Positions 1-64,000 of a DNA stretch of 64,000 nt are shown one piece after another. The number at the start of each line of letters is the position of its first letter. Within the stretch, counting starts at the first letter, position 1. The notes beneath the pieces were generated by a model that worked only from the letters and a program-made list of their open reading frames with translations, ran no database searches and was not told the origin of the DNA. The DNA is from an uncultured Flavobacterium sp. GTDB lineage: Bacteria > Bacteroidota > Bacteroidia > Flavobacteriales > Flavobacteriaceae. The stretch spans positions 115,165 through 179,164 of the forward strand of contig CAZTLN010000002.1 of assembly GCA_964614445.1 (NCBI GenBank). Reading direction: 5' to 3'. The translations under genes were made by a program, and so were the position numbers.

Positions 1-449
1 TCTTCAGCAGTTTTGACAGCTTTTGGAGCAGCAGATTTTTCTTCGGTACCGGCTTCTGTTTGCGCAGCACTCGGCTTAGCTGGATTTAAATCAATTTTAC
101 CAACCTGCACAGGACCGGAAATCGTAGCTCTTGCTTTGATAACTTCCTGTTGTTGTTTTTGAATTTCCTCGTCCCTTTTACGTTTGTCCTCAACTTCTTT
201 ATCTCTTTCAATACGTAAAGCCTCCTTTTCTTTTCTTTTCTCCTCGCCAACCTCTTTCGAAGCCTCTTTCCTACCTTTGTCACCAGCAAACTGACCGCAC
301 AGGACATCATATTCACTATTGGAAATTTTTGTGTTTGGATTAGACTCAATAGCAATCCCCCGATCTTTTAAAAAATCCACAGCTCTTTCCAAAGAAATAT
401 TTAATTCCCTTAAAACTTTATTAATTCTTATTACTCTTTCTTCAGACAT
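1..449 (-). CDS. infB: Translation initiation factor IF-2, N-terminal part (runs off the window start)
   Basis: Manual translation from ATG at 449 gives MSEERVIRINKVLRELNISLERAVDFLKDRGIAIESNPNTKIS..., followed by a charged K/E/R-rich region. It lies directly downstream of nusA, as in the conserved rimP-nusA-infB operon. Not in the ORF track. Confidence 0.93.
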   Translation of the reverse strand, partial: MSEERVIRINKVLRELNISLERAVDFLKDRGIAIESNPNTKISNSEYDVLCGQFAGDKGRKEASKEVGEEKRKEKEALRIERDKEVEDKRKRDEEIQKQQQEVIKARATISGPVQVGKIDLNPAKPSAAQTEAGTEEKSAAPKAVKTAE

Positions 450-501
450 ATAATTTTTTTATAATTACCTTTTTCTTAGTTATTGGAAGGATCTATTTTA
501 T

Positions 502-1755
502 CTAACTTTCAAACTCTTCTTTCAATATTTTCATTACATCAAGAATTGTTTCTTCTTCCAAATCGGTTCTTCTCACCAAATCCTCAACGTCATGTTTCAA
601 AACACTTTTAGCAGTATCCAATCCTATTTTTGCAAATTCATCGATGATCCATTCGTCGATCTCATCCGAAAACTCTTTTAATTCAACGTCATCTTCGTCT
701 GCAGTAGCACCGGCGATATCACCTTCTCTAATAACATCCAATTCGTAACCTGTAAGCAATCCAGCCAATTTTATATTGTGACCACCTCTTCCTATGGCCT
801 TAGAAACCTCCTCTAATTTCAAGAACACTTCAGCTCTTTTAGCTTCCTCATTAATTTTTATTGAAGAAACCTTTGCAGGACTTAGTGCTCTGGTTATAAA
901 TAACTGAATATTATTGGTGTAATTAATTACGTCAATATTTTCATTCCCTAATTCACGAACAATCCCATGTATACGAGAACCTTTCATACCCACACAAGCC
1001 CCTACAGGATCAATACGGTCATCATAAGAATCAACAGCAACCTTAGCTTTTTCTCCGGGAATCCTTACCACTTTTTTAATTGTAATAAGACCATCGAAAA
1101 CTTCAGGAATCTCTTGCTCAAATAACTTTTCTAAGAATTTTTCAGAAGTTCTGGACATAATAATTTGCGGCTTATTACCTTTAAGCTCAACATTTTCAAT
1201 TATACCCCGAACGTTGTCTCCTTTACGGAAAAAGTCAGAAGGTATTTGCTTTTCTTTTGGCAAAACAATTTCATTTCCATCATCATCAACCAAAATTACA
1301 ACTCTTGGTCTCACATGATGCACTTCGGCAGTATATATCTCTCCTATTAAATCTTTAAATTGTTTGTAAAGATTTGTATTATCATGTTCATGAATTTTAG
1401 AAATCAAATTCTGACGCAATGCCAAAATAGCTCTTCTTCCTAAATCTATCAATTTTACCTCTTCGGAAACCTCCTCACCAATCTCAAAGTCGGCTTCTAT
1501 TTTTCTGGCCTCTGTCAAAGTAATCTCCTCATTTTCAAAATCAAGATCTTCATCGGCAACGATTACTCTTCTTCTCCAAATCTCCATATCTCCTTTATCA
1601 GGATTTATAATGATATCGAAGTTCTCATCTGAACCGAATTTTTTCTTCAATGCATTTCTAAATACATCTTCTAAAATTGCCATAAGCGTTACACGATCTA
1701 TAAGTTTATCATCTTTAAACTCTGAAAACGAATCGATTAATGCTAAATTTTCCAT
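502..1755 (-). CDS. nusA: Transcription termination/antitermination factor NusA
   Basis: N-terminal, S1 and KH motifs (RIPGEKAKVAV, DPVGACVGMKGSRI, AIGRGGHNIKLA); operon context. Confidence 0.98.
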   Translation of the reverse strand: MENLALIDSFSEFKDDKLIDRVTLMAILEDVFRNALKKKFGSDENFDIIINPDKGDMEIWRRRVIVADEDLDFENEEITLTEARKIEADFEIGEEVSEEVKLIDLGRRAILALRQNLISKIHEHDNTNLYKQFKDLIGEIYTAEVHHVRPRVVILVDDDGNEIVLPKEKQIPSDFFRKGDNVRGIIENVELKGNKPQIIMSRTSEKFLEKLFEQEIPEVFDGLITIKKVVRIPGEKAKVAVDSYDDRIDPVGACVGMKGSRIHGIVRELGNENIDVINYTNNIQLFITRALSPAKVSSIKINEEAKRAEVFLKLEEVSKAIGRGGHNIKLAGLLTGYELDVIREGDIAGATADEDDVELKEFSDEIDEWIIDEFAKIGLDTAKSVLKHDVEDLVRRTDLEEETILDVMKILKEEFES

Positions 1756-1778
1756 GCGAATTCTTTAATTAATTTAAA

Positions 1779-2243
1779 TTAAAATGTTACTGTAACAACT
1801 GCCTCTTTTATATCTGAATAGAGAATCTGTTGTTCTTTTTGAACTGTTTCTTTTCCTTTTCCTACTTTCTTAGGTTCCCTGGCTTCCCAAGACAAAATTA
1901 TAAAATCTTCATTAGCATCAACTAACTCAGCTTCAATTTTTTCAGAACCTGTGTGTACTATTAATGTTCTACCAACATTCTTTTTATATTGACGAACCAA
2001 TTTCAACGGAGATCCAATCCCTACCGAAGCAACTTCCAGAGAAAAATCCTGTTCTTCCCTATCTAACTTACTTTCTATAGCTCTGCTAATATCAATACAA
2101 TCCTGCAAAGCCACTCCATTATCTCCGTCTAAAGTCACAATAACCTTAAATGCATCGGTTATTGTCAAATCTATCAGAAAAAGCGATGGCCTTTCCGAAA
2201 GAGCCTCTGATAACAACGAATTTACTTTTTCTTTAAACGTCAT
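1779..2243 (-). CDS. rimP: Ribosome maturation factor RimP
   Basis: [10 protein letters not shown]...FSLEVASVG motifs; first gene of rimP-nusA-infB. Confidence 0.95.
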
Positions 2244-2252
2244 ATTTTTTAT

Positions 2253-2278
2253 AAAAAGAGGGGACCTTTAGTCCCCTC
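2253..2278 (-). promoter_or_regulatory. rimP leader: GC-rich terminator-like hairpin plus U-tract
   Basis: Minus strand GAGGGGAC-TAAAG-GTCCCCTC-TTTTT, ending about 10 nt before the rimP ATG. Confidence 0.7.
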
Positions 2279-2306
2279 ATTATCTCGATTTTAATAAATA
2301 ATGATG

Positions 2307-2336
2307 CAAATATAGTGTTATTTTTTTGAAACCAAA
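2307..2336 (-). promoter_or_regulatory. Bacteroidota primary-sigma promoter for rimP-nusA-infB
   Basis: TATATTTG (complement of 2307-2314) matches TAnnTTTG; TTTG at 2333-2336 with an 18-nt spacer. Confidence 0.7.
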
Positions 2337-2414
2337 AAATAATTGATTACTGTAAATTTATTCCTTATCTTTAATACAACATTAAAAGACTTAAAAATCA
2401 ACACTTTATAAACC

Positions 2415-3248
2415 ATGAAAAGAATTCTTGTTCCCACCGATTTTTCATCTCATGCAGAAAACGCATTAAAAACAGCAGCACAGATCGCAAAAAAAACCAA
2501 CAGCGAAATACACTTACTTCACATCATTGAGACACCAAATCAGATGAATGATGCCTTAACGGCTTCTGCAGATATTCCTGAAGTAATGTTATATATAAAA
2601 AAAGCTACTGAAACATTAGATTCCATTCGCGAACAAGGTTTTTTGGAAAATATTACCGTCACAGAATCTATTCGCTTTGAGAGGGTATTTAAAGGCATTA
2701 TTTCTTATACAAATGAAAATGAAACCGATTTGATCGTAATGGGCTCCCACGGTATCTCTGGTATAGAGGAAATATTATTAGGTTCTAACACCGAAAGAAT
2801 TGTCCGTCTGGCCAATGTTCCAGTTCTAGTCATAAAAAAGGACAATCCTTATTTCAACCCATCAAAAATTGTTTTTGCATCAGATTTCTCAGATGAAATA
2901 AAGGAACCTTTTAAAAAACTACTTAAATTTGCTAAAATATACAACTCCAAGATATCAATGCTGACCATCTGCACACCAAACAGCTTTAAACCCACATCGG
3001 TAACCAACAAAATTATGCAGGAGTTTACCAACGATTTAAATATCGAAAATTTATCATTTCACATCTATAATGATACAAACATAGAAAAGGGAATTATCAA
3101 TTTTTCAAACGAAATAAACGCTGATTTAATTTCCATTTGCACCCACGGCCGGACAGGACTATCGCATTTTTTCACAGGCAGCATAAGTGAAGATTTGGCT
3201 AATCATGCTGCAAGACCCCTTCTGGTTTATAAAATTCACAAAAAGTAA
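2415..3248 (+). CDS. Universal stress protein (tandem Usp domains)
   Basis: ILVPTDFS start, DLIVMGSHG...GSNTERIVR, second domain ending THGRTG...GSISEDL. Confidence 0.92.
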   Translation: MKRILVPTDFSSHAENALKTAAQIAKKTNSEIHLLHIIETPNQMNDALTASADIPEVMLYIKKATETLDSIREQGFLENITVTESIRFERVFKGIISYTNENETDLIVMGSHGISGIEEILLGSNTERIVRLANVPVLVIKKDNPYFNPSKIVFASDFSDEIKEPFKKLLKFAKIYNSKISMLTICTPNSFKPTSVTNKIMQEFTNDLNIENLSFHIYNDTNIEKGIINFSNEINADLISICTHGRTGLSHFFTGSISEDLANHAARPLLVYKIHKK

Positions 3249-3270
3249 ACATCACTACAATAGTTAAACA

Positions 3271-3300
3271 AAAAAGCCTCTCATTTCTGAGAGGCTTTTT
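3271..3300. terminator. Bidirectional intrinsic terminator between usp and tRNA-Gln
   Basis: AAAAAGCCTCTCA-TTTC-TGAGAGGCTTTTT. Confidence 0.85.
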
Positions 3301-3303
3301 AAG

Positions 3304-3374
3304 TTGGTCCACTAGGACTCGAACCTAGAAAGACGGCACCAAAAACCGTAGTGTTACCATTACACCATGGACCA
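3304..3374 (-). tRNA. tRNA-Gln (anticodon TTG), CCA not encoded
   Basis: Reverse complement folds as a cloverleaf: acceptor TGGTCCA/TGGACCA, D-arm GGTGTAATGGTAACAC, anticodon stem ACGGT/GCCGT with loop TT-TTG-GT, T-loop GGTTCGAGTCC. TAAATTTG promoter at 3400-3407. Confidence 0.96.
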
Positions 3375-3593
3375 TTATGTTCTTGCGGTTAAGCGACTGC
3401 AAATTTATAAGGTTTTTTAGTATCCACAAACTTTTTATCTCTTTTTTTAAAAAAAAATCGACTCATTTTTAAAACCTACTCAATACCAGTATTTTATAAA
3501 AATCAAGAGTTTTTCAGAAAAATCAATTTACCGTCCCGCCCTTTAAAAAAAAATATTTTCTTTGTATCATCAAATATAACTAAATTTTTTTAC

Positions 3594-6500
3594 ATGAATA
3601 AGGAGGCATTCAATTTCAACAAATGGAACACAATCATTGGATGGATCACATTTGGAATCGCATTAATTACATATTCACTCACTGTTGAACCTACGATGAG
3701 TTTCTGGGATTGTGGTGAATATATAGCCACTGCTGCCAAACTTGAAGTTGGCCATCCCCCTGGAGCTCCTTTGTTTCAGATGATCGGCGCTTTTTTTGCC
3801 ATGTTTGCTTCAGACAAAGAACATATCGCCCTTATGGTAAACATGACGTCAGTTTTTTCAAGCGCATTTACCATTTTGTTCATGTTTTGGTCTTCATCCA
3901 TGATATTAAAAAAAATCATTTCTAATTTTTCAGAAAACAACAAAAGCAATGATATTGTGGTTCTGGGAAGTTCATTTGTCGGATCCTTGGCCTACACCTA
4001 TTCGGATAGTTTTTGGTTCAACGCTGTAGAAGCAGAAGTTTACGCAATGGCTTCTCTTCTGATTGCTTTACTTTTTTGGCTTGGCCTACGATGGGAGCAG
4101 GACATGAACAAACCTCGAGGAAACAAATGGTTGCTAATAATATCCTTGGTAGTTGGTCTTTCATTCGGAGTTCACTTTATGGCATTATTAGCCATCCCTT
4201 CAATTGGATTCCTCTATTATTTCAAGCATTACAAAACAATAACGATCAAAAATTTCATTGTTGCAAACGTAGTGGTCATTTCAATACTTTTGTTTATTTT
4301 CAAATTACTATTACCATTAACTATGGCATTTTTCGCCAAGGCAGAAATATTCACTGTCAATAACTTGGGTATGCCATTTGATTCAGGAACCATTATTGCA
4401 ACTATTTTGCTTGCCGCCGCATTTTACTTTGGCCTAAAGTACACAAAAGAAAAAGGCTTGGTGACTATTAACACCCTAGTCCTGTGTATTCTATTCATCT
4501 TTATAGGTTTCTCAACCTGGTTAATGTTACCGATAAGAGCTAACGCAAATGTAATTATCAACGAAAACAAACCTTCAGATGCGCGAGAGGTATTAGCATA
4601 CTACAACAGAGAACAATACGGCTCCAATCCATTATTCTATGGACCGCAATACACGGAAACTTTTGCAGGTCTGGACAAAGACAAACCTTATCTCGACAAG
4701 GCCCCAAATTATGAACGCGATTACAAAACAGGGAAGTATATTATTGTAAACAACTACATTAATGCAGAGCAGAATACCGACGACAATCACAAAGCATTCC
4801 TCCCAAGATTGTGGAGTACTGACCATATAGAAAACTACATCAACTTCACGAATCCACCGCAATTTCAAATAAACCCAAACTATCCCTATGAGGAAGATTT
4901 AGCAAAATACGGGATTGATGTGAGCAATATATCTGAAGAAAACTACAACAGAGCCATTGCACAACTCAAAAGCGAAGTTGACAAAACTATTTCAGATTTC
5001 AGAATTGCCTATGCTCAAAAACAAATTGACAATGAAGGCTACATTAAATTCCTACGAACATATGGTGACTATTTAATAGTTGAGAAGCCGTCTGCCATTG
5101 ATAATTTTAGCTTTATGTTCGAATATCAGTTTGGCTATATGTACTGGCGATATTTGATGTGGAATTTCGTGGGAAGACAAAATGACATTCAAGGACGATA
5201 CGGCAACCAAGACGGAAATTGGTTGAGCGGAATCAAGTTTATTGACGAAATACATCTTGGCTCCCAAAGCGATCTTCCTAGCGACGCATTAAACAACAAA
5301 GGAAGAAACGTATATTATTTCATCCCCTTTATTTTAGGACTAATTGGGCTTATGTACCACGCAAGCAAAGATTTGAAGAGTTTCTATGTATTATTAGCTC
5401 TGTTCCTTTTTACCGGATTTGCCCTGAAAATCTACCTTAACGAAAGGCCGTTCGAACCAAGAGAAAGAGACTATGCCTTGGTGGGTTCCTTCTATGTATT
5501 CGCTATCTGGATTGGTTTTGGTGTGTATTCCTTATACGAAAGCGCTCAAAAATATTTAGCCCCAAAAATAGCAGGGCCAATTCTTATAGCAGGGTCATTA
5601 CTATTTGCACCAGTATTAATGGCATCTCAAAACTGGGACGACCATGATCGTTCGGGTAAATATACTGCTTTGGCGATGGCAAAAGCATATTTAAATTCAT
5701 GCGATCCAAATGCGATTTTATTTACAATTGGAGATAATGACACCTTCCCATTGTGGTACGCTCAAGAAATCGAAGGAATCAGAACCGATGTCAAAATTGT
5801 CAATACAAGCCTTTTCATGACAGATTGGTATATCGATCAAATGAAAATGAAAACTTATGAATCTAACCCATTACCAATTTCCTTCACACATGATCAATAT
5901 GTAGGAGACAAGCTTGACTATGTAGTCCATATTCCAAAAGTAAAAACCAGATGGGACATAATAGGGTTCATGGATTTTATTAAAAATCCGAAATCAACGG
6001 TTGAAATGCAAAATGGACAAACGATCCATTTTTACCCTACAAATCAAATCAGGATAGCTGTTGACAAAAACACTATCATCAAAAACAAAGTAGTTTCGGA
6101 AAAATACTTTGATTCAATTGTGCCTTACATAGACATTGATCTAAAGGGAAGTGCTCTTTATAAGAACAGACTAATGATGCTTGACTTGGTAGCCAATAAC
6201 AATTGGGAACGTCCTATTTATTTTAGCGGTGGCGCTTTTGACAACGAAGATTATCTGTGGATGAAAGATTATCTCCAACTTGATGGTATGGTATACAAAT
6301 TGGTGCCGATCAAAACAAGTATAAGCAAAGATGGAGGCCCAATGGAAATGGGACAAATAGATTCAGAAAAAATGTACAAGAACGTTATGGCCTGGGATTG
6401 GGGAAACAACGATAGTGACAAAATCTATCATGACCCGGAAACCAGAAGAGAAAGTATAACTTACCGTACCAACCTTTCCAGACTGATGGATCAATTAATC

Positions 6501-6875
6501 AAAGAAGGCAAAACAGAAAAAGCTAAAAATGTGATTGAACTTGCTATGAGCAAAATGCCTTTGGATAAATTCGGATATTATTCTCTATTAGAACCTTTCG
6601 CAGATGGGTATTATAAAGTAGGCGAAAAAGAAAAAGCTCATGCTCTTTTGGATAAATTAATAACCAAATACCGGGAAAACCTCAACTATTACAGCAAGAT
6701 TCCCCCGGGAGACCAAAACGATCTTGTCATCGACATCATAACTGACATTGAACGCTATAGAGGCTTACTTTCTGTAATGAACGAGAACAACGACCACGGA
6801 TTTTATCAAAAAAACAAGACGGTATTCAACACATATATCGAAATCTTTGATCGTTTCGGGAGGGACAAAGAATAA
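3594..6875 (+). CDS. DUF2723-domain multi-pass membrane protein (GT117/TMEM260-like, GT-C fold glycosyltransferase)
   Basis: Motifs FWDCGEYIA, HPPGAPLF, FWFNAVEAEVY, RERDYA and GDNDTFPLWY; many hydrophobic segments and a soluble C-terminal region. Confidence 0.85.
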   Translation: MNKEAFNFNKWNTIIGWITFGIALITYSLTVEPTMSFWDCGEYIATAAKLEVGHPPGAPLFQMIGAFFAMFASDKEHIALMVNMTSVFSSAFTILFMFWSSSMILKKIISNFSENNKSNDIVVLGSSFVGSLAYTYSDSFWFNAVEAEVYAMASLLIALLFWLGLRWEQDMNKPRGNKWLLIISLVVGLSFGVHFMALLAIPSIGFLYYFKHYKTITIKNFIVANVVVISILLFIFKLLLPLTMAFFAKAEIFTVNNLGMPFDSGTIIATILLAAAFYFGLKYTKEKGLVTINTLVLCILFIFIGFSTWLMLPIRANANVIINENKPSDAREVLAYYNREQYGSNPLFYGPQYTETFAGLDKDKPYLDKAPNYERDYKTGKYIIVNNYINAEQNTDDNHKAFLPRLWSTDHIENYINFTNPPQFQINPNYPYEEDLAKYGIDVSNISEENYNRAIAQLKSEVDKTISDFRIAYAQKQIDNEGYIKFLRTYGDYLIVEKPSAIDNFSFMFEYQFGYMYWRYLMWNFVGRQNDIQGRYGNQDGNWLSGIKFIDEIHLGSQSDLPSDALNNKGRNVYYFIPFILGLIGLMYHASKDLKSFYVLLALFLFTGFALKIYLNERPFEPRERDYALVGSFYVFAIWIGFGVYSLYESAQKYLAPKIAGPILIAGSLLFAPVLMASQNWDDHDRSGKYTALAMAKAYLNSCDPNAILFTIGDNDTFPLWYAQEIEGIRTDVKIVNTSLFMTDWYIDQMKMKTYESNPLPISFTHDQYVGDKLDYVVHIPKVKTRWDIIGFMDFIKNPKSTVEMQNGQTIHFYPTNQIRIAVDKNTIIKNKVVSEKYFDSIVPYIDIDLKGSALYKNRLMMLDLVANNNWERPIYFSGGAFDNEDYLWMKDYLQLDGMVYKLVPIKTSISKDGGPMEMGQIDSEKMYKNVMAWDWGNNDSDKIYHDPETRRESITYRTNLSRLMDQLIKEGKTEKAKNVIELAMSKMPLDKFGYYSLLEPFADGYYKVGEKEKAHALLDKLITKYRENLNYYSKIPPGDQNDLVIDIITDIERYRGLLSVMNENNDHGFYQKNKTVFNTYIEIFDRFGRDKE

Positions 6876-6964
6876 TATCTCCTTCGGACAAAAAACACAA
6901 AAATGTAGCAATCTCAATTTGATTGCTACATTTTTTTTATCTTTAAAATCTAACCTCACCAATA

Positions 6965-7612
6965 ATGAAACCTTACTGGATAAAAACGAATTTCATTATC
7001 AAAAAGATATTCTCCGGACATACCTGGCATTTTCCCCTTAGCAAAAACAAAATTTATTTGACCTTCGATGATGGACCAACACCTCAAGTTACAGAGTGGG
7101 TTTTGGAACAGTTGAAAAAATATGATGCTAAAGCTACATTTTTCTGTATTGGCAAAAATATTGAAGAAAATCCGTCGGTATTTAAAAAATTACTAGAGCA
7201 AGGACACTCGATTGGGAATCACACACATACACACCCCAACGGTTGGAAAACAACAACTAATGATTATCTAGAAAACGTTGAATTGTGCCAGAAAACATTA
7301 GCTGCGAATAATGTATCAACAAGATTATTCAGGCCACCATATGGCAAACTGAAACCGCTTCAGTTCAACAGTTTAAAAAAAAAGGGATTTAAAATAATCA
7401 TGTGGGACATTCTCAGTGCCGACTTTGACGCAACTATCGAACCTGAAGAATGTCTGAAAAATGTCGTCCAAAATATCAAACAGGGAAGCATTATCATTTT
7501 TCACGATAGCAAAAAAGCTTTTAAAAACCTTGAATACAGTTTGCCGCAAGTTTTGGAGTATGCTAAAAACAAGAATTTGCGCTGCGAAATCATAAGCAAC
7601 AGCACAATCTAA
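6965..7612 (+). CDS. Polysaccharide deacetylase (NodB/CE4 family)
   Basis: LTFDDGP, GNHTHTHP, LFRPPYG and IIIFHD motifs. Confidence 0.93.
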   Translation: MKPYWIKTNFIIKKIFSGHTWHFPLSKNKIYLTFDDGPTPQVTEWVLEQLKKYDAKATFFCIGKNIEENPSVFKKLLEQGHSIGNHTHTHPNGWKTTTNDYLENVELCQKTLAANNVSTRLFRPPYGKLKPLQFNSLKKKGFKIIMWDILSADFDATIEPEECLKNVVQNIKQGSIIIFHDSKKAFKNLEYSLPQVLEYAKNKNLRCEIISNSTI

Positions 7613-7628
7613 TTAACTACCAGCTAAA

Positions 7629-7925
7629 TTATAGTTGCTCCTGAACAATTGAAATCAGTGAATTTGCATCCAATTCACCTGATTGCCTCCATACCATTTG
7701 CCCCTCTTTGTAGATCATTAAAGTTGGAAGTCCTTTAATTCTCAATGCCTCTGCCAGTTCTTGGTTTTTATCGACATCAATTTTTATCACTTTAGCCCTA
7801 TCTCCAAGGGCTGCAGCCACATCTCTTATTACAGGATGCATTGAAATTGATGATTCATTCCAGTCCGTATAAAAATCGATTAAAACCGGAACATGAGCTG
7901 ATATAAGTTCTCCAAATTTTGACAT
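7629..7925 (-). CDS. Thioredoxin-fold protein lacking the CxxC motif
   Basis: PVLIDFYTDW...KIDVDKNQELA...IKGLPTLMIYKEG pattern; no cysteine in the protein. Confidence 0.85.
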   Translation of the reverse strand: MSKFGELISAHVPVLIDFYTDWNESSISMHPVIRDVAAALGDRAKVIKIDVDKNQELAEALRIKGLPTLMIYKEGQMVWRQSGELDANSLISIVQEQL

Positions 7926-8000
7926 AAAACCAAAAATTAAATATTTTTAAATCTAATAAAAATACAGATACTATGGTGCAAATGTAACATTTTTAACTAA

Positions 8001-9236
8001 TTATGCTACATTCTTGCCTTTTTTTAGCTCAATTACGGTAATTTCAGGCATAATTCCCACCCTCCCAGGATAAGCGTGAAAACCAAAACCTCTGTTAACA
8101 TAAATATATCTTCCTAAGTTTTCATATAGCCCAGCCCATTGAGCATATACATATTGAGCCAAACTCCATTTGAAATAACCCGGAATTTCTATACCAAACT
8201 GCATTCCATGAGTATGACCCGAGAAAGTAAGCTGAAAATTCTTTTCGTGATTTTTTATTTGCAAATCCCAATGGCTGGGGTCATGACTCATTAAAATTTT
8301 AAAATCATTTTTACCAAGATTTTGAGAAGCTTTATTAATATCTCCCACTTTCTTAAAATTATGTCCCCAATTCTCCACTCCAACCAAAGCTATCCTGTCA
8401 TCACCTTTTTCGATAAAGGTATGTTCGTTCAGCATCAATTTAAATCCAATATCCCCATATAAATTCTTAATATCCTGAAAATTCTTTTCCTTCTCAGCAG
8501 GAGTCGGCCAGGAAATATACTCCCCGTAATCATGATTTCCCAAAACTGAAAATTTTCCGTACTTATGCTCCTTTATTCTGTTAAAGGAGTCTATCCAGGG
8601 ATGCATTTCGTGTGCATGCGTATTGACTATATCTCCGGTAAACAACAACAAATCAGAATCCTGCTCATTAACCAAATCAATAGCGTGATTTATTTTGTCC
8701 GGATTATCAAAACTACCGCTGTGGACATCGGAAATCTGAGTGATTTTAAAGCCGTCAAAAGCGTCCGGCAAATCAGGAAAAAATATTCTTTGTTTGATAA
8801 CTTTATAATTGTACTTACCTATAGTAACTCCGTATATTAAAGACAAAAAGGGTACAGCTACAATTCCCAAACCCAGCTGACTTACAAACTTTCTTCGAGA
8901 AGGCAGGAAAGCCATATTATTGCTGTCTTTTAAAAAATAATTAACCGTACCAGCCCCAATTCTAAAAACATCCTCTCCAAACAACACCAGCATCAGTAAT
9001 ATTTTTGGGAGATAAACAATCAGCATCAATCCCATGGTAAATAAAGTCTGTCTGGTCTGACCAACCGAGCGATCAAACCTTGTAAAGGAGTAGAAGATAA
9101 ATAAAAATATAAATAAACTGATTATTTGATAAGAAATCAAAATCCATTTTATTTTGATTAAAGTTCTTAACGCTTGGTATGCATATAACTCAACGACGAT
9201 AAAAAAAATACTCAAAAAAAGCAACCTTAGAAACAT
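8001..9236 (-). CDS. Membrane-anchored metallophosphoesterase (YkuE/YaeI-like)
   Basis: DVH, GDIVN, GNHD, SHDP and GHTHG calcineurin-like motifs after N-terminal TM helices. Start revised to the ATG at 9236. Confidence 0.88.
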   Translation of the reverse strand: MFLRLLFLSIFFIVVELYAYQALRTLIKIKWILISYQIISLFIFLFIFYSFTRFDRSVGQTRQTLFTMGLMLIVYLPKILLMLVLFGEDVFRIGAGTVNYFLKDSNNMAFLPSRRKFVSQLGLGIVAVPFLSLIYGVTIGKYNYKVIKQRIFFPDLPDAFDGFKITQISDVHSGSFDNPDKINHAIDLVNEQDSDLLLFTGDIVNTHAHEMHPWIDSFNRIKEHKYGKFSVLGNHDYGEYISWPTPAEKEKNFQDIKNLYGDIGFKLMLNEHTFIEKGDDRIALVGVENWGHNFKKVGDINKASQNLGKNDFKILMSHDPSHWDLQIKNHEKNFQLTFSGHTHGMQFGIEIPGYFKWSLAQYVYAQWAGLYENLGRYIYVNRGFGFHAYPGRVGIMPEITVIELKKGKNVA

Positions 9237-9462
9237 TACAATATTTTTTTGACAAAATAACAAATTATGATAAGATTAAAAGCTTTCATTAGTCAATTTT
9301 TAACTAAAATAATTTAACCCAATCCCACTTTCTTTTTTTTATCAATCGATAATTTTTTCAGCTCCTGACTTTTGCAATCCAATAGGATTTAGAATATTTA
9401 TCAACCTTAACTTCTTTCTATTATAAGTTTTGTACTTTTGAAATCTTTAGAAAACAACAATT

Positions 9463-12306
9463 ATGTCAGATAAAAAACGACTTTTCCTTCTCGATGCTTA
9501 TGCTTTGATATTTAGAGGCTATTATGCGTTTATTAAAAATCCGCGAATTAATTCCAAAGGAATGGATACATCAGCAATTATGGGATTCATGAATTCTTTG
9601 ATGGATGTAATAAAGAGGGAAAAACCGGATCATCTGGCTGTGGCATTCGACAACGGAGGTAGCAATCTGAGAAATGAAATTTTCCCGGAATACAAAGCAA
9701 ACCGTGACGCGACTCCCGAAGCAATAAAAATTGCCGTTCCATACATACAGAAAATATTACGAGCCATGCACATTCCCATTATCGAAGAAAGAGGATATGA
9801 GGCAGACGATCTAATTGGAACAATCGCCAAGCAGGCCGAAAAGGAAAATTATCAGGTATTCATGGTAACACCTGATAAAGATTTTGCCCAATTGGTTTCG
9901 GAAAACATTTATATGTACAAACCAGCCCGTATGGGTAACGGAATTGAAATATGGGGAATACCAGAGGTTTTGAAAAAATTTGAAGTAGAGAGACCTGAAC
10001 AGGTAATCGACTTTTTGGGAATGATGGGTGACACCGCAGACAATATTCCGGGATTACCAGGCGTTGGTGAAGTTACCGCAAAAAAATTATTGAAAGAATT
10101 TGGCAGCATGGAAAACTTATTAGCCAACACTGATAAGTTGAAAGGAAAAATGAAAGATAACATTGAAGCCAATAAGGAAAAAGGATTAATGTCCAAAACT
10201 CTGGCAACAATTCTTTTGGACTGCCCCGTCGTTTTTGACGAAAAAGACTATGAGTTATCCACTCCGGATGTAGAACAAACTGATGCTATTTTCAATGAGT
10301 TAGAGTTCCGCAGAATGGCAGAACAATTTGATAGTATTTTCAAAAAAGAAGCCACAAAAACCTCCTCCTTGCCGGCTGTTGATGAAGCAAAACTATATAA
10401 AAAGCCACAACCCAAATCTGAAGAGCAATTTGACCTTTTCGCAAGTGCTATTCCAAATGAAATATCTGAAAACCCTCATAACAGATACTACAACACCTTG
10501 GAAAACACCGAACATTCATATCAAATTATCCAGGGAGACTTAGGAATAAAACTTTTATTGCAAAATCTGCTAAAACAAGATTCCGTTTGTTTTGACACTG
10601 AAACCACCGGTATAGACGCCTTACACGCCGAATTGGTTGGCATGTCATTCTCTTACGAAAAAGGAAAAGGTTTTTATGTTCCTTTTCCTGAAAACCAGGA
10701 GGAAACGAAACTTCTGGCCGAAAAATTCGTTCCTTTTTTCGAAAATGAAGCTATTGAAAAAGTTGGTCAGAATTTAAAGTACGATCTAAAAATTCTTTCC
10801 AATTACAACCTAATTGTAAAGGGAAAATTATTTGATACCATGATTGCGCATTATCTGATTAACCCAGACATGCGACATAACATGGATATTCTGGCAGAAA
10901 CCTATTTAAAATATTCCCCAAAACCAATAGAAGACTTAATTGGAAAAAAAGGAAAAAACCAAAGATCGATGCGTGATGTGGCACTGGAAGACATTAAGGA
11001 ATATGCTGCCGAAGATGCCGATGTAACGCTACAGTTAAAAGAACTTTTTTCTGCTGAGCTAGATAAAACCGGTACCAAAAAACTTTTCGATGATATTGAA
11101 ATCCCCTTGGTAAATGTTTTGGCCGCCATGGAAAAGGAAGGAATCAATTTGGACGTTCCTTTTTTGAACAAAATGTCCATTGAAATAGCTGCCGAAAGCA
11201 AAGCCCTTGAACAAAAAATATATGAAACTGCCGGAGAAAAATTCAATCTGGCATCTCCCAAACAATTGGGAGATATTTTATTTGAAAAATTAAAGATAGG
11301 AGGCCCCAAACAAAAGAAAACCAAAACAGGTCAATATGCCACCGGGGAGGAAGTTTTGAGCTCTCTCGCTAATGAACATGAAATTGTTCGCGACATTTTA
11401 GAATGGAGACAAATGGTGAAATTACAAAGCACCTACATTGATGCCTTACCTAATCAGGTGGATCCAAAAACAGGCCGGGTGCATACCGACTATATGCAAA
11501 CAGTTGCTGCTACAGGCCGATTAAGTTCAAACAATCCGAATTTACAAAATATCCCTATTCGAACTGAAAGAGGACGACAAATCAGAAAAGCTTTTATTGC
11601 CAGAGATGAAAATCACACTTTGGTTTCTGCCGATTACTCTCAGATAGAGTTGCGAATTATAGCTGCTTTAAGTGGAGAAGAAAATATGATAAAGGCATTT
11701 CAGAATCACGAAGACATTCACAAATCCACAGCTTCCAAAGTTTTCAACGTCCCTTTGGAAGATGTTACCCGTGAGCAGAGAAGTCATGCCAAAACAGTTA
11801 ACTTCGGAATTATTTATGGTGTATCAGCTTTTGGATTAAGCAACCAAACCACACTTTCACGATCTGAAAGTGCCGCTTTGATTGACACCTACTACAAAAC
11901 CTATCCGAAATTAAAGTCATTCATCCATGAACAGATTGAATTTGCCAGAGAAAACGGATATGTACAAACCGTGTTGGGCCGTCGCCGATATCTTAAAGAT
12001 ATCAATTCCCATAATGCGGTTGTTAGAGGCGCTGCTGAACGAAACGCAGTAAATGCACCTATCCAAGGTTCAGCCGCTGATATCATAAAAATCGCGATGA
12101 TCAATATTCATAAAAAGCTAACCGCTGAGAACTGGAAAAGCAAAATGTTGCTTCAGGTACATGATGAGTTAGTTTTTGATGTGCATAATTCAGAACTTGA
12201 TAAAATCAAACCCCTTATCAAGAACGAAATGGAAAATGCCTTCAAATTAGAGGTTCCTTTGGTTGTAGATTTGGGAACAGGAAAAGATTGGTTGGAAGCC
12301 CATTAA
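9463..12306 (+). CDS. polA: DNA polymerase I
   Basis: 5'-3' exonuclease (LLDAYALIFR, GDTADNIPG), 3'-5' exonuclease (FDTET) and polymerase motifs (DYSQIELR, AKTVNFGIIYG, QVHDE). TACTTTTG promoter at 9433-9440. Confidence 0.99.
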   Translation: MSDKKRLFLLDAYALIFRGYYAFIKNPRINSKGMDTSAIMGFMNSLMDVIKREKPDHLAVAFDNGGSNLRNEIFPEYKANRDATPEAIKIAVPYIQKILRAMHIPIIEERGYEADDLIGTIAKQAEKENYQVFMVTPDKDFAQLVSENIYMYKPARMGNGIEIWGIPEVLKKFEVERPEQVIDFLGMMGDTADNIPGLPGVGEVTAKKLLKEFGSMENLLANTDKLKGKMKDNIEANKEKGLMSKTLATILLDCPVVFDEKDYELSTPDVEQTDAIFNELEFRRMAEQFDSIFKKEATKTSSLPAVDEAKLYKKPQPKSEEQFDLFASAIPNEISENPHNRYYNTLENTEHSYQIIQGDLGIKLLLQNLLKQDSVCFDTETTGIDALHAELVGMSFSYEKGKGFYVPFPENQEETKLLAEKFVPFFENEAIEKVGQNLKYDLKILSNYNLIVKGKLFDTMIAHYLINPDMRHNMDILAETYLKYSPKPIEDLIGKKGKNQRSMRDVALEDIKEYAAEDADVTLQLKELFSAELDKTGTKKLFDDIEIPLVNVLAAMEKEGINLDVPFLNKMSIEIAAESKALEQKIYETAGEKFNLASPKQLGDILFEKLKIGGPKQKKTKTGQYATGEEVLSSLANEHEIVRDILEWRQMVKLQSTYIDALPNQVDPKTGRVHTDYMQTVAATGRLSSNNPNLQNIPIRTERGRQIRKAFIARDENHTLVSADYSQIELRIIAALSGEENMIKAFQNHEDIHKSTASKVFNVPLEDVTREQRSHAKTVNFGIIYGVSAFGLSNQTTLSRSESAALIDTYYKTYPKLKSFIHEQIEFARENGYVQTVLGRRRYLKDINSHNAVVRGAAERNAVNAPIQGSAADIIKIAMINIHKKLTAENWKSKMLLQVHDELVFDVHNSELDKIKPLIKNEMENAFKLEVPLVVDLGTGKDWLEAH

Positions 12307-12337
12307 TTTTAGAAAGAAACATACGATCAAAAAGTAA

Positions 12338-12369
12338 AAAAAAACATTCCAAAAGGAATGTTTTTTTTT
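12338..12369. terminator. Bidirectional terminator polA/lacI
   Basis: AAAAAAACATTCC-AAAA-GGAATGTTTTTTT. Confidence 0.85.
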
Positions 12370-13405
12370 ACTTTTTTCTTCTTTTTCTTGAAGACTCTCT
12401 TTCTTTCAAATTGGTTTTAATTACAACAGTCTGGTAAGGTCCTTCGGTATCATCTGCAGCCTCAAGCCGGTCTATTAACAATTTGGCAGCAGTCTCCCCA
12501 ATTTCGACACCATGTTGACTAACTGTCGACAAACTCGGTGTTAATCTCCTCGAAGCTAAAATTCCATCTGCGAAACCTATAATGGAAAGTTCATCAGGAA
12601 TTTTATACCCCCTTTTAATAGCTGCTTTCAATGCTGCTACAGAATCGCTTTCGTCCAAAGCAAAAACACCATCTATCTTATTATTGTCAAAAATAGAATC
12701 GATGCGCTTTTTCATCTCTTCTTCAGAATCTGTTCTTAAAATAATTTCTTCATTTACAGGCATATTATTATTCTTTAGCGCCTGCAAATACCCCTCAGCC
12801 CTTAATTTCCCAACACTCAAATTATCTACCGAAGAAATCAAAGCAATATTTTTGCAACCTGCATCAATCATGCGCTGAGTAACTTTTAAAGCTGAGTTGT
12901 AATCATCTACAATAACCTTGTCACACTCCACTTCCTCTGCAATTCTATCAAACATAACTATTGGAGTTCCCTCATTAATTATATCCGTTAAATGATGGTA
13001 ATCCTGCAACTTTTGAGTTTCTCTGGACACAGACAAAATAAAGCCATCTGTAGTTCCGTTACTCAACATTTCTAAGGTATTTATTTCCTTAACAATAGAC
13101 TCATTAGAAATACAGGTAATCACATTGTATCCATTTTGATCTGCAACCTTTTCTATTCCACTGAATACCTTAGCGAAAAAAGAATTCAAAATATTGGGAA
13201 TTATCACCCCAATGGTTTTTGTCTTCCTATTCTTTAAATTCAATCCAATGATATTCGGTCTGTAATTTTTAAGCTTGGCATACTCTTTTATCTTTACCTT
13301 GGTTTGCTCACTAATCTCCGGACTATCATTAAGCGCCTTAGATACGGTGGAAACCGAAACATTTAATTCCTTTGCTATTTGTTTGAGTGTAGCTTTAACT
13401 TTCAT
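12368..13405 (-). CDS. LacI-family transcriptional regulator
   Basis: HTH TLKQIAKELNVSVSTVSKALN followed by a periplasmic-binding-protein-like domain. Start revised to ATG 13405; the upstream 37 codons look like non-coding read-through. Confidence 0.93.
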   Translation of the reverse strand: MKVKATLKQIAKELNVSVSTVSKALNDSPEISEQTKVKIKEYAKLKNYRPNIIGLNLKNRKTKTIGVIIPNILNSFFAKVFSGIEKVADQNGYNVITCISNESIVKEINTLEMLSNGTTDGFILSVSRETQKLQDYHHLTDIINEGTPIVMFDRIAEEVECDKVIVDDYNSALKVTQRMIDAGCKNIALISSVDNLSVGKLRAEGYLQALKNNNMPVNEEIILRTDSEEEMKKRIDSIFDNNKIDGVFALDESDSVAALKAAIKRGYKIPDELSIIGFADGILASRRLTPSLSTVSQHGVEIGETAAKLLIDRLEAADDTEGPYQTVVIKTNLKERESSRKRRKK

Positions 13406-13680
13406 ATTAATCTTTATCACATTTATTCTGAACAACTTACAAGTATAGAAGTCAACATTTTTCAGCTGAAAGTACTTTTCGCCACAAAAATAATCGTTTT
13501 TTTTAAATGAAGCCAACTACCTTAAAATTCCAAATTCAACAGCTCACCAATGGTTAATCAAAAAACCAAAACCCAAGCAAACTCTCCCCTTTAAATAGCT
13601 AAAGGCATTTGCTCGACGGCCGTTTAAATAGACAATTGATAATCAGCCAAGAAACACAAAAAAATTATTCTTTTAAGGTG

Positions 13681-13711
13681 TTTGCATTTAAAATAATTAA
13701 TTGTACTTTTG
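13681..13711 (+). promoter_or_regulatory. Promoter of rplM-rpsI-rpsB-tsf
   Basis: TTTG (13681-13684), 19-nt spacer, TACTTTTG (13704-13711). Confidence 0.8.
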
Positions 13712-13757
13712 CAACCCCTTTATTGGGGATGGAATGTTTAATTAAAAAATAATTATT

Positions 13758-14213
13758 GTGAACGCATTAAGCTACAAGACAATTTCGACTACAAAAGCCA
13801 ACTCTGCAAAGGAGTGGATTGTGGTAGATGCTGAGGGTCACAACCTAGGCCGTCTTGCCTCAAAAGTCGCTATGATCTTAAGAGGTAAGTACAAACCTAG
13901 TTACACCCCGCACGTAGACTGTGGAGATAACGTAATTGTTATCAATGCAGAAAAAATCAACCTTACAGGTAACAAAATGGACGAAAAAATTTACATGCGC
14001 CATACAGGTTATCCAGGAGGTCAAAGAACTTTGACTGCTAAAGTATTGCAAGCAAAAAACCCTGCAACTTTAGTTGAGAAAGCAGTAAAAGGAATGTTAC
14101 CTAAAAACAAATTAGGAGCTGAACTTTTTAGAAATTTAAATGTTGTTGTAGGTTCTGAGCACAAACAAGGTGCACAAAAACCGAGAACAGTTAACCTAAA
14201 CGATCTTAAATAA
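13758..14213 (+). CDS. rplM: 50S ribosomal protein uL13 (GTG start)
   Basis: WIVVDAEG..LGRLAS, GKYKPSYTPHVDCGD, VKGMLPKN. Confidence 0.98.
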   Translation: MNALSYKTISTTKANSAKEWIVVDAEGHNLGRLASKVAMILRGKYKPSYTPHVDCGDNVIVINAEKINLTGNKMDEKIYMRHTGYPGGQRTLTAKVLQAKNPATLVEKAVKGMLPKNKLGAELFRNLNVVVGSEHKQGAQKPRTVNLNDLK

Positions 14214-14599
14214 TGGGAGTTATTCACAAAATCGGTAGAAGAAAAACCGCTGTTGCTCGTGTTTATGTTTCAGAAGGAACAGGAGTAATCACTGTAAACA
14301 AAAAAGAATTAGCAACTTATTTTCCAACCGCTACTTTACAGTACAAAGTTTTGCAACCAATGTCTATGACAGAGAATGCATCTAACTTTGACGTTAAAGT
14401 AAATGTATACGGAGGTGGTGTAACTGGTCAGGCAGAGGCTGTAAGAATGGCAATTGCTCGTGCAATGTGCGAAGTAAGTGCTGAAAACAGAGGAATCCTT
14501 AAGCCAGAAGGTTTATTAACTAGAGACCCAAGAATGGTTGAGCGTAAAAAATTCGGTCAGAAGAAAGCTCGTAAGAAATTCCAATTCTCTAAACGTTAA
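14213..14599 (+). CDS. rpsI: 30S ribosomal protein uS9
   Basis: GRRKTAVARV, GGGVTGQAEA, RDPRMVERKK; TAATG overlap with rplM. Confidence 0.98.
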   Translation: MGVIHKIGRRKTAVARVYVSEGTGVITVNKKELATYFPTATLQYKVLQPMSMTENASNFDVKVNVYGGGVTGQAEAVRMAIARAMCEVSAENRGILKPEGLLTRDPRMVERKKFGQKKARKKFQFSKR

Positions 14600-14772
14600 T
14601 ATTGCCTGTCTTGTTCAAAAGGGCAAGACTTTATTGAATTTATTATTGAATTTAAAACAAAGTTTTTGTTGTCCCGTTGAGGCGGGAACTAAGTTTAGCA
14701 TCTAAATGTATTTAGCCGATTAATCGCCATTCATACATTGCTTACTCAACAGAACGTAAACTAGTACAAAAA

Positions 14773-15546
14773 ATGTCAAACAAAATAGAAGTAAAAGAAT
14801 TACTAGAAGCAGGTGTTCACTTCGGACACATGACTAGAAAATGGGATCCAAACATGGCTCCTTACATTTATATGGAGCGTAATGGTATCCACATTATCAA
14901 TCTATATAAAACTGCAGCTAAAATTGAAGAAGCTAATGAAGCTTTGAAAAAAATTGCTGCTTCAGGTAGAAAAATATTATTCGTTGCTACCAAAAAACAA
15001 GCAAAAGACATCGTTGCTGAAAAAGCAAAAGCTGCAAACATGCCTTACATCACTGAAAGATGGCCAGGTGGAATGTTAACTAACTTCGTAACTATCAGAA
15101 AGGCTGTTAAAAAAATGTCTTCTATCGATAGAATGAAGAAAGATGGCACATTCAATACTCTTTCTAAAAAAGAGCGTTTACAAGTTGATCGTCTTCGTGC
15201 TAAATTAGAGAAAAATTTAGGTTCAATCGCAGATATGTCTAGATTACCAGCTGCATTATTTGTAGTTGATATCAAAGCAGAGCACATCGCAATAAAAGAA
15301 GCTCAAAAATTAAACATTCCAGTTTTCGCAATGGTTGACACTAACTCTGATCCACGTGAAGTAGATTACGTTATCCCAGCCAATGATGATGCTTCTAAAT
15401 CAATCGATAAAATTTTATCTATAGTTTCTACTGCTGTTATCGAAGGACTTTCTGAAAGAGGTTCTGAGAAAGAAACTGAAGCAGTAGCTGAGGAAGAAGA
15501 AGCTCCGGTTGCAAACCAAGAAGAAACTTCGGCAACTGAAGAATAA
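14773..15546 (+). CDS. rpsB: 30S ribosomal protein uS2
   Basis: LLEAGVHFGH, RWPGGMLTN, DTNSDP, PANDD. Confidence 0.99.
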   Translation: MSNKIEVKELLEAGVHFGHMTRKWDPNMAPYIYMERNGIHIINLYKTAAKIEEANEALKKIAASGRKILFVATKKQAKDIVAEKAKAANMPYITERWPGGMLTNFVTIRKAVKKMSSIDRMKKDGTFNTLSKKERLQVDRLRAKLEKNLGSIADMSRLPAALFVVDIKAEHIAIKEAQKLNIPVFAMVDTNSDPREVDYVIPANDDASKSIDKILSIVSTAVIEGLSERGSEKETEAVAEEEEAPVANQEETSATEE

Positions 15547-15663
15547 TCAAAAAATTATTTAAAGATTGAAAAATTTAAAGATTAATTAAAGTATTGGTTT
15601 CAAATTAACACTACTCTTAATCTTCTAATTTTTCAGTCTTTTAATCTTTAAATCAAAAAAAAT

Positions 15664-16626
15664 ATGGCAACAATTACTGCTGCAGACGTAAATAAATTAA
15701 GACAAGCTACAGGTGCCGGAATGATGGACTGTAAAAAAGCTTTAGTTGAAGCGGAAGGAGATTTCGATAAAGCTATACAAGTCCTTAGAGAAAAAGGACA
15801 AAAAGTTGCTGCTAACCGTTCTGACCGTGAGTCTTCTGAAGGAGCTGCTGTTTCTTTCATCAATGCAGACAACACTAAAGGAGCTATCATTACTTTAAAC
15901 TGCGAAACTGACTTCGTAGGTAAAAATGAAGCTTTCGTAACTTTAGCTAAAGATCTAGTTGAAAAAGCTATTAACTTCTCTAATAAAGAAGAATTTTTAG
16001 CTTCTGATTTCAACGGAATTACTGTTGCTGAAAAATTAATCGAGCAAACAGGTGTTATCGGTGAGAAAATCGAAATCGGTGGTTTCGAAATTTTAGAAGG
16101 TGCTTACGTTGGATCTTATGTTCACGTTAACAAAATTGCTGCTTTAACTGCAATTTCTGCTCCAGTTGCTAACGCTGAAGCTTTAACAAAAGACGTATCT
16201 ATGCAAGTTGCTTCTATGGGAGCTGATACATTATCTTACAAAGATTTTGATCCTGCTTTTGTTGAATCTGAACTTGCTGCTCGTATTGCTATAATCGAAA
16301 AAGATAATGAAGAAGCTGCTCGTTTAGGAAAAACTTTAAAAAATGTTCCTAAATACATCTCTTTCTCTCAATTAACTCCTGAAGTTATCAAACAAGCTGA
16401 AGAAGATGCCAAAGCTGAATTAAAAGCTGAAGGAAAACCAGAACAAATCTGGGATAAAATTATCCCCGGAAAAATACAACGTTTCATCTCTGACAACACT
16501 ACTTTAGATCAAGAGAAAGCTCTTTTAGATCAAAACTTCATCAAAGATGACAGTAAAAAAGTAGGTGATTATGTTAAAGGATTCAATGTTGAAATCACAG
16601 GTTTCAAAAGAGTTACTTTAGGTTAA
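15664..16626 (+). CDS. tsf: Elongation factor Ts
   Basis: LRQATGAGMMDCKKAL, LNCETDFV; follows rpsB. Confidence 0.98.
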   Translation: MATITAADVNKLRQATGAGMMDCKKALVEAEGDFDKAIQVLREKGQKVAANRSDRESSEGAAVSFINADNTKGAIITLNCETDFVGKNEAFVTLAKDLVEKAINFSNKEEFLASDFNGITVAEKLIEQTGVIGEKIEIGGFEILEGAYVGSYVHVNKIAALTAISAPVANAEALTKDVSMQVASMGADTLSYKDFDPAFVESELAARIAIIEKDNEEAARLGKTLKNVPKYISFSQLTPEVIKQAEEDAKAELKAEGKPEQIWDKIIPGKIQRFISDNTTLDQEKALLDQNFIKDDSKKVGDYVKGFNVEITGFKRVTLG

Positions 16627-16647
16627 TCTTAAGCTATTATTACTATA

Positions 16648-16682
16648 AAAAAAGCGATTTGTTGATTCAAATCGCTTTTTTC
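16648..16682. terminator. Bidirectional terminator tsf/M3 peptidase
   Basis: AAAAAGCGATTTG-TTGATT-CAAATCGCTTTTT. Confidence 0.85.
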
Positions 16683-16693
16683 TTTTTTTCTAA

Positions 16694-18766
16694 TTATTCT
16701 GTCACCGGAAAATTCTTTGAACGCATTAATGCATCGACTTTAGCATCACGACCTCGAAATAATCTGTACCCTTCCGACTCATCAATAGTATTTCCGGCAC
16801 TGAAAACATATTTTAAAAGCCTTGCGGCAACTTCTTTATCAAAAGGCCCTTTTCCCTCTGTAAAGGCCTCAAAAGCGTCACTGCAAATCACATAAGACCA
16901 CAGGTAACTGTAATAACCTGCAGCATAATCATCCCCGGAAAAGATATGAGCAAATTGAGGCATACGGTGACGCATTACAATTTCCTCCGGCATATTCAAT
17001 TCCTCTAAAATAGCCTGTTCAAAGACCGCTGGATTAATTTCGTCATTAATCATATGCAATTCCATATCAACCAAAGCACAACTTACCATCTCAACTGTAC
17101 TGAATCCCTGATTAAACTTGGTCGCTTCTTTAATTTTATTCAACAGAATCTCCGGCATTGGTTTACCGGTCTTATAGCTCAAGGCAAAGTTTTTTAACAC
17201 TTCCTGCGTCAAAAGCCAATTCTCGAAAACCTGTGAGGGAAACTCCACGTAATCCCTTACAACATTTGTTCCCGACAATAAAGGGTAATTGACGTCCGAA
17301 CACAAACCATGTAAGGCATGACCAAATTCATGAAATAGAGTTGTAGCATCATCCCACGAAATCAAAACCGGCTCCCCTTCCTTTCCTTTTATGAAATTGG
17401 AATTATTAGAAACTATTGCCGGAATATCACCATCAAATTTTTCCTGCAAGCGCAGTGAATCCATCCAGGCTCCTGATCGCTTCCCTTTTCGAGCAAAAGG
17501 ATCAAAAAACCATAACCCCACATGCTTCCCGTTTTTGGTATTATTAACTACCCATACACTTACATCAGGATGAAAAACCTGAATATCTTTGACAGGTTTA
17601 AAATTTAAATCAAACAATTCGGAAGCAACCCAAAACATACCGTCCCTTAATTTATCTAATTGAAGGTACTCCCTAACCTCATTCTGGTCCAAATCAAATT
17701 TATCCTTTCTAACTTTTTCAGCATAATATCTATAATCCCAAGGAGCAATGGAAAATTGACCTCCCTCAGCTTCAACAATCTTTTGCATATCCTCCACTTC
17801 GATTTTAACCCGAGCAACTGCCGGTTTCCATACCTCTTTCATAAGTTTCATGGCCTTTTCCGGCGACTTAGCCATAGTATCTGCTAATGTCCAATGAGCA
17901 TGCGAAGCATAACCCAATAATTTAGCCCTTTGGGAACGGAGTCCCAAAATTTGAACGATAATTGAATTATTATCTTGGGCATTTCCGTTATCACCACGTT
18001 TAATAAACATTGTCCATACTTTTGCTCTCAAGTTGCGGCTTGAAGCATAGGTTAAAAATGGCTCCACTGAAGACCTTGTGTTTTCAATACAACCCAAACT
18101 TTTTAGATTTCTTTCTTTTGCCTTTCTAATGGCCGCATCTTTTAGTTCTATAGGCAGACCATCAAAATCAGATTCTGACTCCAATTCAAGAAATTGATTA
18201 TTTTCTTCAGCCAACAAATTTTGACTGAATTTGGTAAAAAGACCAGCTAACTTCTGGTTGATTTCGGCCACTACAACCTTATCCTCATCATTTAATTCGG
18301 CGCCTTTACGAACAAAATCATCATAATAAATCTTTACAAGTCTTCGTTGTTCTGATGTAAGTTTTGATAAATTCTCGGAGTGATATACTGAAGAAATCCG
18401 TTTAAATAATTCGGTATTCTGAGTTATCTTATCTTCAAGTTCAGCTAATTTTGGTTCAAATTCGATTTCAACCGATTCAAATTCAGGGGTACTGATATTG
18501 GAACTGTAGATTCCATAAACTGCTTTAATCCTCGAAAGTCGCTTCCCTACCTTTTCCAACGCTTCAATTGTATTTTCAAAAGTAGCAGCTTCAGCATTGT
18601 AGACAATAGCATTTATTTCATCTAGCTTTTCCTGAATAGCAAACTGCAATGCCGGTTTAAAATGAGAAATTTTATAATTATCGAACGCAGGAGAACCTTG
18701 ATTTATACCAATCCATTCCTGCATTAAGGGATTATTCTGGGCAGACGACACACCTTTTATAGTCAT
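16694..18766 (-). CDS. M3A family metallopeptidase (peptidyl-dipeptidase Dcp-like)
   Basis: HEFGHALH zinc motif, RDYVEFPSQ, YAAGYYSYLW. Confidence 0.93.
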   Translation of the reverse strand: MTIKGVSSAQNNPLMQEWIGINQGSPAFDNYKISHFKPALQFAIQEKLDEINAIVYNAEAATFENTIEALEKVGKRLSRIKAVYGIYSSNISTPEFESVEIEFEPKLAELEDKITQNTELFKRISSVYHSENLSKLTSEQRRLVKIYYDDFVRKGAELNDEDKVVVAEINQKLAGLFTKFSQNLLAEENNQFLELESESDFDGLPIELKDAAIRKAKERNLKSLGCIENTRSSVEPFLTYASSRNLRAKVWTMFIKRGDNGNAQDNNSIIVQILGLRSQRAKLLGYASHAHWTLADTMAKSPEKAMKLMKEVWKPAVARVKIEVEDMQKIVEAEGGQFSIAPWDYRYYAEKVRKDKFDLDQNEVREYLQLDKLRDGMFWVASELFDLNFKPVKDIQVFHPDVSVWVVNNTKNGKHVGLWFFDPFARKGKRSGAWMDSLRLQEKFDGDIPAIVSNNSNFIKGKEGEPVLISWDDATTLFHEFGHALHGLCSDVNYPLLSGTNVVRDYVEFPSQVFENWLLTQEVLKNFALSYKTGKPMPEILLNKIKEATKFNQGFSTVEMVSCALVDMELHMINDEINPAVFEQAILEELNMPEEIVMRHRMPQFAHIFSGDDYAAGYYSYLWSYVICSDAFEAFTEGKGPFDKEVAARLLKYVFSAGNTIDESEGYRLFRGRDAKVDALMRSKNFPVTE

Positions 18767-18891
18767 AACTTATTTGCTTTAAATTAGCATTATCAAAGAT
18801 AAAAATTGAAAACCATTAATAAGCTGATTTGAAATTATAAATCAATAAACGAGATTTTCCATTAATTTATATCTTTAGTGAAAATTAAACT

Positions 18892-19539
18892 ATGTTTCAG
18901 AGCAGAAAAGATACCGTATATGTAATTCTTGCAGGCATATTTATTACCAATGCCGTGGTGGCCGAATTAATAGGCGGCAAATTAATATACATTGGACCAT
19001 ACCTTATGAGCATTGGAATACTTCCGTGGCCAATAGTTTTTGTAACCACTGACTTAATTAACGAATATTTCGGAAGAACCGGAGTAAAAAAACTCTCCAT
19101 AATTACCGCCTGCCTGATCGCTTACTGCTTTGTTTTACTCTATTTTGCTTTAAAAATTCCTGCTGCCGAGGGCGATAATTTAGTATCTGATGATCAGTTC
19201 AATGGAGTGTTCGGCCAAAGCATGTGGATTATCGTGGGCAGCATCACTGCTTTTTTGATTTCACAATTGATCGATGTAACGATTTTTCATTTTTTTAAAA
19301 ACCTGACCGGAACCCGAATGATCTGGCTGCGAAGTACAGGATCGACAGTTATATCGCAATTATTTGACAGCTTTATAGTTTTAGGAATCGCTTTTTGGAT
19401 GACTGGGAAAATCAGTACAGAGCAATACATTAGTTCTGCCCTTACGGGTTATTCTGTAAAACTCACCATAGCAGTTTTACTCACCCCTTTAATCTACCTC
19501 GGACATTCACTAATAGAAAAATATATTCATAATAAGTAA
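18892..19539 (+). CDS. Queuosine precursor transporter (YhhQ/Vut_1 family)
   Basis: TDLINEYFG, AFLISQLIDV and STVISQLFDS motifs; multi-pass membrane protein. Confidence 0.85.
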   Translation: MFQSRKDTVYVILAGIFITNAVVAELIGGKLIYIGPYLMSIGILPWPIVFVTTDLINEYFGRTGVKKLSIITACLIAYCFVLLYFALKIPAAEGDNLVSDDQFNGVFGQSMWIIVGSITAFLISQLIDVTIFHFFKNLTGTRMIWLRSTGSTVISQLFDSFIVLGIAFWMTGKISTEQYISSALTGYSVKLTIAVLLTPLIYLGHSLIEKYIHNK

Positions 19540-19540
19540 G

Positions 19541-20104
19541 ATGGAAGAAAAAACACGTTGTGCCTGGTGCGAAAAAGACGATTTATATAGAAAATATCAC
19601 GATGAAGAATGGGGAATTCCGGTTCATGATGACGCCACTTTATTTGAATTTTTAACACTTGAAACATTTCAAGCAGGCTTAAGCTGGCATACTATCCTAA
19701 GAAAAAGAGAAAATTTTCGCACTGCTTTTGATAATTTCGAATATAAAAAAATAGCCACTTATTCCGAAGGAAAAATTACTCAGTTACTCAACAACCCAGG
19801 CATTATTAGAAACAAATTAAAAGTGCTTTCAGCAGTATCAAATGCACAGGCATTTATTAAAGTTCAGGAAGAATTTGGAAGCTTCTCTGAATATATTTGG
19901 AAATTCACTGATGGTAAACATATAGACAACAAGCCGAAATCCCTTAGTGAAATCCCGGCCTCTACTCCTCTTTCTGACAGCATCAGTAAGGATTTAAAAA
20001 AACGTGGATTTAAGTTTGTGGGATCAACCGTTGTGTATGCACATATGCAGGCAACGGGAATGGTAAATGACCATTTAGAATCTTGTTGGACAAGGAAACA
20101 ATGA
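19541..20104 (+). CDS. tag: DNA-3-methyladenine glycosylase I
   Basis: RCAWC, YHDEEWG, FQAGLSW, IIRNKLK, GFKFVG, GMVNDH..C. Confidence 0.96.
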   Translation: MEEKTRCAWCEKDDLYRKYHDEEWGIPVHDDATLFEFLTLETFQAGLSWHTILRKRENFRTAFDNFEYKKIATYSEGKITQLLNNPGIIRNKLKVLSAVSNAQAFIKVQEEFGSFSEYIWKFTDGKHIDNKPKSLSEIPASTPLSDSISKDLKKRGFKFVGSTVVYAHMQATGMVNDHLESCWTRKQ

Positions 20105-20202
20105 AACTGACAAATAAAATTTATTACCTACTTGTCTAAAAAAAAACTGATAAAATGATTTTCTCAGCTCTTTATCGGCTCTGACAAACTTCGGGATAAA
20201 GT

Positions 20203-20838
20203 TTAACTTTTTAATATTTTCATAAAAGCAGCCCTATTAATTTCTCTACAGCCCAAACTTTCTAAATGCGGATTGTAGACCTGACAATCCAGCAATTTAT
20301 AGTTCGACTCCTTCAATTTATCAACCAAGGATATAAATGCAACTTTTGAAGCATTGGAAACTTTAGAAAACATGCTTTCTCCGCAAAATACATGTCCTAA
20401 ATCAATTCCATATAAACCACCTACCAATTTATTATCTTGCAATACCTCAACTGATTTTGCTATCCCCAGCTCATTGAGCTTGCAATACGCCTCGACCATT
20501 TCATCAGTTATCCAGGTTCCGTTTTGACCTTCCCTTTTTATATTTTGGCAATTTGAAATTACCTCCCTAAAATTTTGATTAAAAGTAACCTCAAAAATAT
20601 TTCGGTTAAGAATATTTCTCATACTCTTTGATACAATCAATTCATCCAGAAACAAAACCATCCTTTGATGGGGAGACCACCAGGTGATAGGCTCTCCATC
20701 TTCAAACCAAGGAAATATTCCATTTTGATAGGCTAAAATTAATCTCTCCGGGGACAAGTCCCCACCAAAAGCAAGGATTCCGGAAGAGTGTGCCTGAGAA
20801 ACGGGTGGAAAATTTAAATCTTCAGTCAAATAGAACAT
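20203..20838 (-). CDS. aat: Leucyl/phenylalanyl-tRNA--protein transferase
   Basis: GGDLSPERL..AY..GIFPW, LVGGLYG, FCGESMFS, NASKVA. Confidence 0.96.
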   Translation of the reverse strand: MFYLTEDLNFPPVSQAHSSGILAFGGDLSPERLILAYQNGIFPWFEDGEPITWWSPHQRMVLFLDELIVSKSMRNILNRNIFEVTFNQNFREVISNCQNIKREGQNGTWITDEMVEAYCKLNELGIAKSVEVLQDNKLVGGLYGIDLGHVFCGESMFSKVSNASKVAFISLVDKLKESNYKLLDCQVYNPHLESLGCREINRAAFMKILKS

Positions 20839-21075
20839 AAGAAAACATTTATAACAAGAAATCAGGAGCTAGGTCGCTCAGGGCTAATAATCCTGAAAAA
20901 CAACTAAATCTAAAATGGTTGTTTCAGTTTAAAAACACAACACCCCTTTGCAAAACCTTTTGGTTACGAAAGATTCGAGACATCATAAGATCATTGGATA
21001 AGTATACAAAAACATGTATCTCTAAAAAAAATGCCTTGATATTCTCAAGGCATTTGTATCTCTCTAAATTAGTTT

Positions 21076-21447
21076 TTAAAACGGCAAATCGTCCGGTTCC
21101 TCTTCATTTAAATCAGTAGCTGGCGCAAATGTATTGGCTGCAGGCATTGGAGCCGATGGAGATGGTGCTTCTGAGGCTAATTTCTCAATTCTCCAACCTT
21201 GAATACTATTAAAGTATCTTGTTTCTCCTTGTGGTGAAACCCACTCCCTACCTCTCAAATTTATAGACACCTTTACAGGTTCACCTGCACTGTAATTATT
21301 CAACAAATCACATTTATCCTGAGTAAATTCAATCAAAATATGCTGAGGATACTGCTCATCTGTAGTTATAACAACTTCTCTTTTTTTAAATGTAGCGCTG
21401 ATTTGTTGTTCCGGATTAACAACCTTAATTTTCCCTGTAACTTCCAT
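21076..21447 (-). CDS. DUF3127 family protein (OB-fold, SSB-like acidic C-tail)
   Basis: FKKREVV..T.EQYPQ, INLRGREW, YFNSIQGWRIE; tail EEEPDDLPF. Confidence 0.85.
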   Translation of the reverse strand: MEVTGKIKVVNPEQQISATFKKREVVITTDEQYPQHILIEFTQDKCDLLNNYSAGEPVKVSINLRGREWVSPQGETRYFNSIQGWRIEKLASEAPSPSAPMPAANTFAPATDLNEEEPDDLPF

Positions 21448-21719
21448 CGTGTAATAGTATTAATTATTTGAGCTTATTTTTTGATCTTAAAATATTCATC
21501 AAAAAATAATGTTTTTTACAAATATAAAAACTTCTTCCATCTATCAATACTGTTTGTTTACAATTTCATACTTTAATTTCCTATGACATCCAAACAGCGG
21601 ATGCATACCCTTATAAAGCAAGCTTATATAGCAAGAATATTTTCGAAAATAATGCTTAATTTTCGCATGAAATGACGAGATTTAATATTTCGTTATATTT
21701 ATCCCTCAAAATCTAAAAT

Positions 21720-22880
21720 ATGAAGTTTTCCAACAATAGAAATACCACTCGCTGGCTTATTATTTTAGCTTCCTTTTTTATCACCTCTCTAATTCTATGG
21801 AACACCTATCAGTTCTTTCAAATATTTAAAAATGAAGAACGAAATAAAATGGAATTATGGGCAGATGCTCAAAAGTCCTTGATTAACTCACAAGAAATCG
21901 CCGATGTGGACCTTGAACTAACCATAATTGAAAATGCCAAAATCCCAATAATATTAACGGAAAACGACAGTATATTAAAAATGGCAAACGTTGATGAGGC
22001 CATTATGAATGACAAAAATAAATTATCAAGTTTTTTAAATAATCTAAAAAACCAAAATAACCCAATTGATATAGAATATGCTCCAAATAAATTCCAGAAA
22101 TTACACTATGGCGATTCAGCCTTATTAAACAAACTTAAATATTACCCTATCGCATTATTGCTCATCATTGTATTATTTTCGGGTTTGGTGTATTATTTTT
22201 ACCAAAGCACTAAAATTAGTACTCAAAATAAACTTTGGGCAGGAATGGCTAAGGAAACAGCGCACCAAATAGGGACTCCTCTTTCATCATTGATTGGCTG
22301 GGTAGAAATTCTTAAAACAGATAATACAGACCCTTCAACTACTTCAGAAATAGAAAAGGACATCCATCGTTTGCAAACAATTACTGACCGTTTTTCGAAA
22401 ATAGGTTCTATACCAATATTAGAAAAAAAAGATATCGTATTCGAAACCTTTCAGACTTACAACTACCTTAAGTCCCGGTTCTCGACACAAATTAATTTTT
22501 CTTTCGAAGCCCCGGACACACCTGTTTTCGTTATGCTAAACCCCATCCTCCATGGCTGGACAATAGAGAATCTTATTAAAAATGCGATCGATGCTATGAA
22601 AGGAAAAGGTTCCGTTGCAATAAAAATTATTGATGACAATGAAAACGTAAAAATAAACGTGACTGACAATGGAAGCGGAATCCAAAAAAAACAATTTAAG
22701 ACTGTTTTTGAACCAGGCTACACTACCAAAAAAAGAGGCTGGGGACTCGGTCTTTCTTTAACTAAAAGAATTGTAAAAGAATACCACAAAGGCAGTATTA
22801 AGGTTTTAACATCTGAAATAGGCATAGGCACCACAATGCAAATTGTTTTAAAAAAAACAGATCAAACTCTTATTACTTAA
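21720..22880 (+). CDS. Membrane sensor histidine kinase (no adjacent response regulator)
   Basis: H-box AKETAHQIGTPLSSL, N-box ENLIKNAIDAM, D-box DNGSG, G-box GWGLGL; two TM segments. Confidence 0.93.
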   Translation: MKFSNNRNTTRWLIILASFFITSLILWNTYQFFQIFKNEERNKMELWADAQKSLINSQEIADVDLELTIIENAKIPIILTENDSILKMANVDEAIMNDKNKLSSFLNNLKNQNNPIDIEYAPNKFQKLHYGDSALLNKLKYYPIALLLIIVLFSGLVYYFYQSTKISTQNKLWAGMAKETAHQIGTPLSSLIGWVEILKTDNTDPSTTSEIEKDIHRLQTITDRFSKIGSIPILEKKDIVFETFQTYNYLKSRFSTQINFSFEAPDTPVFVMLNPILHGWTIENLIKNAIDAMKGKGSVAIKIIDDNENVKINVTDNGSGIQKKQFKTVFEPGYTTKKRGWGLGLSLTKRIVKEYHKGSIKVLTSEIGIGTTMQIVLKKTDQTLIT

Positions 22881-24030
22881 CGACTTGTTTATAAAACATT
22901 GTTTCTCTTGCATTAGTTTCTTTACTGAGGTAATTTGAAACAAAGGCATCATGCTCTTTAGCCATCTCTATAGCTGACTGCAGAGATTTTTTCGTAGAAC
23001 TTAAGTTTGAAATAAACCTTTCTTTTTCAGAACCCAAATTGTTTATTTTGTCCTGACACTTAATTAATTTAAGATAAGGCAGATGAATCATATCTTTTAT
23101 TTCTTTATCCGACCTCATAGGCTTAAACTGCTTATTCCTGTATCTAATAAAAGAGTTTAATTCATTAACCCCTTCATGAAACAAATCTAACAGATTGTCA
23201 TATTCCTCAAGGATTTTTGAGTGCTTATTTATTTCAATCTTTCTTCTATTGTACACTAATTGATCTGATATCATATCATTTATTACCCCCATACTCTCAA
23301 TTCGTTTTGTGGAAGCTATTATTTTATCAGAATCGGATAAACTTAAATAATGAGAAATTTCCGTTTCAAAATTATAATATTGTTTAGAAACTGCCGGCTT
23401 AAATATCCCAGCATAAAATTCTTCGTTAGTAACCTGATAATTAAGAAATTGCCACAGAGGATCAAAAGGCATATGCGAGTTGATTAATTCGTTCGGATTA
23501 GTCTTAAAATATAAAAAATTAATTTTCTTAATAAATCTACCAGACTGTATGTTTCCTGCCGCCCATGTTGGGTCAAATAAAAACCATTTGCCATTGATTT
23601 TGGAGACACACCAAGAATGAGACAAAGAATCAACCAAACCGAACTGTTTGGTATATCCACTTATTATAATTGTTTCAATTCCCAATTCATAAGTAATAGC
23701 TTTAAAAAGCTCAGTGTAATCGCTACAAATCCCCTTTCTGGTTTTCAGTATCGCATTTAGTTTTTCCTCAGTAGCTATTTTATTTGAAGAGATAAACTTT
23801 CTACCTACATCATAGGCTATATTATCAGCAATCCAATAAAAAACAGCTCTGATTTTATCTTCCTGACTCCTGAAATTGGAACTGATATAGTTTGCTATCG
23901 AATAAACAGAAACGGTTTCTTTAGTAGGTATTTCAGAAACTTTCCTGTCTACAAATGAATAATCACTTTTGATCTGACCAAAAGTGAGTGTTGACAAAGA
24001 AACCGAAAGAAAAAGAAATATTATTTTCAT
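22873..24030 (-). CDS. Secreted transglutaminase-like (TGc) domain protein
   Basis: Signal peptide; WIADNIAYD, GICSDY (catalytic Cys), HSW (His), FDPTW (Asp). Confidence 0.8.
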   Translation of the reverse strand: MKIIFLFLSVSLSTLTFGQIKSDYSFVDRKVSEIPTKETVSVYSIANYISSNFRSQEDKIRAVFYWIADNIAYDVGRKFISSNKIATEEKLNAILKTRKGICSDYTELFKAITYELGIETIIISGYTKQFGLVDSLSHSWCVSKINGKWFLFDPTWAAGNIQSGRFIKKINFLYFKTNPNELINSHMPFDPLWQFLNYQVTNEEFYAGIFKPAVSKQYYNFETEISHYLSLSDSDKIIASTKRIESMGVINDMISDQLVYNRRKIEINKHSKILEEYDNLLDLFHEGVNELNSFIRYRNKQFKPMRSDKEIKDMIHLPYLKLIKCQDKINNLGSEKERFISNLSSTKKSLQSAIEMAKEHDAFVSNYLSKETNARETMFYKQVVK

Positions 24031-24120
24031 CTTTTTTTGATAACCATTTCGTTTAGAGTGAAACTTACTACTTTCACTTTAAACGAAAATCATACCATTT
24101 TACTCAGATGAACAACAATT

Positions 24121-24510
24121 TTATAAATTAGCTTGTATACTGACAGCCAATTCTTTAAACTCATCAGGAGACAATGAGACTTTGCTTATAAAACGCATCT
24201 CGTCCATACTGTTTATTGGAATTAAATGTACGTGTGCATGCGGAACTTCAAGTCCTACTACCGCCACCCCCACCCGCTTACAGGGAATACTTTTTTCAAG
24301 AACCTTTGCCACTTTTCTTGAGAACTTCATCAACCCTAGAAAATGGTTTTCATCCATGTCAAAAATTTTATCTATTTCGACTTTTGGAATACAAAGTGTA
24401 TGTCCTTTTGCATTGGGATTCACATCTAAAAATGCCAGATAATCATCATCTTCAGCAATTTTATAACATGGAATCTCTCCATTTACTATTTTGGTGAATA
24501 TTGAACTCAT
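24121..24510 (-). CDS. HIT family nucleotide hydrolase
   Basis: HAHVHLI triad; FTKIVNGEIPC, GHTLCIPK. Confidence 0.93.
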   Translation of the reverse strand: MSSIFTKIVNGEIPCYKIAEDDDYLAFLDVNPNAKGHTLCIPKVEIDKIFDMDENHFLGLMKFSRKVAKVLEKSIPCKRVGVAVVGLEVPHAHVHLIPINSMDEMRFISKVSLSPDEFKELAVSIQANL

Positions 24511-24548
24511 TGTATTTTTATCTATTTGATGTGATTATAAAAAACAGA

Positions 24549-25025
24549 TTAGTCTCTGCTTATTTCAAGAATTTCAAATTTCAAAATTCCGTTAGGAACA
24601 TTAATCTCTGCAATTTCTCCAACAGACTTTCCAAGCAAACCTTTCCCGATTGGAGAGGTGACCGAAATTTTACCGCTTTTAAGATCGGCTTCACTTTCAG
24701 CTACAAGAGTATATTTCATCTCCATTCCGTTTGCCTGATTTTTTATCTTAACTTTTGACAAAACCAAAACTTTAGAAAGATCGAGATGCGATTCGTCAAT
24801 TAATCTTGCATTAGCGTGAATTTCTTCCAATTTTGCAATTTTCATTTCCAACATCCCCTGTGCTTCTTTGGCTGCATCATATTCTGCATTTTCAGACAAG
24901 TCTCCCTTATCTCTGGCATCTGCTATTGCCTGAGACGCTTTTGGACGCTCTACGGCTTTTAAATAATCCAATTCATCCCTTAATTTTTTTAATCCTTCTG
25001 CCGTATAATAAGATACTTTGCTCAT
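24549..25025 (-). CDS. greA: Transcription elongation factor GreA
   Basis: ARDKGDLSENAEYDAAKE, ISVTSPIGKGLLG. Start revised to ATG 25025 because the TATCTTTG promoter at 25082-25089 and a leader hairpin lie upstream. Confidence 0.97.
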   Translation of the reverse strand: MSKVSYYTAEGLKKLRDELDYLKAVERPKASQAIADARDKGDLSENAEYDAAKEAQGMLEMKIAKLEEIHANARLIDESHLDLSKVLVLSKVKIKNQANGMEMKYTLVAESEADLKSGKISVTSPIGKGLLGKSVGEIAEINVPNGILKFEILEISRD

Positions 25026-25187
25026 AACTTCATCGTTTATATAAAATAGAAAAAATCCCATCAGGACGGGATTTCTTTCTACAAAGATATTATATTTTTT
25101 TGTCTATAATTAAATGTTAACCGTATAATAATTCAAATATAAATAAATTAAATTTGTTTGAACAATACTTTTAATTTTTTTAAAAAA

Positions 25188-25601
25188 ATGAAAAAAACAT
25201 TTTTTTTATTTCTGTTATCATCCATTCTTGCCGGATGCAGCAATAATAATTTTAACAACAATAATCCTTATTTACCAAACTATACTTTTTCAATTGAAAT
25301 AAACACAGACCTCCCCAGCTATTCCAACCTAAAATATGTCAGCAATGCTGTGTATTATCAAAACGCCGGGGTTAGGGGCATATATATCTTTAACAACGGT
25401 AGTGGATTCAATGCATTTGATGCAGCCTGTCCAAACCAGCAACTTAGTAATTGCTCAACAATGACATTGAACGGTATCAATTTAATATGTCCTTGCGATA
25501 GCGAAAACTACAACCTTTTTACGGGCCAGAGCACTTTGCAATACCCACTCAAACAATACCGTGTTCAGGTTAACGGACCAGTTATACATGTATATAATTA
25601 A
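25188..25601 (+). CDS. Lipoprotein with a degenerate Rieske-like domain
   Basis: MKK...LAGC lipobox (start revised to ATG 25188); AFDAACP and ICPCD motifs plus a Y-x-L-x-x-G...LKQY tail resemble the Rieske fold. Confidence 0.6.
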   Translation: MKKTFFLFLLSSILAGCSNNNFNNNNPYLPNYTFSIEINTDLPSYSNLKYVSNAVYYQNAGVRGIYIFNNGSGFNAFDAACPNQQLSNCSTMTLNGINLICPCDSENYNLFTGQSTLQYPLKQYRVQVNGPVIHVYN

Positions 25602-25633
25602 AAAAAACCTGAAAACTAAATTTTCAGGCTTCT
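25601..25633. terminator. Terminator between lipoprotein and TBDT
   Basis: CCTGAAAA-CTAAA-TTTTCAGG flanked by A and T tracts. Confidence 0.75.
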
Positions 25634-25652
25634 TAAAAATATAAACTAAGTA

Positions 25653-27848
25653 TTAAAATTTAAAGGTAATTCCGGCAAGGAAATTAGTCCCCGCCTGCGG
25701 ATAATATCCTGCACCTTCAATAGTGGTTATTTGGGTAGCACTTGACCAGTTATCGTCATAAGTATAAAAATACCCGTTTGAAACATATTTTTGGTCAAAT
25801 AAGTTATTAACCAAAGCTGATATCACTATGGATTTAAAAACCGATTTTGGATTTAATTCATAAGAAACATTCAAATCATTTACAAAATAAGAATCTAATA
25901 TAGAAACTTCTGAATCTATATTCCCCATATACTGCTCCCCTACAAATTTCGACAAAAACGAAATCTGCAGATTTTCCAATGGAAGGAAAGTGATACTATT
26001 CCCCGCTACAATTTCAGGAGAATAAGCAATATTGGTGTTGCCTAAATTTGTCAACTCTCCGTCTCTTTGAAAATAGAAATCTTTATTTTTATTAGCACTC
26101 AAAGTAAAATTTGGTCTAATAATCAATTTATCCATTAATGAAATGGAAGCATCCACCTCAAGGCCCAATCGGTAACTATCACCACTATTTGCCCTTATCG
26201 GACTTCCCACATTATCAATATCACCTGTAAGGATTAACTGATCCTTGTATGCCATATAATAAATATTAGCATTGAATTTTACCTTAGATGTTGCATGACG
26301 CAATCCTAACTCAAAATCATCAAGCTTCTCAGGTCTTGGATTACCATTCTCATAATCGGTTCTATTTGGCTCCCGATTTGCTCTGGCATAGGAGAAATAG
26401 AGTTTATTGTTATTATCTAATGAATAGTTCAGACCTGCTTTGGGATTGAAAAAGTTGAAATTATCATTTACAAGGTTAGTTTCCGGACTGTCAGCTTTAT
26501 AATGCACATTACGAAGTTGCAAATCCCCATATAAGTTCAAATTAGAACTAAGCTGATAATTAGCTTTTGCATAAAGGTTCCCATCTGTTTTAGAAGCATA
26601 ATCGTCATAATAATGATCTCCCAATTCGCTTTGAGAAGCAAAACGTGCCCAAATTACTTTTCCAAAGTGATCTCCTTCATATTTATTATAACCGCCTCCG
26701 AAAATCACCTCTAAATTTTCCTGTTTATAATTAACAGAAAAGGTGGCTCCGTAAAAATCATTGTCTAACCACTTTTGACGTATCAAATCAGTTGAATCCT
26801 CTGAACCAACAGCTAGTAGTCCAAAATCTTCAAAGGCAGCATCTTCCTGATAGTTTTCATAATACCCTTTCCCTTTTGTATAGTGCAAGGCAAAATTTGT
26901 GTTCCATTTATCTGAAACCTTTTCATTCCAATGCAGCTGGAAATGATCTTGTTGATAATTGTCGGTTTCATTGTCATAGAAGCGGGTATTCCCATTTTCA
27001 TCTGTAAAATATCCAGCCCAGTTAAACTTTCTGTCCGTTTTCAAAGTCTCACCGTCAATACCATACCATGACTGATAAGTTTTCTCTTTTCCGCCAAAAG
27101 TCAAAGCTTTAATCAAAGTCGTTTTTCCAACATAGGTTCCCTGTAGAAAATAGGATTTCAAATCAGAACTTCCACGATCTATATAACCATCAGATTTTAA
27201 ATCAGATAGCCGACCTGCGATTTCAAAGTGGTTGTTCATTAAACCCGTACTAAACTTAACAGTACTTTTTCTGGTATTAAAACTCCCAAATGAATTGGAA
27301 ATCTCAGCATTACCAACTTTTGAATATGCATCTGTCAACATATTCAAACTAGCTCCAAAAGCTCCTGCTCCATTTGTAGATGTTCCCACACCTCGTTGTA
27401 ACTGTAAACTTTCAACAGAGGAAGCAAAATCCGGCAAATCCACCCAATACGTGCCCTGACCTTCTGCATCATTATAGGGAATACCATTTATGGTAACATT
27501 AACTCTTGTTGCGTCGCTACCGCGAACACGAATACCTGTATATCCTACTCCATTTCCTGCATCTGAAGTTGTCACTACCGATGGCAAATAGTTCATTAAT
27601 ATTGGTAAATCCTGACCTAAATTTCGAAGCGAAATTTCTTTTTTACTCAAATTACTGTAACTAACTGGAGTTTTTGCGGTAACGCGAACTGCTGAAACGA
27701 GCACCTCATCTAACTGATTAACTGAGGTAGTGTCTTTTATTTGTTGAGAAAAAGAAAATAAAGAAAATAATAAAAAGAAGTAAATGAAAATTCTTCTTTG
27801 AGTCCTCAATGCCGACTCTGTGTTGATGGTTTTAAAAATAATATCCAT
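25653..27848 (-). CDS. TonB-dependent receptor, probably for thiamine
   Basis: Signal peptide, TonB box LDEVLVSA, plug motifs (RGSDATRVNVTINGIP, LQRGVGTSTNG), C-terminal GITFKF; TPP riboswitch upstream. Confidence 0.9.
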   Translation of the reverse strand: MDIIFKTINTESALRTQRRIFIYFFLLFSLFSFSQQIKDTTSVNQLDEVLVSAVRVTAKTPVSYSNLSKKEISLRNLGQDLPILMNYLPSVVTTSDAGNGVGYTGIRVRGSDATRVNVTINGIPYNDAEGQGTYWVDLPDFASSVESLQLQRGVGTSTNGAGAFGASLNMLTDAYSKVGNAEISNSFGSFNTRKSTVKFSTGLMNNHFEIAGRLSDLKSDGYIDRGSSDLKSYFLQGTYVGKTTLIKALTFGGKEKTYQSWYGIDGETLKTDRKFNWAGYFTDENGNTRFYDNETDNYQQDHFQLHWNEKVSDKWNTNFALHYTKGKGYYENYQEDAAFEDFGLLAVGSEDSTDLIRQKWLDNDFYGATFSVNYKQENLEVIFGGGYNKYEGDHFGKVIWARFASQSELGDHYYDDYASKTDGNLYAKANYQLSSNLNLYGDLQLRNVHYKADSPETNLVNDNFNFFNPKAGLNYSLDNNNKLYFSYARANREPNRTDYENGNPRPEKLDDFELGLRHATSKVKFNANIYYMAYKDQLILTGDIDNVGSPIRANSGDSYRLGLEVDASISLMDKLIIRPNFTLSANKNKDFYFQRDGELTNLGNTNIAYSPEIVAGNSITFLPLENLQISFLSKFVGEQYMGNIDSEVSILDSYFVNDLNVSYELNPKSVFKSIVISALVNNLFDQKYVSNGYFYTYDDNWSSATQITTIEGAGYYPQAGTNFLAGITFKF

Positions 27849-27949
27849 TCGTCAAATGTCCTGCGAATAATAGGGGGTATTACTCTTGTTTTTAAATTAT
27901 TAATTGATATGCCTATGACGACCAAGCTGTGCACCACTTTATCGTCAAT

Positions 27950-28025
27950 TTTCCCTTAGCAACATTACTTGCCCAGGTTCGTTGGGTATGATCTCAGCTC
28001 GTTATTTAGAGCACCCCTTTGAGAC
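27950..28025 (-). ncRNA. TPP (THI-box) riboswitch
   Basis: Reverse complement reads AAAGGGGTGC...GAGCTGAGATCATACCCAACGAACCTGGGCAAGTAATGTTGCTAAGGGAA, with the GCTGAGA, ATACCC..GAACCTG and TAATG..GC..AGGGAA hallmarks. Confidence 0.95.
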
Positions 28026-28029
28026 GGCG

Positions 28030-28060
28030 CAAAAGTAATTATTAAAAACAAAAAAACAAA
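28030..28060 (-). promoter_or_regulatory. Promoter driving the TPP riboswitch/TBDT transcript
   Basis: TACTTTTG (28030-28037 complement), 19-nt spacer, TTTG (28057-28060). Confidence 0.8.
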
Positions 28061-28087
28061 TACATTTTTAAAAAATAAAAATGCGAT

Positions 28088-28492
28088 TTAGTCAATCTTA
28101 GGCTTTTTTCTCTGTTGTTTAACCAATGAGGATCTCTGTTTATCTTTTATTCGCTTTCTGATAACTGATTTGGGAACTTTGGTCTCCTTTCTTATTTTAA
28201 CAACCTGCAAACCTTTCTCAAGTAGTTTCAAAAATCGATTGGTTATTATTTCCTTGTTTTTAAGTTGGCTACGATCCATGTCGCAGTTTAGAATTAAAAT
28301 GGATTGTGCAGTTAATCTGGAGGAAAGATTTTTCTTTAGCAGTATTTTTTCTTCTTCAGTCAATGAAGATGAGTTTTTCAAATCGAAGGAAAGTACAACT
28401 TTTGAAGCAACTTTGTTTACATTTTGTCCTCCTGCACCGCTACTGCGGACAGCCTTGAAATTTAATTCGGATATAATTCTCTGAACATCCAA
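28088..28492 (-). CDS. arfB: Alternative ribosome rescue factor ArfB (peptidyl-tRNA hydrolase), TTG start
   Basis: RSSGAGGQNVNKV (GGQ), RSQLKNK, basic C-tail. Confidence 0.93.
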   Translation of the reverse strand: MDVQRIISELNFKAVRSSGAGGQNVNKVASKVVLSFDLKNSSSLTEEEKILLKKNLSSRLTAQSILILNCDMDRSQLKNKEIITNRFLKLLEKGLQVVKIRKETKVPKSVIRKRIKDKQRSSLVKQQRKKPKID

Positions 28493-28495
28493 AAT

Positions 28496-30115
28496 CTAAA
28501 TGGATTGATGAGCTTCCTTAAGCAAATCATTAACAGTCTTCACCGGATTGAAAGTAATAAGTGGTACCTCAACAAAAACGGTCAGCCAATTTGCCATAGC
28601 TCCATTCCATAAACCGGGTAATTCATAAGCTTTAATGTCTCTTCCCTCGAATGTTTTTTCAACTATAAAACCACTATCTGGATCAACAAACTTTGTTAAA
28701 TCAAATTTTTCATTTTTGTAATTTTTTGTCCCACAAACCAAATCCACAGGATTAAAATGAGACGAATCGTCAAAAATTTTGGCTTGTTCCGGATTAGTTA
28801 AATCCACTTGCGAGGATTCAACTATTTGCAGGCTAACCTCATTATCAGCATTTATTACCCAAAAAGGACCTCCTCCTGGTTCTCCTTCATTTTTCACCAT
28901 TCCACAAACACGAATCGGACGATTTAAGACCTGATGTAGACGTATAATTTTCGCCTCTGTGCCCAAGTTATCAAAACCATGATTGACTTCGAAATTAATT
29001 TTATCCTTCAAAAAGGCTTTAATTTCTATAATCTGCTCTGGAGAAATTACACCTGAATCAATTAGAAGTAAATAATCAAAAATCTGTCTTTGCAGTTCAA
29101 CTAAAACACCTGCCAGCGCTTTCTTATATAATGCTATATTTTCATTATTATGCAAAATCACATTGTCAATGTTCTTAATGAAAATAACATCGGCATCCAG
29201 TTTGTTCAAATTGCCAATTAAGGCTCCATGACCTCCAGGTCTGAATAATAATCGACCATCGCTTTTTCTGAATGGACTATTATTCTCATCAACCGCAATA
29301 GTATCGGTACTTTTGTCTTGGTACGAATAACTTACCTGGATAGTTGTATCTGTTTCATTTTCGACATTACCTTTTACGGAATCAATTATCTGTTCAAATT
29401 GTGATTGGTGTGATTCTGATACCGTAAAATGTAAAAATGAATTATGATTTGAACTTGAATAATAACCACATTCGTACAAATGTTCTTCAATGGGTGTGGC
29501 AATCGTTGTGGCATATTTATGAAAAGGCAAAATTCCTTTTGGTTTGTTTGCAAAATCAAAATAGTCCGAAGAGAGCATAAACTTTACAAAATAATAGTTC
29601 TTATAATCTCGGGACAAAGAATCAAAATCATCTATCTCTTCCTTTAATTTGCTGTAAACACTGTTAAAAAAAGGAAATTTGTCCATCCCCACTATAAAAA
29701 CCATCAGTTTGTCATCCTTTTTTCGGTTGATGTATGCATTGATTGTTTCATTTTCGACATCAAAATCATTGAGAAAAACACTCAAAAACTTAAACATCCT
29801 ACTTGCCGCACCAGATGCAGGCACAAATTTCAGCAATTTAAATTTTGATTTATGGCTGTCAAAAAAATCAGCTTTTTGGATAAAATTACTTTGGGATAAT
29901 TTGATTATTCCGTTACCAAGAGTGGCTGGTTCCACTAATTTCATTTTAGGTATGCCTTTTTGAAAAATATCCAGCTGCTTTTGGATATTGCCTAAGGGAA
30001 TTCCATAATCTTTGATTTGAGCAAGATCATTTAAGGAAAAGTTCTTCATACTACTTTTATCTGAATCCTTTATAATTTCCTGGATATCTGAATTTGATTT
30101 ATTAACTCCCTGCAT
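28496..30115 (-). CDS. DUF4301 family protein (putative nucleotidyltransferase)
   Basis: KFVPASGAASRMFK, RPGGHGAL, FIKNIDNV, CGMVKNEGEPGGGPFW, ELPGLWNGAM, FNPVKTVNDLL. Confidence 0.88.
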   Translation of the reverse strand: MQGVNKSNSDIQEIIKDSDKSSMKNFSLNDLAQIKDYGIPLGNIQKQLDIFQKGIPKMKLVEPATLGNGIIKLSQSNFIQKADFFDSHKSKFKLLKFVPASGAASRMFKFLSVFLNDFDVENETINAYINRKKDDKLMVFIVGMDKFPFFNSVYSKLKEEIDDFDSLSRDYKNYYFVKFMLSSDYFDFANKPKGILPFHKYATTIATPIEEHLYECGYYSSSNHNSFLHFTVSESHQSQFEQIIDSVKGNVENETDTTIQVSYSYQDKSTDTIAVDENNSPFRKSDGRLLFRPGGHGALIGNLNKLDADVIFIKNIDNVILHNNENIALYKKALAGVLVELQRQIFDYLLLIDSGVISPEQIIEIKAFLKDKINFEVNHGFDNLGTEAKIIRLHQVLNRPIRVCGMVKNEGEPGGGPFWVINADNEVSLQIVESSQVDLTNPEQAKIFDDSSHFNPVDLVCGTKNYKNEKFDLTKFVDPDSGFIVEKTFEGRDIKAYELPGLWNGAMANWLTVFVEVPLITFNPVKTVNDLLKEAHQSI

Positions 30116-30216
30116 GATTCACAAATGATTATTGCAATTAACAAAACTTAAATTACAACAAATTAATAACTTTTAAAAATAAGCTCAACAATTCTAAAGA
30201 TGAATTTTACCATTAT

Positions 30217-30840
30217 TTAAAGTAAACCCTCTTTTTCTTTCAGGATTTTTCGCCATTCTAAATAAGCTGATATAGCTAAAGTCGTAAAAATCAAATACTG
30301 CAGGGACAACATCCCTAGTCCTCTGTAGGCATACAATGGCGTCACAATTATATCCCCAATGATCCATAGTGTCCAATTCTCAATTTTCTTATGAGCCATA
30401 AACCACATACCGGCAAAAAATATTCCAGATGCTAGAATATCCACATAATTGTCAGTATGAATCTGATAATCAAAAATTATATAAATCAAGTATACAACCA
30501 TTACTGTAATAAAAAACAATCCAAACCCAACCAGCTTTTCTTTAATACTTGACCTGGATATTGGCAGTTTCTCATCATTATCTATTTTCCTTGTCCATTT
30601 ATACCAACCATAAATACTCATTATGGTAAAATACCCATTGATAATCATGTCCCCAACATAACCCGCGATAAAAAGCAAATAAACCGTTATAACAGTTGCA
30701 ACGATGCCGGTGGGATACACCAACACATTTTCTTTTTTTGCAAAAACAACACTTAGAATACCAAATACAAAAACAACAAACTCCAAAAAGATTTGTGTTA
30801 TTGAAGCATCTTTATAGGCATTAAGAAAAAAATCTATCAT
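30217..30840 (-). CDS. pnuC: PnuC-family vitamin/nucleoside transporter
   Basis: YPTGIV, YGWYKW, KKIENWTLWIIGD motifs; about 7 TM segments. Confidence 0.9.
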   Translation of the reverse strand: MIDFFLNAYKDASITQIFLEFVVFVFGILSVVFAKKENVLVYPTGIVATVITVYLLFIAGYVGDMIINGYFTIMSIYGWYKWTRKIDNDEKLPISRSSIKEKLVGFGLFFITVMVVYLIYIIFDYQIHTDNYVDILASGIFFAGMWFMAHKKIENWTLWIIGDIIVTPLYAYRGLGMLSLQYLIFTTLAISAYLEWRKILKEKEGLL

Positions 30841-31592
30841 TTTAAATCTAAAATCTTATGTACACTATACTTATTAAAAAATTCCGTATCCTTCTCAAAA
30901 GCGGTACCAATTACCACCATGTCCGCCCCTGCATTGTAAGCATCCTGAATACCGCGCAAATGTATAATTCCTCCGCCAACAATTACAGGAATAAGAACAT
31001 TTTTAGAAACCAGTGATATCATCTCAATAGGAACGGACTGCATAGCACCACTCCCAGCTTCCAAATAGACCAGTTTGTTACCCAACATTTCACCAGCCTG
31101 ACAGGTGGCAAGAACACGATCGTTGTCAGTTCTTGAAATAGGGGTGGTATTACTCACACGCTCCACTGCTGTTTGGGATCCGCTTTCAATTAAAAGATAG
31201 GCCGTAGGAATAATTTCTAAATTTGTTTTCTTCAAAATTGGCGCAGCCTGCACATGATATTCAATCAAATAATCGGGGTTTCGTCCAGACAATAACGAGA
31301 GAAACAAAATTCCATCAGCATTTTCTGAAATCTGTGAGGGATGTCCCGGGAAAAGAATTATCGGAAGTGATAAGTCCTTCTTTATTTTTGCAATTAAATT
31401 GTCCAGTATATCGTTGGTCACCAGGCTCCCACCTATAAGTAAATGTGTTGCCGGGGATCGTTTAATATTAACAACCAGTTCATCTAAATTTTCCCAGATT
31501 ATTTTATCGGGATCAATAAGGATCGCTAGTAATTTATTTCCTGTTAACTTCGCCTTAAGGATATCTTTATATAGAATGGTACTACTATTCAT
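30837..31592 (-). CDS. Geranylgeranylglyceryl/heptaprenylglyceryl phosphate synthase (group II GGGPS, PcrB-like family)
   Basis: LIDPDK, GGS, FPG..SQI, LSLLSGRNP, YLEAGSGA, IVGGGI, VVIGT. Confidence 0.93.
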   Translation of the reverse strand: MNSSTILYKDILKAKLTGNKLLAILIDPDKIIWENLDELVVNIKRSPATHLLIGGSLVTNDILDNLIAKIKKDLSLPIILFPGHPSQISENADGILFLSLLSGRNPDYLIEYHVQAAPILKKTNLEIIPTAYLLIESGSQTAVERVSNTTPISRTDNDRVLATCQAGEMLGNKLVYLEAGSGAMQSVPIEMISLVSKNVLIPVIVGGGIIHLRGIQDAYNAGADMVVIGTAFEKDTEFFNKYSVHKILDLK

Positions 31593-31694
31593 TTAAATTT
31601 TAGATGCTTATTTTGGGAGTATTATTTAATTAATGACGTTAAAAATGAAAAGTGTTTTTATCATTCTCATCAAAAATTACTAAAAACGAAAAAA

Positions 31695-32327
31695 CTATTT
31701 TTCCATGGCGTAAACCAGGCTAAAATCTTCTACATCTTCAAAAAATACTTTAAACTCTTCATTAATCCCATTAAAATTCAAATTTGCAAGTGCAGTAAAC
31801 TCTTCCAATCTGAATTCAGCCACATTAATATGATCTTTAAAACTAATTCCCTTCTCGTTTCTGATTTTAAAAATAGATTCCTTGATACCCCAAATCACAG
31901 TTAACTTTTTAATATAGTCTGTTGAGTGATCTTTTTCCAAAAATTCGAATTCAGCATTACAAAATTTATCAGCAATTCGGATAATTTTCTCCCGCTGAAG
32001 TTCAATATCAATACCCACTTTTTTATCACTTATAATTATAGAAGAAAATTGGTGAGAATGCGTTATTGAAATATATTTGCCATCATGCAAATGTGGTTTT
32101 CCGAATTCATCATAATATAAATCAAAATCATTATAACCGGCTTCGCCCAAAAGTTTTCGGACGCTGAGAAAACCTCTTTGATGTAATTCAGACTTCATAC
32201 CCTCAACGCGCTGCTTACAGCTTTCTTTCAGAGCTATTTCTTCTGATAATTTCTGAAAGGACTCTGTAATCTTCCATACGTAGACAGTTGTTGAACTATC
32301 GAAATTATATTTTTTGAATAGAGGCAT
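31695..32327 (-). CDS. 4'-phosphopantetheinyl transferase (Sfp-type)
   Basis: YDEFGKP, ISITHS, VGIDIE, WGIKES. Confidence 0.88.
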   Translation of the reverse strand: MPLFKKYNFDSSTTVYVWKITESFQKLSEEIALKESCKQRVEGMKSELHQRGFLSVRKLLGEAGYNDFDLYYDEFGKPHLHDGKYISITHSHQFSSIIISDKKVGIDIELQREKIIRIADKFCNAEFEFLEKDHSTDYIKKLTVIWGIKESIFKIRNEKGISFKDHINVAEFRLEEFTALANLNFNGINEEFKVFFEDVEDFSLVYAMEK

Positions 32328-32574
32328 GATATTTATATCCCTGAATTATGACCCAAAAACAAACAAAATACTTTTAAAAAATGATAGCAGAACATAATAT
32401 CTGCTGGGAATGGATTTTTACTAAAAAAACAACTTTCTGAATTGCAATATATTAGTACACAAAAATCCCAATCATTAAATCATTTGAACAATTCATAAAT
32501 ATTGTTTAAATTAGTTTAAAATTGAAGTTATTGTTTAATTTTGTCAAAAATTTATAATTACAAATATACTATAA

Positions 32575-33891
32575 ATGAGTACTACAACAATTCCATATGT
32601 TCCATACAAAGTTAAAGACATTACTCTGGCTGAATGGGGAAGAAAAGAAATTCAATTAGCTGAAGCTGAAATGCCAGGATTAATGGCAATTCGCGAGGAG
32701 TATGGCCCAAGCCAACCTTTAAAAGGAGCTCGTATCGCGGGGTGTTTACACATGACGATCCAGACTGCTGTGCTAATCGAAACTTTGGCGGCTTTAGGAG
32801 CTGAAGTTACCTGGTCTTCTTGCAACATTTTCTCTACTCAGGATCACGCTGCTGCTGCAATTGCTGCTGCGGGAATTCCGGTTTATGCCTGGAAAGGTTT
32901 AAATGAAGAAGAATTTGACTGGTGTATTGAACAAACCTTATTCTTTGGAGAGGACAGAAAACCATTGAACATGATATTGGATGATGGTGGAGACTTAACT
33001 AATATGGTTTTTGACCGTTACCCTGAATTAACTGCTAACATCAAAGGACTTTCTGAAGAAACTACTACAGGAGTTCACCGTCTCTACGAAAGAATGAAAA
33101 ACGGAACTTTGGTAATGCCCGCAATCAACGTAAATGATTCGGTTACCAAGTCAAAATTTGATAACAAATACGGATGTAAAGAATCAGCTGTTGATGCTGT
33201 TCGCCGTGCAACTGACATTATGTTGGCTGGTAAAAGAGTTGTTGTTTGTGGATACGGTGACGTTGGTAAAGGTACTGCTGCTTCTTTCCGTGGTGCTGGT
33301 TCTATAGTTACTGTTACTGAAATCGATCCTATCTGTGCTTTACAAGCAGCAATGGATGGTTACGAAGTAAAACGTTTAGATACTGTAGTTGATAATGCTG
33401 ACATCATCATTACTACAACAGGTAACTTTAATATTGTAAGAGGCGAGCACTTCTTAAAATTAAAGGACAAGGCTATCGTTTGTAATATCGGACACTTCGA
33501 TAACGAAATCGATATGGCTTGGTTGAACGCCAACTATGGTGCTACAAAATCTGAAGTTAAACCACAAGTTGACATTTATAATGTAGAAGGAAAAGAAATC
33601 ATCATCCTTGCGGAAGGGCGTTTGGTAAACTTAGGATGTGCGACAGGACACCCATCTTTTGTAATGTCTAACTCATTCTCAAACCAAACTTTAGCTCAAA
33701 TCGAACTTTGGAATAACTCAGCTGCTTACGGAAACGAAGTATATATGTTACCAAAGCATTTAGATGAAAAAGTTGCTGCCTTACACCTTAAAAAATTAAG
33801 TGTAGAATTGGAAGTCCTTTCTAAGGAACAAGCTGATTATATTGGTGTTGCAGTTGAAGGCCCATATAAACCGGAATATTACAGATACTAA
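32575..33891 (+). CDS. ahcY: S-adenosylhomocysteine hydrolase
   Basis: [60 protein letters not shown] promoter near 32536. Confidence 0.99.
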
Positions 33892-33936
33892 ATCTTTATT
33901 TTTCAATTATTAACAAAATTGAAATATACAACAATC

Positions 33937-33968
33937 AAAAGCCCTTACCTTTCCGGTAGGGGCTTTTT
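33937..33968 (+). terminator. ahcY terminator
   Basis: AAAAGCCCTTACC-TTTCC-GGTAGGGGCTTTTT. Confidence 0.85.
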
Positions 33969-34074
33969 GTTCAGTTCATTTTTCTCCAAATATTAAAAAA
34001 AATTCCTTTTTTAATATTATTGATTAAACCATTCTTCTTATTTGACATCTTAAGATTAGTTTCATAAAATTAAC

Positions 34075-36891
34075 ATGTCAAGACATTTATCACTACTATT
34101 TTTATTTGCCTTTTCTTTTTTTGCATCGGCACAAAACGCAGTCACTATTAAAGGAAAAGTCCTAAACATTAACGACCAGCAACCCTTAGAAAGTGCAACG
34201 GTTTACTTTACAACAGTTAAAGATTCAACTGTGCTTGAATATACTTTAACAGACAAAAATGGAGATTTTATTTTTCAGGCAAAAAAAACCGAAAAACCCG
34301 TATTTCTGAAGGTTACATATATGGGTTTTCAAACCTTCAAAGAAGAACAAAAAGACATTTCATCTGATAAAGATTTTAAAAACATCTTCCTTTTAGAATC
34401 CGTAAATTCACTGGCAGAGGTAACAATAAAAAGTGAAGATGTACCGATTCGAATAAAAAATGACACCATTGAATTCAAGGCTTCCCTTTTTAAGGTGCGT
34501 CCTGACGCTAACGTCGAAACCTTATTAAAAACCTTGCCTGGATTTGAGGTTGATAACGACGGAAAGATTACCGTTAACGGAAAAGAAGTAACTCAGGTAT
34601 TAGTAAACGGCAAACCATTCTTTGACAGGGACGGAACTATGGCAATCAAAAATTTACCTGCCGAAATCATCAACAAAGTTCAGGTTTCTGATTTCAAAAC
34701 TAAAAAAGAAGAATATTCCAAAGATCAGGCTGAATCAGACAATTCCAGCATAAATCTTACAATTGATGAAGATAAAAACAAAGGATATTTTGGAAAATTC
34801 CTTGGTGGTTATGGAACAAACGACCGTTACGAGTCCAGTTTTATTTTAAACTTTTTCAACAATGATAGAAAGATAAGTCTTTTAGGATCTTCCAATAATA
34901 TAAATGCTCCAGGATTTTCACAGGATGAAGTATTTGACAATATGGGAGGAGGCCGGAACAGTAGAGGCGGAACAGTAAACAGAGGCCAGGCCAGAGGTAT
35001 CACCAAGTCAAATTTGCTCGGAATGAATTATTCCGATCAATTGTTTAAGGATTTTCAGGTAAATGCAAACTATAATTACTCCGACACAAATACCGAAAAC
35101 AAAAGTTCATCCAGTTCAACTAATTTCAGACCAGATGGTGATTTTACAACTGTTTCTCACTCTATATCTGAAGATTCAAACACCAGCAACAAAGCCAATG
35201 TAGAATTGGAGTACAAAATATCTCCAACAATTCGATTATTTGTTGCACCAAAATTCAGCACATCAGAATCTGACAGTTATTCTAAATCCGATAGCGATTC
35301 CAGATCATTAGATGGAACAAGAAGAAATGATTTTAATTCAGAGTCAAGTAGCAGAAGTGATTCTAACAATTTTAGCAACTCTATTAACTTCAATAAATCC
35401 TTTGAAAAAAAGGTGCGTAATCTTAGTATCATTTTAAATACTAATAACAACAGTTCTAACTCAAATAGACTTACCGAATCGACAACTAATTACTACACAA
35501 CCAACAAACAAGACATAAGAAACCAAAACAGTTTAAGTGACAACATCAGCGATTCCTATTCTGCCGAAATTGAATATACAGAACCTGTAACCGATTCGAT
35601 TCGTTTTAGAATTGGTATAGAATACAATTACCAAAACAACATCAGAGACACAAAAACATACGATGATGACAACAATGATAGAATTTACTCTGATTTAAAT
35701 GACTTACAGACAAATTATATCACTTCAAAACGCAATAGTCTAGCCCCTAAGGCAGGTTTCAGAGTACAAAAAAACAAATTCACTTTTGACGTAAATTCTT
35801 CAACTTCGATATTACAATACGATAATCACTCTTTCTATTTGAATCAATCTACAGATTTAAACAAAAAATACTTCTTGCCCTACGCAGGAGCTCAAATTAG
35901 ATATAGGGTAGACCGATCTAAGTTTTTAATAACTCGCTATAATTATAGCCTTTCGTTACCATCAGCAACTGAGTTACTACCTATAGAAAATATTTCTAAT
36001 CCTTTGAATACAATCGTTGGTAACCCTAATTTAAAGCCAACAGAAACCCACAGTGCAAATATTAATTATCGCAATTTTGACTTCAGAACCAGATCTGGTT
36101 ACAATTTTTACATTAACACCAATTTCAACAATAATGATGTAATCTCTTCTTCAATATATGATGCCGACAGAAAAAGAAGAACCACTTATGAAAACATATC
36201 AGGAACATACTCGGTTTCTGGAGGAGGAAGCTGGAATAAATCTATTAAGCAGGAAGAAAATTTATTGCGCTACGGAATTGCATTAAACGCAAATCACTCC
36301 TTTTCTAAGGGGTTTACAGATGGCGTATTATACGGAGCCAAATCCATGGGAATTTCTCCTAGAATATATTTCAATTATGATTATGGCCAATTTCTCACCG
36401 TTGCGCCATCCTACAATTTTTCATATAATGAAACCAATTATGAAATAAGCACCCTTAGATCGAGATCAAATGTAGTACACCGAATAAATCTTCAAACAAC
36501 GAGTTATTGGCCAACTAACTGGATTTGGGGTAATGATTTTGGTTACACATACAACTCTATTAATCAGGACTATTATTTATGGAATACCAGTTTATCCTAT
36601 TCCTTCTTAAAGAAAAACTTCGTGGCAAAAGTTAAAGTTTATGATGTTTTGAATCAAAATCAGAGTATAACCAGAAGTATTTCAACTACATCGGTAAGCG
36701 ACAATGAAAACACGGTATTAAAACGCTACGCTATGTTTTCTTTAACTTACAAAATTCAAGACTTCTCAGGAATGAAAAATGCTCCAGGAAGAAATAACCG
36801 AGGAATGGACAGAATGGACAGAGGAGACCGACCTGGTAACCCTGATGTAGGGCCAGAAGGTTTTGGCGGAGGCGGAAGAAATATGGATTAA
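34075..36891 (+). CDS. Outer-membrane beta-barrel protein (carboxypeptidase-regulatory-like N-domain, TBDT-like plug and barrel)
   Basis: Signal peptide, DTIEFKAS, LLKTLPG, VNGKPFF; barrel-type C-terminus (KVYDVLNQN...RYAMFSLTYKI). Confidence 0.82.
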   Translation: MSRHLSLLFLFAFSFFASAQNAVTIKGKVLNINDQQPLESATVYFTTVKDSTVLEYTLTDKNGDFIFQAKKTEKPVFLKVTYMGFQTFKEEQKDISSDKDFKNIFLLESVNSLAEVTIKSEDVPIRIKNDTIEFKASLFKVRPDANVETLLKTLPGFEVDNDGKITVNGKEVTQVLVNGKPFFDRDGTMAIKNLPAEIINKVQVSDFKTKKEEYSKDQAESDNSSINLTIDEDKNKGYFGKFLGGYGTNDRYESSFILNFFNNDRKISLLGSSNNINAPGFSQDEVFDNMGGGRNSRGGTVNRGQARGITKSNLLGMNYSDQLFKDFQVNANYNYSDTNTENKSSSSSTNFRPDGDFTTVSHSISEDSNTSNKANVELEYKISPTIRLFVAPKFSTSESDSYSKSDSDSRSLDGTRRNDFNSESSSRSDSNNFSNSINFNKSFEKKVRNLSIILNTNNNSSNSNRLTESTTNYYTTNKQDIRNQNSLSDNISDSYSAEIEYTEPVTDSIRFRIGIEYNYQNNIRDTKTYDDDNNDRIYSDLNDLQTNYITSKRNSLAPKAGFRVQKNKFTFDVNSSTSILQYDNHSFYLNQSTDLNKKYFLPYAGAQIRYRVDRSKFLITRYNYSLSLPSATELLPIENISNPLNTIVGNPNLKPTETHSANINYRNFDFRTRSGYNFYINTNFNNNDVISSSIYDADRKRRTTYENISGTYSVSGGGSWNKSIKQEENLLRYGIALNANHSFSKGFTDGVLYGAKSMGISPRIYFNYDYGQFLTVAPSYNFSYNETNYEISTLRSRSNVVHRINLQTTSYWPTNWIWGNDFGYTYNSINQDYYLWNTSLSYSFLKKNFVAKVKVYDVLNQNQSITRSISTTSVSDNENTVLKRYAMFSLTYKIQDFSGMKNAPGRNNRGMDRMDRGDRPGNPDVGPEGFGGGGRNMD

Positions 36892-36913
36892 GAAATATTT
36901 ATTCATGATATGC

Positions 36914-36951
36914 AATCCCTTTGTCTTAAAGACAAAGGGATTTATTTTTTT
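36914..36951 (+). terminator. Terminator of the beta-barrel gene
   Basis: AATCCCTTTGTCT-TAA-AGACAAAGGGATT-TATTTTTT. Confidence 0.85.
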
Positions 36952-37059
36952 ACCAACACAGTGGTATAAAAAATACCCTCACAAACTTGCAAAACTATTT
37001 TAAAACTTCGAGCGATAATTTACCTTTTCACAAGTCCATTTAATTTTCGACCAAGGCAT

Positions 37060-37093
37060 AAAAAAACCGTTAACACTGTTAACGGTTTTTTTT
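37060..37093 (-). terminator. rplU-rpmA terminator
   Basis: AAAAAAACCGTTAAC-ACT-GTTAACGGTTTTTTT. Confidence 0.85.
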
Positions 37094-37110
37094 GATAGAT
37101 TATTAATCAA

Positions 37111-37377
37111 TTACGCTTGAGCTTCAAATGGAAGTATAGAAACGTATGATTTGTTATCTTTTTTCTTTTGGAACTTAACGATTCCGTCTACTTTTGCGTG
37201 TAGTGTGTGATCTTTACTGATGTAAACATTCTCACCTGGATTGTGTTTAGAACCTCTTTGTCTTACGATGATGTTCCCTGCGATAGCAGCTTGTCCACCA
37301 AAAATCTTAACACCTAAACGTTTCGATTCTGATTCTCTACCGTTCTTAGAACTACCGACACCTTTCTTATGAGCCAT
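37111..37377 (-). CDS. rpmA: 50S ribosomal protein bL27
   Basis: [22 protein letters not shown]. Confidence 0.99.
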
Positions 37378-37400
37378 GATGTTTAAGTTTTATATTGTTA

Positions 37401-37829
37401 TTATTCTTGAGTTTCCTCTTTTTTTGCTTTAGGAGCTCTTTTCTTTGGAGCTGCCTCAGCTGTTTCTTCAGTTGCTTCTACTGCCGCTGCTTTTTTGGTA
37501 GCCGCTTTTTTAGAACCTCCTGCAGTAATTCCTTCAATTACAATTTGAGTAAGATATTGTCTATGACCATTTCTCTTTTTGTATCCTTTTCTTCTTTTCT
37601 TTTTGAAAACGATAACTTTGTCTCCTTTTAAGTGTTGTAACACTTTGGCTTCTACTGAAGCACCTTCTATAGCTGGGGCGCCTAAAGTTACATTCCCATT
37701 GTCATCTACTAAAAGAACTTTATCAAAAGAAACTTTTGATCCTTCTTCGTTAGCCAAACGGTGAACATAAACCTTTAAGTCTTTGCTTACTTTGAATTGT
37801 TGCCCTGCTATCTCTACGATTGCATACAT
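37401..37829 (-). CDS. rplU: 50S ribosomal protein bL21 with an A/K/E-rich tail
   Basis: [36 protein letters not shown] promoter at 37860-37867 (complement). Confidence 0.98.
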
Positions 37830-38070
37830 ATCAAATTGATTTATTAATTTTTAAGGTTGCAAATATACAACTTAATTTTTACTATACAATCCCTTGAAAA
37901 TAAAAAATTATTTCAAACCATTTTCCTTTATTATCAGTACTTAAGAACATCTCAGCACAACAACAAAAGATTTAATTCGATGGATATTAAAGAATGCGTA
38001 TTAAAAAAAAGTATTTTTGACATGAAGGTAATTCTTATTATCTTATAAAAACTACAATTACTAACCCCAT

Positions 38071-39396
38071 ATGAAAAAAGCAATAATGGTATTAAGCAGT
38101 TCAATTTTACTTGGAGGAGTGAGCAAGGCCCAGAAATTAACCTACGAGCAATATGATCTCGAAAACGGATTACATGTAATTCTTCATCAGGACAATAGCA
38201 CACCGGTGGTAGTGACCTCCGTTATGTACCATGTAGGATCTAAAGATGAAAATCCGAACAAAACAGGTTTTGCTCACTTTTTCGAACACCTGCTTTTCGA
38301 GGGAACCGAGAACATAAAAAGAGGAGAATGGTTCAAGCTTGTGTCTGCCAACGGAGGAATAAACAATGCTAATACCTCAGACGACAGAACCTATTACTAC
38401 GAAATTTTTCCTTCCAATAATCTGGAATTAGCTCTTTGGATGGAATCTGAAAGATTAATGCACCCGGTTATAAATCAAATTGGAGTCGACACCCAAAAAG
38501 AAGTAATTAAAGAAGAAAAAAATGCTCGTTATGACAATCAGCCTTACGGTAAAATAATTCCCGCTGTAAAAGAAAACCTATTCAAAAAACACCCCTACCG
38601 CTGGCCTACCATTGGCTCCACTGAACATTTGGAGTCAGCAATACTGGAGGATTTTCAAGCATTTAATGCCAAATTCTACATCCCCAACAATGCGGTTCTC
38701 GTAGTTGCAGGTGATTTTGACAACCTCAAAGCCAAAGAATGGATCCAACATTATTTTGGCCCTATCAAAAAAGGCCATGAGATCCTACGGGATACATTTA
38801 TCGAAGAACCAATCTCCCAAACTATAAAAGCAACCCATGAAGATCCCAACATTCAGATTCCCATGCTGGTTACCGCATACAGAACACCCTCAATGAAAAC
38901 AAGAGACGCACGTGTTTTGGATTTCATTTCAGCCTATTTAAGTGACGGTAAAAGTTCAAAATTATACAAGAAAATTGTGGACCAAAATAAAAAAGCCTTG
39001 CAGATAGGTGCTGTGGGATTTAACCAGGAAGACTATGGCATGTACATTATTTACGGACTACCGATGGGGGCATATACAAATAATGATCTCCTTGAAGAAA
39101 TTGAAGAAGAAATCGATAAAATCCAAAAAGAATTAATTTCAGAAAGAGACTTCCAAAAACTTCAAAATAAGTTTGAAAATCAATTTGTTAACAACAACGC
39201 TAATTTAGAGGGTATCGCTGAAAATTTAGCAAAATACTACCTACTTTACGATGATATTGATTTAATCAACAATGAATTAGACCTATATCATTCCATTACC
39301 AGAGAAGAAATCAGGACTGTTGCCAAAAAATATTTAAACCCAAATCAGCGATTAATACTGGATTACCTCCCAGCATCAGAGATGAATCAAAACTAA
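38071..39396 (+). CDS. M16 (pitrilysin-like) peptidase, active subunit
   Basis: Signal peptide; GFAHFFEH (HxxEH), ESERL. Confidence 0.92.
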   Translation: MKKAIMVLSSSILLGGVSKAQKLTYEQYDLENGLHVILHQDNSTPVVVTSVMYHVGSKDENPNKTGFAHFFEHLLFEGTENIKRGEWFKLVSANGGINNANTSDDRTYYYEIFPSNNLELALWMESERLMHPVINQIGVDTQKEVIKEEKNARYDNQPYGKIIPAVKENLFKKHPYRWPTIGSTEHLESAILEDFQAFNAKFYIPNNAVLVVAGDFDNLKAKEWIQHYFGPIKKGHEILRDTFIEEPISQTIKATHEDPNIQIPMLVTAYRTPSMKTRDARVLDFISAYLSDGKSSKLYKKIVDQNKKALQIGAVGFNQEDYGMYIIYGLPMGAYTNNDLLEEIEEEIDKIQKELISERDFQKLQNKFENQFVNNNANLEGIAENLAKYYLLYDDIDLINNELDLYHSITREEIRTVAKKYLNPNQRLILDYLPASEMNQN

Positions 39397-39409
39397 GACA
39401 AATCTTTAA

Positions 39410-40822
39410 ATGAGAAATTCAAGTATCCTTTTAATCCTATTATTACTTACAGGAACTATGCAAGCACAAGTACGCAAACAACCAAAACCCGGGAAACCTC
39501 CCATCATAAACATCAAAAAACCTCAATCCTTTACTTTAGAAAACGGTCTAAAAGTAATGGTGGTAGAAAATCATAAATTACCCAAAGTTACCTTTAACAT
39601 GACTCTTGACAACCCACCTTTTGTATCCGCAAACAAAAAGGGAGTAGAAGAGCTATGCAGTAGCTTGATAGGAAACGGAAGCACAAAAATCTCAAAAGAC
39701 GATTTTAACGAGGAAGTGGATTTCATGGGCGCAAACATTTCATTCAGCTCCCACGGAGTTTATGCCACTTCACTTTCAAAATATTCCGGACGTGTCCTTC
39801 AACTAATGTCCTATGGAGCTTTGTTTCCTAATTTTACACAGGAAGAACTGGATAAGGAAAGAGCAAAAATAATTGAGGGACTAAAATCTCAAGAAAAAAG
39901 CGTCCCGGCCATCGCCAAGAGAGTTATCAATGCGCTGGCATTTGGCAAAAGCCACCCCTTTGGCGAATTCATGACAGTAGAAACCCTTGAAAGCATAACA
40001 CTCGAAGATGTAAAGGCAAATTACAGCACCTATTTCGTCCCTAAAAATGCGTATTTGGCGGTTGTAGGAGATGTAAAATACAATGAAATTAAACCTGTCA
40101 TAGAACATCTTTTTGGCAAATGGAAAAACACGCCTGTTCCAAACACAATCTACCCCGAACCGAAAAACGTTCCATTTACACAAATTAATTTTGTTGATAT
40201 CCCAAACGCTGTTCAATCAGAAATTTCACTCGTAAACACCTATAATTTAAAGATGAGCGACAAAGATTTTTTCCCGGTTGCCTTGGCTAGTTACATTTTG
40301 GGCGGCGGATTCAACAGTTACCTAAATATGAATCTCAGAGAGGAGCATGGTTGGACTTATGGTGCCCAAACTCAAATTGAGGCCGGAAAATATTCCAGTA
40401 AAGTAAATTCCACATCTTCCATAAAAAGTGCAGTAACCGATAGTGCTGTTTTAGAATTCATAAAGGAAATAAAACGGATCCGAACAGAAAAAGTAGACTC
40501 AGACCTACTTATGGATGTTAAAGCAGGCTACATAGGTCGCTTTGTAATGAGAGTTGAAAAACCGGAATCTATTGCCCGATATGCTTTAAATATAGAAATT
40601 GAAAAACTACCCGTAGATTTTTATGAGAATTACATTAAAAATATAAATGCAGTTACCGAAGATGATATAATGAATGCAGCCAACAAATATTTCCTCTTGG
40701 ACAATACCAGAATAATAATTGTAGGCAAGGGATCAGAAATTCTACCAGGATTGGAAAAACTGAACATACCAATCTCCTATTTTGACAAATTTGGCAATCC
40801 AACAGAAAAACCACTTTATTAA
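39410..40822 (+). CDS. M16 peptidase-like partner subunit (no HxxEH)
   Basis: LENGLKV, LGGGFNSYLNMNLREEHGWTYG; zinc motif absent. Confidence 0.88.
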   Translation: MRNSSILLILLLLTGTMQAQVRKQPKPGKPPIINIKKPQSFTLENGLKVMVVENHKLPKVTFNMTLDNPPFVSANKKGVEELCSSLIGNGSTKISKDDFNEEVDFMGANISFSSHGVYATSLSKYSGRVLQLMSYGALFPNFTQEELDKERAKIIEGLKSQEKSVPAIAKRVINALAFGKSHPFGEFMTVETLESITLEDVKANYSTYFVPKNAYLAVVGDVKYNEIKPVIEHLFGKWKNTPVPNTIYPEPKNVPFTQINFVDIPNAVQSEISLVNTYNLKMSDKDFFPVALASYILGGGFNSYLNMNLREEHGWTYGAQTQIEAGKYSSKVNSTSSIKSAVTDSAVLEFIKEIKRIRTEKVDSDLLMDVKAGYIGRFVMRVEKPESIARYALNIEIEKLPVDFYENYIKNINAVTEDDIMNAANKYFLLDNTRIIIVGKGSEILPGLEKLNIPISYFDKFGNPTEKPLY

Positions 40823-40905
40823 TAACTTAATTTTAAGAAACAGCTGTACAATTTTAATTATTTTTGCGGCTGATTATTAGAACTTTAATTTAAAATTTTT
40901 AAAAA

Positions 40906-41280
40906 ATGAATTTTACTAAATCAATAGCTGCTCTTGCAATAGCAGGTCTTTTATTTACAAGCTGTAAAAAAGAATCTGCCGAAAAAATTACAACAGAGAC
41001 AGAGACTGTAGCACCTAAAGCTAAAAAAGAAATCGCTGCCGAAAATTTACAGACAGCCAATTTTACAATCGAAGGTATGACTTGTGCAATAGGCTGTGCC
41101 AAAACAATACAAGACGAACTATCAGAACTTGAAGGAGTACAATCAGCTATAGTTGATTTTGATAAAAAATTAGCCACAGTTGCTTTTGACAAAACTGTTC
41201 AAAGCCAGGAAAGCTTAACAAAAATAGTTGAGGCTACAGCAGACGGCGAGACCTATAAAGTTTCAAACTTCAAATTGTAG
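40906..41280 (+). CDS. Heavy-metal-associated (HMA) domain lipoprotein
   Basis: Lipobox LFTSC; IEGMTCAIGCAKTI metal-binding loop. Confidence 0.85.
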   Translation: MNFTKSIAALAIAGLLFTSCKKESAEKITTETETVAPKAKKEIAAENLQTANFTIEGMTCAIGCAKTIQDELSELEGVQSAIVDFDKKLATVAFDKTVQSQESLTKIVEATADGETYKVSNFKL

Positions 41281-41300
41281 TAAACTAATCCAACTTAAAT

Positions 41301-41331
41301 AAAAACATCCGCTACATGCGGATGTTTTTTT
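41301..41331. terminator. Bidirectional terminator HMA/gldD
   Basis: AAAAACATCCGC-TACAT-GCGGATGTTTTT. Confidence 0.85.
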
Positions 41332-41333
41332 AT

Positions 41334-41894
41334 TTATTTCCAACTCAGCGTTTCCATTAACCGCTGCATGTCATTTTTTATATAGCTTACAGCTGGCATG
41401 ATGGAGTCGAAATTAGGTTTTGCATAAAAATAAACAGAACCGGTTATAAAATGCCTGGTGCTATCGGTAACATAAAATTGCGAGTTGGTAGCCGCATTCC
41501 CATCTACCTGATAAAACATACCGTATACTTTTTTATCAGCATTCAAATACGGTTGTTCCAGAATATCATCAGCTTTTATTACATGCTCATAAGTAAGTTT
41601 TTGAGCATCTCGCAGTAACATATTTATATTATCATTTACCGGCTTATAAGTCAGATAAATAGTAGCCTTCATTTTTGGATAATTAATCGTAAATGAACAA
41701 TCCTCCTCCCCTTTTATAATTGCTTTCGAATTCATCTCAAAAGTATATGGACATTGATTTTCAAAATGCACATATTCAGCCACAGGATAATCAAGACGCA
41801 AATAACCCGTTGGCTTTGGCAGTACTTCGTCCTTGCATGACGATAACAGCATTAAACCACAGAATGATATTGCAATAATTGTTTTTTTCTTCAT
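41334..41894 (-). CDS. gldD: Gliding motility lipoprotein GldD
   Basis: Lipobox LSSC; PKPTGYLRLDYP, GNAATNSQFYVTDS..HF..GS.YF. Start revised to ATG 41894. Confidence 0.93.
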   Translation of the reverse strand: MKKKTIIAISFCGLMLLSSCKDEVLPKPTGYLRLDYPVAEYVHFENQCPYTFEMNSKAIIKGEEDCSFTINYPKMKATIYLTYKPVNDNINMLLRDAQKLTYEHVIKADDILEQPYLNADKKVYGMFYQVDGNAATNSQFYVTDSTRHFITGSVYFYAKPNFDSIMPAVSYIKNDMQRLMETLSWK

Positions 41895-41916
41895 GAAAGG
41901 CTTCCAAATTCTACAA

Positions 41917-43215
41917 CTAAACATCAACCGTAACCTTTATTTGTTTTACACGTTTTTTGTCAACAACTTCTATGGTAAACACACAATTCCCAAAAGCAAT
42001 TTTTTGTCCTTTCGCCGGAAAATTACCTGAAATCTCCAAAATAAATCCTGCCAAAGTCTCGGCCTCACCCTTTCTGATTTCAAATTCTTCTTCGTCAACA
42101 TCAACTATTCTATAGAAATCCTTGAGGTTAATTTTGCCTTCAAAGAGAAAATTCCTGTTATCAATCTGAGAAAAATTAATATCCTCATCGTCAAACTCAT
42201 CACTAATATCACCAACTATTTCTTCAATCACATCTTCAAGTGAAACAAGACCGGAAGTCCCTCCATATTCATCTACTACAATCGCAAGGTGACTTTTCAT
42301 ACTTTGAAAATCCTTCAGCAAGTTATCCAGTTTTTTATTTTCCGGAACAAAAAATGGCTCTCTTACAAGAACTGTCCAGTCAAAAGTTTGCTTATCAATA
42401 TGTGGCAACAAATCTTTGGTAAAGAGAACGCCTTCTATCTGATCGATATTGTCTCGGTATACAGGAATTCTGGAATATCCTTTTTCAATAACCTTAACAT
42501 AAATATCATTAAAGGACTCGGTTATTTCCAATGCAAAAATATCAATTCGAGGACTCATCACCTGCTTGGTATCTGTATTCCCAAAAGACACTATCCCCTC
42601 CAGAATTTTCTGTTCATCTGTCGTGGTTTCTTCAGTGGAGGTGAGCTCCAAAGCCTGAGAAAGTTGGTCTACAGAAAAATTAGTTTTTTGCTTCCCTAAT
42701 TTATCATGTAAATAAACAGTCGCTTCCCTCATTGGTATGCTAATAGGCGACAAAAGATTATCCAAAACAGAAACCGGATAGGCTATAATTTTCGCAAATT
42801 TCACATTATTCCGACTGGCATAAATTTTTGGTAAAACTTCCCCAAAGAGCAACAATAAAAAAGTCACGACTATTACTTCCAGAATAAATTTCAAAACTGA
42901 TGAAGAAATAGATGCAAACAAATCTTTACCTACAAAGGAAAACAGGATTACAACACCTATATTTATGAAATTATTAGCTACAAGAAGAGTTGCCAATAAC
43001 TTCTTGGGTCTCCCCAAAAGATCTGCTATGATTTTACCCCTTGAAACATCTTCCTGAAGTGCATCATCAATATCCTTTTGTGACAACGAAAACAAGGCAA
43101 CTTCTGCACCAGAAACAATGGCAGAACAAAAAAGAAGTACAAATATTCCAATAAAACCACCTATAAGGTCGGTATCTACTGTCGACGCTAGACTTAAACT
43201 GGGCGCTGGGTCCAA
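41917..43215 (-). CDS. gldE: Gliding motility-associated protein GldE (CNNM/DUF21, CBS, CorC), TTG start
   Basis: SGAEVALFSL, FGEVLPK, GYSRIPVY, VVDEYGGTSG; adjacent to gldD. Confidence 0.92.
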   Translation of the reverse strand: MDPAPSLSLASTVDTDLIGGFIGIFVLLFCSAIVSGAEVALFSLSQKDIDDALQEDVSRGKIIADLLGRPKKLLATLLVANNFINIGVVILFSFVGKDLFASISSSVLKFILEVIVVTFLLLLFGEVLPKIYASRNNVKFAKIIAYPVSVLDNLLSPISIPMREATVYLHDKLGKQKTNFSVDQLSQALELTSTEETTTDEQKILEGIVSFGNTDTKQVMSPRIDIFALEITESFNDIYVKVIEKGYSRIPVYRDNIDQIEGVLFTKDLLPHIDKQTFDWTVLVREPFFVPENKKLDNLLKDFQSMKSHLAIVVDEYGGTSGLVSLEDVIEEIVGDISDEFDDEDINFSQIDNRNFLFEGKINLKDFYRIVDVDEEEFEIRKGEAETLAGFILEISGNFPAKGQKIAFGNCVFTIEVVDKKRVKQIKVTVDV

Positions 43216-43238
43216 ATTAAAATAGATTAGTTAAACAA

Positions 43239-43679
43239 TCAAAAAGGCAAATCATTTATAGGTAAGCCTTTATTTTGCGAGTCAAAGTTAGTGTTTTTTG
43301 TGGATTCCGAATGCTGCACACTTCGACTGTGGTCCGGATCCTTTTTTGTTGACAAAAAGGTAAACTCTGTTACCTGAATTTCGGTGGTATGTTTCACAGA
43401 TCCATCTTCAGCCTGCCATTGACGGGTTTTAATTCTCCCTTCAACATAAATTTTATCACCCTTTGACAAATACTTTTCACAAATTTCCGCTGCTTTATTT
43501 CGAACCACCAAATTATGCCACTCTGTAGAAGTTATTCTCTCATTTGTTGACTTATTAATATACACTTCATTGGTGGCTAACTGAAATCTACCGATACAAT
43601 TCCCCCCATCAAAATAGTGCATTTTTACATCATCGCCCAAATGACCGATCAGCATAACTTTATTTAATGTCCCATTCAT
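43239..43679 (-). CDS. ssb: Single-stranded DNA-binding protein
   Basis: LNKVMLIGHLG, TEWHN, KGDKIYVEG; DLPF tail. Confidence 0.96.
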   Translation of the reverse strand: MNGTLNKVMLIGHLGDDVKMHYFDGGNCIGRFQLATNEVYINKSTNERITSTEWHNLVVRNKAAEICEKYLSKGDKIYVEGRIKTRQWQAEDGSVKHTTEIQVTEFTFLSTKKDPDHSRSVQHSESTKNTNFDSQNKGLPINDLPF

Positions 43680-43729
43680 GTTTTTACAGCAAACTTTAAA
43701 ACCAAATATACATTTTTTTTGCGCTCAAC

Positions 43730-44764
43730 CTATTCCGACTCAATAAAATTATGTATCACTATCGGAAAAGGATAGCTTTTCAACTCTTTTATATCTACCC
43801 CCCGATTGATTGAGCCACTAACCTTAAACTTCCAAAATCTTATATAAAGATGTTGATGTGAGAGTTTATGAACAATACTTTTATCATTACAGGACTCTAT
43901 AGACAAAATATCATTAGAAGTCAAAACCTGATTCTTCACGGCATCAGTAACAAAAGTAACACCCTCTTCTTTATCTGTTTCTATTAATGGAAACTCGTAA
44001 AGATTGTACCAAATGCCTTTTGATGTTCTTTTTTGAATTAATGTTTTCTGCTCTGCATCTGAAATCATTATATAATTAAAGTACCTTTTTTTTACCTTAA
44101 CCTTCTTTGACTTTACGGGAAGCCCGGCAACTTTTCCTTTTTGAAGCGCTGCACAACTGTCATTAAATACGCAGGATAAGCAATTTGGATTTTTAGGAAC
44201 GCATTGTAACGCTCCAAATTCCATTATAGCCTGATTAAAAATAGGTGCTTCCTCTTTTGGCATAATCTCAAAAGCCAATTCAGCAAATTCTTTTTTGGCG
44301 GAGGCTAAAGCAATATCAGTTTCAATATCAAAATAACGAGACAGAACACGAAACACGTTCCCATCAACCACCGGCACCGCTTCATTATATGAGAAGGAGG
44401 CAATAGCTGCAGCAGTGTACTCTCCAACTCCCTTTAACCTCAACAATTCTTTATATGTCACAGGAAAAACTCCATTTAATTGAAAGGCCACATATTGTGC
44501 CGTTTTATGAAGATTACGAGCGCGGGAATAATACCCAAGGCCCTGCCACAATTTTAATACTTTTTCCTCATCGGCTTGAGCTAAATCCAATACGGTAGGA
44601 AAAGCCTTTGTGAAAGCGATAAAATAAGGCATTCCCTGAGCAACTCGTGTTTGCTGGAGCATGATTTCTGATAGCCAAATCTTGTAAGGATCGGTTGTAT
44701 TTCTCCATGGTAAATCACGTTTATTTTCTAAATACCACTTAATTAACGAGTTAGAAAAATCCAT
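43730..44764 (-). CDS. mutY: A/G-specific adenine glycosylase
   Basis: WLSEIMLQQT, WQGLGYYSRARNL, VDGNVFRV, Fe-S C-x6-C-x2-C-x5-C, C-terminal NUDIX-like domain. Confidence 0.97.
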   Translation of the reverse strand: MDFSNSLIKWYLENKRDLPWRNTTDPYKIWLSEIMLQQTRVAQGMPYFIAFTKAFPTVLDLAQADEEKVLKLWQGLGYYSRARNLHKTAQYVAFQLNGVFPVTYKELLRLKGVGEYTAAAIASFSYNEAVPVVDGNVFRVLSRYFDIETDIALASAKKEFAELAFEIMPKEEAPIFNQAIMEFGALQCVPKNPNCLSCVFNDSCAALQKGKVAGLPVKSKKVKVKKRYFNYIMISDAEQKTLIQKRTSKGIWYNLYEFPLIETDKEEGVTFVTDAVKNQVLTSNDILSIESCNDKSIVHKLSHQHLYIRFWKFKVSGSINRGVDIKELKSYPFPIVIHNFIESE

Positions 44765-44899
44765 TTTAAAAAATTTATCGACAAAATTAAAAGTTTATGT
44801 TATTAAAATTTAATCAATTAGCTTGAATATTTATTTTTTTAATTCTTATATTTGCACACTCAAAAAAAATTATTTCAAAATAATAAATTAGGAAAGAAA

Positions 44900-45190
44900 A
44901 TGACGAAAGCAGATATCGTAGCGAAAATTTCAGAAAAATTAGGTCTTGAAAAAGGTGATGTTCAGGCAACAGTAGAGACTTTTATGGATGAAGTAAAAAC
45001 TTCATTGGAAACTGGAGACAATGTGTATTTAAGAGGTTTTGGTAGCTTTATTGTTAAAACAAGAGCTGAGAAAACAGGTAGAAATATCTCTAAAAATACC
45101 ACTATCAAAATTCCTGCACACAATATTCCTGCTTTCAAACCTGCAAAAGTTTTTGTAGAGGGGGTAAAAACAAATAATGAAGCAAAATAA
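44900..45190 (+). CDS. HU/IHF-family DNA-binding protein
   Basis: MTKADIV, VYLRGFGSF, GRN, PAFKP. Start revised to 44900 because the track's TTG lies inside the TATATTTG promoter (44847-44854). Confidence 0.95.
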   Translation: MTKADIVAKISEKLGLEKGDVQATVETFMDEVKTSLETGDNVYLRGFGSFIVKTRAEKTGRNISKNTTIKIPAHNIPAFKPAKVFVEGVKTNNEAK

Positions 45191-45218
45191 TATTAATTAA
45201 TCATAAAATCAACACGAT

Positions 45219-45311
45219 ATGCCAAGTGGTAAAAAAAGAAAAAGACATAAGGTAGCTACTCACAAAAGAAAAAAAAGAGCGAGAGCTAACCGTCACAAAA
45301 AGAAAAAGTAG
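45219..45311 (+). CDS. 30S ribosomal protein bS22 (30 aa)
   Basis: Manual translation gives MPSGKKRKRHKVATHKRKKRARANRHKKKK*, recognised as the Bacteroidota bS22/COX24-like peptide. Below the ORF-track length cut-off. Confidence 0.9.
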   Translation: MPSGKKRKRHKVATHKRKKRARANRHKKKK

Positions 45312-45328
45312 TTTATAACTACTTTTTT
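45303..45328 (+). terminator. Terminator overlapping the bS22 stop
   Basis: AAAAAGTAGTT-TAT-AACTACTTTTTT. Confidence 0.7.
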
Positions 45329-45564
45329 CTTTTTAAACGTTCATTGAAATTGATTTTCAGTAATCGGTATTCAGAAAGCAATACACAGTCGTTGCAAACT
45401 ATTAATCTGAACGCTGCATACTAAAATCACCGGGTAAAATACCTGTTCAAAATATTGTTTAATCCATCCCTGATAGTTGATGTTTGATCGATTGTAGCTG
45501 AAAGATCTAAATCTGACGACCAACACGAACAACTTACGACAAAACTCGGATAAAAATTTACAAG

Positions 45565-47112
45565 GTGAATAAAGAATTAATCATTCGATCTAGTTCTAAT
45601 TCTGTAGATTTTGCCTTATTAAAAGATGGAAAACTAATTGAATTACACAAAGAAGAAGAAGAAAGCAATTTTCAGGTTGGCGATATATTCATTGCCAAAA
45701 TAAGAAAACCGGTTGCTGGACTAAATGCTGCTTTTGTGAATGTTGGCTTCGAAAAAGATGCCTTTTTACATTATCATGACTTAGGTCCTAATTTGACTTC
45801 CCAACTGAAATTCATAAAACTTGTAAGCGCAGGTAAAATAAAAGATTTCTCCCTAAAAAACTTTCAGTTTGAAAAAGAGATAGATAAAGACGGAACAATT
45901 ACAGACGTAATAAACGCCAATCAATCTATCCTTGTACAAGTTGTAAAAGAACCAATATCAACAAAAGGACCTAGATTGAGTGCTGAACTCTCACTTGCCG
46001 GGCGTTATATTGTTTTAGTCCCTTTTTCGGACCGTGTCTCCATTTCGCAAAAAATAGAAGACAGGAAAGAAAAAGATCGTCTAAAAAAACTTGTACAATC
46101 AATCAAACCGAAAGGATTTGGTGTTATTGTTCGCACAGTAGCCGAAGGCAAAAATACAGCCGAATTAGAAAAAGATTTGCAGAACCTGCTAAGCAGATGG
46201 ACTGCAATGTGTAAGAAATTACCAACTGCTCATCATCCCTCAAAGGTGTTAGGTGAACTCAACAGAGCTTCCTCTATACTTAGAGATGTTTTTAACGATA
46301 CTTTTACCGGTATTCAAATAGATGACGAAGAGTTGTACCATCAAACCAAGGACTATTTGCAAGAAATTGCACCGTCCAAACAATCGATTGTAAAGTTTTA
46401 TCAATCAAAAGACACTCCTATTTTCGAGAAATACAATATAGAGAGACAAATCAAAACCTCCTTTGGAAGAACTGTATCCATGAGTAAAGGGGCTTATTTA
46501 ATCATCGAACATACTGAAGCACTGCACGTCATTGATGTCAACAGCGGTAATCGTTCGAATAAAGCCTCAAACCAGGAAGACACTGCCATGGAAGTCAATA
46601 TGATTGCTGCCGCAGAAATAGCAAGACAATTACGTCTTCGAGACATGGGCGGTATCATCGTAGTCGATTTTATCGATATGTCTAATCCAGAAAATAGAAA
46701 AGTCCTGTTCGACTTCTTGAGGGAAGAAATGAGCGATGATAAAGCAAAACACAAAATCTTACCTCCAAGTAAATTTGGACTAGTCCAAATTACAAGACAA
46801 AGAGTAAGACCCGAGAGAAATATCAAAACCAGAGAAGAAGATCCAAACAAAGAAAACGGTGAAATTGAAGCACCAATTTTAATCATTGACAAAATCAATT
46901 CCGATCTGGAAAGAATTTTAAACTCACACAAAAAAGTTGTACTCAATGTACATCCTTTTGTGGCCGCATACCTTACCAAAGGTTTTCCATCAATACGTTC
47001 AAAGTGGTTTCTTGAACATAAAAAATGGGTGAAAATCATACCACGTGACGCTTACACGTATTTAGAGTATCATTTCTTTGACGACAAAGGCAATGATATT
47101 GCAGAAGACTAA
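45565..47112 (+). CDS. Rne/Rng family endoribonuclease (GTG start)
   Basis: S1 domain (NAAFVNVG), STKGPRLS, TEALHVIDVNSG, RQLRLRDMGGIIVVDFIDM. Confidence 0.96.
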   Translation: MNKELIIRSSSNSVDFALLKDGKLIELHKEEEESNFQVGDIFIAKIRKPVAGLNAAFVNVGFEKDAFLHYHDLGPNLTSQLKFIKLVSAGKIKDFSLKNFQFEKEIDKDGTITDVINANQSILVQVVKEPISTKGPRLSAELSLAGRYIVLVPFSDRVSISQKIEDRKEKDRLKKLVQSIKPKGFGVIVRTVAEGKNTAELEKDLQNLLSRWTAMCKKLPTAHHPSKVLGELNRASSILRDVFNDTFTGIQIDDEELYHQTKDYLQEIAPSKQSIVKFYQSKDTPIFEKYNIERQIKTSFGRTVSMSKGAYLIIEHTEALHVIDVNSGNRSNKASNQEDTAMEVNMIAAAEIARQLRLRDMGGIIVVDFIDMSNPENRKVLFDFLREEMSDDKAKHKILPPSKFGLVQITRQRVRPERNIKTREEDPNKENGEIEAPILIIDKINSDLERILNSHKKVVLNVHPFVAAYLTKGFPSIRSKWFLEHKKWVKIIPRDAYTYLEYHFFDDKGNDIAED

Positions 47113-47114
47113 AC

Positions 47115-47151
47115 AAAAAACCGTCTTGTTAATTAACAAGGCGGTTTTTTT
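47115..47151 (+). terminator. Rne/Rng terminator
   Basis: AAAAAACCGTCTTGTT-AATT-AACAAGGCGGTTTTTT. Confidence 0.85.
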
Positions 47152-47284
47152 GTTTCAAAAATCTTCCTTTAGCTCCCTTCAGGCATGTTATATAAAACCG
47201 AATAAGTATATTTGACCTTTTCAAGAACCAATCTATTTTGTTAGCACTGAAAACTAACAAAATCAAGAATAAAAAATTTCCATA

Positions 47285-47755
47285 ATGATAAAAACAAACA
47301 AAATAAAATTGACTAGCAAAACTTTTTTTATCATACTGATAACGGTTTACCTAAAGAAGAGATGGTGGTTATTGTTATGGTTATTTATCATTTCAGTCTT
47401 CTTTTCCCTGAATAAAAACCGAGATAGCATTGAAAACTTTTTTATGTTTTTTGGTTTTATCTACCCTGTCATGATAGCTTTTCAACATTGGCGTTATGCA
47501 AATTCCAAAGACAATAAGCTATTCTTCTCAGAAAGAGAATATGAAATATACAGCAATAGGATTATTGGAAATCTCAGCAATGGTACATCCACCACTATTT
47601 TGGGATAACATATTGTAAATGTGGTTTGTTTGAAAGATGCCTACCTTTTGTATTTTTCAAAAATTCAGTTTATTTATATCCCTAAAATGGCTTTCCAATC
47701 TGAAAAAGACACCAATTGGTTTGAAAAAAATTTTCTGACTAGAATTAAAGCGTAG
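47285..47755 (+). pseudogene. YcxB-like membrane protein interrupted by an in-frame TAA
   Basis: The 107-aa ORF with two TM helices stops at TAA 47606-47608. The same frame continues for 48 sense codons (HIVNVVCLKDAYLLYFSKIQFIYIPKMAFQSEKDTNWFEKNFLTRIKA) to TAG 47753-47755, and these resemble a YcxB C-terminal domain. Confidence 0.65.
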
Positions 47756-47758
47756 GTT

Positions 47759-48202
47759 TTACTTTCGCCGATCGGCAAAAAAAAGTTTCATCAACTCAGA
47801 TGCTTCTTCAGCAAGTACACCTCTTACAACGGTAGTTTTGGGATGGAGTTGAGCGCCCATTTTTTCATATCCCCTTTGCATATCACTGGCACCAAAAACT
47901 ATTTTTGAAATTTGACTCCAGTACAAGGCCCCTGCGCACATTTGGCATGGTTCCAAAGTAACATAGAGGGTGCAGTCCTTTAAATATTTTCCACCCAAAT
48001 AATTAGACGCTGCAGTTATCGACTGCATTTCGGCATGAGCAGTTACGTCATTAAGCATTTCTGTAAGATTATGACTTCGTGCAATTATGGTGTCATTTAT
48101 AACCACAATAGCTCCAACAGGAATTTCCCCTTTTCCAAAAGCCATTTCAGCCTCCTGAAGGGCCTTTTTCATAAAATACTCGTCTGTGAAAATATTTTCC
48201 AT
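47759..48202 (-). CDS. tadA: tRNA adenosine(34) deaminase / nucleoside deaminase
   Basis: GEIPVGA, AHAE, TLEPCQMCAGA. Start revised to ATG 48202. Confidence 0.8.
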   Translation of the reverse strand: MENIFTDEYFMKKALQEAEMAFGKGEIPVGAIVVINDTIIARSHNLTEMLNDVTAHAEMQSITAASNYLGGKYLKDCTLYVTLEPCQMCAGALYWSQISKIVFGASDMQRGYEKMGAQLHPKTTVVRGVLAEEASELMKLFFADRRK

Positions 48203-48240
48203 TAAACAAAAATAAGGCATTCAATTCGTACATTTGCGGT

Positions 48241-50022
48241 ATGTCAAAAAATTTACTTTCTAAAATAAATTCTCCGGAAGATTTACGTAGGCTTAATGAG
48301 GAGCAACTGCCTTTGCTGGCTCAGGAATTGAGGGATTTTATTATTGACATAATCTCGGTAAAGGAAGGACATTTGGGGGCCAGTTTAGGCGTTATCGAAT
48401 TGACCATAGCCCTTCATTATATTTTCAATACCCCCGATGATTTATTGATTTGGGACGTAGGACATCAGGCCTATGGTCACAAAATTTTAACAGGAAGAAG
48501 AGAAAATTTTGACACAAATCGCCAATGGAAAGGAATATCGGGCTTTCCAAAAAGAAAAGAAAGCATCTATGACGCCTTTGGCGTTGGCCACTCCTCAACA
48601 TCCATTTCCGCCGCTCTTGGAATGGCCATAGCATCAAACTTAAAGGGTGATATAGACAAACATCATATTGCTGTAATTGGTGATGCCTCCATTGCTTCGG
48701 GAATGGCTTTCGAAGGCTTAAACCATGCAGGGGTTACTGATGCTAACCTTTTAGTTATTCTTAATGACAACGCTATCGGTATTGACCCTAGTGTAGGAGC
48801 ATTAAAAAAATACCTTACCTCCGTCAAAGAAGGGAAAAACCCAAAACAAAATAACATGATGAAATCCCTGAATTTCAACTATTCGGGACCAATCGACGGA
48901 AATAACTTCTCTGCCTTAACAACAGCTCTACGAAAGCTAAAAAAAATAAAAGGACCCAAATTTCTCCATGTTATTACAACCAAAGGAAAGGGGCTTCAAA
49001 AAGCCGAAGAAAACCAGGTTAAGTATCATGCCCCAGGTAAATTTGATCCATCGACCGGCGAGATTATTCCTAAAACGGAAGAAAATCTCCCTCCAAAATA
49101 TCAAGATGTTTTTGGATTAACTCTTTTGGATTTAGCCAAAAAAAATAAAAAAATAATTGGCATCACACCAGCGATGCCTACCGGTAGTTCGCTCAAATTT
49201 ATGATGGACGAGATTCCCGATCGGGCATTCGACGTGGGTATTGCCGAACAACATGCTGTGACCTTAGCCGCAGGTATGGCGACTCAAGGCCTGATTGTAT
49301 TTTGCAACATATATTCTACTTTTTTACAAAGAGCCTATGATCAGGTTATTCATGATGTTGCCATCCAAAATCTGCCTGTAATTTTTTGTCTGGACAGAGC
49401 CGGTTTAGTAGGTGAAGATGGCGCCACTCATCATGGAATTTTTGATATCGCCTATTTGAGATGCGTTCCCAACATGATCATCTTTGCCCCCCTAAATGAA
49501 ATAGAATTGCAAAATATGATTTTCACGGCACAGCTGGGTATAAATAATCCTATAGCAATAAGATATCCAAGAGGTCGTGGGGTGGTTTCCGATTGGAAAA
49601 CGAACTATTTTGGAAAATACAAACCAATAATAATAGGAGAAGCCAATTGTATTAAAAAAGGAACCATATTAGCTATCTTATCAAGCGGAACCATCGGAAT
49701 TAATGTATCACTTGCTATTTCAAATCTGCAAGAACAAGAAAAAATTGCACACTATGATTTCCCATTCGTAAAACCATTAGACGAAAAATTGTTGCATGAA
49801 ATTTTTAAAACCTTTGAAAACATAATCACAATCGAGGATGGCACAATTATTGGAGGATTCGGAACTTCTATTTTGGAATTTGCAGCCTTAAACAATTATA
49901 AAAAAAATGTAAAAGTATTGGGTATACCAGATGAATTTATAGAACAGGGAACAGTCGAACAATTACAACAATATTGCAAAATTGACGTTAATTCACTTGA
50001 AATTCTTTTTTCAAGATACTAA
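48241..50022 (+). CDS. dxs: 1-deoxy-D-xylulose-5-phosphate synthase
   Basis: GHLGASLG, WDVGHQAY, GDASIASGMAFE, DVGIAEQHA, IAIRYPRG. Confidence 0.97.
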   Translation: MSKNLLSKINSPEDLRRLNEEQLPLLAQELRDFIIDIISVKEGHLGASLGVIELTIALHYIFNTPDDLLIWDVGHQAYGHKILTGRRENFDTNRQWKGISGFPKRKESIYDAFGVGHSSTSISAALGMAIASNLKGDIDKHHIAVIGDASIASGMAFEGLNHAGVTDANLLVILNDNAIGIDPSVGALKKYLTSVKEGKNPKQNNMMKSLNFNYSGPIDGNNFSALTTALRKLKKIKGPKFLHVITTKGKGLQKAEENQVKYHAPGKFDPSTGEIIPKTEENLPPKYQDVFGLTLLDLAKKNKKIIGITPAMPTGSSLKFMMDEIPDRAFDVGIAEQHAVTLAAGMATQGLIVFCNIYSTFLQRAYDQVIHDVAIQNLPVIFCLDRAGLVGEDGATHHGIFDIAYLRCVPNMIIFAPLNEIELQNMIFTAQLGINNPIAIRYPRGRGVVSDWKTNYFGKYKPIIIGEANCIKKGTILAILSSGTIGINVSLAISNLQEQEKIAHYDFPFVKPLDEKLLHEIFKTFENIITIEDGTIIGGFGTSILEFAALNNYKKNVKVLGIPDEFIEQGTVEQLQQYCKIDVNSLEILFSRY

Positions 50023-50060
50023 GAAACGTCATCATGCACTAAAAAACAGAAAAATCAACA

Positions 50061-51170
50061 ATGAAATTTCATACCTTCAAATTCTTTTTTTTGACCCTAT
50101 TTGTTTCCATAAATTGTATTGCACAGGAACCTACTAAAACTGAATCACAGGACACAATTACCACCAAAGGAGTTAGCTTAATCCCAGCCCAGCCTTCTGC
50201 CAGAAAATCCACAGCACCCATAATCAACAACAACCTTTTTGAAAAAATGAGGTTCCGGAACAAAGGCTTTGATTTGCCTGGTGAGATTTCATTAGGCAGC
50301 AGTAAATATATCACCCCATCACACTGGTCCAAAAAAAATATAGTTGGCTTTGACATTTCTGAAATAGCATTTGTAAACTGGAGTGCCGGGGGAACAAGTT
50401 CTATTTCAGGTCTTTTTAAAGGTGATTTTAACAGGACCTACCAGAAAAAAAATCGCAAATGGGTTAACGAGCTCATCGTAAGGTATGGGTTGAACAAACA
50501 AGATGGTATTGAAGTTCGTAAAACCGATGACGCCATCCAAATGAACTCAACTTTTGGTTACCGAAAAAACAATGAAAGCAATTGGTTCCACACCGCAAAA
50601 TTTAACTTCAACACTCAGTTCACCAACGGATATAAATACCCAAACAGAGATGTGCCAAAGTCAAGGGCTTTTGCCCCGGCCTATGTATTCCTGGGTGTGG
50701 GCGCTGAAAACAGCAGCAAATCCAAACATCGTGTTTTTTATATCTCGCCCTTTACTTTAAAAACAACATTGGTATTGGATCAGAGATTAGCAAACCAAGG
50801 AGCTTTTGGGGTTGTAAAAGCAACCTATGACAGTGACGGAAATATTTTAACCAAAGGTAAAAAATCAAAAAACGAACTTGGTTTCTTAATTACCAACTAT
50901 TACAAAAAGGAGATTTTCGAAAACGTCAATTTTGTCAATCGTTTGAATCTTTACTCAGACTATGTAAATAACTTTGGCAATATAGATATTGATTGTGATT
51001 TACTTTTTAATCTAGTGGTTAACCAATATGTCAAAGCCAGTATAGGAACAAGGATTATCTATGACGATGACATTAAAAACAAAACCGAGATAGCCGGAGT
51101 TCAGGTTACCGAAGGACCTAAGGCCCAATTTAAACAGGTCTTAGGTGTAGGAATAACTTATTCTTTCTAA
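50061..51170 (+). CDS. DUF3078 family outer-membrane protein
   Basis: Signal peptide; F.NWSAGG, RKTDD, TQFTNGY, LGVGITYSF C-terminus. Confidence 0.82.
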   Translation: MKFHTFKFFFLTLFVSINCIAQEPTKTESQDTITTKGVSLIPAQPSARKSTAPIINNNLFEKMRFRNKGFDLPGEISLGSSKYITPSHWSKKNIVGFDISEIAFVNWSAGGTSSISGLFKGDFNRTYQKKNRKWVNELIVRYGLNKQDGIEVRKTDDAIQMNSTFGYRKNNESNWFHTAKFNFNTQFTNGYKYPNRDVPKSRAFAPAYVFLGVGAENSSKSKHRVFYISPFTLKTTLVLDQRLANQGAFGVVKATYDSDGNILTKGKKSKNELGFLITNYYKKEIFENVNFVNRLNLYSDYVNNFGNIDIDCDLLFNLVVNQYVKASIGTRIIYDDDIKNKTEIAGVQVTEGPKAQFKQVLGVGITYSF

Positions 51171-51175
51171 AAGCA

Positions 51176-52522
51176 TCAACTTTTTTTCCAACCATTGATT
51201 GTTTCATATAACTCCAAAGCATTACCGTCTGTAAGCAGTGACACAAAATGACAAATATGCAATAGCCTGTCGTAAAGATTTTCCTTTTCCAGATGATGTT
51301 TTTCAGGTAATAACTTTAAGAGCAGTTTATCATAATTTGAGGCTGTCCCATTGAATTTATTATCATATGCAGATATAAACTTATCCAAAAGTGTTTGTAT
51401 TATCTGATAACCGACAATTTCCTTTTCAATAACTTCCCTACTCTGATAAATCTTATCTATACTAATTTTGATAATGTCATCCATTTGAGCCTTATACCTG
51501 CTCTTATCCATCAAAGCATATGGAAACTTCCCTTTCAATATTGCCTCTTCATTTTCTAAAAAAACCTTCACCGCATCGTTTATCAGACTTCCAATAGCCA
51601 GAGCCCGCAAATAGCTTATCCTATCTTCTTTTGTTTCCAAAGACTTATATTTTGCGGTATCAATACTATCCTTAACTAATTTAATTAGATATTCTAAAGC
51701 AAAATCTTCAGAAACCAAACCCAGATTGATACCATCTTCAAAATCTATAATAGTGTAACAGATATCATCAGCTGCTTCAACAAGATAAGCCAAAGGATGT
51801 CTTTCAAACCCCAGATCATCACCTTTTTTATTAGGAATTAAACCCATATCATCTGCCAAGTCCTTAAAAAATGCTTTGTCCGACTGAAAGAAACCATATT
51901 TTTTATCGGAAATATTACGGCTAGGTTTTTTAGGCAAACTTTCCTTTGGATATTTCATAAAAGCACCCAAGGTGGCGTACGAAATCCTGAGTCCACCATC
52001 AATTCCGGGACGGCTGGCAGTCATAACAGAAAACCCGTTGGCATTCCCTTCAAAATCTATTAAATCCTGCCATTCCTTAGGCGAAAGATATTCTTTATAT
52101 TTTTTACCATTCCCGATGGAGAAATATTCACCTATTGCTTTTTCACCTGAATGACCGAAAGGAGGATTCCCAATATCATGAGCTAAAGATGCTGCAGCCA
52201 CTATCGCGCCAAAATCGTTCATATGAAAACCGTGAATTTCCTTTAAATAGGGATGTTTCTCGATAATCTTTTTACCAACTAATCTCCCTAAAGAGCGACC
52301 CACAACCGAAACTTCAAGACTATGAGTCAGTCTGGTATGTACAAAGTCGGTTTTAGAAAGAGGAATTACCTGAGTTTTATCCTGTAAACTTCTAAAAGCA
52401 GCGGAAAAAATAATACGGTCATAGTCCACCTCAAAGCCCAATCGAGTATCGTCTTGTTCACTTCTTAATCTTTTGCTTGTATCACCTTGTCGTCTTAAGG
52501 ATAAAAGTTGTTCCCAGTTCAT
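51176..52522 (-). CDS. dgt: Deoxyguanosinetriphosphate triphosphohydrolase (HD domain)
   Basis: FRSLQDKTQV, HTRLTHSLEV, AHDIGNPPFGHSGE, FEGNA, EAADDICY. Confidence 0.93.
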   Translation of the reverse strand: MNWEQLLSLRRQGDTSKRLRSEQDDTRLGFEVDYDRIIFSAAFRSLQDKTQVIPLSKTDFVHTRLTHSLEVSVVGRSLGRLVGKKIIEKHPYLKEIHGFHMNDFGAIVAAASLAHDIGNPPFGHSGEKAIGEYFSIGNGKKYKEYLSPKEWQDLIDFEGNANGFSVMTASRPGIDGGLRISYATLGAFMKYPKESLPKKPSRNISDKKYGFFQSDKAFFKDLADDMGLIPNKKGDDLGFERHPLAYLVEAADDICYTIIDFEDGINLGLVSEDFALEYLIKLVKDSIDTAKYKSLETKEDRISYLRALAIGSLINDAVKVFLENEEAILKGKFPYALMDKSRYKAQMDDIIKISIDKIYQSREVIEKEIVGYQIIQTLLDKFISAYDNKFNGTASNYDKLLLKLLPEKHHLEKENLYDRLLHICHFVSLLTDGNALELYETINGWKKS

Positions 52523-52644
52523 TTTTCTTAAAAATATTTCATGACTATAGAAGGAGCGAATATAGAGAAAATGATGTATTTATAATAAAAAAACCATCAT
52601 TAATGATGGCTTAATTGTAAATTACCTTGAGCTGAATAGAATCT

Positions 52645-53127
52645 CTATTCCTGAAAAATAATCGAATTTCTTTTTTTTGCCAACTTGCTCTTATTTACCA
52701 CATAAGTATTTGAAAATGCATCATGCCAACCTCTAGCGGTTAATCCAAAAAAAGAAAATGCTTCAAAGGGAATAAAACGACACAAACTTCTTTTAAGAAA
52801 ACTTGACCGGGAAGGTTTTCTACCTTCTATATCAACAACTACAGTATGCGTAATTAATTTGGCAATGGTTCTGGAAAAATACATTTCGGTGACATAATAA
52901 TACAAAAATGCAACTATGACACCATAAAAGAACTTTTCAGCAGTATTTAATGTCTCCACCCAACTGGAAACACCAATCATATTAAAAACGTCCCCAAACA
53001 GAATTAGAGTGGTTCCGATGCTCAATATGATAATATAGATAAATATTAAATCAATACAGAAATTAAGAAAACGTTGCCCTTGGGTGGCTACCAAATCATC
53101 TGTAATTGTAAATACCCCTTTTTTCAT
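52645..53127 (-). CDS. RDD family membrane protein
   Basis: QRFLNFCID, RSLCRFIPFE, WHD..S.T.VV. Confidence 0.85.
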   Translation of the reverse strand: MKKGVFTITDDLVATQGQRFLNFCIDLIFIYIIILSIGTTLILFGDVFNMIGVSSWVETLNTAEKFFYGVIVAFLYYYVTEMYFSRTIAKLITHTVVVDIEGRKPSRSSFLKRSLCRFIPFEAFSFFGLTARGWHDAFSNTYVVNKSKLAKKRNSIIFQE

Positions 53128-53256
53128 ATATTTTGTCGAATTAGAAAATACAAACCCTAATAATACCCTTTCTCAAATATAAGAAAATATACGGATATTA
53201 GAAACGAAAAAATTTGATTTAAACCCCATTTAGGCTGAACAAACTCTTTAAAATAA

Positions 53257-53286
53257 AAAAACAGTCATCTGTGGATGACTGTTTTT
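53257..53286 (-). terminator. nrdA terminator
   Basis: AAAACAGTCATC-TGTG-GATGACTGTTTT. Confidence 0.85.
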
Positions 53287-53319
53287 CTTTCTATATCATG
53301 GATATATAAGTTTTATGAA

Positions 53320-55704
53320 TTATGCCCCGCACATTTCGCAATCTTCAGGTCCGCCTGCTTGTGCCTTCATGATCATAGCTTTATAATCTTCGATGCTTAT
53401 TGCCTCGGTTTCAACGGGAGCAGGAGCTTCCTTTTTCTCATTATTAAGCGTAAATTTAATTGCATCTACTGCCGCCTTGGTTCTTAGATAGTACATTCCT
53501 GTTTTTAATCCTGATTGCCATGCATAGAAATGCATTGAAGTCAATTTGGCATAATTAGCATCCTGCATAAACAAATTCAAAGATTGAGACTGATCGATAA
53601 AATAACCTCTTTGACGAGACATATCGATAATATCTTTCATTGACATTTCCCAAACAGTTTTATACAATTCCTTCAAATCCTGTGGTATCACATCGATATT
53701 TTGTACAGATCCGTTGTTACGCATAATTTCCTGTTTCAAACTCTCATTCCATAATCCTCTTTCAACCAGGTCATGAAGCAAATGTTTGTTTACCACAATA
53801 AACTCACCAGATAGAACTCTACGTGTATAAATATTTGAAGTATAAGGTTCAAATGCCTCATTATTACCTAAAATTTGAGAGGTAGAAGCAGTAGGCATTG
53901 GAGCAACCAACAAGGAGTTACGAACACCGTGTTCCAACACATCTTTTCTTAAAGAAGCCCAATCCCAACGTCCAGACAAATCCGCGTCATTCAATCCCCA
54001 AAGATTGAATTGGAATTCGCCTTGAGAAATTGGAGAACCTTCATAAGTCGAATACGGCCCTTCTTCTTTAGCCATTTCCATAGAAGCGGTTACAGCTGCG
54101 AAATATAAAGTTTCAAAAATTTCTTGATTCAACTTCTTTGCTGCATCACTTGTAAATGGCATACGCAACATAATAAAAGCATCCGCCAAACCTTGTACCC
54201 CTAAACCAATAGGTCTGTGGCGAAGGTTCGAATTTTCCGCCTCAGGGACAGGATAATAATTTCTATCAATTACTTTATTTAGGTTTCTGGTTACACGTTT
54301 AGTAACATTGAATAATGCTTCATGGTCGAATTCACCGTTTTCAACAAACATTGGTAATGATAGTGAAGCCAAATTACAGACTGCAATTTCATCCTTAGAA
54401 GTGTACTCCATAATTTCTGTACACAGGTTTGAAGAACGAATAGTACCAAGATTCTTTTGGTTCGATTTACGGTTTACCGAATCTTTATACAACATATAAG
54501 GAGTTCCAGTTTCTATTTGTGATTCCAGAATTTTCTCCCATAACTCTCTTGCTCTGATAGTTTTTCTGCCTTTCCCTTTTGCCTCATAATCTGTATATAA
54601 TGCCTCAAACTCATCTCCATAAACTTCATATAAACCAGGGCATTCGTTTGGACACATTAAAGTCCATGTACCATCTTCCTGTACACGTTTCATGAATAAA
54701 TCAGATGTCCACATTGCGAAGAATAAATCACGTGCACGCATTTCTTCTTTTCCGGTATTTTTTTTAAGATCCAGGAATTCAAAAATATCAGCATGCCAAG
54801 TCTCAATATAAATTGCAAAACTACCTTTACGCTTTCCTCCACCCTGATCTACATAGCGAGCGGTATCATTAAACACTCTCAACATTGGCACAATCCCGTT
54901 TGATGTACCATTTGTCCCCCTGATATATGAACCAGTAGCACGTACATTATGTATAGACAAACCGATACCTCCTGCTGATTGCGAAATCTTTGCGGTTTGT
55001 TTTAAAGTGTCGTAAATTCCATCAATACTGTCATCTTTCATTGCTAATAAAAAGCATGAAGACATTTGTGGTTTTGGTGTGCCAGAGTTGAATAAAGTTG
55101 GTGTAGCATGAGTAAAGAATTTCTTAGACATCAATTCATAGGTTTCTAATACTGCATCTAAATCATCCATATGGATTCCTACTGCAACACGCATCAACAT
55201 ATGTTGTGGTCTCTCTACAATTTTACCGTTTATTTTCAGCAAATAGGAACGTTCTAAAGTTTTAAAACCAAAATAATCATAATTAAAATCTCTGGTATAG
55301 ATGATGTGAGAATCTAAAAATTCGGCATTGTCCTGTATCACTTTATACACCTCATCTGAAAGCAATGGTGCTTTTTGTCCATTTCTTGGATTGACATAAT
55401 TATACATATCAGTCATCGTTTCCGAAAAAGACTTTTTAGTATTTGAATGTAAATTTGATATTGCAATCCTCGCAGCTAATAAAGCGTAATCGGGATGAGC
55501 GATTGTCATAGATGCCGCCGTTTCGGCAGCTAAATTATCTAATTCTGACGTAGAAACTCCATCATATAATCCTTCAATCACACGCATTGCTACCTTTACG
55601 GCATCAACTAAATCATTCAAACCATAACAAAGTTTTTTAATTCTTTCGGTGATTTTGTCAAACATTACTGGCTCTTTGTGGCCATCTCTTTTTACTACGT
55701 ACAT
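53320..55704 (-). CDS. nrdA: Class I ribonucleotide reductase alpha subunit with ATP cone
   Basis: VVKRDG ATP cone, [27 protein letters not shown]-terminal CEMC pair. Confidence 0.98.
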
Positions 55705-55919
55705 AGGCTTTTGGTTTTTTAAAACAATAAATCCCTTTACTGCTTTTGGTTATTTGTTATTTTTTTTTTGGCGCCGTTTCCAGCTATCCGGTTTATTGTT
55801 CTCATTTTAAAAATGAGATAAAAAACCCTTATCTACTATCCAAATGAAAACTTAGAAGCAGTAAGGAATTATTCAAAATCAAGATAAAACTCCCGTTCTT
55901 TCTCTACTTGATTTATCTT

Positions 55920-56897
55920 TTAAAAATCGGCATCAAAAGAAATTTTCTGAGCATCACTGTCGGTATTCATTACACCAGACTTCTGATATTCAGCCACTTT
56001 CTTTTCAAAGAAGTTAGTTTTTCCCTGCAGCGATATCATATCCATGAAATCAAAAGGATTTGAAGAGTTAAAAACTCTATCACATCCCAATTCCACCAAT
56101 AATCTGTCGGCAACAAACTCAAGGTACTGAGTCATAAGGTTTGCATTCATACCTATTAAACTAACAGGAAGAGATTCGGTAATAAACTCTCTTTCGATAT
56201 CTAAAGCATCAACAATTATCTCTTTTATTCTCGCTTTAGACACCTTGTTCACCAAATGGTTATTATGCAAATGAACAGCAAAATCACAATGAACACCCTC
56301 GTCACGAGAAATCAATTCATTAGAAAAGGTCAATCCAGGCATCAAACCACGTTTCTTCAACCAGTAAATAGAACAAAAAGCCCCAGAAAAAAAGATACCT
56401 TCTACCGCAGCGAACGCGATCAATCTTTCCGCAAATGAGTCCGATTGAATCCATTTTAAAGCCCAATCTGCTTTTTTTCTGATAGCCGGAAAAACATCCA
56501 AGGCATTAAACAATTCATCTTTTTCTGAATCATCTTTAACATAAGTATCAATCAATAACGAATATGTCTCACTATGAATATTCTCCATCATTATCTGGAA
56601 TCCATAGAAAAACTTAGCCTCAGGATACTGCACTTCATTCACAAAATTCTCAGCCAAATTCTCATTAACAATCCCATCCGAAGCAGCAAAAAAAGCAAGT
56701 ATATGTTTAATAAAATACCTTTCGTCTGAATTCAACTTATTATTCCAATCATGTAAATCTTGAGACAAATCGATTTCTTCAGCAGTCCAAAAACTAGCCT
56801 CCATTTTCTTATACCACTCCCAAATATCATGATGTTTAATAGGAAATATTACAAAACGATTTTTATTCTCTTTTAATATTGGTTCAATTTGCGACAT
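55920..56897 (-). CDS. nrdB: Class Ia ribonucleotide reductase beta subunit
   Basis: [23 protein letters not shown] (radical Tyr), [15 protein letters not shown]. Confidence 0.98.
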
Positions 56898-57149
56898 TAT
56901 TATTGTTTGTTTTTTGTAAATTTTAACTAATTTTTATGTTTTGAGTGCTTTACAAAGATTAAGAATTAATGTGAATATAAAAAGCCAAACTTATTCACAA
57001 AATAAGTTAGTTTTTAACAACCTGTTTATAACACATAATTAGCGGTGTATAATTTAATATTCTAATTTTCAATTATTTATGAACACAAAAACCTTCTGAA
57101 CCGGCTTAAAATACAGGATTTAAAAAACACTTAAAAAGCAAAAATTACA

Positions 57150-57728
57150 TTATTTAAAACTGATTCTTTTCAATTCTTTAGCAACTTCTTCAAGCTCTAA
57201 ATACCAATCTTCTCCAAATTTTCGAATCAAAGCCTCTTTTACAAATTTATACACAGGAACCTCCAATTCTTTTCCCAGAGTACAGGCATCATCACAGATA
57301 TCCCACTTATCATAATTCACTGCAGCAAATTCCGAAAAATCTTTAACACGTATCGGATACAAATGACAAGAAACCGGCTTTTTCCAATTGACCACTCCCT
57401 CATTGTAAGCCTGCTCAATACCACATAAAGCCGTATCACCATCAAAAATCACATAAGCACAATCCTTATTATCTATCAAAGGAGTCTCAAGTTCTCCATC
57501 TGTACCTGTCACCCAAATTCCCTGAGCTTCAATTGCCTCGATTCCTTCTTTTCGAAGATAAGGCTTTACCATTGGATAAATCTCCTCCATAACCTTAATT
57601 TCATCGGCATTTATAGGAGCACCTGCATCGCCATCGATACAACAAGCACCCTTGCAGGCAGAAAGGTTACACACAAATTCCTTTTCTAAAATATCCTCAG
57701 ACACTATTGTTTTACCTATTTGAAACAT
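57150..57728 (-). CDS. DUF3109 family Cys-rich protein
   Basis: FVCNLSACKGACC..GD.GAP, KPVSCHLYP. Start revised to ATG 57728. Confidence 0.85.
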   Translation of the reverse strand: MFQIGKTIVSEDILEKEFVCNLSACKGACCIDGDAGAPINADEIKVMEEIYPMVKPYLRKEGIEAIEAQGIWVTGTDGELETPLIDNKDCAYVIFDGDTALCGIEQAYNEGVVNWKKPVSCHLYPIRVKDFSEFAAVNYDKWDICDDACTLGKELEVPVYKFVKEALIRKFGEDWYLELEEVAKELKRISFK

Positions 57729-58110
57729 TTGTTTAAAGCTATCAATTACAAGCTGCAAAGTTAATCAAAGTAACTCTCGAAACTCCCTCAGCAACCTATT
57801 TTTATATTGGCTTTAACAAAACACACCTATTCATTTCAATTCAACAAAAAACTACTTAATTAAATCATAATAGCCCATAGCAAAAGAAGTGATAGCTTCA
57901 AAAAACGGATTCTTAATAATACTTTAAACAAAGATCTCATTTCTAAATAAGCTGTTAAATTATGTAACACTAATGTTAAAGCCTTGTTTGTCTAATTTAT
58001 TTTTTTATACATTTACCTCGTAATGTAGTTTGTAGAAATAATCTTATTTCCGATTAAAAACACCTTCAGCAAGGTGTTCCATCTTTTTTGCAGGCCGAAA
58101 ATTGTTGCAC

Positions 58111-58314
58111 ATGAAAATCTTTACTAACATTTTGGTATTACTGGCACTAGCACTTATTGTCTATAATATCACACTATTGGATTTCACCAATCCGTTTAAA
58201 GGAGACAGTATTATTGCATTTATTGGAATTGCAGCATCAATATGCGCAGTATTAATTCTGATAATCTTTAAATTGTCTAAAAAAGTAGAAGACAGAATAA
58301 ACGACAAACTTTAA
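58111..58314 (+). CDS. Small two-TM hypothetical membrane protein
   Basis: 67 aa from ATG 58111 with two hydrophobic helices; stop lies 4 nt before the next gene. Confidence 0.7.
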   Translation: MKIFTNILVLLALALIVYNITLLDFTNPFKGDSIIAFIGIAASICAVLILIIFKLSKKVEDRINDKL

Positions 58315-58318
58315 TAGT

Positions 58319-58924
58319 ATGTTTGATGTTTTAATTATTGGCGGCGGCGTCTCAGGAATTTCTTGTGCTTTAGTACTGGGTTCTGCTAAAGGGAAGCCTT
58401 TTGCCACAGATAAAAAAATAGGCATCATTACCCACCAAAAATCCTCAGCACTTCAGGAAGCCTTGTTAAATAACGCCTATGGAATTCCTGCCGGAAAATT
58501 GGGATCGGAAATATTATCTGAAAGCATTGAACATTTATCGAATACCTACCCACATATTTCACAAATTCCAAACGAGAAAGTTATTAAAATAGAAGGAACC
58601 TATCCCGAATTCAAGGTAACTACTAACAAAAATACCTATAGCACAAAAACCATTGTGGTAGGAATTGGGTCAGCAAACACCTTCGCTATCGAAGGACTAA
58701 CCCAATATGTTATCCCTAATGAAAAAGCACCTGCTGAAAAACAACGGATCCAATTAAAAAATTCAGATCATAAGGTTACTGAAGGTATTTTCGTAGCAGG
58801 AACATTAGCAGGCTGGAGAAGCCAACTGACCATTGCCGCAGGAAGCGGTGCAGCAGTTGCTACCGATATTCTGACTCTGTGGAATAATAGAGAACAGACA
58901 CATTCTCACGATAGCATCAAATAA
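58319..58924 (+). CDS. FAD-dependent oxidoreductase (thioredoxin-reductase-like FAD domain only)
   Basis: IIGGGVSG Rossmann motif and GIFVAG second FAD motif; 201 aa. Confidence 0.82.
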   Translation: MFDVLIIGGGVSGISCALVLGSAKGKPFATDKKIGIITHQKSSALQEALLNNAYGIPAGKLGSEILSESIEHLSNTYPHISQIPNEKVIKIEGTYPEFKVTTNKNTYSTKTIVVGIGSANTFAIEGLTQYVIPNEKAPAEKQRIQLKNSDHKVTEGIFVAGTLAGWRSQLTIAAGSGAAVATDILTLWNNREQTHSHDSIK

Positions 58925-58953
58925 CCAAAAATACTTTTCCAAAGGATTAGATT

Positions 58954-59385
58954 CTATTCATCCAATTCCGGAATATGATTTACAATTACGCCGGCCTTGA
59001 TTAAAAACTGTATCCCAGAATCATCCTTATACCCATGTTGATACACAACTCTTTTTATCCCCGACTGATGTATAAGCTTACTACATTCTTTGCAAGGGGA
59101 AAGCGTAATATATAAGGTTGCTCCTTCGCATGACTGCGTTGATCTGGCAACTTTAAGAATCGCATTAGCCTCGGCATGCAACACATGCCACTTGGTTAAT
59201 CCCTCATCATCTTCACAACAATTGTCAAAACCAGAAGGAGTTCCATTATATCCGTCGGAGATAATCATTCGGTCTTTTACAATTATTGCACCTACCTGCT
59301 TGCGCTTGCAATACGATAACATGCCCCATTCTCTTGCAATACGAAGGTAGGCCTTATCATATTTATTCAGTTTCTTTTCTTCCAT
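58954..59385 (-). CDS. dCMP deaminase family protein
   Basis: GYNGTPSG, HAEANAI, SPCKEC zinc motifs. Confidence 0.92.
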   Translation of the reverse strand: MEEKKLNKYDKAYLRIAREWGMLSYCKRKQVGAIIVKDRMIISDGYNGTPSGFDNCCEDDEGLTKWHVLHAEANAILKVARSTQSCEGATLYITLSPCKECSKLIHQSGIKRVVYQHGYKDDSGIQFLIKAGVIVNHIPELDE

Positions 59386-59388
59386 AAA

Positions 59389-59982
59389 TTATCTAATCCA
59401 AATTTCATTTCCGATAATCATCGGCAAAACAACACCGATGATAAATGCAGAGATCACCAAGGCCCAATCTCTTTTAGAAAACCTAAAAAAGCTTTGTACA
59501 ATATAGGCCAACACCAATACAACTAAGACCACAACAATCTGCGCGGCCTCAACCCCTATTCCAAACTCAACTATGGGCAATAACTTTGTCATAGGATTAC
59601 CTGGAATGATGGCGTTAAAATATTTCGAAAATCCCAGCCCGTGAATTATACCGAAAAACAAGGTAACGAAAAGTATCAGACTTATACTTTCCTTTTTGTT
59701 TGTCTTTCCTGCCGTAATAAGATTAATCAGCGAAATAATCAAAATAGTAACAGGTATCAACAATTCAACAACGGCAACTTTAACCGAAATAATACCAAAA
59801 ACCGCAAGTAACAATGCCATGGTGTGCCCCAGTGCAAAAAGTGAAACCAGCAAAATTAATCGTTTCCAATCTTTAAAAGCGAACGGAACTGATAGAGCGA
59901 TTAAAAACAAAATATGATCATATGATGAAGCATTCAAAATATGTTTCAATCCCAGCTGAAAATAAATCCAAAATTGTGACAT
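59389..59982 (-). CDS. HupE/UreJ-family membrane protein
   Basis: GLKHI...YDHILF, GHTMAL, FFGIIHGLGF. Confidence 0.85.
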   Translation of the reverse strand: MSQFWIYFQLGLKHILNASSYDHILFLIALSVPFAFKDWKRLILLVSLFALGHTMALLLAVFGIISVKVAVVELLIPVTILIISLINLITAGKTNKKESISLILFVTLFFGIIHGLGFSKYFNAIIPGNPMTKLLPIVEFGIGVEAAQIVVVLVVLVLAYIVQSFFRFSKRDWALVISAFIIGVVLPMIIGNEIWIR

Positions 59983-60162
59983 CAGGCCTAAAGTTTAAAT
60001 GGATATTGGGGCTGTAAACTTACGATTAATTTTAAAATACTCTCAAATCCAAGAATAAATCCTTACAGAAAAATACCAAACACCCCCAAAGAAAAACAAA
60101 AAAGAAAATTAATAATTTAAAAATTGAATTATATTTGTGTGTATATCATTAAAACAAAAATT

Positions 60163-60594
60163 ATGTCATTTTCAGATTTATTTGATAGCGAATTCAAAAA
60201 AAGAAATGCTGGTCATTTTGCATCCATCGTTCGCCTGGCTTTAGCTGACGGATACGTTGCGCCAGAAGAAAGAGCATTTTTGGACAAACTTGCTATCAAC
60301 CTTGAAATTTCCCCGGAAGAATACGCAGAAATTTTAGAAGCCCCATTAAAATACCCTATCAACCCTCCTTATTTATATGAACAACGTTTGGAGCGTTTGT
60401 ACGACCTTGTAAGAATGGTTCATGCAGATAATAAATTAGGCGAAAATCAGGAAAAGTTATTAATCAAGCTGGGATTAGGCTTAGGTTTCACACCGGGCAA
60501 TGTTCAATACATCGTAGCTAAGGCTCTTTCCCTTGCAGATAAGAAAGTTGATTTGGATACTTTCGTTTACGAAATGAAAAATATGCATAAATAA
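60163..60594 (+). CDS. TerB-family (co-chaperone DjlA N-like) protein
   Basis: LALADG.V...E..FL, MVHAD. Start revised to ATG 60163; TATATTTG promoter at 60130-60137. Confidence 0.82.
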   Translation: MSFSDLFDSEFKKRNAGHFASIVRLALADGYVAPEERAFLDKLAINLEISPEEYAEILEAPLKYPINPPYLYEQRLERLYDLVRMVHADNKLGENQEKLLIKLGLGLGFTPGNVQYIVAKALSLADKKVDLDTFVYEMKNMHK

Positions 60595-60595
60595 C

Positions 60596-60625
60596 AAAAA
60601 AGCTTCCAAATGGAAGCTTTTTTTT
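60596..60625 (+). terminator. TerB-gene terminator
   Basis: AAAAAAGCTTCCA-AA-TGGAAGCTTTTTTT. Confidence 0.85.
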
Positions 60626-61199
60626 CTTATGAAGACTTTTGACCTAAAAACCTACTCATTTAAACCGATTAATAATTTCCACTAAAAATAAGACATTTTA
60701 ATTTTTTGGTTTTATTCCTATTTTTTTCGATTATCAAAATAGTTTTTATTTTAAGCAACCTATAATTGAGTTATAAATTAAACAAACTATTTTCCTTTTT
60801 TTTCAAAGGATAAACGCTGATTGTTTAGTAAGTTATTTCAAAAACTCAAGCAACTATTCTAAATTTTTCCCTTATTTAAATTGCAATTATTATTAAGATA
60901 TTCATGATTCTTCCCCGCCATTTTCAATCCATTTATTAGAATATTTTTTGTTTATTTAAAGCTAATTAAATCTAAAATTTACCATAAATATATTAACGCA
61001 AATATCAAAAGGCCCAACCTGTTTTTTTCTCTTCTAGACTACAAAATCGTTATAGTTTTTATTTGAACTAACAAATATCGTTTATTTTGTGAAAATGAAT
61101 TGAATAAAATACACATCATTTCACACTATTGTATATTTGCTAGCCGAAAGATTCAAAAAAGATCAAATCCTTAATTTTAAACCTTTACAGTCAGAATTC

Positions 61200-61703
61200 A
61201 TGAATATCAGAGCAGGCAGAGAGGAAGATATGGAAGCTGTATTAGCACTGATTCAGGAATTAGCTGATTTCGAAAGGGAACCCGATGCCGTTGAAATTAC
61301 TGTTGCTGATCTCATTCGTGATGGATTTGGAGAATATCCTCTGTTTAAAGTTTTTGTTGCCGAAGTTAATCAGGAATTAAGTGATTCCAATCCAACCAAG
61401 GTAATTGCCGGAATCGCGTTATATTACTATCGTTATTCCACCTGGAAGGGCAAAACCATCCATTTGGAAGACCTTGTGGTTAAACAATCAATGAGAGGAA
61501 AAGGAATTGGCTATGCGCTCTACTCTGAAATTATAAAGCAGGCCAAAAAAGACAATGTAAAAAGAATTGATTGGAGCGTATTAGATTGGAATACGGTAGC
61601 AATAGATTTTTACGAAAAAACAGGAGCAAAAGTTTTCAAGGAATGGTGTGTCGCTCAAATGGACAAGGCCGGAATTGATAACTTTATTGAAAACAATTTA
61701 TAA
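61200..61703 (+). CDS. GNAT acetyltransferase (SSAT/diamine acetyltransferase-like)
   Basis: YSTWKG, LEDLVV...RGKGIG, WSVLDWN..AIDFY. Start revised to ATG 61200 because the track's TTG lies within the TATATTTG promoter. Confidence 0.88.
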   Translation: MNIRAGREEDMEAVLALIQELADFEREPDAVEITVADLIRDGFGEYPLFKVFVAEVNQELSDSNPTKVIAGIALYYYRYSTWKGKTIHLEDLVVKQSMRGKGIGYALYSEIIKQAKKDNVKRIDWSVLDWNTVAIDFYEKTGAKVFKEWCVAQMDKAGIDNFIENNL

Positions 61704-61723
61704 ACTAAACGACAAAAAATAAG

Positions 61724-62983
61724 ATGAAAATTTACAAATTTGGTGGTGCATCAGTAAAAGATGCAGCAGGAATCAGAAACGTATATGATGTTTTGCAAAA
61801 AGCAGGATACGAAGATGTATTATTGGTAGTTTCGGCAATGGGAAAAACCACTAATGCACTTGAAGACGTAATTAAAAATTACTTCGACAAATCTGCTGAA
61901 CTAAATGCATCGGTGCAGGAAATAAAAAAGTATCACAATCAGATTTTATTAGAATTATTTGAAGACGACAAAAATGAAGTTTTCGAAGCAGTAAACAATC
62001 TTTTTATAGAGCTTGAATACTTCCTTTCACATAACAAATCACCTAATTACAACTTTGTTTATGATCAGATTGTAAGTTTTGGCGAATTAATTTCTACAAC
62101 AATCCTTAGTCATTTTATGAGCCATATGGGTATAAACACAGAATGGATCGACGTTAGAAATTTAGTTAAAACAGACGCAAATTACAGAGACGCAGAAGTA
62201 GACTGGAGCCTGACACAAAAAAACATTGCAAGTACAATAAAAAGAAACAAAACTTTAAACATTACCCAGGGTTTTGTTGGATCAGACGAAAATGGTTTCA
62301 CCACTACTTTAGGACGTGAAGGTTCAGATTATACCGCGGCAATCTTTGCTTACTGCCTAAATGCTGAAAGTGTAACGATATGGAAAGATGTTCCCGGTGT
62401 AATGAACGCCGACCCTAGATATTTCGAAAATGCCAGTCTATTGAACCAAATATCCTATCGTGAGGCTATTGAATTAGCATTTTACGGGGCAAGCGTAATT
62501 CACCCTAAAACCTTGCAGCCTTTGCAGAAAAAGGAAATCCCACTTTATGTAAAATCCTTTATCAATCCTTTGCTAAAAGGAACTTCAGTAAGTAAAGGTG
62601 CTACTTTGGAACCATTCCTTCCTTGTTTCATCGTTAAGAAAAATCAATTGCTAATTTCGCTTTCGTCCATTGACTTCTCCTTTATTATGGAAGAGAATAT
62701 CAGTGAAATCTTTGGATTGTTTCACCAATTCAAGATTAAAGTAAATTTAATCCAGAACTCTGCAATTAGTTTCTCAGTTTGCGTGGAAGACAAGTTTGAG
62801 AATTTCAAAGATTTATTAGCCATCTTATCCAAAAAATTCAAGGTTGATTACAGTGAGAACGTTACCCTGTATACCATCAGACACTTTAATGATGATGCAG
62901 CTCATACAGTTGAGCAAGGTAAAAATGTAATTCTAAAACAGGTTAGTACCGAAACAATGCAAATTGTTACCAAGGAAAACTAA
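61724..62983 (+). CDS. lysC: Monofunctional aspartate kinase
   Basis: KFGGASV, VVSAMGKTT, TLGREGSDYTAA, WKDVPG, GASVIHPKT, ACT domain. Confidence 0.95.
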   Translation: MKIYKFGGASVKDAAGIRNVYDVLQKAGYEDVLLVVSAMGKTTNALEDVIKNYFDKSAELNASVQEIKKYHNQILLELFEDDKNEVFEAVNNLFIELEYFLSHNKSPNYNFVYDQIVSFGELISTTILSHFMSHMGINTEWIDVRNLVKTDANYRDAEVDWSLTQKNIASTIKRNKTLNITQGFVGSDENGFTTTLGREGSDYTAAIFAYCLNAESVTIWKDVPGVMNADPRYFENASLLNQISYREAIELAFYGASVIHPKTLQPLQKKEIPLYVKSFINPLLKGTSVSKGATLEPFLPCFIVKKNQLLISLSSIDFSFIMEENISEIFGLFHQFKIKVNLIQNSAISFSVCVEDKFENFKDLLAILSKKFKVDYSENVTLYTIRHFNDDAAHTVEQGKNVILKQVSTETMQIVTKEN

Positions 62984-63006
62984 ACCACTATTACAATACC
63001 AGTTAC

Positions 63007-63048
63007 AAAAGCACTGTTTCCCACATACCGGAGCAGTGCTTTTTTTTT
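63007..63048 (+). terminator. lysC terminator
   Basis: AAAAGCACTGTTTCC...GGAGCAGTGCTTTTTTT. Confidence 0.8.
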
Positions 63049-63146
63049 AGGCATTAATTTAAAAATGATTTTTTAATGTTTTCCTAATCAAACATTTACA
63101 TTATACCGCATAAGTTCTCCTTATCTTTGGCTTAAACAAAATCAAA

Positions 63147-64000
63147 ATGTTAGATTTGAATACCCCAAATAAAACTATATTGGTAGCGCCTTTAAACTGG
63201 GGCCTAGGACATGCAACTAGATGTATACCCATTATTAAAGCCCTTCTTGAAAACAACTATACTCCCATAATAGCATCCGATGGGGTTGCATTGGAATTAT
63301 TACAAAAGGAGTTTCCGTACCTCAAATTCCTTGAATTACCTTCATATCAAATCGAATATCCTAAAAAAGGGCAATACTTTAAATGGAAACTACTCAAAAA
63401 TTGTCCAAAAATTATTGAAGCCATATACGAGGAAAAAAAGATGGTCAACAAATGGATAAAAAAACATAAAATTGAAGCCATCATTTCCGACAATAGGCTC
63501 GGTGTAATCAGTAAAAAAGTACCATCGGTATTTATTACTCATCAGTTGAATGTTTTAACAGGAAGCACTACCTGGATTACCAGCATGCTACATCAAAACA
63601 TTATCCAAAAATACGATGAATGCTGGGTCCCTGATACCGAAGGAAAAACTAATTTAAGCGGTAAACTGGGACATTTGGAGAATCCAAATTTTAACATCCG
63701 CTATATCGGCACTCTAAGCCGCCTCAACAAAAAACATACTGAAAAACGCTTCGACCTCATGGTTCTTCTTTCGGGTCCTGAACCGCAAAGAAGCCTGCTG
63801 GAGAACAAACTAAAAGAAGAAATTCAAAGGTTTGAGGGCAGAGTACTTTTCATCAGAGGCGTAATTGAAAATGAACAAAAAACAGAAGAGCAGGCTAATG
63901 TGATCTCTTATAATTTTATGAATAGCCGTCAACTCGGAAAAGCGCTGAACGAAAGTGAAATGATTATTTGCCGCTCAGGATACACCACTCTTATGGATTT
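63147..64000 (+). CDS. GT-B glycosyltransferase (GT28 C-terminal/MurG-like), truncated by the window end
   Basis: Manual translation MLDLNTPNKTILVAPLNWGLGHATRCIPII...SDNRLG...LLSGPEPQR...ICRSGYTT, open to the window end. TATCTTTG promoter at 63122-63129. Not in the ORF track. Confidence 0.85.
   Translation, partial: MLDLNTPNKTILVAPLNWGLGHATRCIPIIKALLENNYTPIIASDGVALELLQKEFPYLKFLELPSYQIEYPKKGQYFKWKLLKNCPKIIEAIYEEKKMVNKWIKKHKIEAIISDNRLGVISKKVPSVFITHQLNVLTGSTTWITSMLHQNIIQKYDECWVPDTEGKTNLSGKLGHLENPNFNIRYIGTLSRLNKKHTEKRFDLMVLLSGPEPQRSLLENKLKEEIQRFEGRVLFIRGVIENEQKTEEQANVISYNFMNSRQLGKALNESEMIICRSGYTTLMD

What the first reader, a model, noticed from the sequence alone, without database searches (positions are those of the whole stretch)
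28496..30115. DUF4301 looks like a eukaryote-type NDP-sugar pyrophosphorylase embedded in a transporter/ether-lipid operon
Seen: the protein carries, in order, VPASGAASRMFK / RPGGHGAL / FIKNIDNV / GMVKNEGEPGGGP / LQIVESSQV / FNPVDL / VEVPLITFNPVKTVNDLL. Established: eukaryotic UDP-glucose pyrophosphorylases (UDPGP family, GT-A-like fold) have, in the same order, motifs of the form LNGGLGTSMG / PPGHGD / FVSNIDNLG / KT.ADVKGG / LRL.EIAQV / FNTNNL / NVPRSRFLPVKTTSDLL (recalled from memory). Inference: DUF4301 is an uncharacterised nucleotidyltransferase. Its position directly downstream of a PnuC transporter and a G1P-prenyltransferase suggests a pathway of import, activation by NTP, then transfer. 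The substrate could be a sugar-1-phosphate, a nucleoside monophosphate or a prenylglyceryl phosphate. This is my best candidate for an undescribed system in the window.
Basis: partly seen in the sequence, partly recalled or inferred. Interest (0 to 1): 0.7.

Follow-up and report, generated by a model that had tools for sequence, protein, structure and literature searches.

The report
Probable UDP-glucose-making enzyme, DUF4301
This gene encodes an uncharacterised protein (DUF4301) that has the fold and catalytic motifs of the eukaryote-type enzymes that make UDP-sugars, most likely makes UDP-glucose, and sits beside the vitamin transporter and the ether-lipid gene through inherited gene order, not a shared pathway.

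Summary
Window 28496-30115 (minus strand) is a 539-aa DUF4301 protein carrying all seven quoted motifs.

**Fold: supported.** An AlphaFold model (pLDDT 89) matches only UDPGP-family structures at E <= 0.001 (UGPase, UAP1, USP; E down to 4e-9). The UDPGP Pfam model weakly hits 16 of 59 homologs. A weak profile-profile alignment keeps the catalytic motifs in order.

**Import-activation-transfer pathway with PnuC and PcrB: not supported.**
- In Flavobacteriaceae the real partner of PnuC is a NadR-type riboside kinase, adjacent or fused to DUF4301 in 70 of 80 loci. This genome has lost it.
- PnuC-kinase pairs exist without DUF4301, and DUF4301 exists without either.
- One relative has the same gene block with DUF4301 missing.

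**Informative contexts lie elsewhere.**
- A UDP-glucose-type (GT3) glycogen synthase sits directly upstream in 14 of 14 genomes of two Flavobacteriales families. The five tested lack GlgC and GalU.
- rmlB-rmlC-DUF4301 units occur in 5 of 6 Thermoanaerobaculia loci.

The best reading is a non-GalU glucose-1-phosphate uridylyltransferase, which is unproven. The scan reached similar conclusions before on other DNA.

The parts
28496..30115 (-). DUF4301 gene, 539 aa: UDPGP-superfamily nucleotidyltransferase, proposed NTP:glucose-1-phosphate nucleotidyltransferase
   Evidence: ORF. PF14134 at 685.7 bits. AF2 model pLDDT 89.1, pTM 0.88. Foldseek top 35 hits are all UDPGP family.
29972..30076 (-). N-terminal residues 14-48: remnant of the linker that follows the NadR-type kinase domain in fused Flavobacterium homologs
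   Evidence: tblastn of the first 215 residues of fused P0048 against the window: 18 of 35 identical, E = 2e-7. The tree places the window protein inside the clade of fused proteins.
29789..29824 (-). Variant Gly-rich nucleotide-binding loop VPASGAASRMFK (residues 98-109)
   Evidence: Position. S101 G102 R106 M107 are invariant in 138 representatives. It follows strand E94-98 in the model. hhalign did not align it.
29534..29542 (-). P192-K193-G194: candidate phosphate-binding lysine, separated from the Gly-rich loop by a helical insertion of about 80 residues
   Evidence: K193 invariant. Aligned to the conserved SK109GTD of bacterial UDPGP, segment E = 0.009. Helices 106-181 in the model.
29219..29242 (-). 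RPGGHGAL (292-299), counterpart of the UGPase PPGHGD motif
   Evidence: G295 H296 G297 invariant. Aligned to APAGHG. PPGHG seen in yeast UGPase 2i5k.
29159..29182 (-). FIKNIDNV (312-319), counterpart of the UGPase NxDNLG motif; followed by a second helical insertion (about residues 324-397)
   Evidence: N318 invariant, N315 and D317 at least 90% conserved. Aligned to IGNGED, possibly one residue out of register. Helices 324-397.
28805..28903 (-). GMVKNEGEPGGGP (405-417) and LQIVESSQV (429-437), counterparts of KT..DVKGG and LEVAQV
   Evidence: G414 G415 invariant, E433 and Q436 at least 90% conserved. Aligned to DKKGGQ and TIVEKAQ.
28739..28756 (-). FNPVDL (454-459), counterpart of FNTNN
   Evidence: F454 N455 P456 at least 90% conserved. 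Aligned to FFNTN.
28520..28573 (-). VEVPLITFNPVKTVNDLL (515-532) with invariant K526, counterpart of the C-terminal catalytic lysine motif (F.PVK..DL)
   Evidence: P524 and K526 invariant. Aligned to F.PIKK.eD.
30217..30840 (-). PnuC-family transporter; neighbour by synteny, not shown to be a functional partner
   Evidence: PF04973 at 160 bits and TIGR01528 at 84 bits. Next to DUF4301 in 78 of 80 Flavobacteriaceae loci and 0 of 20 distant loci. Pairs with the kinase without DUF4301 elsewhere.
30837..31592 (-). PcrB/GGGPS-family prenyltransferase; neighbour by synteny only
   Evidence: NF003198 at 283 bits. Present in 56 of 80 Flavobacteriaceae loci and 0 of 20 distant loci.
28088..28492 (-). 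ArfB ribosome-rescue hydrolase, 3 nt downstream; unrelated housekeeping gene in the same syntenic block
   Evidence: NF006718 at 110 bits, above cut-off. Present in 61 of 80 loci.

Best explanation
The gene encodes a soluble nucleotidyltransferase from a highly diverged, mainly Bacteroidota branch of the UDPGP superfamily, the fold of eukaryotic UDP-glucose, UDP-GlcNAc and UDP-sugar pyrophosphorylases.

Proposed reaction (inferred): NTP + alpha-D-hexose-1-phosphate <-> NDP-hexose + PPi, most likely UTP + glucose-1-phosphate -> UDP-glucose. That would make it a non-GalU UGPase.

Proposed mechanism, by analogy with UDPGP enzymes (inferred):
- The variant Gly-rich loop (PASGAASRM), K193, H296 of PGGHG and K526 hold the NTP phosphates and the leaving pyrophosphate.
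- N315/D317/N318, the GGG loop, E433 and N455 line the sugar-phosphate site.
- Two family-specific helical insertions (about 110-190 and 324-397) and an N-terminal domain may serve regulation or oligomerisation.

In this window the gene lies in a block conserved across Flavobacteriaceae: PPTase-PcrB-PnuC-[kinase]-DUF4301-ArfB. In the Flavobacterium lineage the NadR-type riboside kinase of the PnuC cassette became fused to DUF4301. This genome later deleted the kinase and kept a linker remnant. The neighbours reflect inherited gene order, not a pathway.

My graded confidence: UDPGP-fold nucleotidyltransferase about 0.9; sugar-1-phosphate acceptor about 0.75; UDP-glucose specifically about 0.5.
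For: FOLD AND HOMOLOGY (shown)
- AF2 model pLDDT 89.1, pTM 0.88.
- Foldseek against PDB: all 35 hits with E <= 0.001 are UGPase, UAP1/AGX or USP, E from 3.8e-9 to 1.3e-5, probability 1.00, 360-600 aligned columns. The next best, GDP-mannose pyrophosphorylase, has E = 2.5e-3.
- PF01704 is the only second family that recurs among homologs: 16 of 59, best E = 9.6e-6. It also hits inside the DUF4301 gene of G029.
- hhalign of DUF4301 against bacterial PF01704 proteins gives three colinear segments (E = 0.009, 0.048, 0.18) that pair the invariant motifs of both families.
- The motif residues are invariant or nearly so in 138 representatives.

SUBSTRATE (inferred from context)
- A GT3 (eukaryote-type) glycogen synthase lies immediately upstream on the same strand in 14 of 14 genomes of two Flavobacteriales families. 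Pfam confirms both genes in one locus, and consecutive accessions PWM09532/PWM09533 fit adjacency.
- Five of five such genomes tested have no GlgC and no GalU above cut-off.
- Eukaryotic GT3 synthases use UDP-glucose (PMC11046441). Prevotella bryantii lacks glgC, has a eukaryote-type UDP-glucose glycogen synthase and has measured UGPase activity (PMC7935935, PMC4432691).
- In 5 of 6 Thermoanaerobaculia loci DUF4301 directly follows an RmlB-like 4,6-dehydratase and an RmlC-like isomerase, with 14-20 nt overlaps in three of them, and no RmlA in the unit.
- GT3 carriers are enriched for DUF4301: 11 of 20 against 63 of 401 overall.
- Canonical GalU was found in only 3 of 201 genomes of the phylum sample and not in the own genome.
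- The own genome encodes a UDP-glucose/GDP-mannose dehydrogenase-family enzyme.

TRANSFER TO THE WINDOW PROTEIN
- 45% identity over 514 aa to a GT3-linked member and 39% over 532 aa to an rml-linked member, with the quoted motif blocks conserved or nearly so.
- One orthologous family on the tree. Usually one match per genome.
- A Prevotella ruminicola DUF4301 protein was detected in a rumen metaproteome (PMC7035244).

SYNTENY, NOT PATHWAY.
Against: - There are no biochemical or genetic data for any family member. Neither the base nor the sugar specificity is shown.
- Sequence-level homology is weak. The window protein itself has no PF01704 hit at E <= 10, HMM searches of PDB find nothing, and hhalign probabilities are low. 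Foldseek TM-scores are only 0.33-0.55.
- GT3-positive genomes exist with none of DUF4301, GalU and GlgC: 12 tested for GlgC and 5 for GalU. Another route to the sugar nucleotide must therefore exist in this phylum and could also serve DUF4301 carriers.
- The own genome has no GT3 synthase. It uses an adjacent GlgA(GT5)-GlgC pair, and it carries an unassigned 337-aa RmlA-long-like transferase that could be its UGPase.
- The 14 GT3 pairs come from only two genera, and the five rml loci share flanking synteny, so each context may reflect one or two evolutionary events.
- In 20 other lineages the neighbours are uninformative.
Confidence: 0.55

Rival explanations
1. DUF4301 activates a different sugar-1-phosphate, or uses a different nucleotide. 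Examples: a broad UDP-sugar pyrophosphorylase of the USP type, a UDP-GlcNAc or UDP-galactose enzyme, or a dTDP/GDP-glucose enzyme. The chemistry and fold would be the same and only the substrate would differ.
For: Foldseek scores UAP1 and USP about as well as UGPase, and the TM-scores are highest for UAP1 (0.45-0.55). The loop segment S-R-M resembles the G-T-R-L of the UAP/AGX loop more than the G-T-S-M of UGPase; this rests on my recollection and on the sequence, not on a test. The rml context would also fit dTDP-glucose.
Against: The GT3 glycogen-synthase pairing, in genomes without GlgC or GalU, points to glucose and, by analogy with eukaryotic GT3 enzymes, to UDP (PMC11046441). The own genome already has a bona fide RmlA (477.7 bits, above cut-off).
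Confidence: 0.25
2. DUF4301 is a non-orthologous NMN (or riboside-phosphate) nucleotidyltransferase. It would complete a PnuC -> riboside kinase -> DUF4301 salvage route to NAD or a related dinucleotide, as an analogue of NadR. This is the nearest defensible form of the first reader's pathway idea.
For: PnuC, a NadR-type kinase and DUF4301 are contiguous in 70 of 80 Flavobacteriaceae loci. The kinase is fused in frame to DUF4301 in 32 of them, and the P-loop is intact in 67 of 70. The own genome has no NadR- or NadM-sized cytidylyltransferase-like protein. The chemistry, a phosphate attacking the alpha-phosphate of an NTP, is compatible.
Against: - The linkage was seen only in Flavobacteriaceae: 0 of 20 distant loci.
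- PnuC-kinase is a two-gene module in six loci from four other families. Five of those genomes have no DUF4301 match, and in the sixth (G175) DUF4301 lies on another contig.
- G055 keeps PPT-PcrB-PnuC-kinase-ArfB without DUF4301.
- Ten of 80 loci keep DUF4301 without the kinase, and the window's genome has no AAA_28 kinase at all.
- Some fused proteins carry decayed kinase domains next to an intact DUF4301 part.
- Unrelated genes (ArfB, PPTase) are about as well conserved in the same block.
- The genome has PncC/CinA and a NadD-sized protein, which can route NMN to NAD without a dedicated enzyme.
- The independent contexts elsewhere involve glucose-nucleotide users.
Confidence: 0.07
3. DUF4301 activates the product of the neighbouring PcrB/GGGPS (a prenylglyceryl phosphate) or glycerol-1-phosphate with CTP or another NTP, as a soluble analogue of a CDP-alcohol-forming step in ether-lipid synthesis.
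For: PcrB lies two genes upstream on the same strand in this window and overlaps pnuC by 4 nt. It is present in 56 of 80 Flavobacteriaceae loci.
Against: PcrB is the least conserved neighbour. It is missing from the block in Maribacter and Flagellimonas-type loci, where PnuC-kinase-DUF4301 persists, and from all 20 distant loci. The PcrB block persists without DUF4301 in G055. All structural matches are to soluble sugar-1-phosphate enzymes. Known CDP-archaeol and CDP-diacylglycerol synthases are integral membrane proteins of another fold (general knowledge).
Confidence: 0.02
4. DUF4301 has lost catalysis and acts as a regulatory or scaffolding protein that merely keeps the UDPGP fold.
For: The canonical GxGT of the nucleotide-binding loop is altered (S-G-A-A-S), and two large insertions are present.
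Against: Every other catalytic motif, including both lysines, the histidine and the NxDN residues, is invariant or nearly so across 138 representatives. That pattern is typical of an active enzyme. The family is usually single-copy and is retained in small genomes of 1.6-2.1 Mb.
Confidence: 0.03

Closest known systems
Eukaryote-type UDP-glucose pyrophosphorylase (UGP2/Ugp1p/plant UGPase; Pfam UDPGP PF01704; PDB 5weg, 2icy, 3r3i, 2i5k, 5nzj)
   Same: Best structural matches (E from 3.8e-9). Same order of catalytic motifs: Gly-rich loop, P-K, PxGHG, NxDN, K..GG loop, (I/L)VE.(A/S)Q, FN(T/P), F.PVK..DL. A UDP-glucose product would fit the GT3 glycogen-synthase pairing.
   Different: Only 8-14% identity in the structural alignments. 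The window protein has no PF01704 hit, and HMM searches of PDB find nothing. The Gly-rich loop reads S-G-A-A-S-R-M instead of G-G-L-G-T-S-M. A helical insertion of about 80 residues lies between the loop and the P-K lysine, and a second of about 60-70 residues follows NxDN. There is a distinct N-terminal domain. TM-scores are only 0.33-0.49. The family is bacterial (Bacteroidota and Thermoanaerobaculia).
UDP-GlcNAc pyrophosphorylase UAP1/AGX1 and UDP-sugar pyrophosphorylase USP (PDB 6tn3, 4bma, 2yqh, 1jvd, 3oh2)
   Same: Same superfamily. Highest TM-scores (0.45-0.55) and near full-length alignments. The S-R-M in the loop resembles the T-R-L of UAP/AGX (my recollection).
   Different: No context links DUF4301 to amino sugars. 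Identity is 8-11%.
GalU (bacterial UTP:glucose-1-phosphate uridylyltransferase) and RmlA; NTP_transferase fold, PF00483
   Same: Same proposed reaction. DUF4301 occurs in genomes without GalU, and in rmlB-rmlC units where an RmlA-type enzyme would be expected.
   Different: A different family: no PF00483, TIGR01099 or TIGR01207 match to DUF4301. Those enzymes are about 290 aa, against about 510-540 aa here. The own genome has its own RmlA.
NadR (NMN adenylyltransferase + ribosylnicotinamide kinase) with PnuC
   Same: In Flavobacterium homologs a NadR-type kinase domain is fused to a nucleotidyltransferase-fold domain next to pnuC, which superficially mimics NadR.
   Different: The nucleotidyltransferase part has a different fold (UDPGP, not the HxGH cytidylyltransferase-like fold) and the domain order is reversed. 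The two parts are separable in both directions across genomes, and the window's gene has lost the kinase.

Membership tests
Pfam DUF4301 (PF14134) | Full-length match above the gathering score | tested here: met
   685.7 bits against a cut-off of 27; residues 29-537 on profile positions 3-507 of 507.
UDPGP superfamily (UGPase/UAP/USP, PF01704) | Overall three-dimensional fold | tested here: met
   All 35 Foldseek PDB hits with E <= 0.001 are UDPGP-family chains, probability 1.00, E from 3.8e-9 to 1.3e-5, 360-600 aligned columns. TM-scores are moderate (0.33-0.55) because of insertions.
UDPGP superfamily (UGPase/UAP/USP, PF01704) | Match to the PF01704 profile at Pfam's threshold | tested here: not met
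   The window protein has no PF01704 hit even at E <= 10. Sixteen of 59 homologs give weak hits, best E = 9.6e-6. hmmsearch of two DUF4301 profiles against PDB gives 0 hits. It is therefore a separate family within the superfamily, not a PF01704 member.
UDPGP superfamily (UGPase/UAP/USP, PF01704) | Gly-rich nucleotide-binding loop (L.GG.GT.M) after the first strand | tested here: inconclusive
   A variant loop, P-A-S-G-A-A-S-R-M, follows strand 94-98, with S101 G102 R106 M107 invariant. hhalign did not include it, and the Foldseek residue alignment is not available.
UDPGP superfamily (UGPase/UAP/USP, PF01704) | PxGHG motif, NxDN motif, K..GG loop, VE.AQ, FN(T)N, and the C-terminal F.PVK..DL lysine, in that order | tested here: met
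   All are present, colinear and paired with the invariant residues of bacterial PF01704 proteins in hhalign (E = 0.009, 0.048, 0.18 for three segments; NxDN possibly one residue out of register). The same motifs appear in yeast UGPase 2i5k. The residues are invariant or at least 90% conserved in DUF4301. The alignment statistics are weak.
UDPGP superfamily (UGPase/UAP/USP, PF01704) | UTP:sugar-1-phosphate uridylyltransferase activity | not testable with these tools
   Inferred only from fold, motif conservation and gene context.
GalU / RmlA / GlgC (NTP_transferase, PF00483) | Profile match to the family | tested here: not met
   No Pfam or NCBIfam hit of this kind for the window protein. Structures of this fold score far lower in Foldseek (E >= 2.5e-3).
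NadR/NadD/NadM-type NMN adenylyltransferase (cytidylyltransferase-like, PF01467) | Profile match and fold of the HxGH nucleotidyltransferase superfamily | tested here: not met
   No PF01467 hit for DUF4301. None of these structures appears among the Foldseek matches listed.
PnuC-riboside kinase salvage cassette (as a system that would include DUF4301) | Obligate co-occurrence and adjacency of DUF4301 with PnuC and the kinase across lineages | tested here: not met
   Adjacent in 70 of 80 Flavobacteriaceae loci and in 0 of 20 other lineages. PnuC-kinase occurs without DUF4301 and DUF4301 without the kinase. The own genome has no kinase.

The most novel reading that the evidence does not exclude
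In Flavobacteriaceae the kinase-DUF4301 protein is a true functional analogue of NadR. DUF4301 would use its UDPGP-type active site to join an NMP to NMN, or to another phosphorylated riboside imported by PnuC, making NAD or a non-canonical dinucleotide. That would be a case of non-homologous replacement of the NMN adenylyltransferase domain. The glucose-nucleotide contexts elsewhere would then reflect a broader or shifted specificity in other lineages.
Probability: 0.07. Interest if true: 0.8.

Novelty: new variant of a known kind. Interest (0 to 1): 0.5.

Why it matters
DUF4301 is a large family. It has no published function: the only paper in the searched library that mentions it is a rumen metaproteome table, and the Pfam accession appears in none.

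The family occurs in major marine, soil and gut groups: Flavobacteriaceae, Runella, Bacteroides thetaiotaomicron, Prevotella ruminicola, Ignavibacteria and Kapabacteria.

In the sample searched these bacteria largely lack the classical GalU (3 of 201 genomes). Yet UDP-glucose-dependent glycogen synthesis and UGPase activity have long been reported for Prevotella.

If DUF4301 is the missing enzyme:
- a gap in nucleotide-sugar and glycogen metabolism would be filled for an abundant phylum;
- thousands of annotations would be corrected;
- it would be an example of a eukaryote-type fold doing a core bacterial job.

For this window specifically, the result also warns against reading the PnuC/PcrB neighbourhood as a pathway.

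Tried and rejected
- **Sequence searches of PDB.** phmmer and hmmsearch with the single protein and with two profiles found no relevant hit. The relationship shows only by fold, by weak Pfam hits and by profile-profile alignment.
- **hhalign in global mode.** It gave a meaningless 6-column alignment; local mode was used instead.
- **GalU complementarity.** Uninformative, because GT3-positive genomes with and without DUF4301 both lack GalU.
- **GlgC complementarity.** Not clean, because GT3-positive genomes without DUF4301 also lack canonical GlgC. Ten of 12 have other NTP-transferase proteins.
- **A substitute nucleotidyltransferase beside GT3 where DUF4301 is missing.** None found; the neighbours are unrelated.
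- **Neighbour tally in 20 distant lineages.** No recurrent family.
- **NMN adenylyltransferase idea.** It was my leading hypothesis. I downgraded it.
- **Ether-lipid link.** Rejected.
- **Promoter and terminator scan.** Counts are at the level of shuffled sequence, so no operon boundaries are claimed.
- **Unavailable resources.** The primary paper of Lou et al. 1997 (PMC168755) is not held; its content is cited through PMC7935935 and PMC4432691.
- **Sample composition.** The anonymous phylum sample may hold some genomes of uncertain placement. One PF01704 protein in it is closest to Halobacteriovorax proteins, so I give counts as 'in the sample searched'.
Full report
**1. What is there**

Window 28496-30115 holds one 539-aa ORF on the minus strand. 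It is a full-length member of Pfam DUF4301 (685.7 bits). It has no NCBIfam model and no sequence-level match in PDB.

On the minus strand the gene order is:
- PPTase 31695-32327
- PcrB/GGGPS 30837-31592
- PnuC 30217-30840, overlapping PcrB by 4 nt
- DUF4301, after a 101-nt gap
- ArfB 28088-28492, after a 3-nt gap
- after 239 nt containing a sub-threshold TPP-riboswitch match, a TonB-dependent receptor 25653-27848

The genome holds a single DUF4301 and a single PnuC.

**2. The fold**

An AlphaFold2 model built on 59 homologs is confident (mean pLDDT 89.1, pTM 0.88). Foldseek against PDB returns 35 hits with E <= 0.001, and every one is a UDPGP-family enzyme:
- plant, human, Leishmania, Aspergillus and trypanosome UGPases
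- fungal and human UDP-GlcNAc pyrophosphorylases
- Leishmania USP

E-values run from 3.8e-9 to 1.3e-5 with probability 1.00 and 360-600 aligned columns. The bacterial-type GDP-mannose and RmlA enzymes follow only at E >= 2.5e-3. TM-scores are moderate (0.33-0.55). That fits an extra N-terminal domain and two helical insertions, about residues 110-190 and 324-397.

At sequence level the link is faint but real:
- PF01704 is the only second family that recurs when 59 homologs are scanned (16 of 59, best E = 9.6e-6).
- In a genome search PF01704 hit inside another genome's DUF4301 gene.
- HMM-versus-sequence searches of PDB find nothing.

For a profile-profile test I collected bona fide bacterial PF01704 proteins, starting from one that aligns to yeast UGPase 2i5k. 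hhalign gave weak but colinear segments (E = 0.009, 0.048, 0.18):

| DUF4301 | Bacterial PF01704 |
|---|---|
| P-K193 | S-K-G-T-D |
| FRPGGHG | APAGHG |
| KNIDN | GNGED |
| EPGGGP | DKKGGQ |
| QIVESSQ | TIVEKAQ |
| HFNPVD | FFNTN |
| TFNPVKTVNDL | FFNPIKK..DF |

. These same residues are invariant or at least 90% conserved in 138 DUF4301 representatives. The Gly-rich loop is a variant (S-G-A-A-S-R-M), and the tools did not align it.

**3. The neighbourhood does not define a pathway**

Homologs in many Flavobacterium species are about 704 aa, because a NadR-type riboside kinase domain (AAA_28, P-loop GPESTGKTT) is fused to the N-terminus. Across 80 Flavobacteriaceae loci:

| Neighbour | Loci of 80 |
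|---|---|
| PnuC | 78 |
| Kinase, directly upstream | 70 (32 fused, 38 separate genes) |
| PPTase | 73 |
| TonB-dependent receptor | 72 |
| ArfB | 61 |
| PcrB | 56 |

This made an NAD-salvage role (PnuC, then kinase, then DUF4301 as an NMN adenylyltransferase) my leading idea. It failed further tests:
- None of 20 DUF4301 loci from other families has PnuC, the kinase or PcrB within about 6 kb, and their neighbours share no recurrent family.
- PnuC-kinase is a stand-alone two-gene module in six loci from four other families. Five of those genomes have no DUF4301 match. The sixth carries DUF4301 on another contig.
- A Flavobacteriaceae genome without DUF4301 has PPT-PcrB-PnuC-kinase-ArfB, the same block with DUF4301 missing.
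- Ten of 80 loci have DUF4301 without the kinase. The window's genome has no AAA_28 kinase at all, whereas the eight other sampled genomes of the genus have two each.
- The window protein's residues 14-48 still align to the linker after the kinase domain of fused homologs (E = 2e-7). On a maximum-likelihood tree it nests inside the fused Flavobacterium clade (support 100/98 and 99/96). Its kinase was therefore lost secondarily while DUF4301 stayed intact.
- The genome has PncC/CinA and a NadD-sized protein, which can route NMN to NAD.

PcrB is the weakest neighbour of all. The block is best read as conserved synteny of mostly unrelated housekeeping genes.

**4. Contexts that do inform function**

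*Glycogen synthase.* As I recalled, and as PMC7935935 and PMC4432691 confirm, Prevotella bryantii makes glycogen from UDP-glucose with a eukaryote-type synthase, lacks glgC and has measurable UGPase activity. I therefore searched for the GT3 glycogen synthase (PF05693).
- In the phylum sample it occurs in 20 of 401 genomes, and 11 of those carry DUF4301, against 63 of 401 overall.
- In all 14 sampled genomes of two Flavobacteriales families (9 of 9 and 5 of 5), GT3 lies immediately upstream of DUF4301 on the same strand, with the match ends about 10-125 nt apart and touching in one genome.
- Pfam confirms both genes in one locus, where the flanking genes are unrelated. Consecutive GenBank accessions, PWM09532.1 for DUF4301 and PWM09533.1 for 'glycogen synthase', fit adjacency in a MAG record.
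- Five such genomes, 97-100% complete, have no GlgC and no GalU above cut-off.

*Rhamnose-type genes.* In Thermoanaerobaculia (Acidobacteriota), 5 of 6 loci show an RmlB-like 4,6-dehydratase, an RmlC-like isomerase and DUF4301 in a row. The last two overlap by 14-20 nt in three loci, and the downstream genes vary. One Ignavibacteria-group locus has RmlD two genes upstream.

Both contexts involve enzymes that consume an NDP-glucose. Eukaryotic GT3 synthases use UDP-glucose (PMC11046441). Canonical GalU was found in only 3 of 201 sampled genomes and not in the own genome.

The window protein is 45% identical to a GT3-linked member and 39% to an rml-linked member over essentially its full length, with the quoted motif blocks conserved or nearly so. 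The family behaves as one orthologous group. A Prevotella ruminicola DUF4301 protein has been detected by proteomics.

**5. Caveats**

- No member has been assayed, and the base and sugar specificity are inferred.
- GT3-positive genomes with none of DUF4301, GalU and GlgC exist, so the phylum has at least one more unknown route to the sugar nucleotide.
- No substitute transferase sits beside GT3 in those genomes.
- The window's own genome has no GT3. It uses adjacent GlgA(GT5)-GlgC, has a true RmlA, and has an unassigned 337-aa RmlA-long-like transferase that could be its UGPase. It does encode a UDP-glucose/GDP-mannose dehydrogenase-family enzyme.
- The GT3 pairs come from two genera, and the rml loci share flanking synteny, so the number of independent events is small.

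**6. Relation to earlier notes of this scan**

After I had the fold result and the fusion lead, a look-up showed that the scan had met this family before on other DNA. After I had found the GT3 and rml contexts, a second look-up showed notes on those too.
- One follow-up (e1-4187049) judged the kinase fusion to be merged neighbours.
- One follow-up (e1-3101701) proposed the missing UDP-glucose enzyme.
- One follow-up (e1-986706) reports DUF4301 ahead of a complete rmlBACD operon. This argues against a simple RmlA replacement and keeps a 'second activated sugar' reading open.

My tests agree with the first three and partly bear on the fourth.

**7. Verdict**

The fold interpretation is supported and the pathway interpretation is not. 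DUF4301 is a new, diverged family within a known enzyme superfamily. The most likely activity is UTP:glucose-1-phosphate uridylyltransferase. My estimates are about 0.5 for that exact activity, about 0.75 for some sugar-1-phosphate acceptor and about 0.9 for a UDPGP-type nucleotidyltransferase.

Noticed in passing
window 27933-28027 (-): Sub-threshold TPP riboswitch match (RF00059, 32.3 bits against gathering 54.3, E = 0.004, full model length) in the 239-nt gap between arfB and the TonB-dependent receptor 25653-27848. The receptor is probably a separate, thiamine-regulated unit. A similar receptor follows the block in 72 of 80 Flavobacteriaceae loci.
   Followed up: partly
whole genome G000 (window = C2:115165-179164): The genome keeps pnuC but has no AAA_28/NadR-type riboside kinase (best 25.6 bits, below cut-off). 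All eight other sampled genomes of the genus have two copies. How imported riboside would be trapped here is unclear.
   Followed up: partly
window 28088-32327 (-); L133 (G055): PPTase-PcrB-PnuC-[kinase]-[DUF4301]-ArfB is a conserved syntenic block across Flavobacteriaceae genera. The kinase and DUF4301 are each independently dispensable. In this window PcrB and PnuC overlap by 4 nt.
   Followed up: yes
P0062, P0103 (Flavobacterium homologs, 651 and 628 aa): These are fused proteins whose N-terminal kinase domain has decayed (no P-loop) while the DUF4301 part is intact. They look like intermediates on the way to the kinase-less state seen in the window.
   Followed up: partly
L155, L157-L160 (Thermoanaerobaculia metagenome and MAG contigs): On the tree the Acidobacteriota DUF4301 proteins nest within Bacteroidota sequences, next to a family from the sample's 'same phylum' group. 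This suggests horizontal transfer into an rmlB-rmlC unit.
   Followed up: partly
G111, G379 and other GT3-positive genomes (L139-L150): Genomes with a eukaryote-type GT3 glycogen synthase but without DUF4301, GlgC above cut-off or, where tested, GalU. The source of their sugar nucleotide is unknown. Several carry 627-633-aa proteins with an N-terminal NTP-transferase domain.
   Followed up: partly
L104, L105, L107-L109: Proteins of 1113-1134 aa in several genomes of the phylum sample carry a partial PF01704 (UDPGP) match (profile positions about 160-295, 26-44 bits). They were not examined.
   Followed up: no
L149 (G379), L142/L143 (G464, G473): A uracil phosphoribosyltransferase lies directly downstream of the GT3 glycogen synthase in one genome. 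A nucleoside transporter lies convergent to it in two others.
   Followed up: no

Follow-up and report, generated by a model that had tools for sequence, protein, structure and literature searches.

In Bacillus subtilis, the PcrB/AraM/YvoF pathway yields heptaprenylglyceryl phosphate, which is then dephosphorylated and acetylated. A group II geranylgeranylglyceryl phosphate synthase (GGGPS) of Flavobacterium johnsoniae, with the structure deposited as PDB 4jej, was reportedly described by Peterhoff et al. 2014. Orthologues from Bacteroidota have GGGP synthase activity with glycerol-1-phosphate (G1P) in vitro (PMC7852524). Thiamine uptake in Bacteroides thetaiotaomicron involves a TPP riboswitch, the TonB receptor OMthi, PnuT and Tnr3 (PMC5613172). 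No paper linking GGGPS with PnuC, phosphopantetheinyl transferase (PPTase) or thiamine genes was found in the literature. The role of a protein such as GGGPS in Bacteroidota is usually first sought among its gene neighbours, and the results presented here show that in this case they mislead.

The window analysed here is a stretch of 64,000 nucleotides from an uncultured Flavobacterium sp., in which the genes for a PPTase, GGGPS and pnuC are co-oriented on the minus strand, with genes for a DUF4301 protein and ArfB further along the same string (Table 1). The identities of the first three genes and their orientation, as given in the original prediction, were confirmed by the open reading frames and by profile matches, and the overlap of the GGGPS stop with the pnuC start is indeed present in the sequence. 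The prediction further held that the coupled genes may represent downstream steps or carriers of an ether lipid, with an incidental link as its fallback. It is the fallback that comes closest to the evidence. Given the observed gene identities, order and distribution, phyletic patterns and gene losses, the explanation that we favour, with a probability of roughly 0.68, is that separate units lie side by side at this locus, with neighbours that are not a guide to the lipid pathway.

Table 1. Features of the GGGPS locus, with positions in the window
Feature	Position	Strand	Evidence or remark
ahcY (adenosylhomocysteinase)	32575..33891	+	TIGR00936 626 bits; divergent from PPTase
Sfp-type 4'-phosphopantetheinyl transferase	31695..32327	-	Pfam ACPS 37 bits; motifs intact
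Group II geranylgeranylglyceryl phosphate synthase (PcrB family)	30837..31592	-	PF01884, NF003198, TIGR01769; PDB 4jej match
ATGA stop/start overlap GGGPS/pnuC	30837..30840	-	Direct sequence reading
PnuC-family vitamin transporter	30217..30840	-	PF04973 160 bits, TIGR01528 84 bits
DUF4301 protein, without AAA_28 kinase domain	28496..30115	-	PF14134 686 bits
arfB (ribosome-rescue peptidyl-tRNA hydrolase)	28088..28492	-	NF006718 110 bits, cut-off 100
Bacteroidota-type -7 promoter box TACTTTTG	28030..28037	-	Exact TAnnTTTG match
TPP riboswitch-like element, P3 stem absent; leader of TonB receptor	27933..28027	-	RF00059 32.3 bits
TonB-dependent receptor, probable outer-membrane thiamine importer	25653..27848	-	Plug and beta-barrel domains

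We compared the locus to several hundred related genomes, including 151 of the order and 37 families of other orders. Searches by tblastn with the window proteins alone were insufficient, with diverged cassette genes missed and a small gene invisible, and were replaced by a combination of ORF calling, HMMs and Pfam. The open reading frames of the relatives come from a crude caller, and their labels from purpose-built HMMs with a Pfam check on representatives only.

The GGGPS protein scored above the cut-offs of the family and subfamily models (PF01884, 120 bits, cut-off 24; NF003198, 283, cut-off 247; TIGR01769, 178, cut-off 162), and it was aligned to PDB 4jej over 236 residues (5-240) with no notable gaps (349 bits, E = 1e-103). 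These models and the characterised relative point to group II of the GGGPS/PcrB family. Being orthologous to the Flavobacterium enzyme, which has been characterised biochemically, this copy is predicted to join geranylgeranyl diphosphate to G1P. The prediction that the window contains no G1P dehydrogenase, polyprenyl synthase or YvoF-like acetyltransferase agreed with genome-wide searches. The two polyprenyl synthases of the genome and all five matches to the UbiA family, four of which were above cut-off, are located outside the window, and the single Mac/YvoF-family acetyltransferase is an unlinked copy on another contig. Two matches to Fe-ADH_2 (PF13685) were considered as candidate G1P dehydrogenases and rejected, one being AroB (338 bits) and the other an iron alcohol dehydrogenase. 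The G1P dehydrogenase model NF002022 was above cut-off in 0 of the 151 genomes of the order, which leaves the acceptor in vivo without a recognisable supply.

Acetylation of the Bacillus YvoF type was rejected as a general end step, since the distribution of the enzyme across families does not match that of GGGPS. Members of the Mac family were present in 8 of 14 sampled genomes in family f1, 12 of 14 in f7, 3 of 9 in f10 and 1 of 4 in f5; no sampled genome from the GGGPS-bearing families f3, f4, f6, f9, f12, f13, f16 and f18 yielded one. They are common in f7, yet GGGPS was not found in that family.

The PPTase is a protein of 210 aa with the motifs SITHS, VGIDIE and WGIKESIFK and a match to PF01648 above the cut-off of 25 bits, as is characteristic of Sfp-type enzymes; its matches to Sfp structures were weak. 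It is the single ACPS-family match in this 99.9% complete genome, from which no separate AcpS was recovered. ACPS-family matches were identified in 137 of the 151 genomes of the order, nearly all with exactly one, and the PPTase is present in all 13 endosymbiont genomes of 0.3-0.6 Mb among them. Because it is the sole copy here, as in nearly every genome sampled from the order, the PPTase is the housekeeping enzyme, acting as the general holo-carrier-protein synthase. As the only PPTase of the cell, its main client must be the acyl carrier protein of fatty-acid synthesis, not a carrier for secondary metabolites.

This argues against a pathway model along the lines of the original prediction, in which the PPTase activates a dedicated carrier while PnuC and/or the DUF4301 protein supply or activate a head group, and in which these proteins together perform unknown downstream steps of ether-lipid synthesis. 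The model draws on the co-oriented, tightly spaced genes and the GGGPS/pnuC overlap, on the wide conservation of both the PPTase-GGGPS and the GGGPS-cassette adjacency, and on the end product of GGGPS in Bacteroidota, which is unresolved (PMC7888582). In this genome, GGGPS and pnuC are probably co-transcribed and translationally coupled. The four-base overlap is a direct fact of the sequence for which a chance test was unneeded, and its conservation was tested instead. Across the 60 Flavobacterium loci in which GGGPS and pnuC were both called, they were mostly +11 to +39 nt apart, and the -4 overlap was seen once; the ATGA overlap is lineage-specific and poorly conserved. The small gene that is usually located between GGGPS and pnuC is missing in this genome, and through its deletion the two genes would have come to overlap at stop and start. 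We therefore suspect that the coupling is a by-product of compaction and does not indicate a shared pathway.

Synteny across relatives, a check suggested along with the original prediction, showed that the cluster is conserved more deeply than the order, extending into other orders of the class, and the array is thus likely to be old, dating to early in the class Bacteroidia. Of the 73 genomes of the order that carry GGGPS, 55 have the PPTase gene directly upstream of it, as do 17 of the 37 families of other orders, with a median gap of 14-18 nt (48 loci, 25 families). A cassette gene directly follows GGGPS at 29 of 40 loci in the order and 13 of 37 in other orders. Persistence of this kind far exceeds what is usual for unrelated neighbours and can reflect selection for co-expression. 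The PPTase and GGGPS genes could thus represent a true membrane-lipid operon of two genes, co-regulated with growth, in which the one provides holo-ACP for fatty acids and the other the ether lipid, with the vitamin genes as passengers. The short gap, the frequent adjacency and the activity of both enzymes in lipid metabolism are consistent with such an operon, but we consider it unlikely. A gene for a Crp-type regulator on the opposite strand is inserted between the two genes in 80 Flavobacterium loci, in family f12 and some f16 genomes the two lie over 1 Mb from each other or on separate contigs, and the PPTase gene stays in place where GGGPS is missing.

The divergent pair of ahcY and the PPTase gene was recovered at every Flavobacteriales locus where a PPTase gene is adjacent (31 of 31) and at 8 of 37 loci of other orders. 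Since a divergent pair cannot share a transcript, it can be used as an internal control, and as it is as conserved as the PPTase-GGGPS pair, the region must retain unrelated neighbours. Otherwise intact arrays that have no GGGPS gene were identified in three lineages, an independence of the neighbours that counts against the lipid-pathway model. A congener (L176) has the order ahcY|PPT-pnuC-DUF4301-arfB-receptor with GGGPS missing, and families f2 and f8 have the PPTase gene, a spacer of about 0.6-0.9 kb and the kinase gene, with GGGPS absent. In a genome of another genus (L173), the cassette is located 110 kb from the PPTase-GGGPS pair. Among the loci of relatives that were compared, arfB follows DUF4301 in family f1 only.

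In the relatives, the genes after GGGPS were assigned by Pfam to Thiamine_BP/YkoF, TMP-TENI, NMN_transporter and AAA_28, and the cassette consists of a small YkoF-like or TenI-like gene, pnuC, a NadR-type kinase gene and sometimes DUF4301. The AAA_28 gene of the relatives matched the kinase region of NadR with 107 bits. It adjoins pnuC in most relatives, and about 15-120 nt separate its end from the riboswitch; the same holds for f8 and f15, two families in which no GGGPS was detected. About 70 of 80 Flavobacterium species encode DUF4301 and the AAA_28 kinase as a single fused protein, as exemplified by L006:8313-10427 (AAA_28, residues 14-172; DUF4301, residues 193-702), and this fusion ties DUF4301 to the PnuC route. 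An iterated HMM also labelled kinase genes of 160-190 aa as DUF4301; these labels were corrected, and the drift of the HMM was traced to the real AAA_28~DUF4301 fusion. A single incidental mention of DUF4301 was found in the literature.

DUF4301 was identified in 0 of 56 sampled genomes from the GGGPS-bearing families f3, f9, f12, f13, f16 and f18, yet it occurs in three families from which no GGGPS was recovered (f5, f10 and f14). As for the YvoF-like acetyltransferases, there is no co-occurrence with GGGPS. Furthermore, pnuC is located within three genes of GGGPS at just 18 of 40 loci in the order. With a sole PPTase, this distribution of DUF4301, a pnuC cassette that is independent of GGGPS and an overlap confined to one lineage, the proposal that the coupled genes serve later steps of ether-lipid synthesis or supply its carriers was not upheld, and we give it the slimmest chance of the readings considered here.

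The PnuC protein contains the WxxW(x)3D/N motif, which the family has in TM6, in the form WTLWIIGD and is the only PnuC-family match in the genome. It groups in a well-supported clade with the PnuC proteins of families f1 and f4 that are encoded in YkoF-like/pnuC/AAA_28 cassettes. Outside these two families the identity is only 23-28%, and the match to the Neisseria PnuC structure 4qtn is only 26 bits. The substrate is not assignable from the sequence because PnuC and PnuT have motifs in common (PMC5749112) and the only solved relative is distant; a thiamine-type compound and nicotinamide riboside are the two candidates that we infer. The cues diverge, with a partner kinase in the relatives of the nicotinamide riboside type and surroundings that are thiamine-related. 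Neither an upstream TPP riboswitch nor an adjacent thiamine pyrophosphokinase gene, which would indicate PnuT, was found at pnuC, and no substrate-trapping kinase is located beside it, the AAA_28 kinase being absent from both the window and the genome. An indirect indication of PnuT is that the genome is thiamine-auxotrophic by gene content and has a single Pnu gene.

ThiC and ThiE were not found in the genome, ThiG was represented only by a partial match of 25 bits, and the gene for thiamine pyrophosphokinase (TPK) is present, on another contig (C6). By this gene content, the organism cannot make thiamine, and the cassette and the riboswitch/receptor units most likely supply it. The riboswitch, the only one of the TPP type in the genome, scored below the RF00059 gathering score of 54.3. 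Its ligand-binding core is conserved (GGGGUGC..GCUGAGA..ACCC..GAACCUG..UAAU..GGGA, aligned with high posterior probability), and it stands where clear members of the family occur in relatives; the elements ahead of the orthologous receptor in relatives reached 52-55 bits. A riboswitch between the cassette and the receptor was seen in many families and in other orders, and orthologues of the TonB receptor with 40-60% identity follow it in seven families within the order, as well as in other orders. The promoter box TACTTTTG is located just upstream of the riboswitch, with TTTG farther upstream, and is suggestive only, at a background of about 0.9 TAnnTTTG boxes per kb per strand. No exact box was present in the PPTase-GGGPS or pnuC-DUF4301 gaps, and no riboswitch, of the NAD type or other, was found ahead of the PPTase gene, GGGPS or pnuC. 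A scan for sigma-70 promoters and terminators gave counts close to the shuffled expectation and was discarded as evidence.

A TenI/ThiE-like or YkoF-like gene directly follows GGGPS at 23 of 40 loci within the order, as well as in 12 of 37 families from other orders, with gaps that are often -4 to +17 nt. In several other orders, a probable thiamine-biosynthesis cluster, as judged by gene sizes and a second TenI/ThiE-like gene, is convergent to the GGGPS array. ThiE resembles GGGPS in being a phosphate-binding barrel whose reaction has diphosphate as the leaving group. GGGPS might accordingly be tied to thiamine or vitamin metabolism, such that its lipid, or another acceptor provided in vivo by the kinase or the ThiE-like enzyme, serves vitamin acquisition. 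This would explain the adjacency throughout the class, and the missing G1P dehydrogenase also speaks in its favour. We nevertheless hold it to be very unlikely, as the kinase cassette occurs in four families in which no GGGPS was detected (f2, f8, f10 and f15) and no such cassette was recovered from the GGGPS-bearing f13; the congener described above also keeps the cassette without GGGPS. The in vitro synthesis of GGGP from G1P by orthologues (PMC7852524) and the equally conserved divergent ahcY gene also argue against it. Less probable still is the bolder proposal, drawn from the class-wide adjacency to thiamine-type genes and the missing G1P dehydrogenase, that bacterial GGGPS works with the vitamin-salvage module, in that either the lipid serves vitamin uptake or the true acceptor in vivo is a phosphorylated product of the module, not G1P.

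Under the favoured explanation of separate units, the first unit would be ahcY, divergent from the PPTase-GGGPS pair. The second would be the salvage cassette, composed of the YkoF-like gene (TenI-like in other orders), pnuC and the NadR-type kinase gene, to which some families have joined DUF4301, as an additional gene or as a fusion; PnuC would let the vitamin in by facilitated diffusion, and the kinase would trap it. The third would be the TPP riboswitch with its own promoter, controlling the TonB-dependent outer-membrane receptor. This lineage has lost both the kinase domain and the small gene that separates pnuC from GGGPS in relatives, in an order that we infer. The neighbours serve separate functions, housekeeping on the one hand and vitamin salvage on the other, and their packing would thus be uninformative on lipid synthesis. 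The neighbours, a general PPTase and a vitamin-salvage cassette, do not track GGGPS across genomes, and effort on knock-outs of pnuC and DUF4301 as lipid genes can be spared. The presence and absence of GGGPS by family, and the intact arrays without it, are suited to phylogenetic profiling for its real partners. A recognisable source of G1P is missing across nearly the whole order. As by-products, DUF4301 was linked to the PnuC/kinase route by gene fusion, and a NadR-like kinase was shown to be joined to the thiamine riboswitch locus.

Compared to the F. johnsoniae enzyme, the GGGPS studied here belongs to the same NCBIfam subfamily above cut-off, shows no difference of substance in sequence, and has the gene neighbourhood seen in Flavobacterium species. 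The ether-forming step is performed by the same enzyme family in B. subtilis, although PcrB is a group I enzyme and the protein here belongs to group II, and the AraM/EgsA-type G1P dehydrogenase of that pathway was not found in this genome. The PPTase resembles other Sfp-type enzymes in its length of about 210 aa, its ACPS domain and its catalytic motifs, but serves here as the sole PPTase of the cell, without a separate AcpS. The cassette is similar to PnuC-NadR salvage of nicotinamide riboside in its PnuC-family transporter with WxxW(x)3D and in the NadR-like kinase to which the transporter is coupled in relatives, whereas this genome retains no kinase of this type. NadR pairs a kinase with a nucleotidyltransferase, and the kinase~DUF4301 fusion mimics this arrangement, although DUF4301 is unrelated to the adenylyltransferase domain of NadR. 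As in B. thetaiotaomicron, a member of the same phylum, a TPP riboswitch precedes a TonB-dependent receptor and a PnuC-family transporter is encoded close by. Unlike in that species, pnuC is located upstream of the riboswitch and outside its control, and the partner kinase in relatives is of the NadR type (AAA_28), not a thiamine pyrophosphokinase.

The genes for an Sfp-type 4'-phosphopantetheinyl transferase (PPTase), a group II geranylgeranylglyceryl phosphate synthase of the PcrB family (GGGPS) and the transporter PnuC are co-oriented, with the TGA of the GGGPS gene overlapping the ATG of pnuC as ATGA, in agreement with the original prediction, and ahcY is transcribed divergently from the PPTase gene. 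The solved GGGPS 4jej gave a 349-bit alignment to the window protein. The absences predicted for the window were also confirmed: the polyprenyl synthase genes and the single Mac/YvoF-family acetyltransferase gene of the genome are located outside it, as are all UbiA-family genes, and a search of the whole genome gave no G1P dehydrogenase. Only one exact -7 box was identified upstream of the PPTase gene, about 240 nt before the start codon, with a terminator-like hairpin and T run in between; this stretch may be a long leader. Shuffled sequence, however, contained terminator-like sites at least as often as this region.

Features of the gene string and its flanks (window positions)
Feature	Position	Strand	Remark
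Hairpin and -7 box upstream of PPTase	32386-32405 and 32561-32568	-	
Sfp-type PPTase	31695-32327	-	first gene of string; carries family motifs
Spacer PPTase to GGGPS			102 nt
GGGPS	30837-31592	-	above curated cut-offs of NCBIfam subfamily and equivalog models
pnuC (PnuC-family transporter)	30217-30840	-	family motifs present
Spacer pnuC to DUF4301			101 nt
DUF4301 gene	28496-30115	-	
arfB	28088-28492	-	
TPP riboswitch-like element	27933-28027	-	27933-28037 with -7 box
TonB-dependent receptor	25653-27848	-	

Synteny was compared, as the original prediction had proposed, and the string was found conserved in Flavobacterium, in the order and in several orders of the class. All 80 Flavobacterium loci, with a GGGPS 63-69% identical to that of the window, have the identical order ahcY (divergent), PPTase, GGGPS, pnuC, DUF4301, arfB, receptor and greA; as this conserved order extends to ahcY, arfB and greA, it is simply inherited and uninformative on function. 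These loci differ from the window in that the PPTase and GGGPS genes are separated by opposite-strand genes, namely a regulator of the Crp type with one or two small ORFs. The spacer between GGGPS and pnuC was mostly +11 to +39 nt, and the -4 overlap was seen in 1 of 60 loci.

GGGPS was present in 73 of the 151 genomes sampled from the order, nearly all-or-none per family, and in 221 of the 251 sampled from the class, a tally that is the only result here to draw on two unpublished genomes (G242 and G325). For comparison, 80 flanks were fetched from 9 families of the order and 40 families of other orders; ORFs of relatives were called with a simple script and labeled with HMMs built for this analysis, and Pfam and NCBIfam searches served to check the labels on representatives. 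The PPTase gene was immediately upstream of GGGPS in 31 of 40 loci of the order (median gap 14 nt) and in 17 of 37 loci of other orders (18 nt), with a divergent ahcY next to it in 31 and 8 loci, respectively. By a hand count from genome-level and locus-level searches, which left 4 of the 73 GGGPS-bearing genomes of the order without assignment, the PPTase gene was adjacent in 55, within 4 kb in 6 more and elsewhere in 8. The persistence of the array, with very short gaps between PPTase, GGGPS and the gene that follows, could reflect selection for co-expression. Conservation alone is no proof of shared function here, because the divergent ahcY is as persistent as the array genes and yet cannot share their transcript. 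No paper describing the GGGPS neighborhood was found in a literature search.

GGGPS is followed in most of the order's families by a gene for an 86-88 aa protein of the Thiamine_BP/YkoF family, and in other orders by a gene for a TMP-TENI (ThiE/TenI) family protein of about 209 aa (both by Pfam). Downstream of this gene, relatives have pnuC, a 160-190 aa AAA_28 protein matching the ribosylnicotinamide-kinase part of NadR, a TPP riboswitch and a TonB receptor gene. The window pnuC thus belongs to a vitamin-salvage cassette, whose small first gene and kinase were not found in the window lineage; their absence accounts for the contact between the stop of GGGPS and the start of pnuC. The window PnuC may carry thiamine or nicotinamide riboside (NR), the kinase of relatives being NR-type and the surroundings thiamine-type. 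In many families, GGGPS-negative ones included, the kinase gene ends about 15-120 nt before a TPP riboswitch (e.g., G015:C38:134157-134769, G071:C18:71338-71954, G025:C4:129900-130537). An NR-type kinase is thus tightly attached to a locus under thiamine control, and it may have a thiamine-related role that has gone unrecognised. In three loci of other orders (L126, L142, L156), the next gene on the GGGPS strand is TenI/ThiE-like; in these and L138, genes resembling a thiamine-biosynthesis operon by size and order are convergent to GGGPS and include a second TenI/ThiE-like gene. In a single case from another order, a 3-hydroxyanthranilate dioxygenase gene directly follows GGGPS (L133:8668-9294, +); this enzyme catalyzes a step of NAD synthesis from tryptophan.

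The riboswitch-like element in the window leads the TonB receptor gene and is preceded by the exact Bacteroidota -7 box TACTTTTG. Its match (32 bits) is below the Rfam threshold and the P3 stem is absent, with the ligand-binding core kept. The genome contains thiamine pyrophosphokinase (TPK), one TPP riboswitch and one Pnu gene; ThiC and ThiE were not found in it, and ThiG gave no convincing match. From this gene content, the host looks like a thiamine auxotroph that needs to import thiamine. A 318-aa ORF (G000:C5:49861-50319, -) with weak partial matches (19-25 bits) to GGGPS, TMP-TENI and ThiG models is probably another phosphate-binding barrel protein.

The original prediction placed PPTase, PnuC and DUF4301 at downstream steps, or as carriers, of a flavobacterial ether lipid. 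The genome (99.9% complete) has no ACPS-family gene besides that of the PPTase, which must as such serve the fatty-acid ACP, so that an ether-lipid client is not required. Across the order, 137 of 151 sampled genomes gave an ACPS-family match, among them every one of the 13 endosymbiont genomes (0.3-0.6 Mb). Nearly all gave a single match, Sfp-type and about 190-230 aa long, and separate small AcpS-type matches were almost lacking among the sampled genomes.

DUF4301 was found in five of the coded families of the order (f1, f4, f5, f10, f14), and in 0 of 56 sampled genomes of the GGGPS-bearing f3, f9, f12, f13, f16 and f18. The kinase occurs in f2, f8, f10 and f15, families without detected GGGPS, and was not found in the GGGPS-bearing f13. 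In about 70 of the 80 Flavobacterium loci (L003-L082), the two form one ORF directly after pnuC, as checked with Pfam (e.g., L006:8313-10427, +, about 704 aa, with the NadR-type AAA_28 at residues 14-172 and DUF4301 at 193-702); the kinase part has been lost from the window copy. The partner of DUF4301 is the PnuC route, and the fusion suggests, by Rosetta-stone reasoning, that DUF4301 would act on what PnuC and the kinase deliver in phosphorylated form, like the adenylyltransferase of NadR. In f4 and f10 (L174, L175, L166, L170, L177), DUF4301 adjoins a gene of about 600 aa, with pnuC nearby or not, and this neighbor is a possible second partner. Arrays were also found without GGGPS: a congener has ahcY (divergent), PPTase, pnuC, DUF4301, arfB and receptor; in f2 and f8 a stretch of about 0.6-0.9 kb separates the PPTase gene from the kinase gene that comes next. 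The PPTase-GGGPS pair and the cassette are 110 kb apart in a different genus.

Mac/YvoF-family acetyltransferases do not co-occur with GGGPS across the families of the order. No EgsA/AraM-type G1P dehydrogenase scored above the cut-off in its 151 genomes, and weaker relatives (82-220 bits) were limited to three genomes of f4 and one of f8; no source of the GGGPS acceptor substrate was therefore recognised, as also noted for other FCB bacteria (PMC7852524). The biological role of GGGPS in Bacteroidota has been stated to be unknown (PMC7888582, PMC9179154). The sole PPTase, the distribution of DUF4301 and the kinase, the arrays without GGGPS and the lack of co-occurrence with YvoF do not support the neighbors as downstream ether-lipid steps. 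Because the array persists and no G1P dehydrogenase was found above the cut-off, we retain a small probability that GGGPS and the vitamin module are truly linked. The gene string is a real, ancient packing of separate units.

In the window, GGGPS is an unremarkable orthologue of the group II enzyme that has been characterised. The arrangement of riboswitch, receptor and Pnu gene is similar to that of OMthi/PnuT/Tnr3 in Bacteroides (PMC5613172), although gene order and kinase type differ here, and the PnuC-kinase(-DUF4301) set resembles PnuC-NadR.
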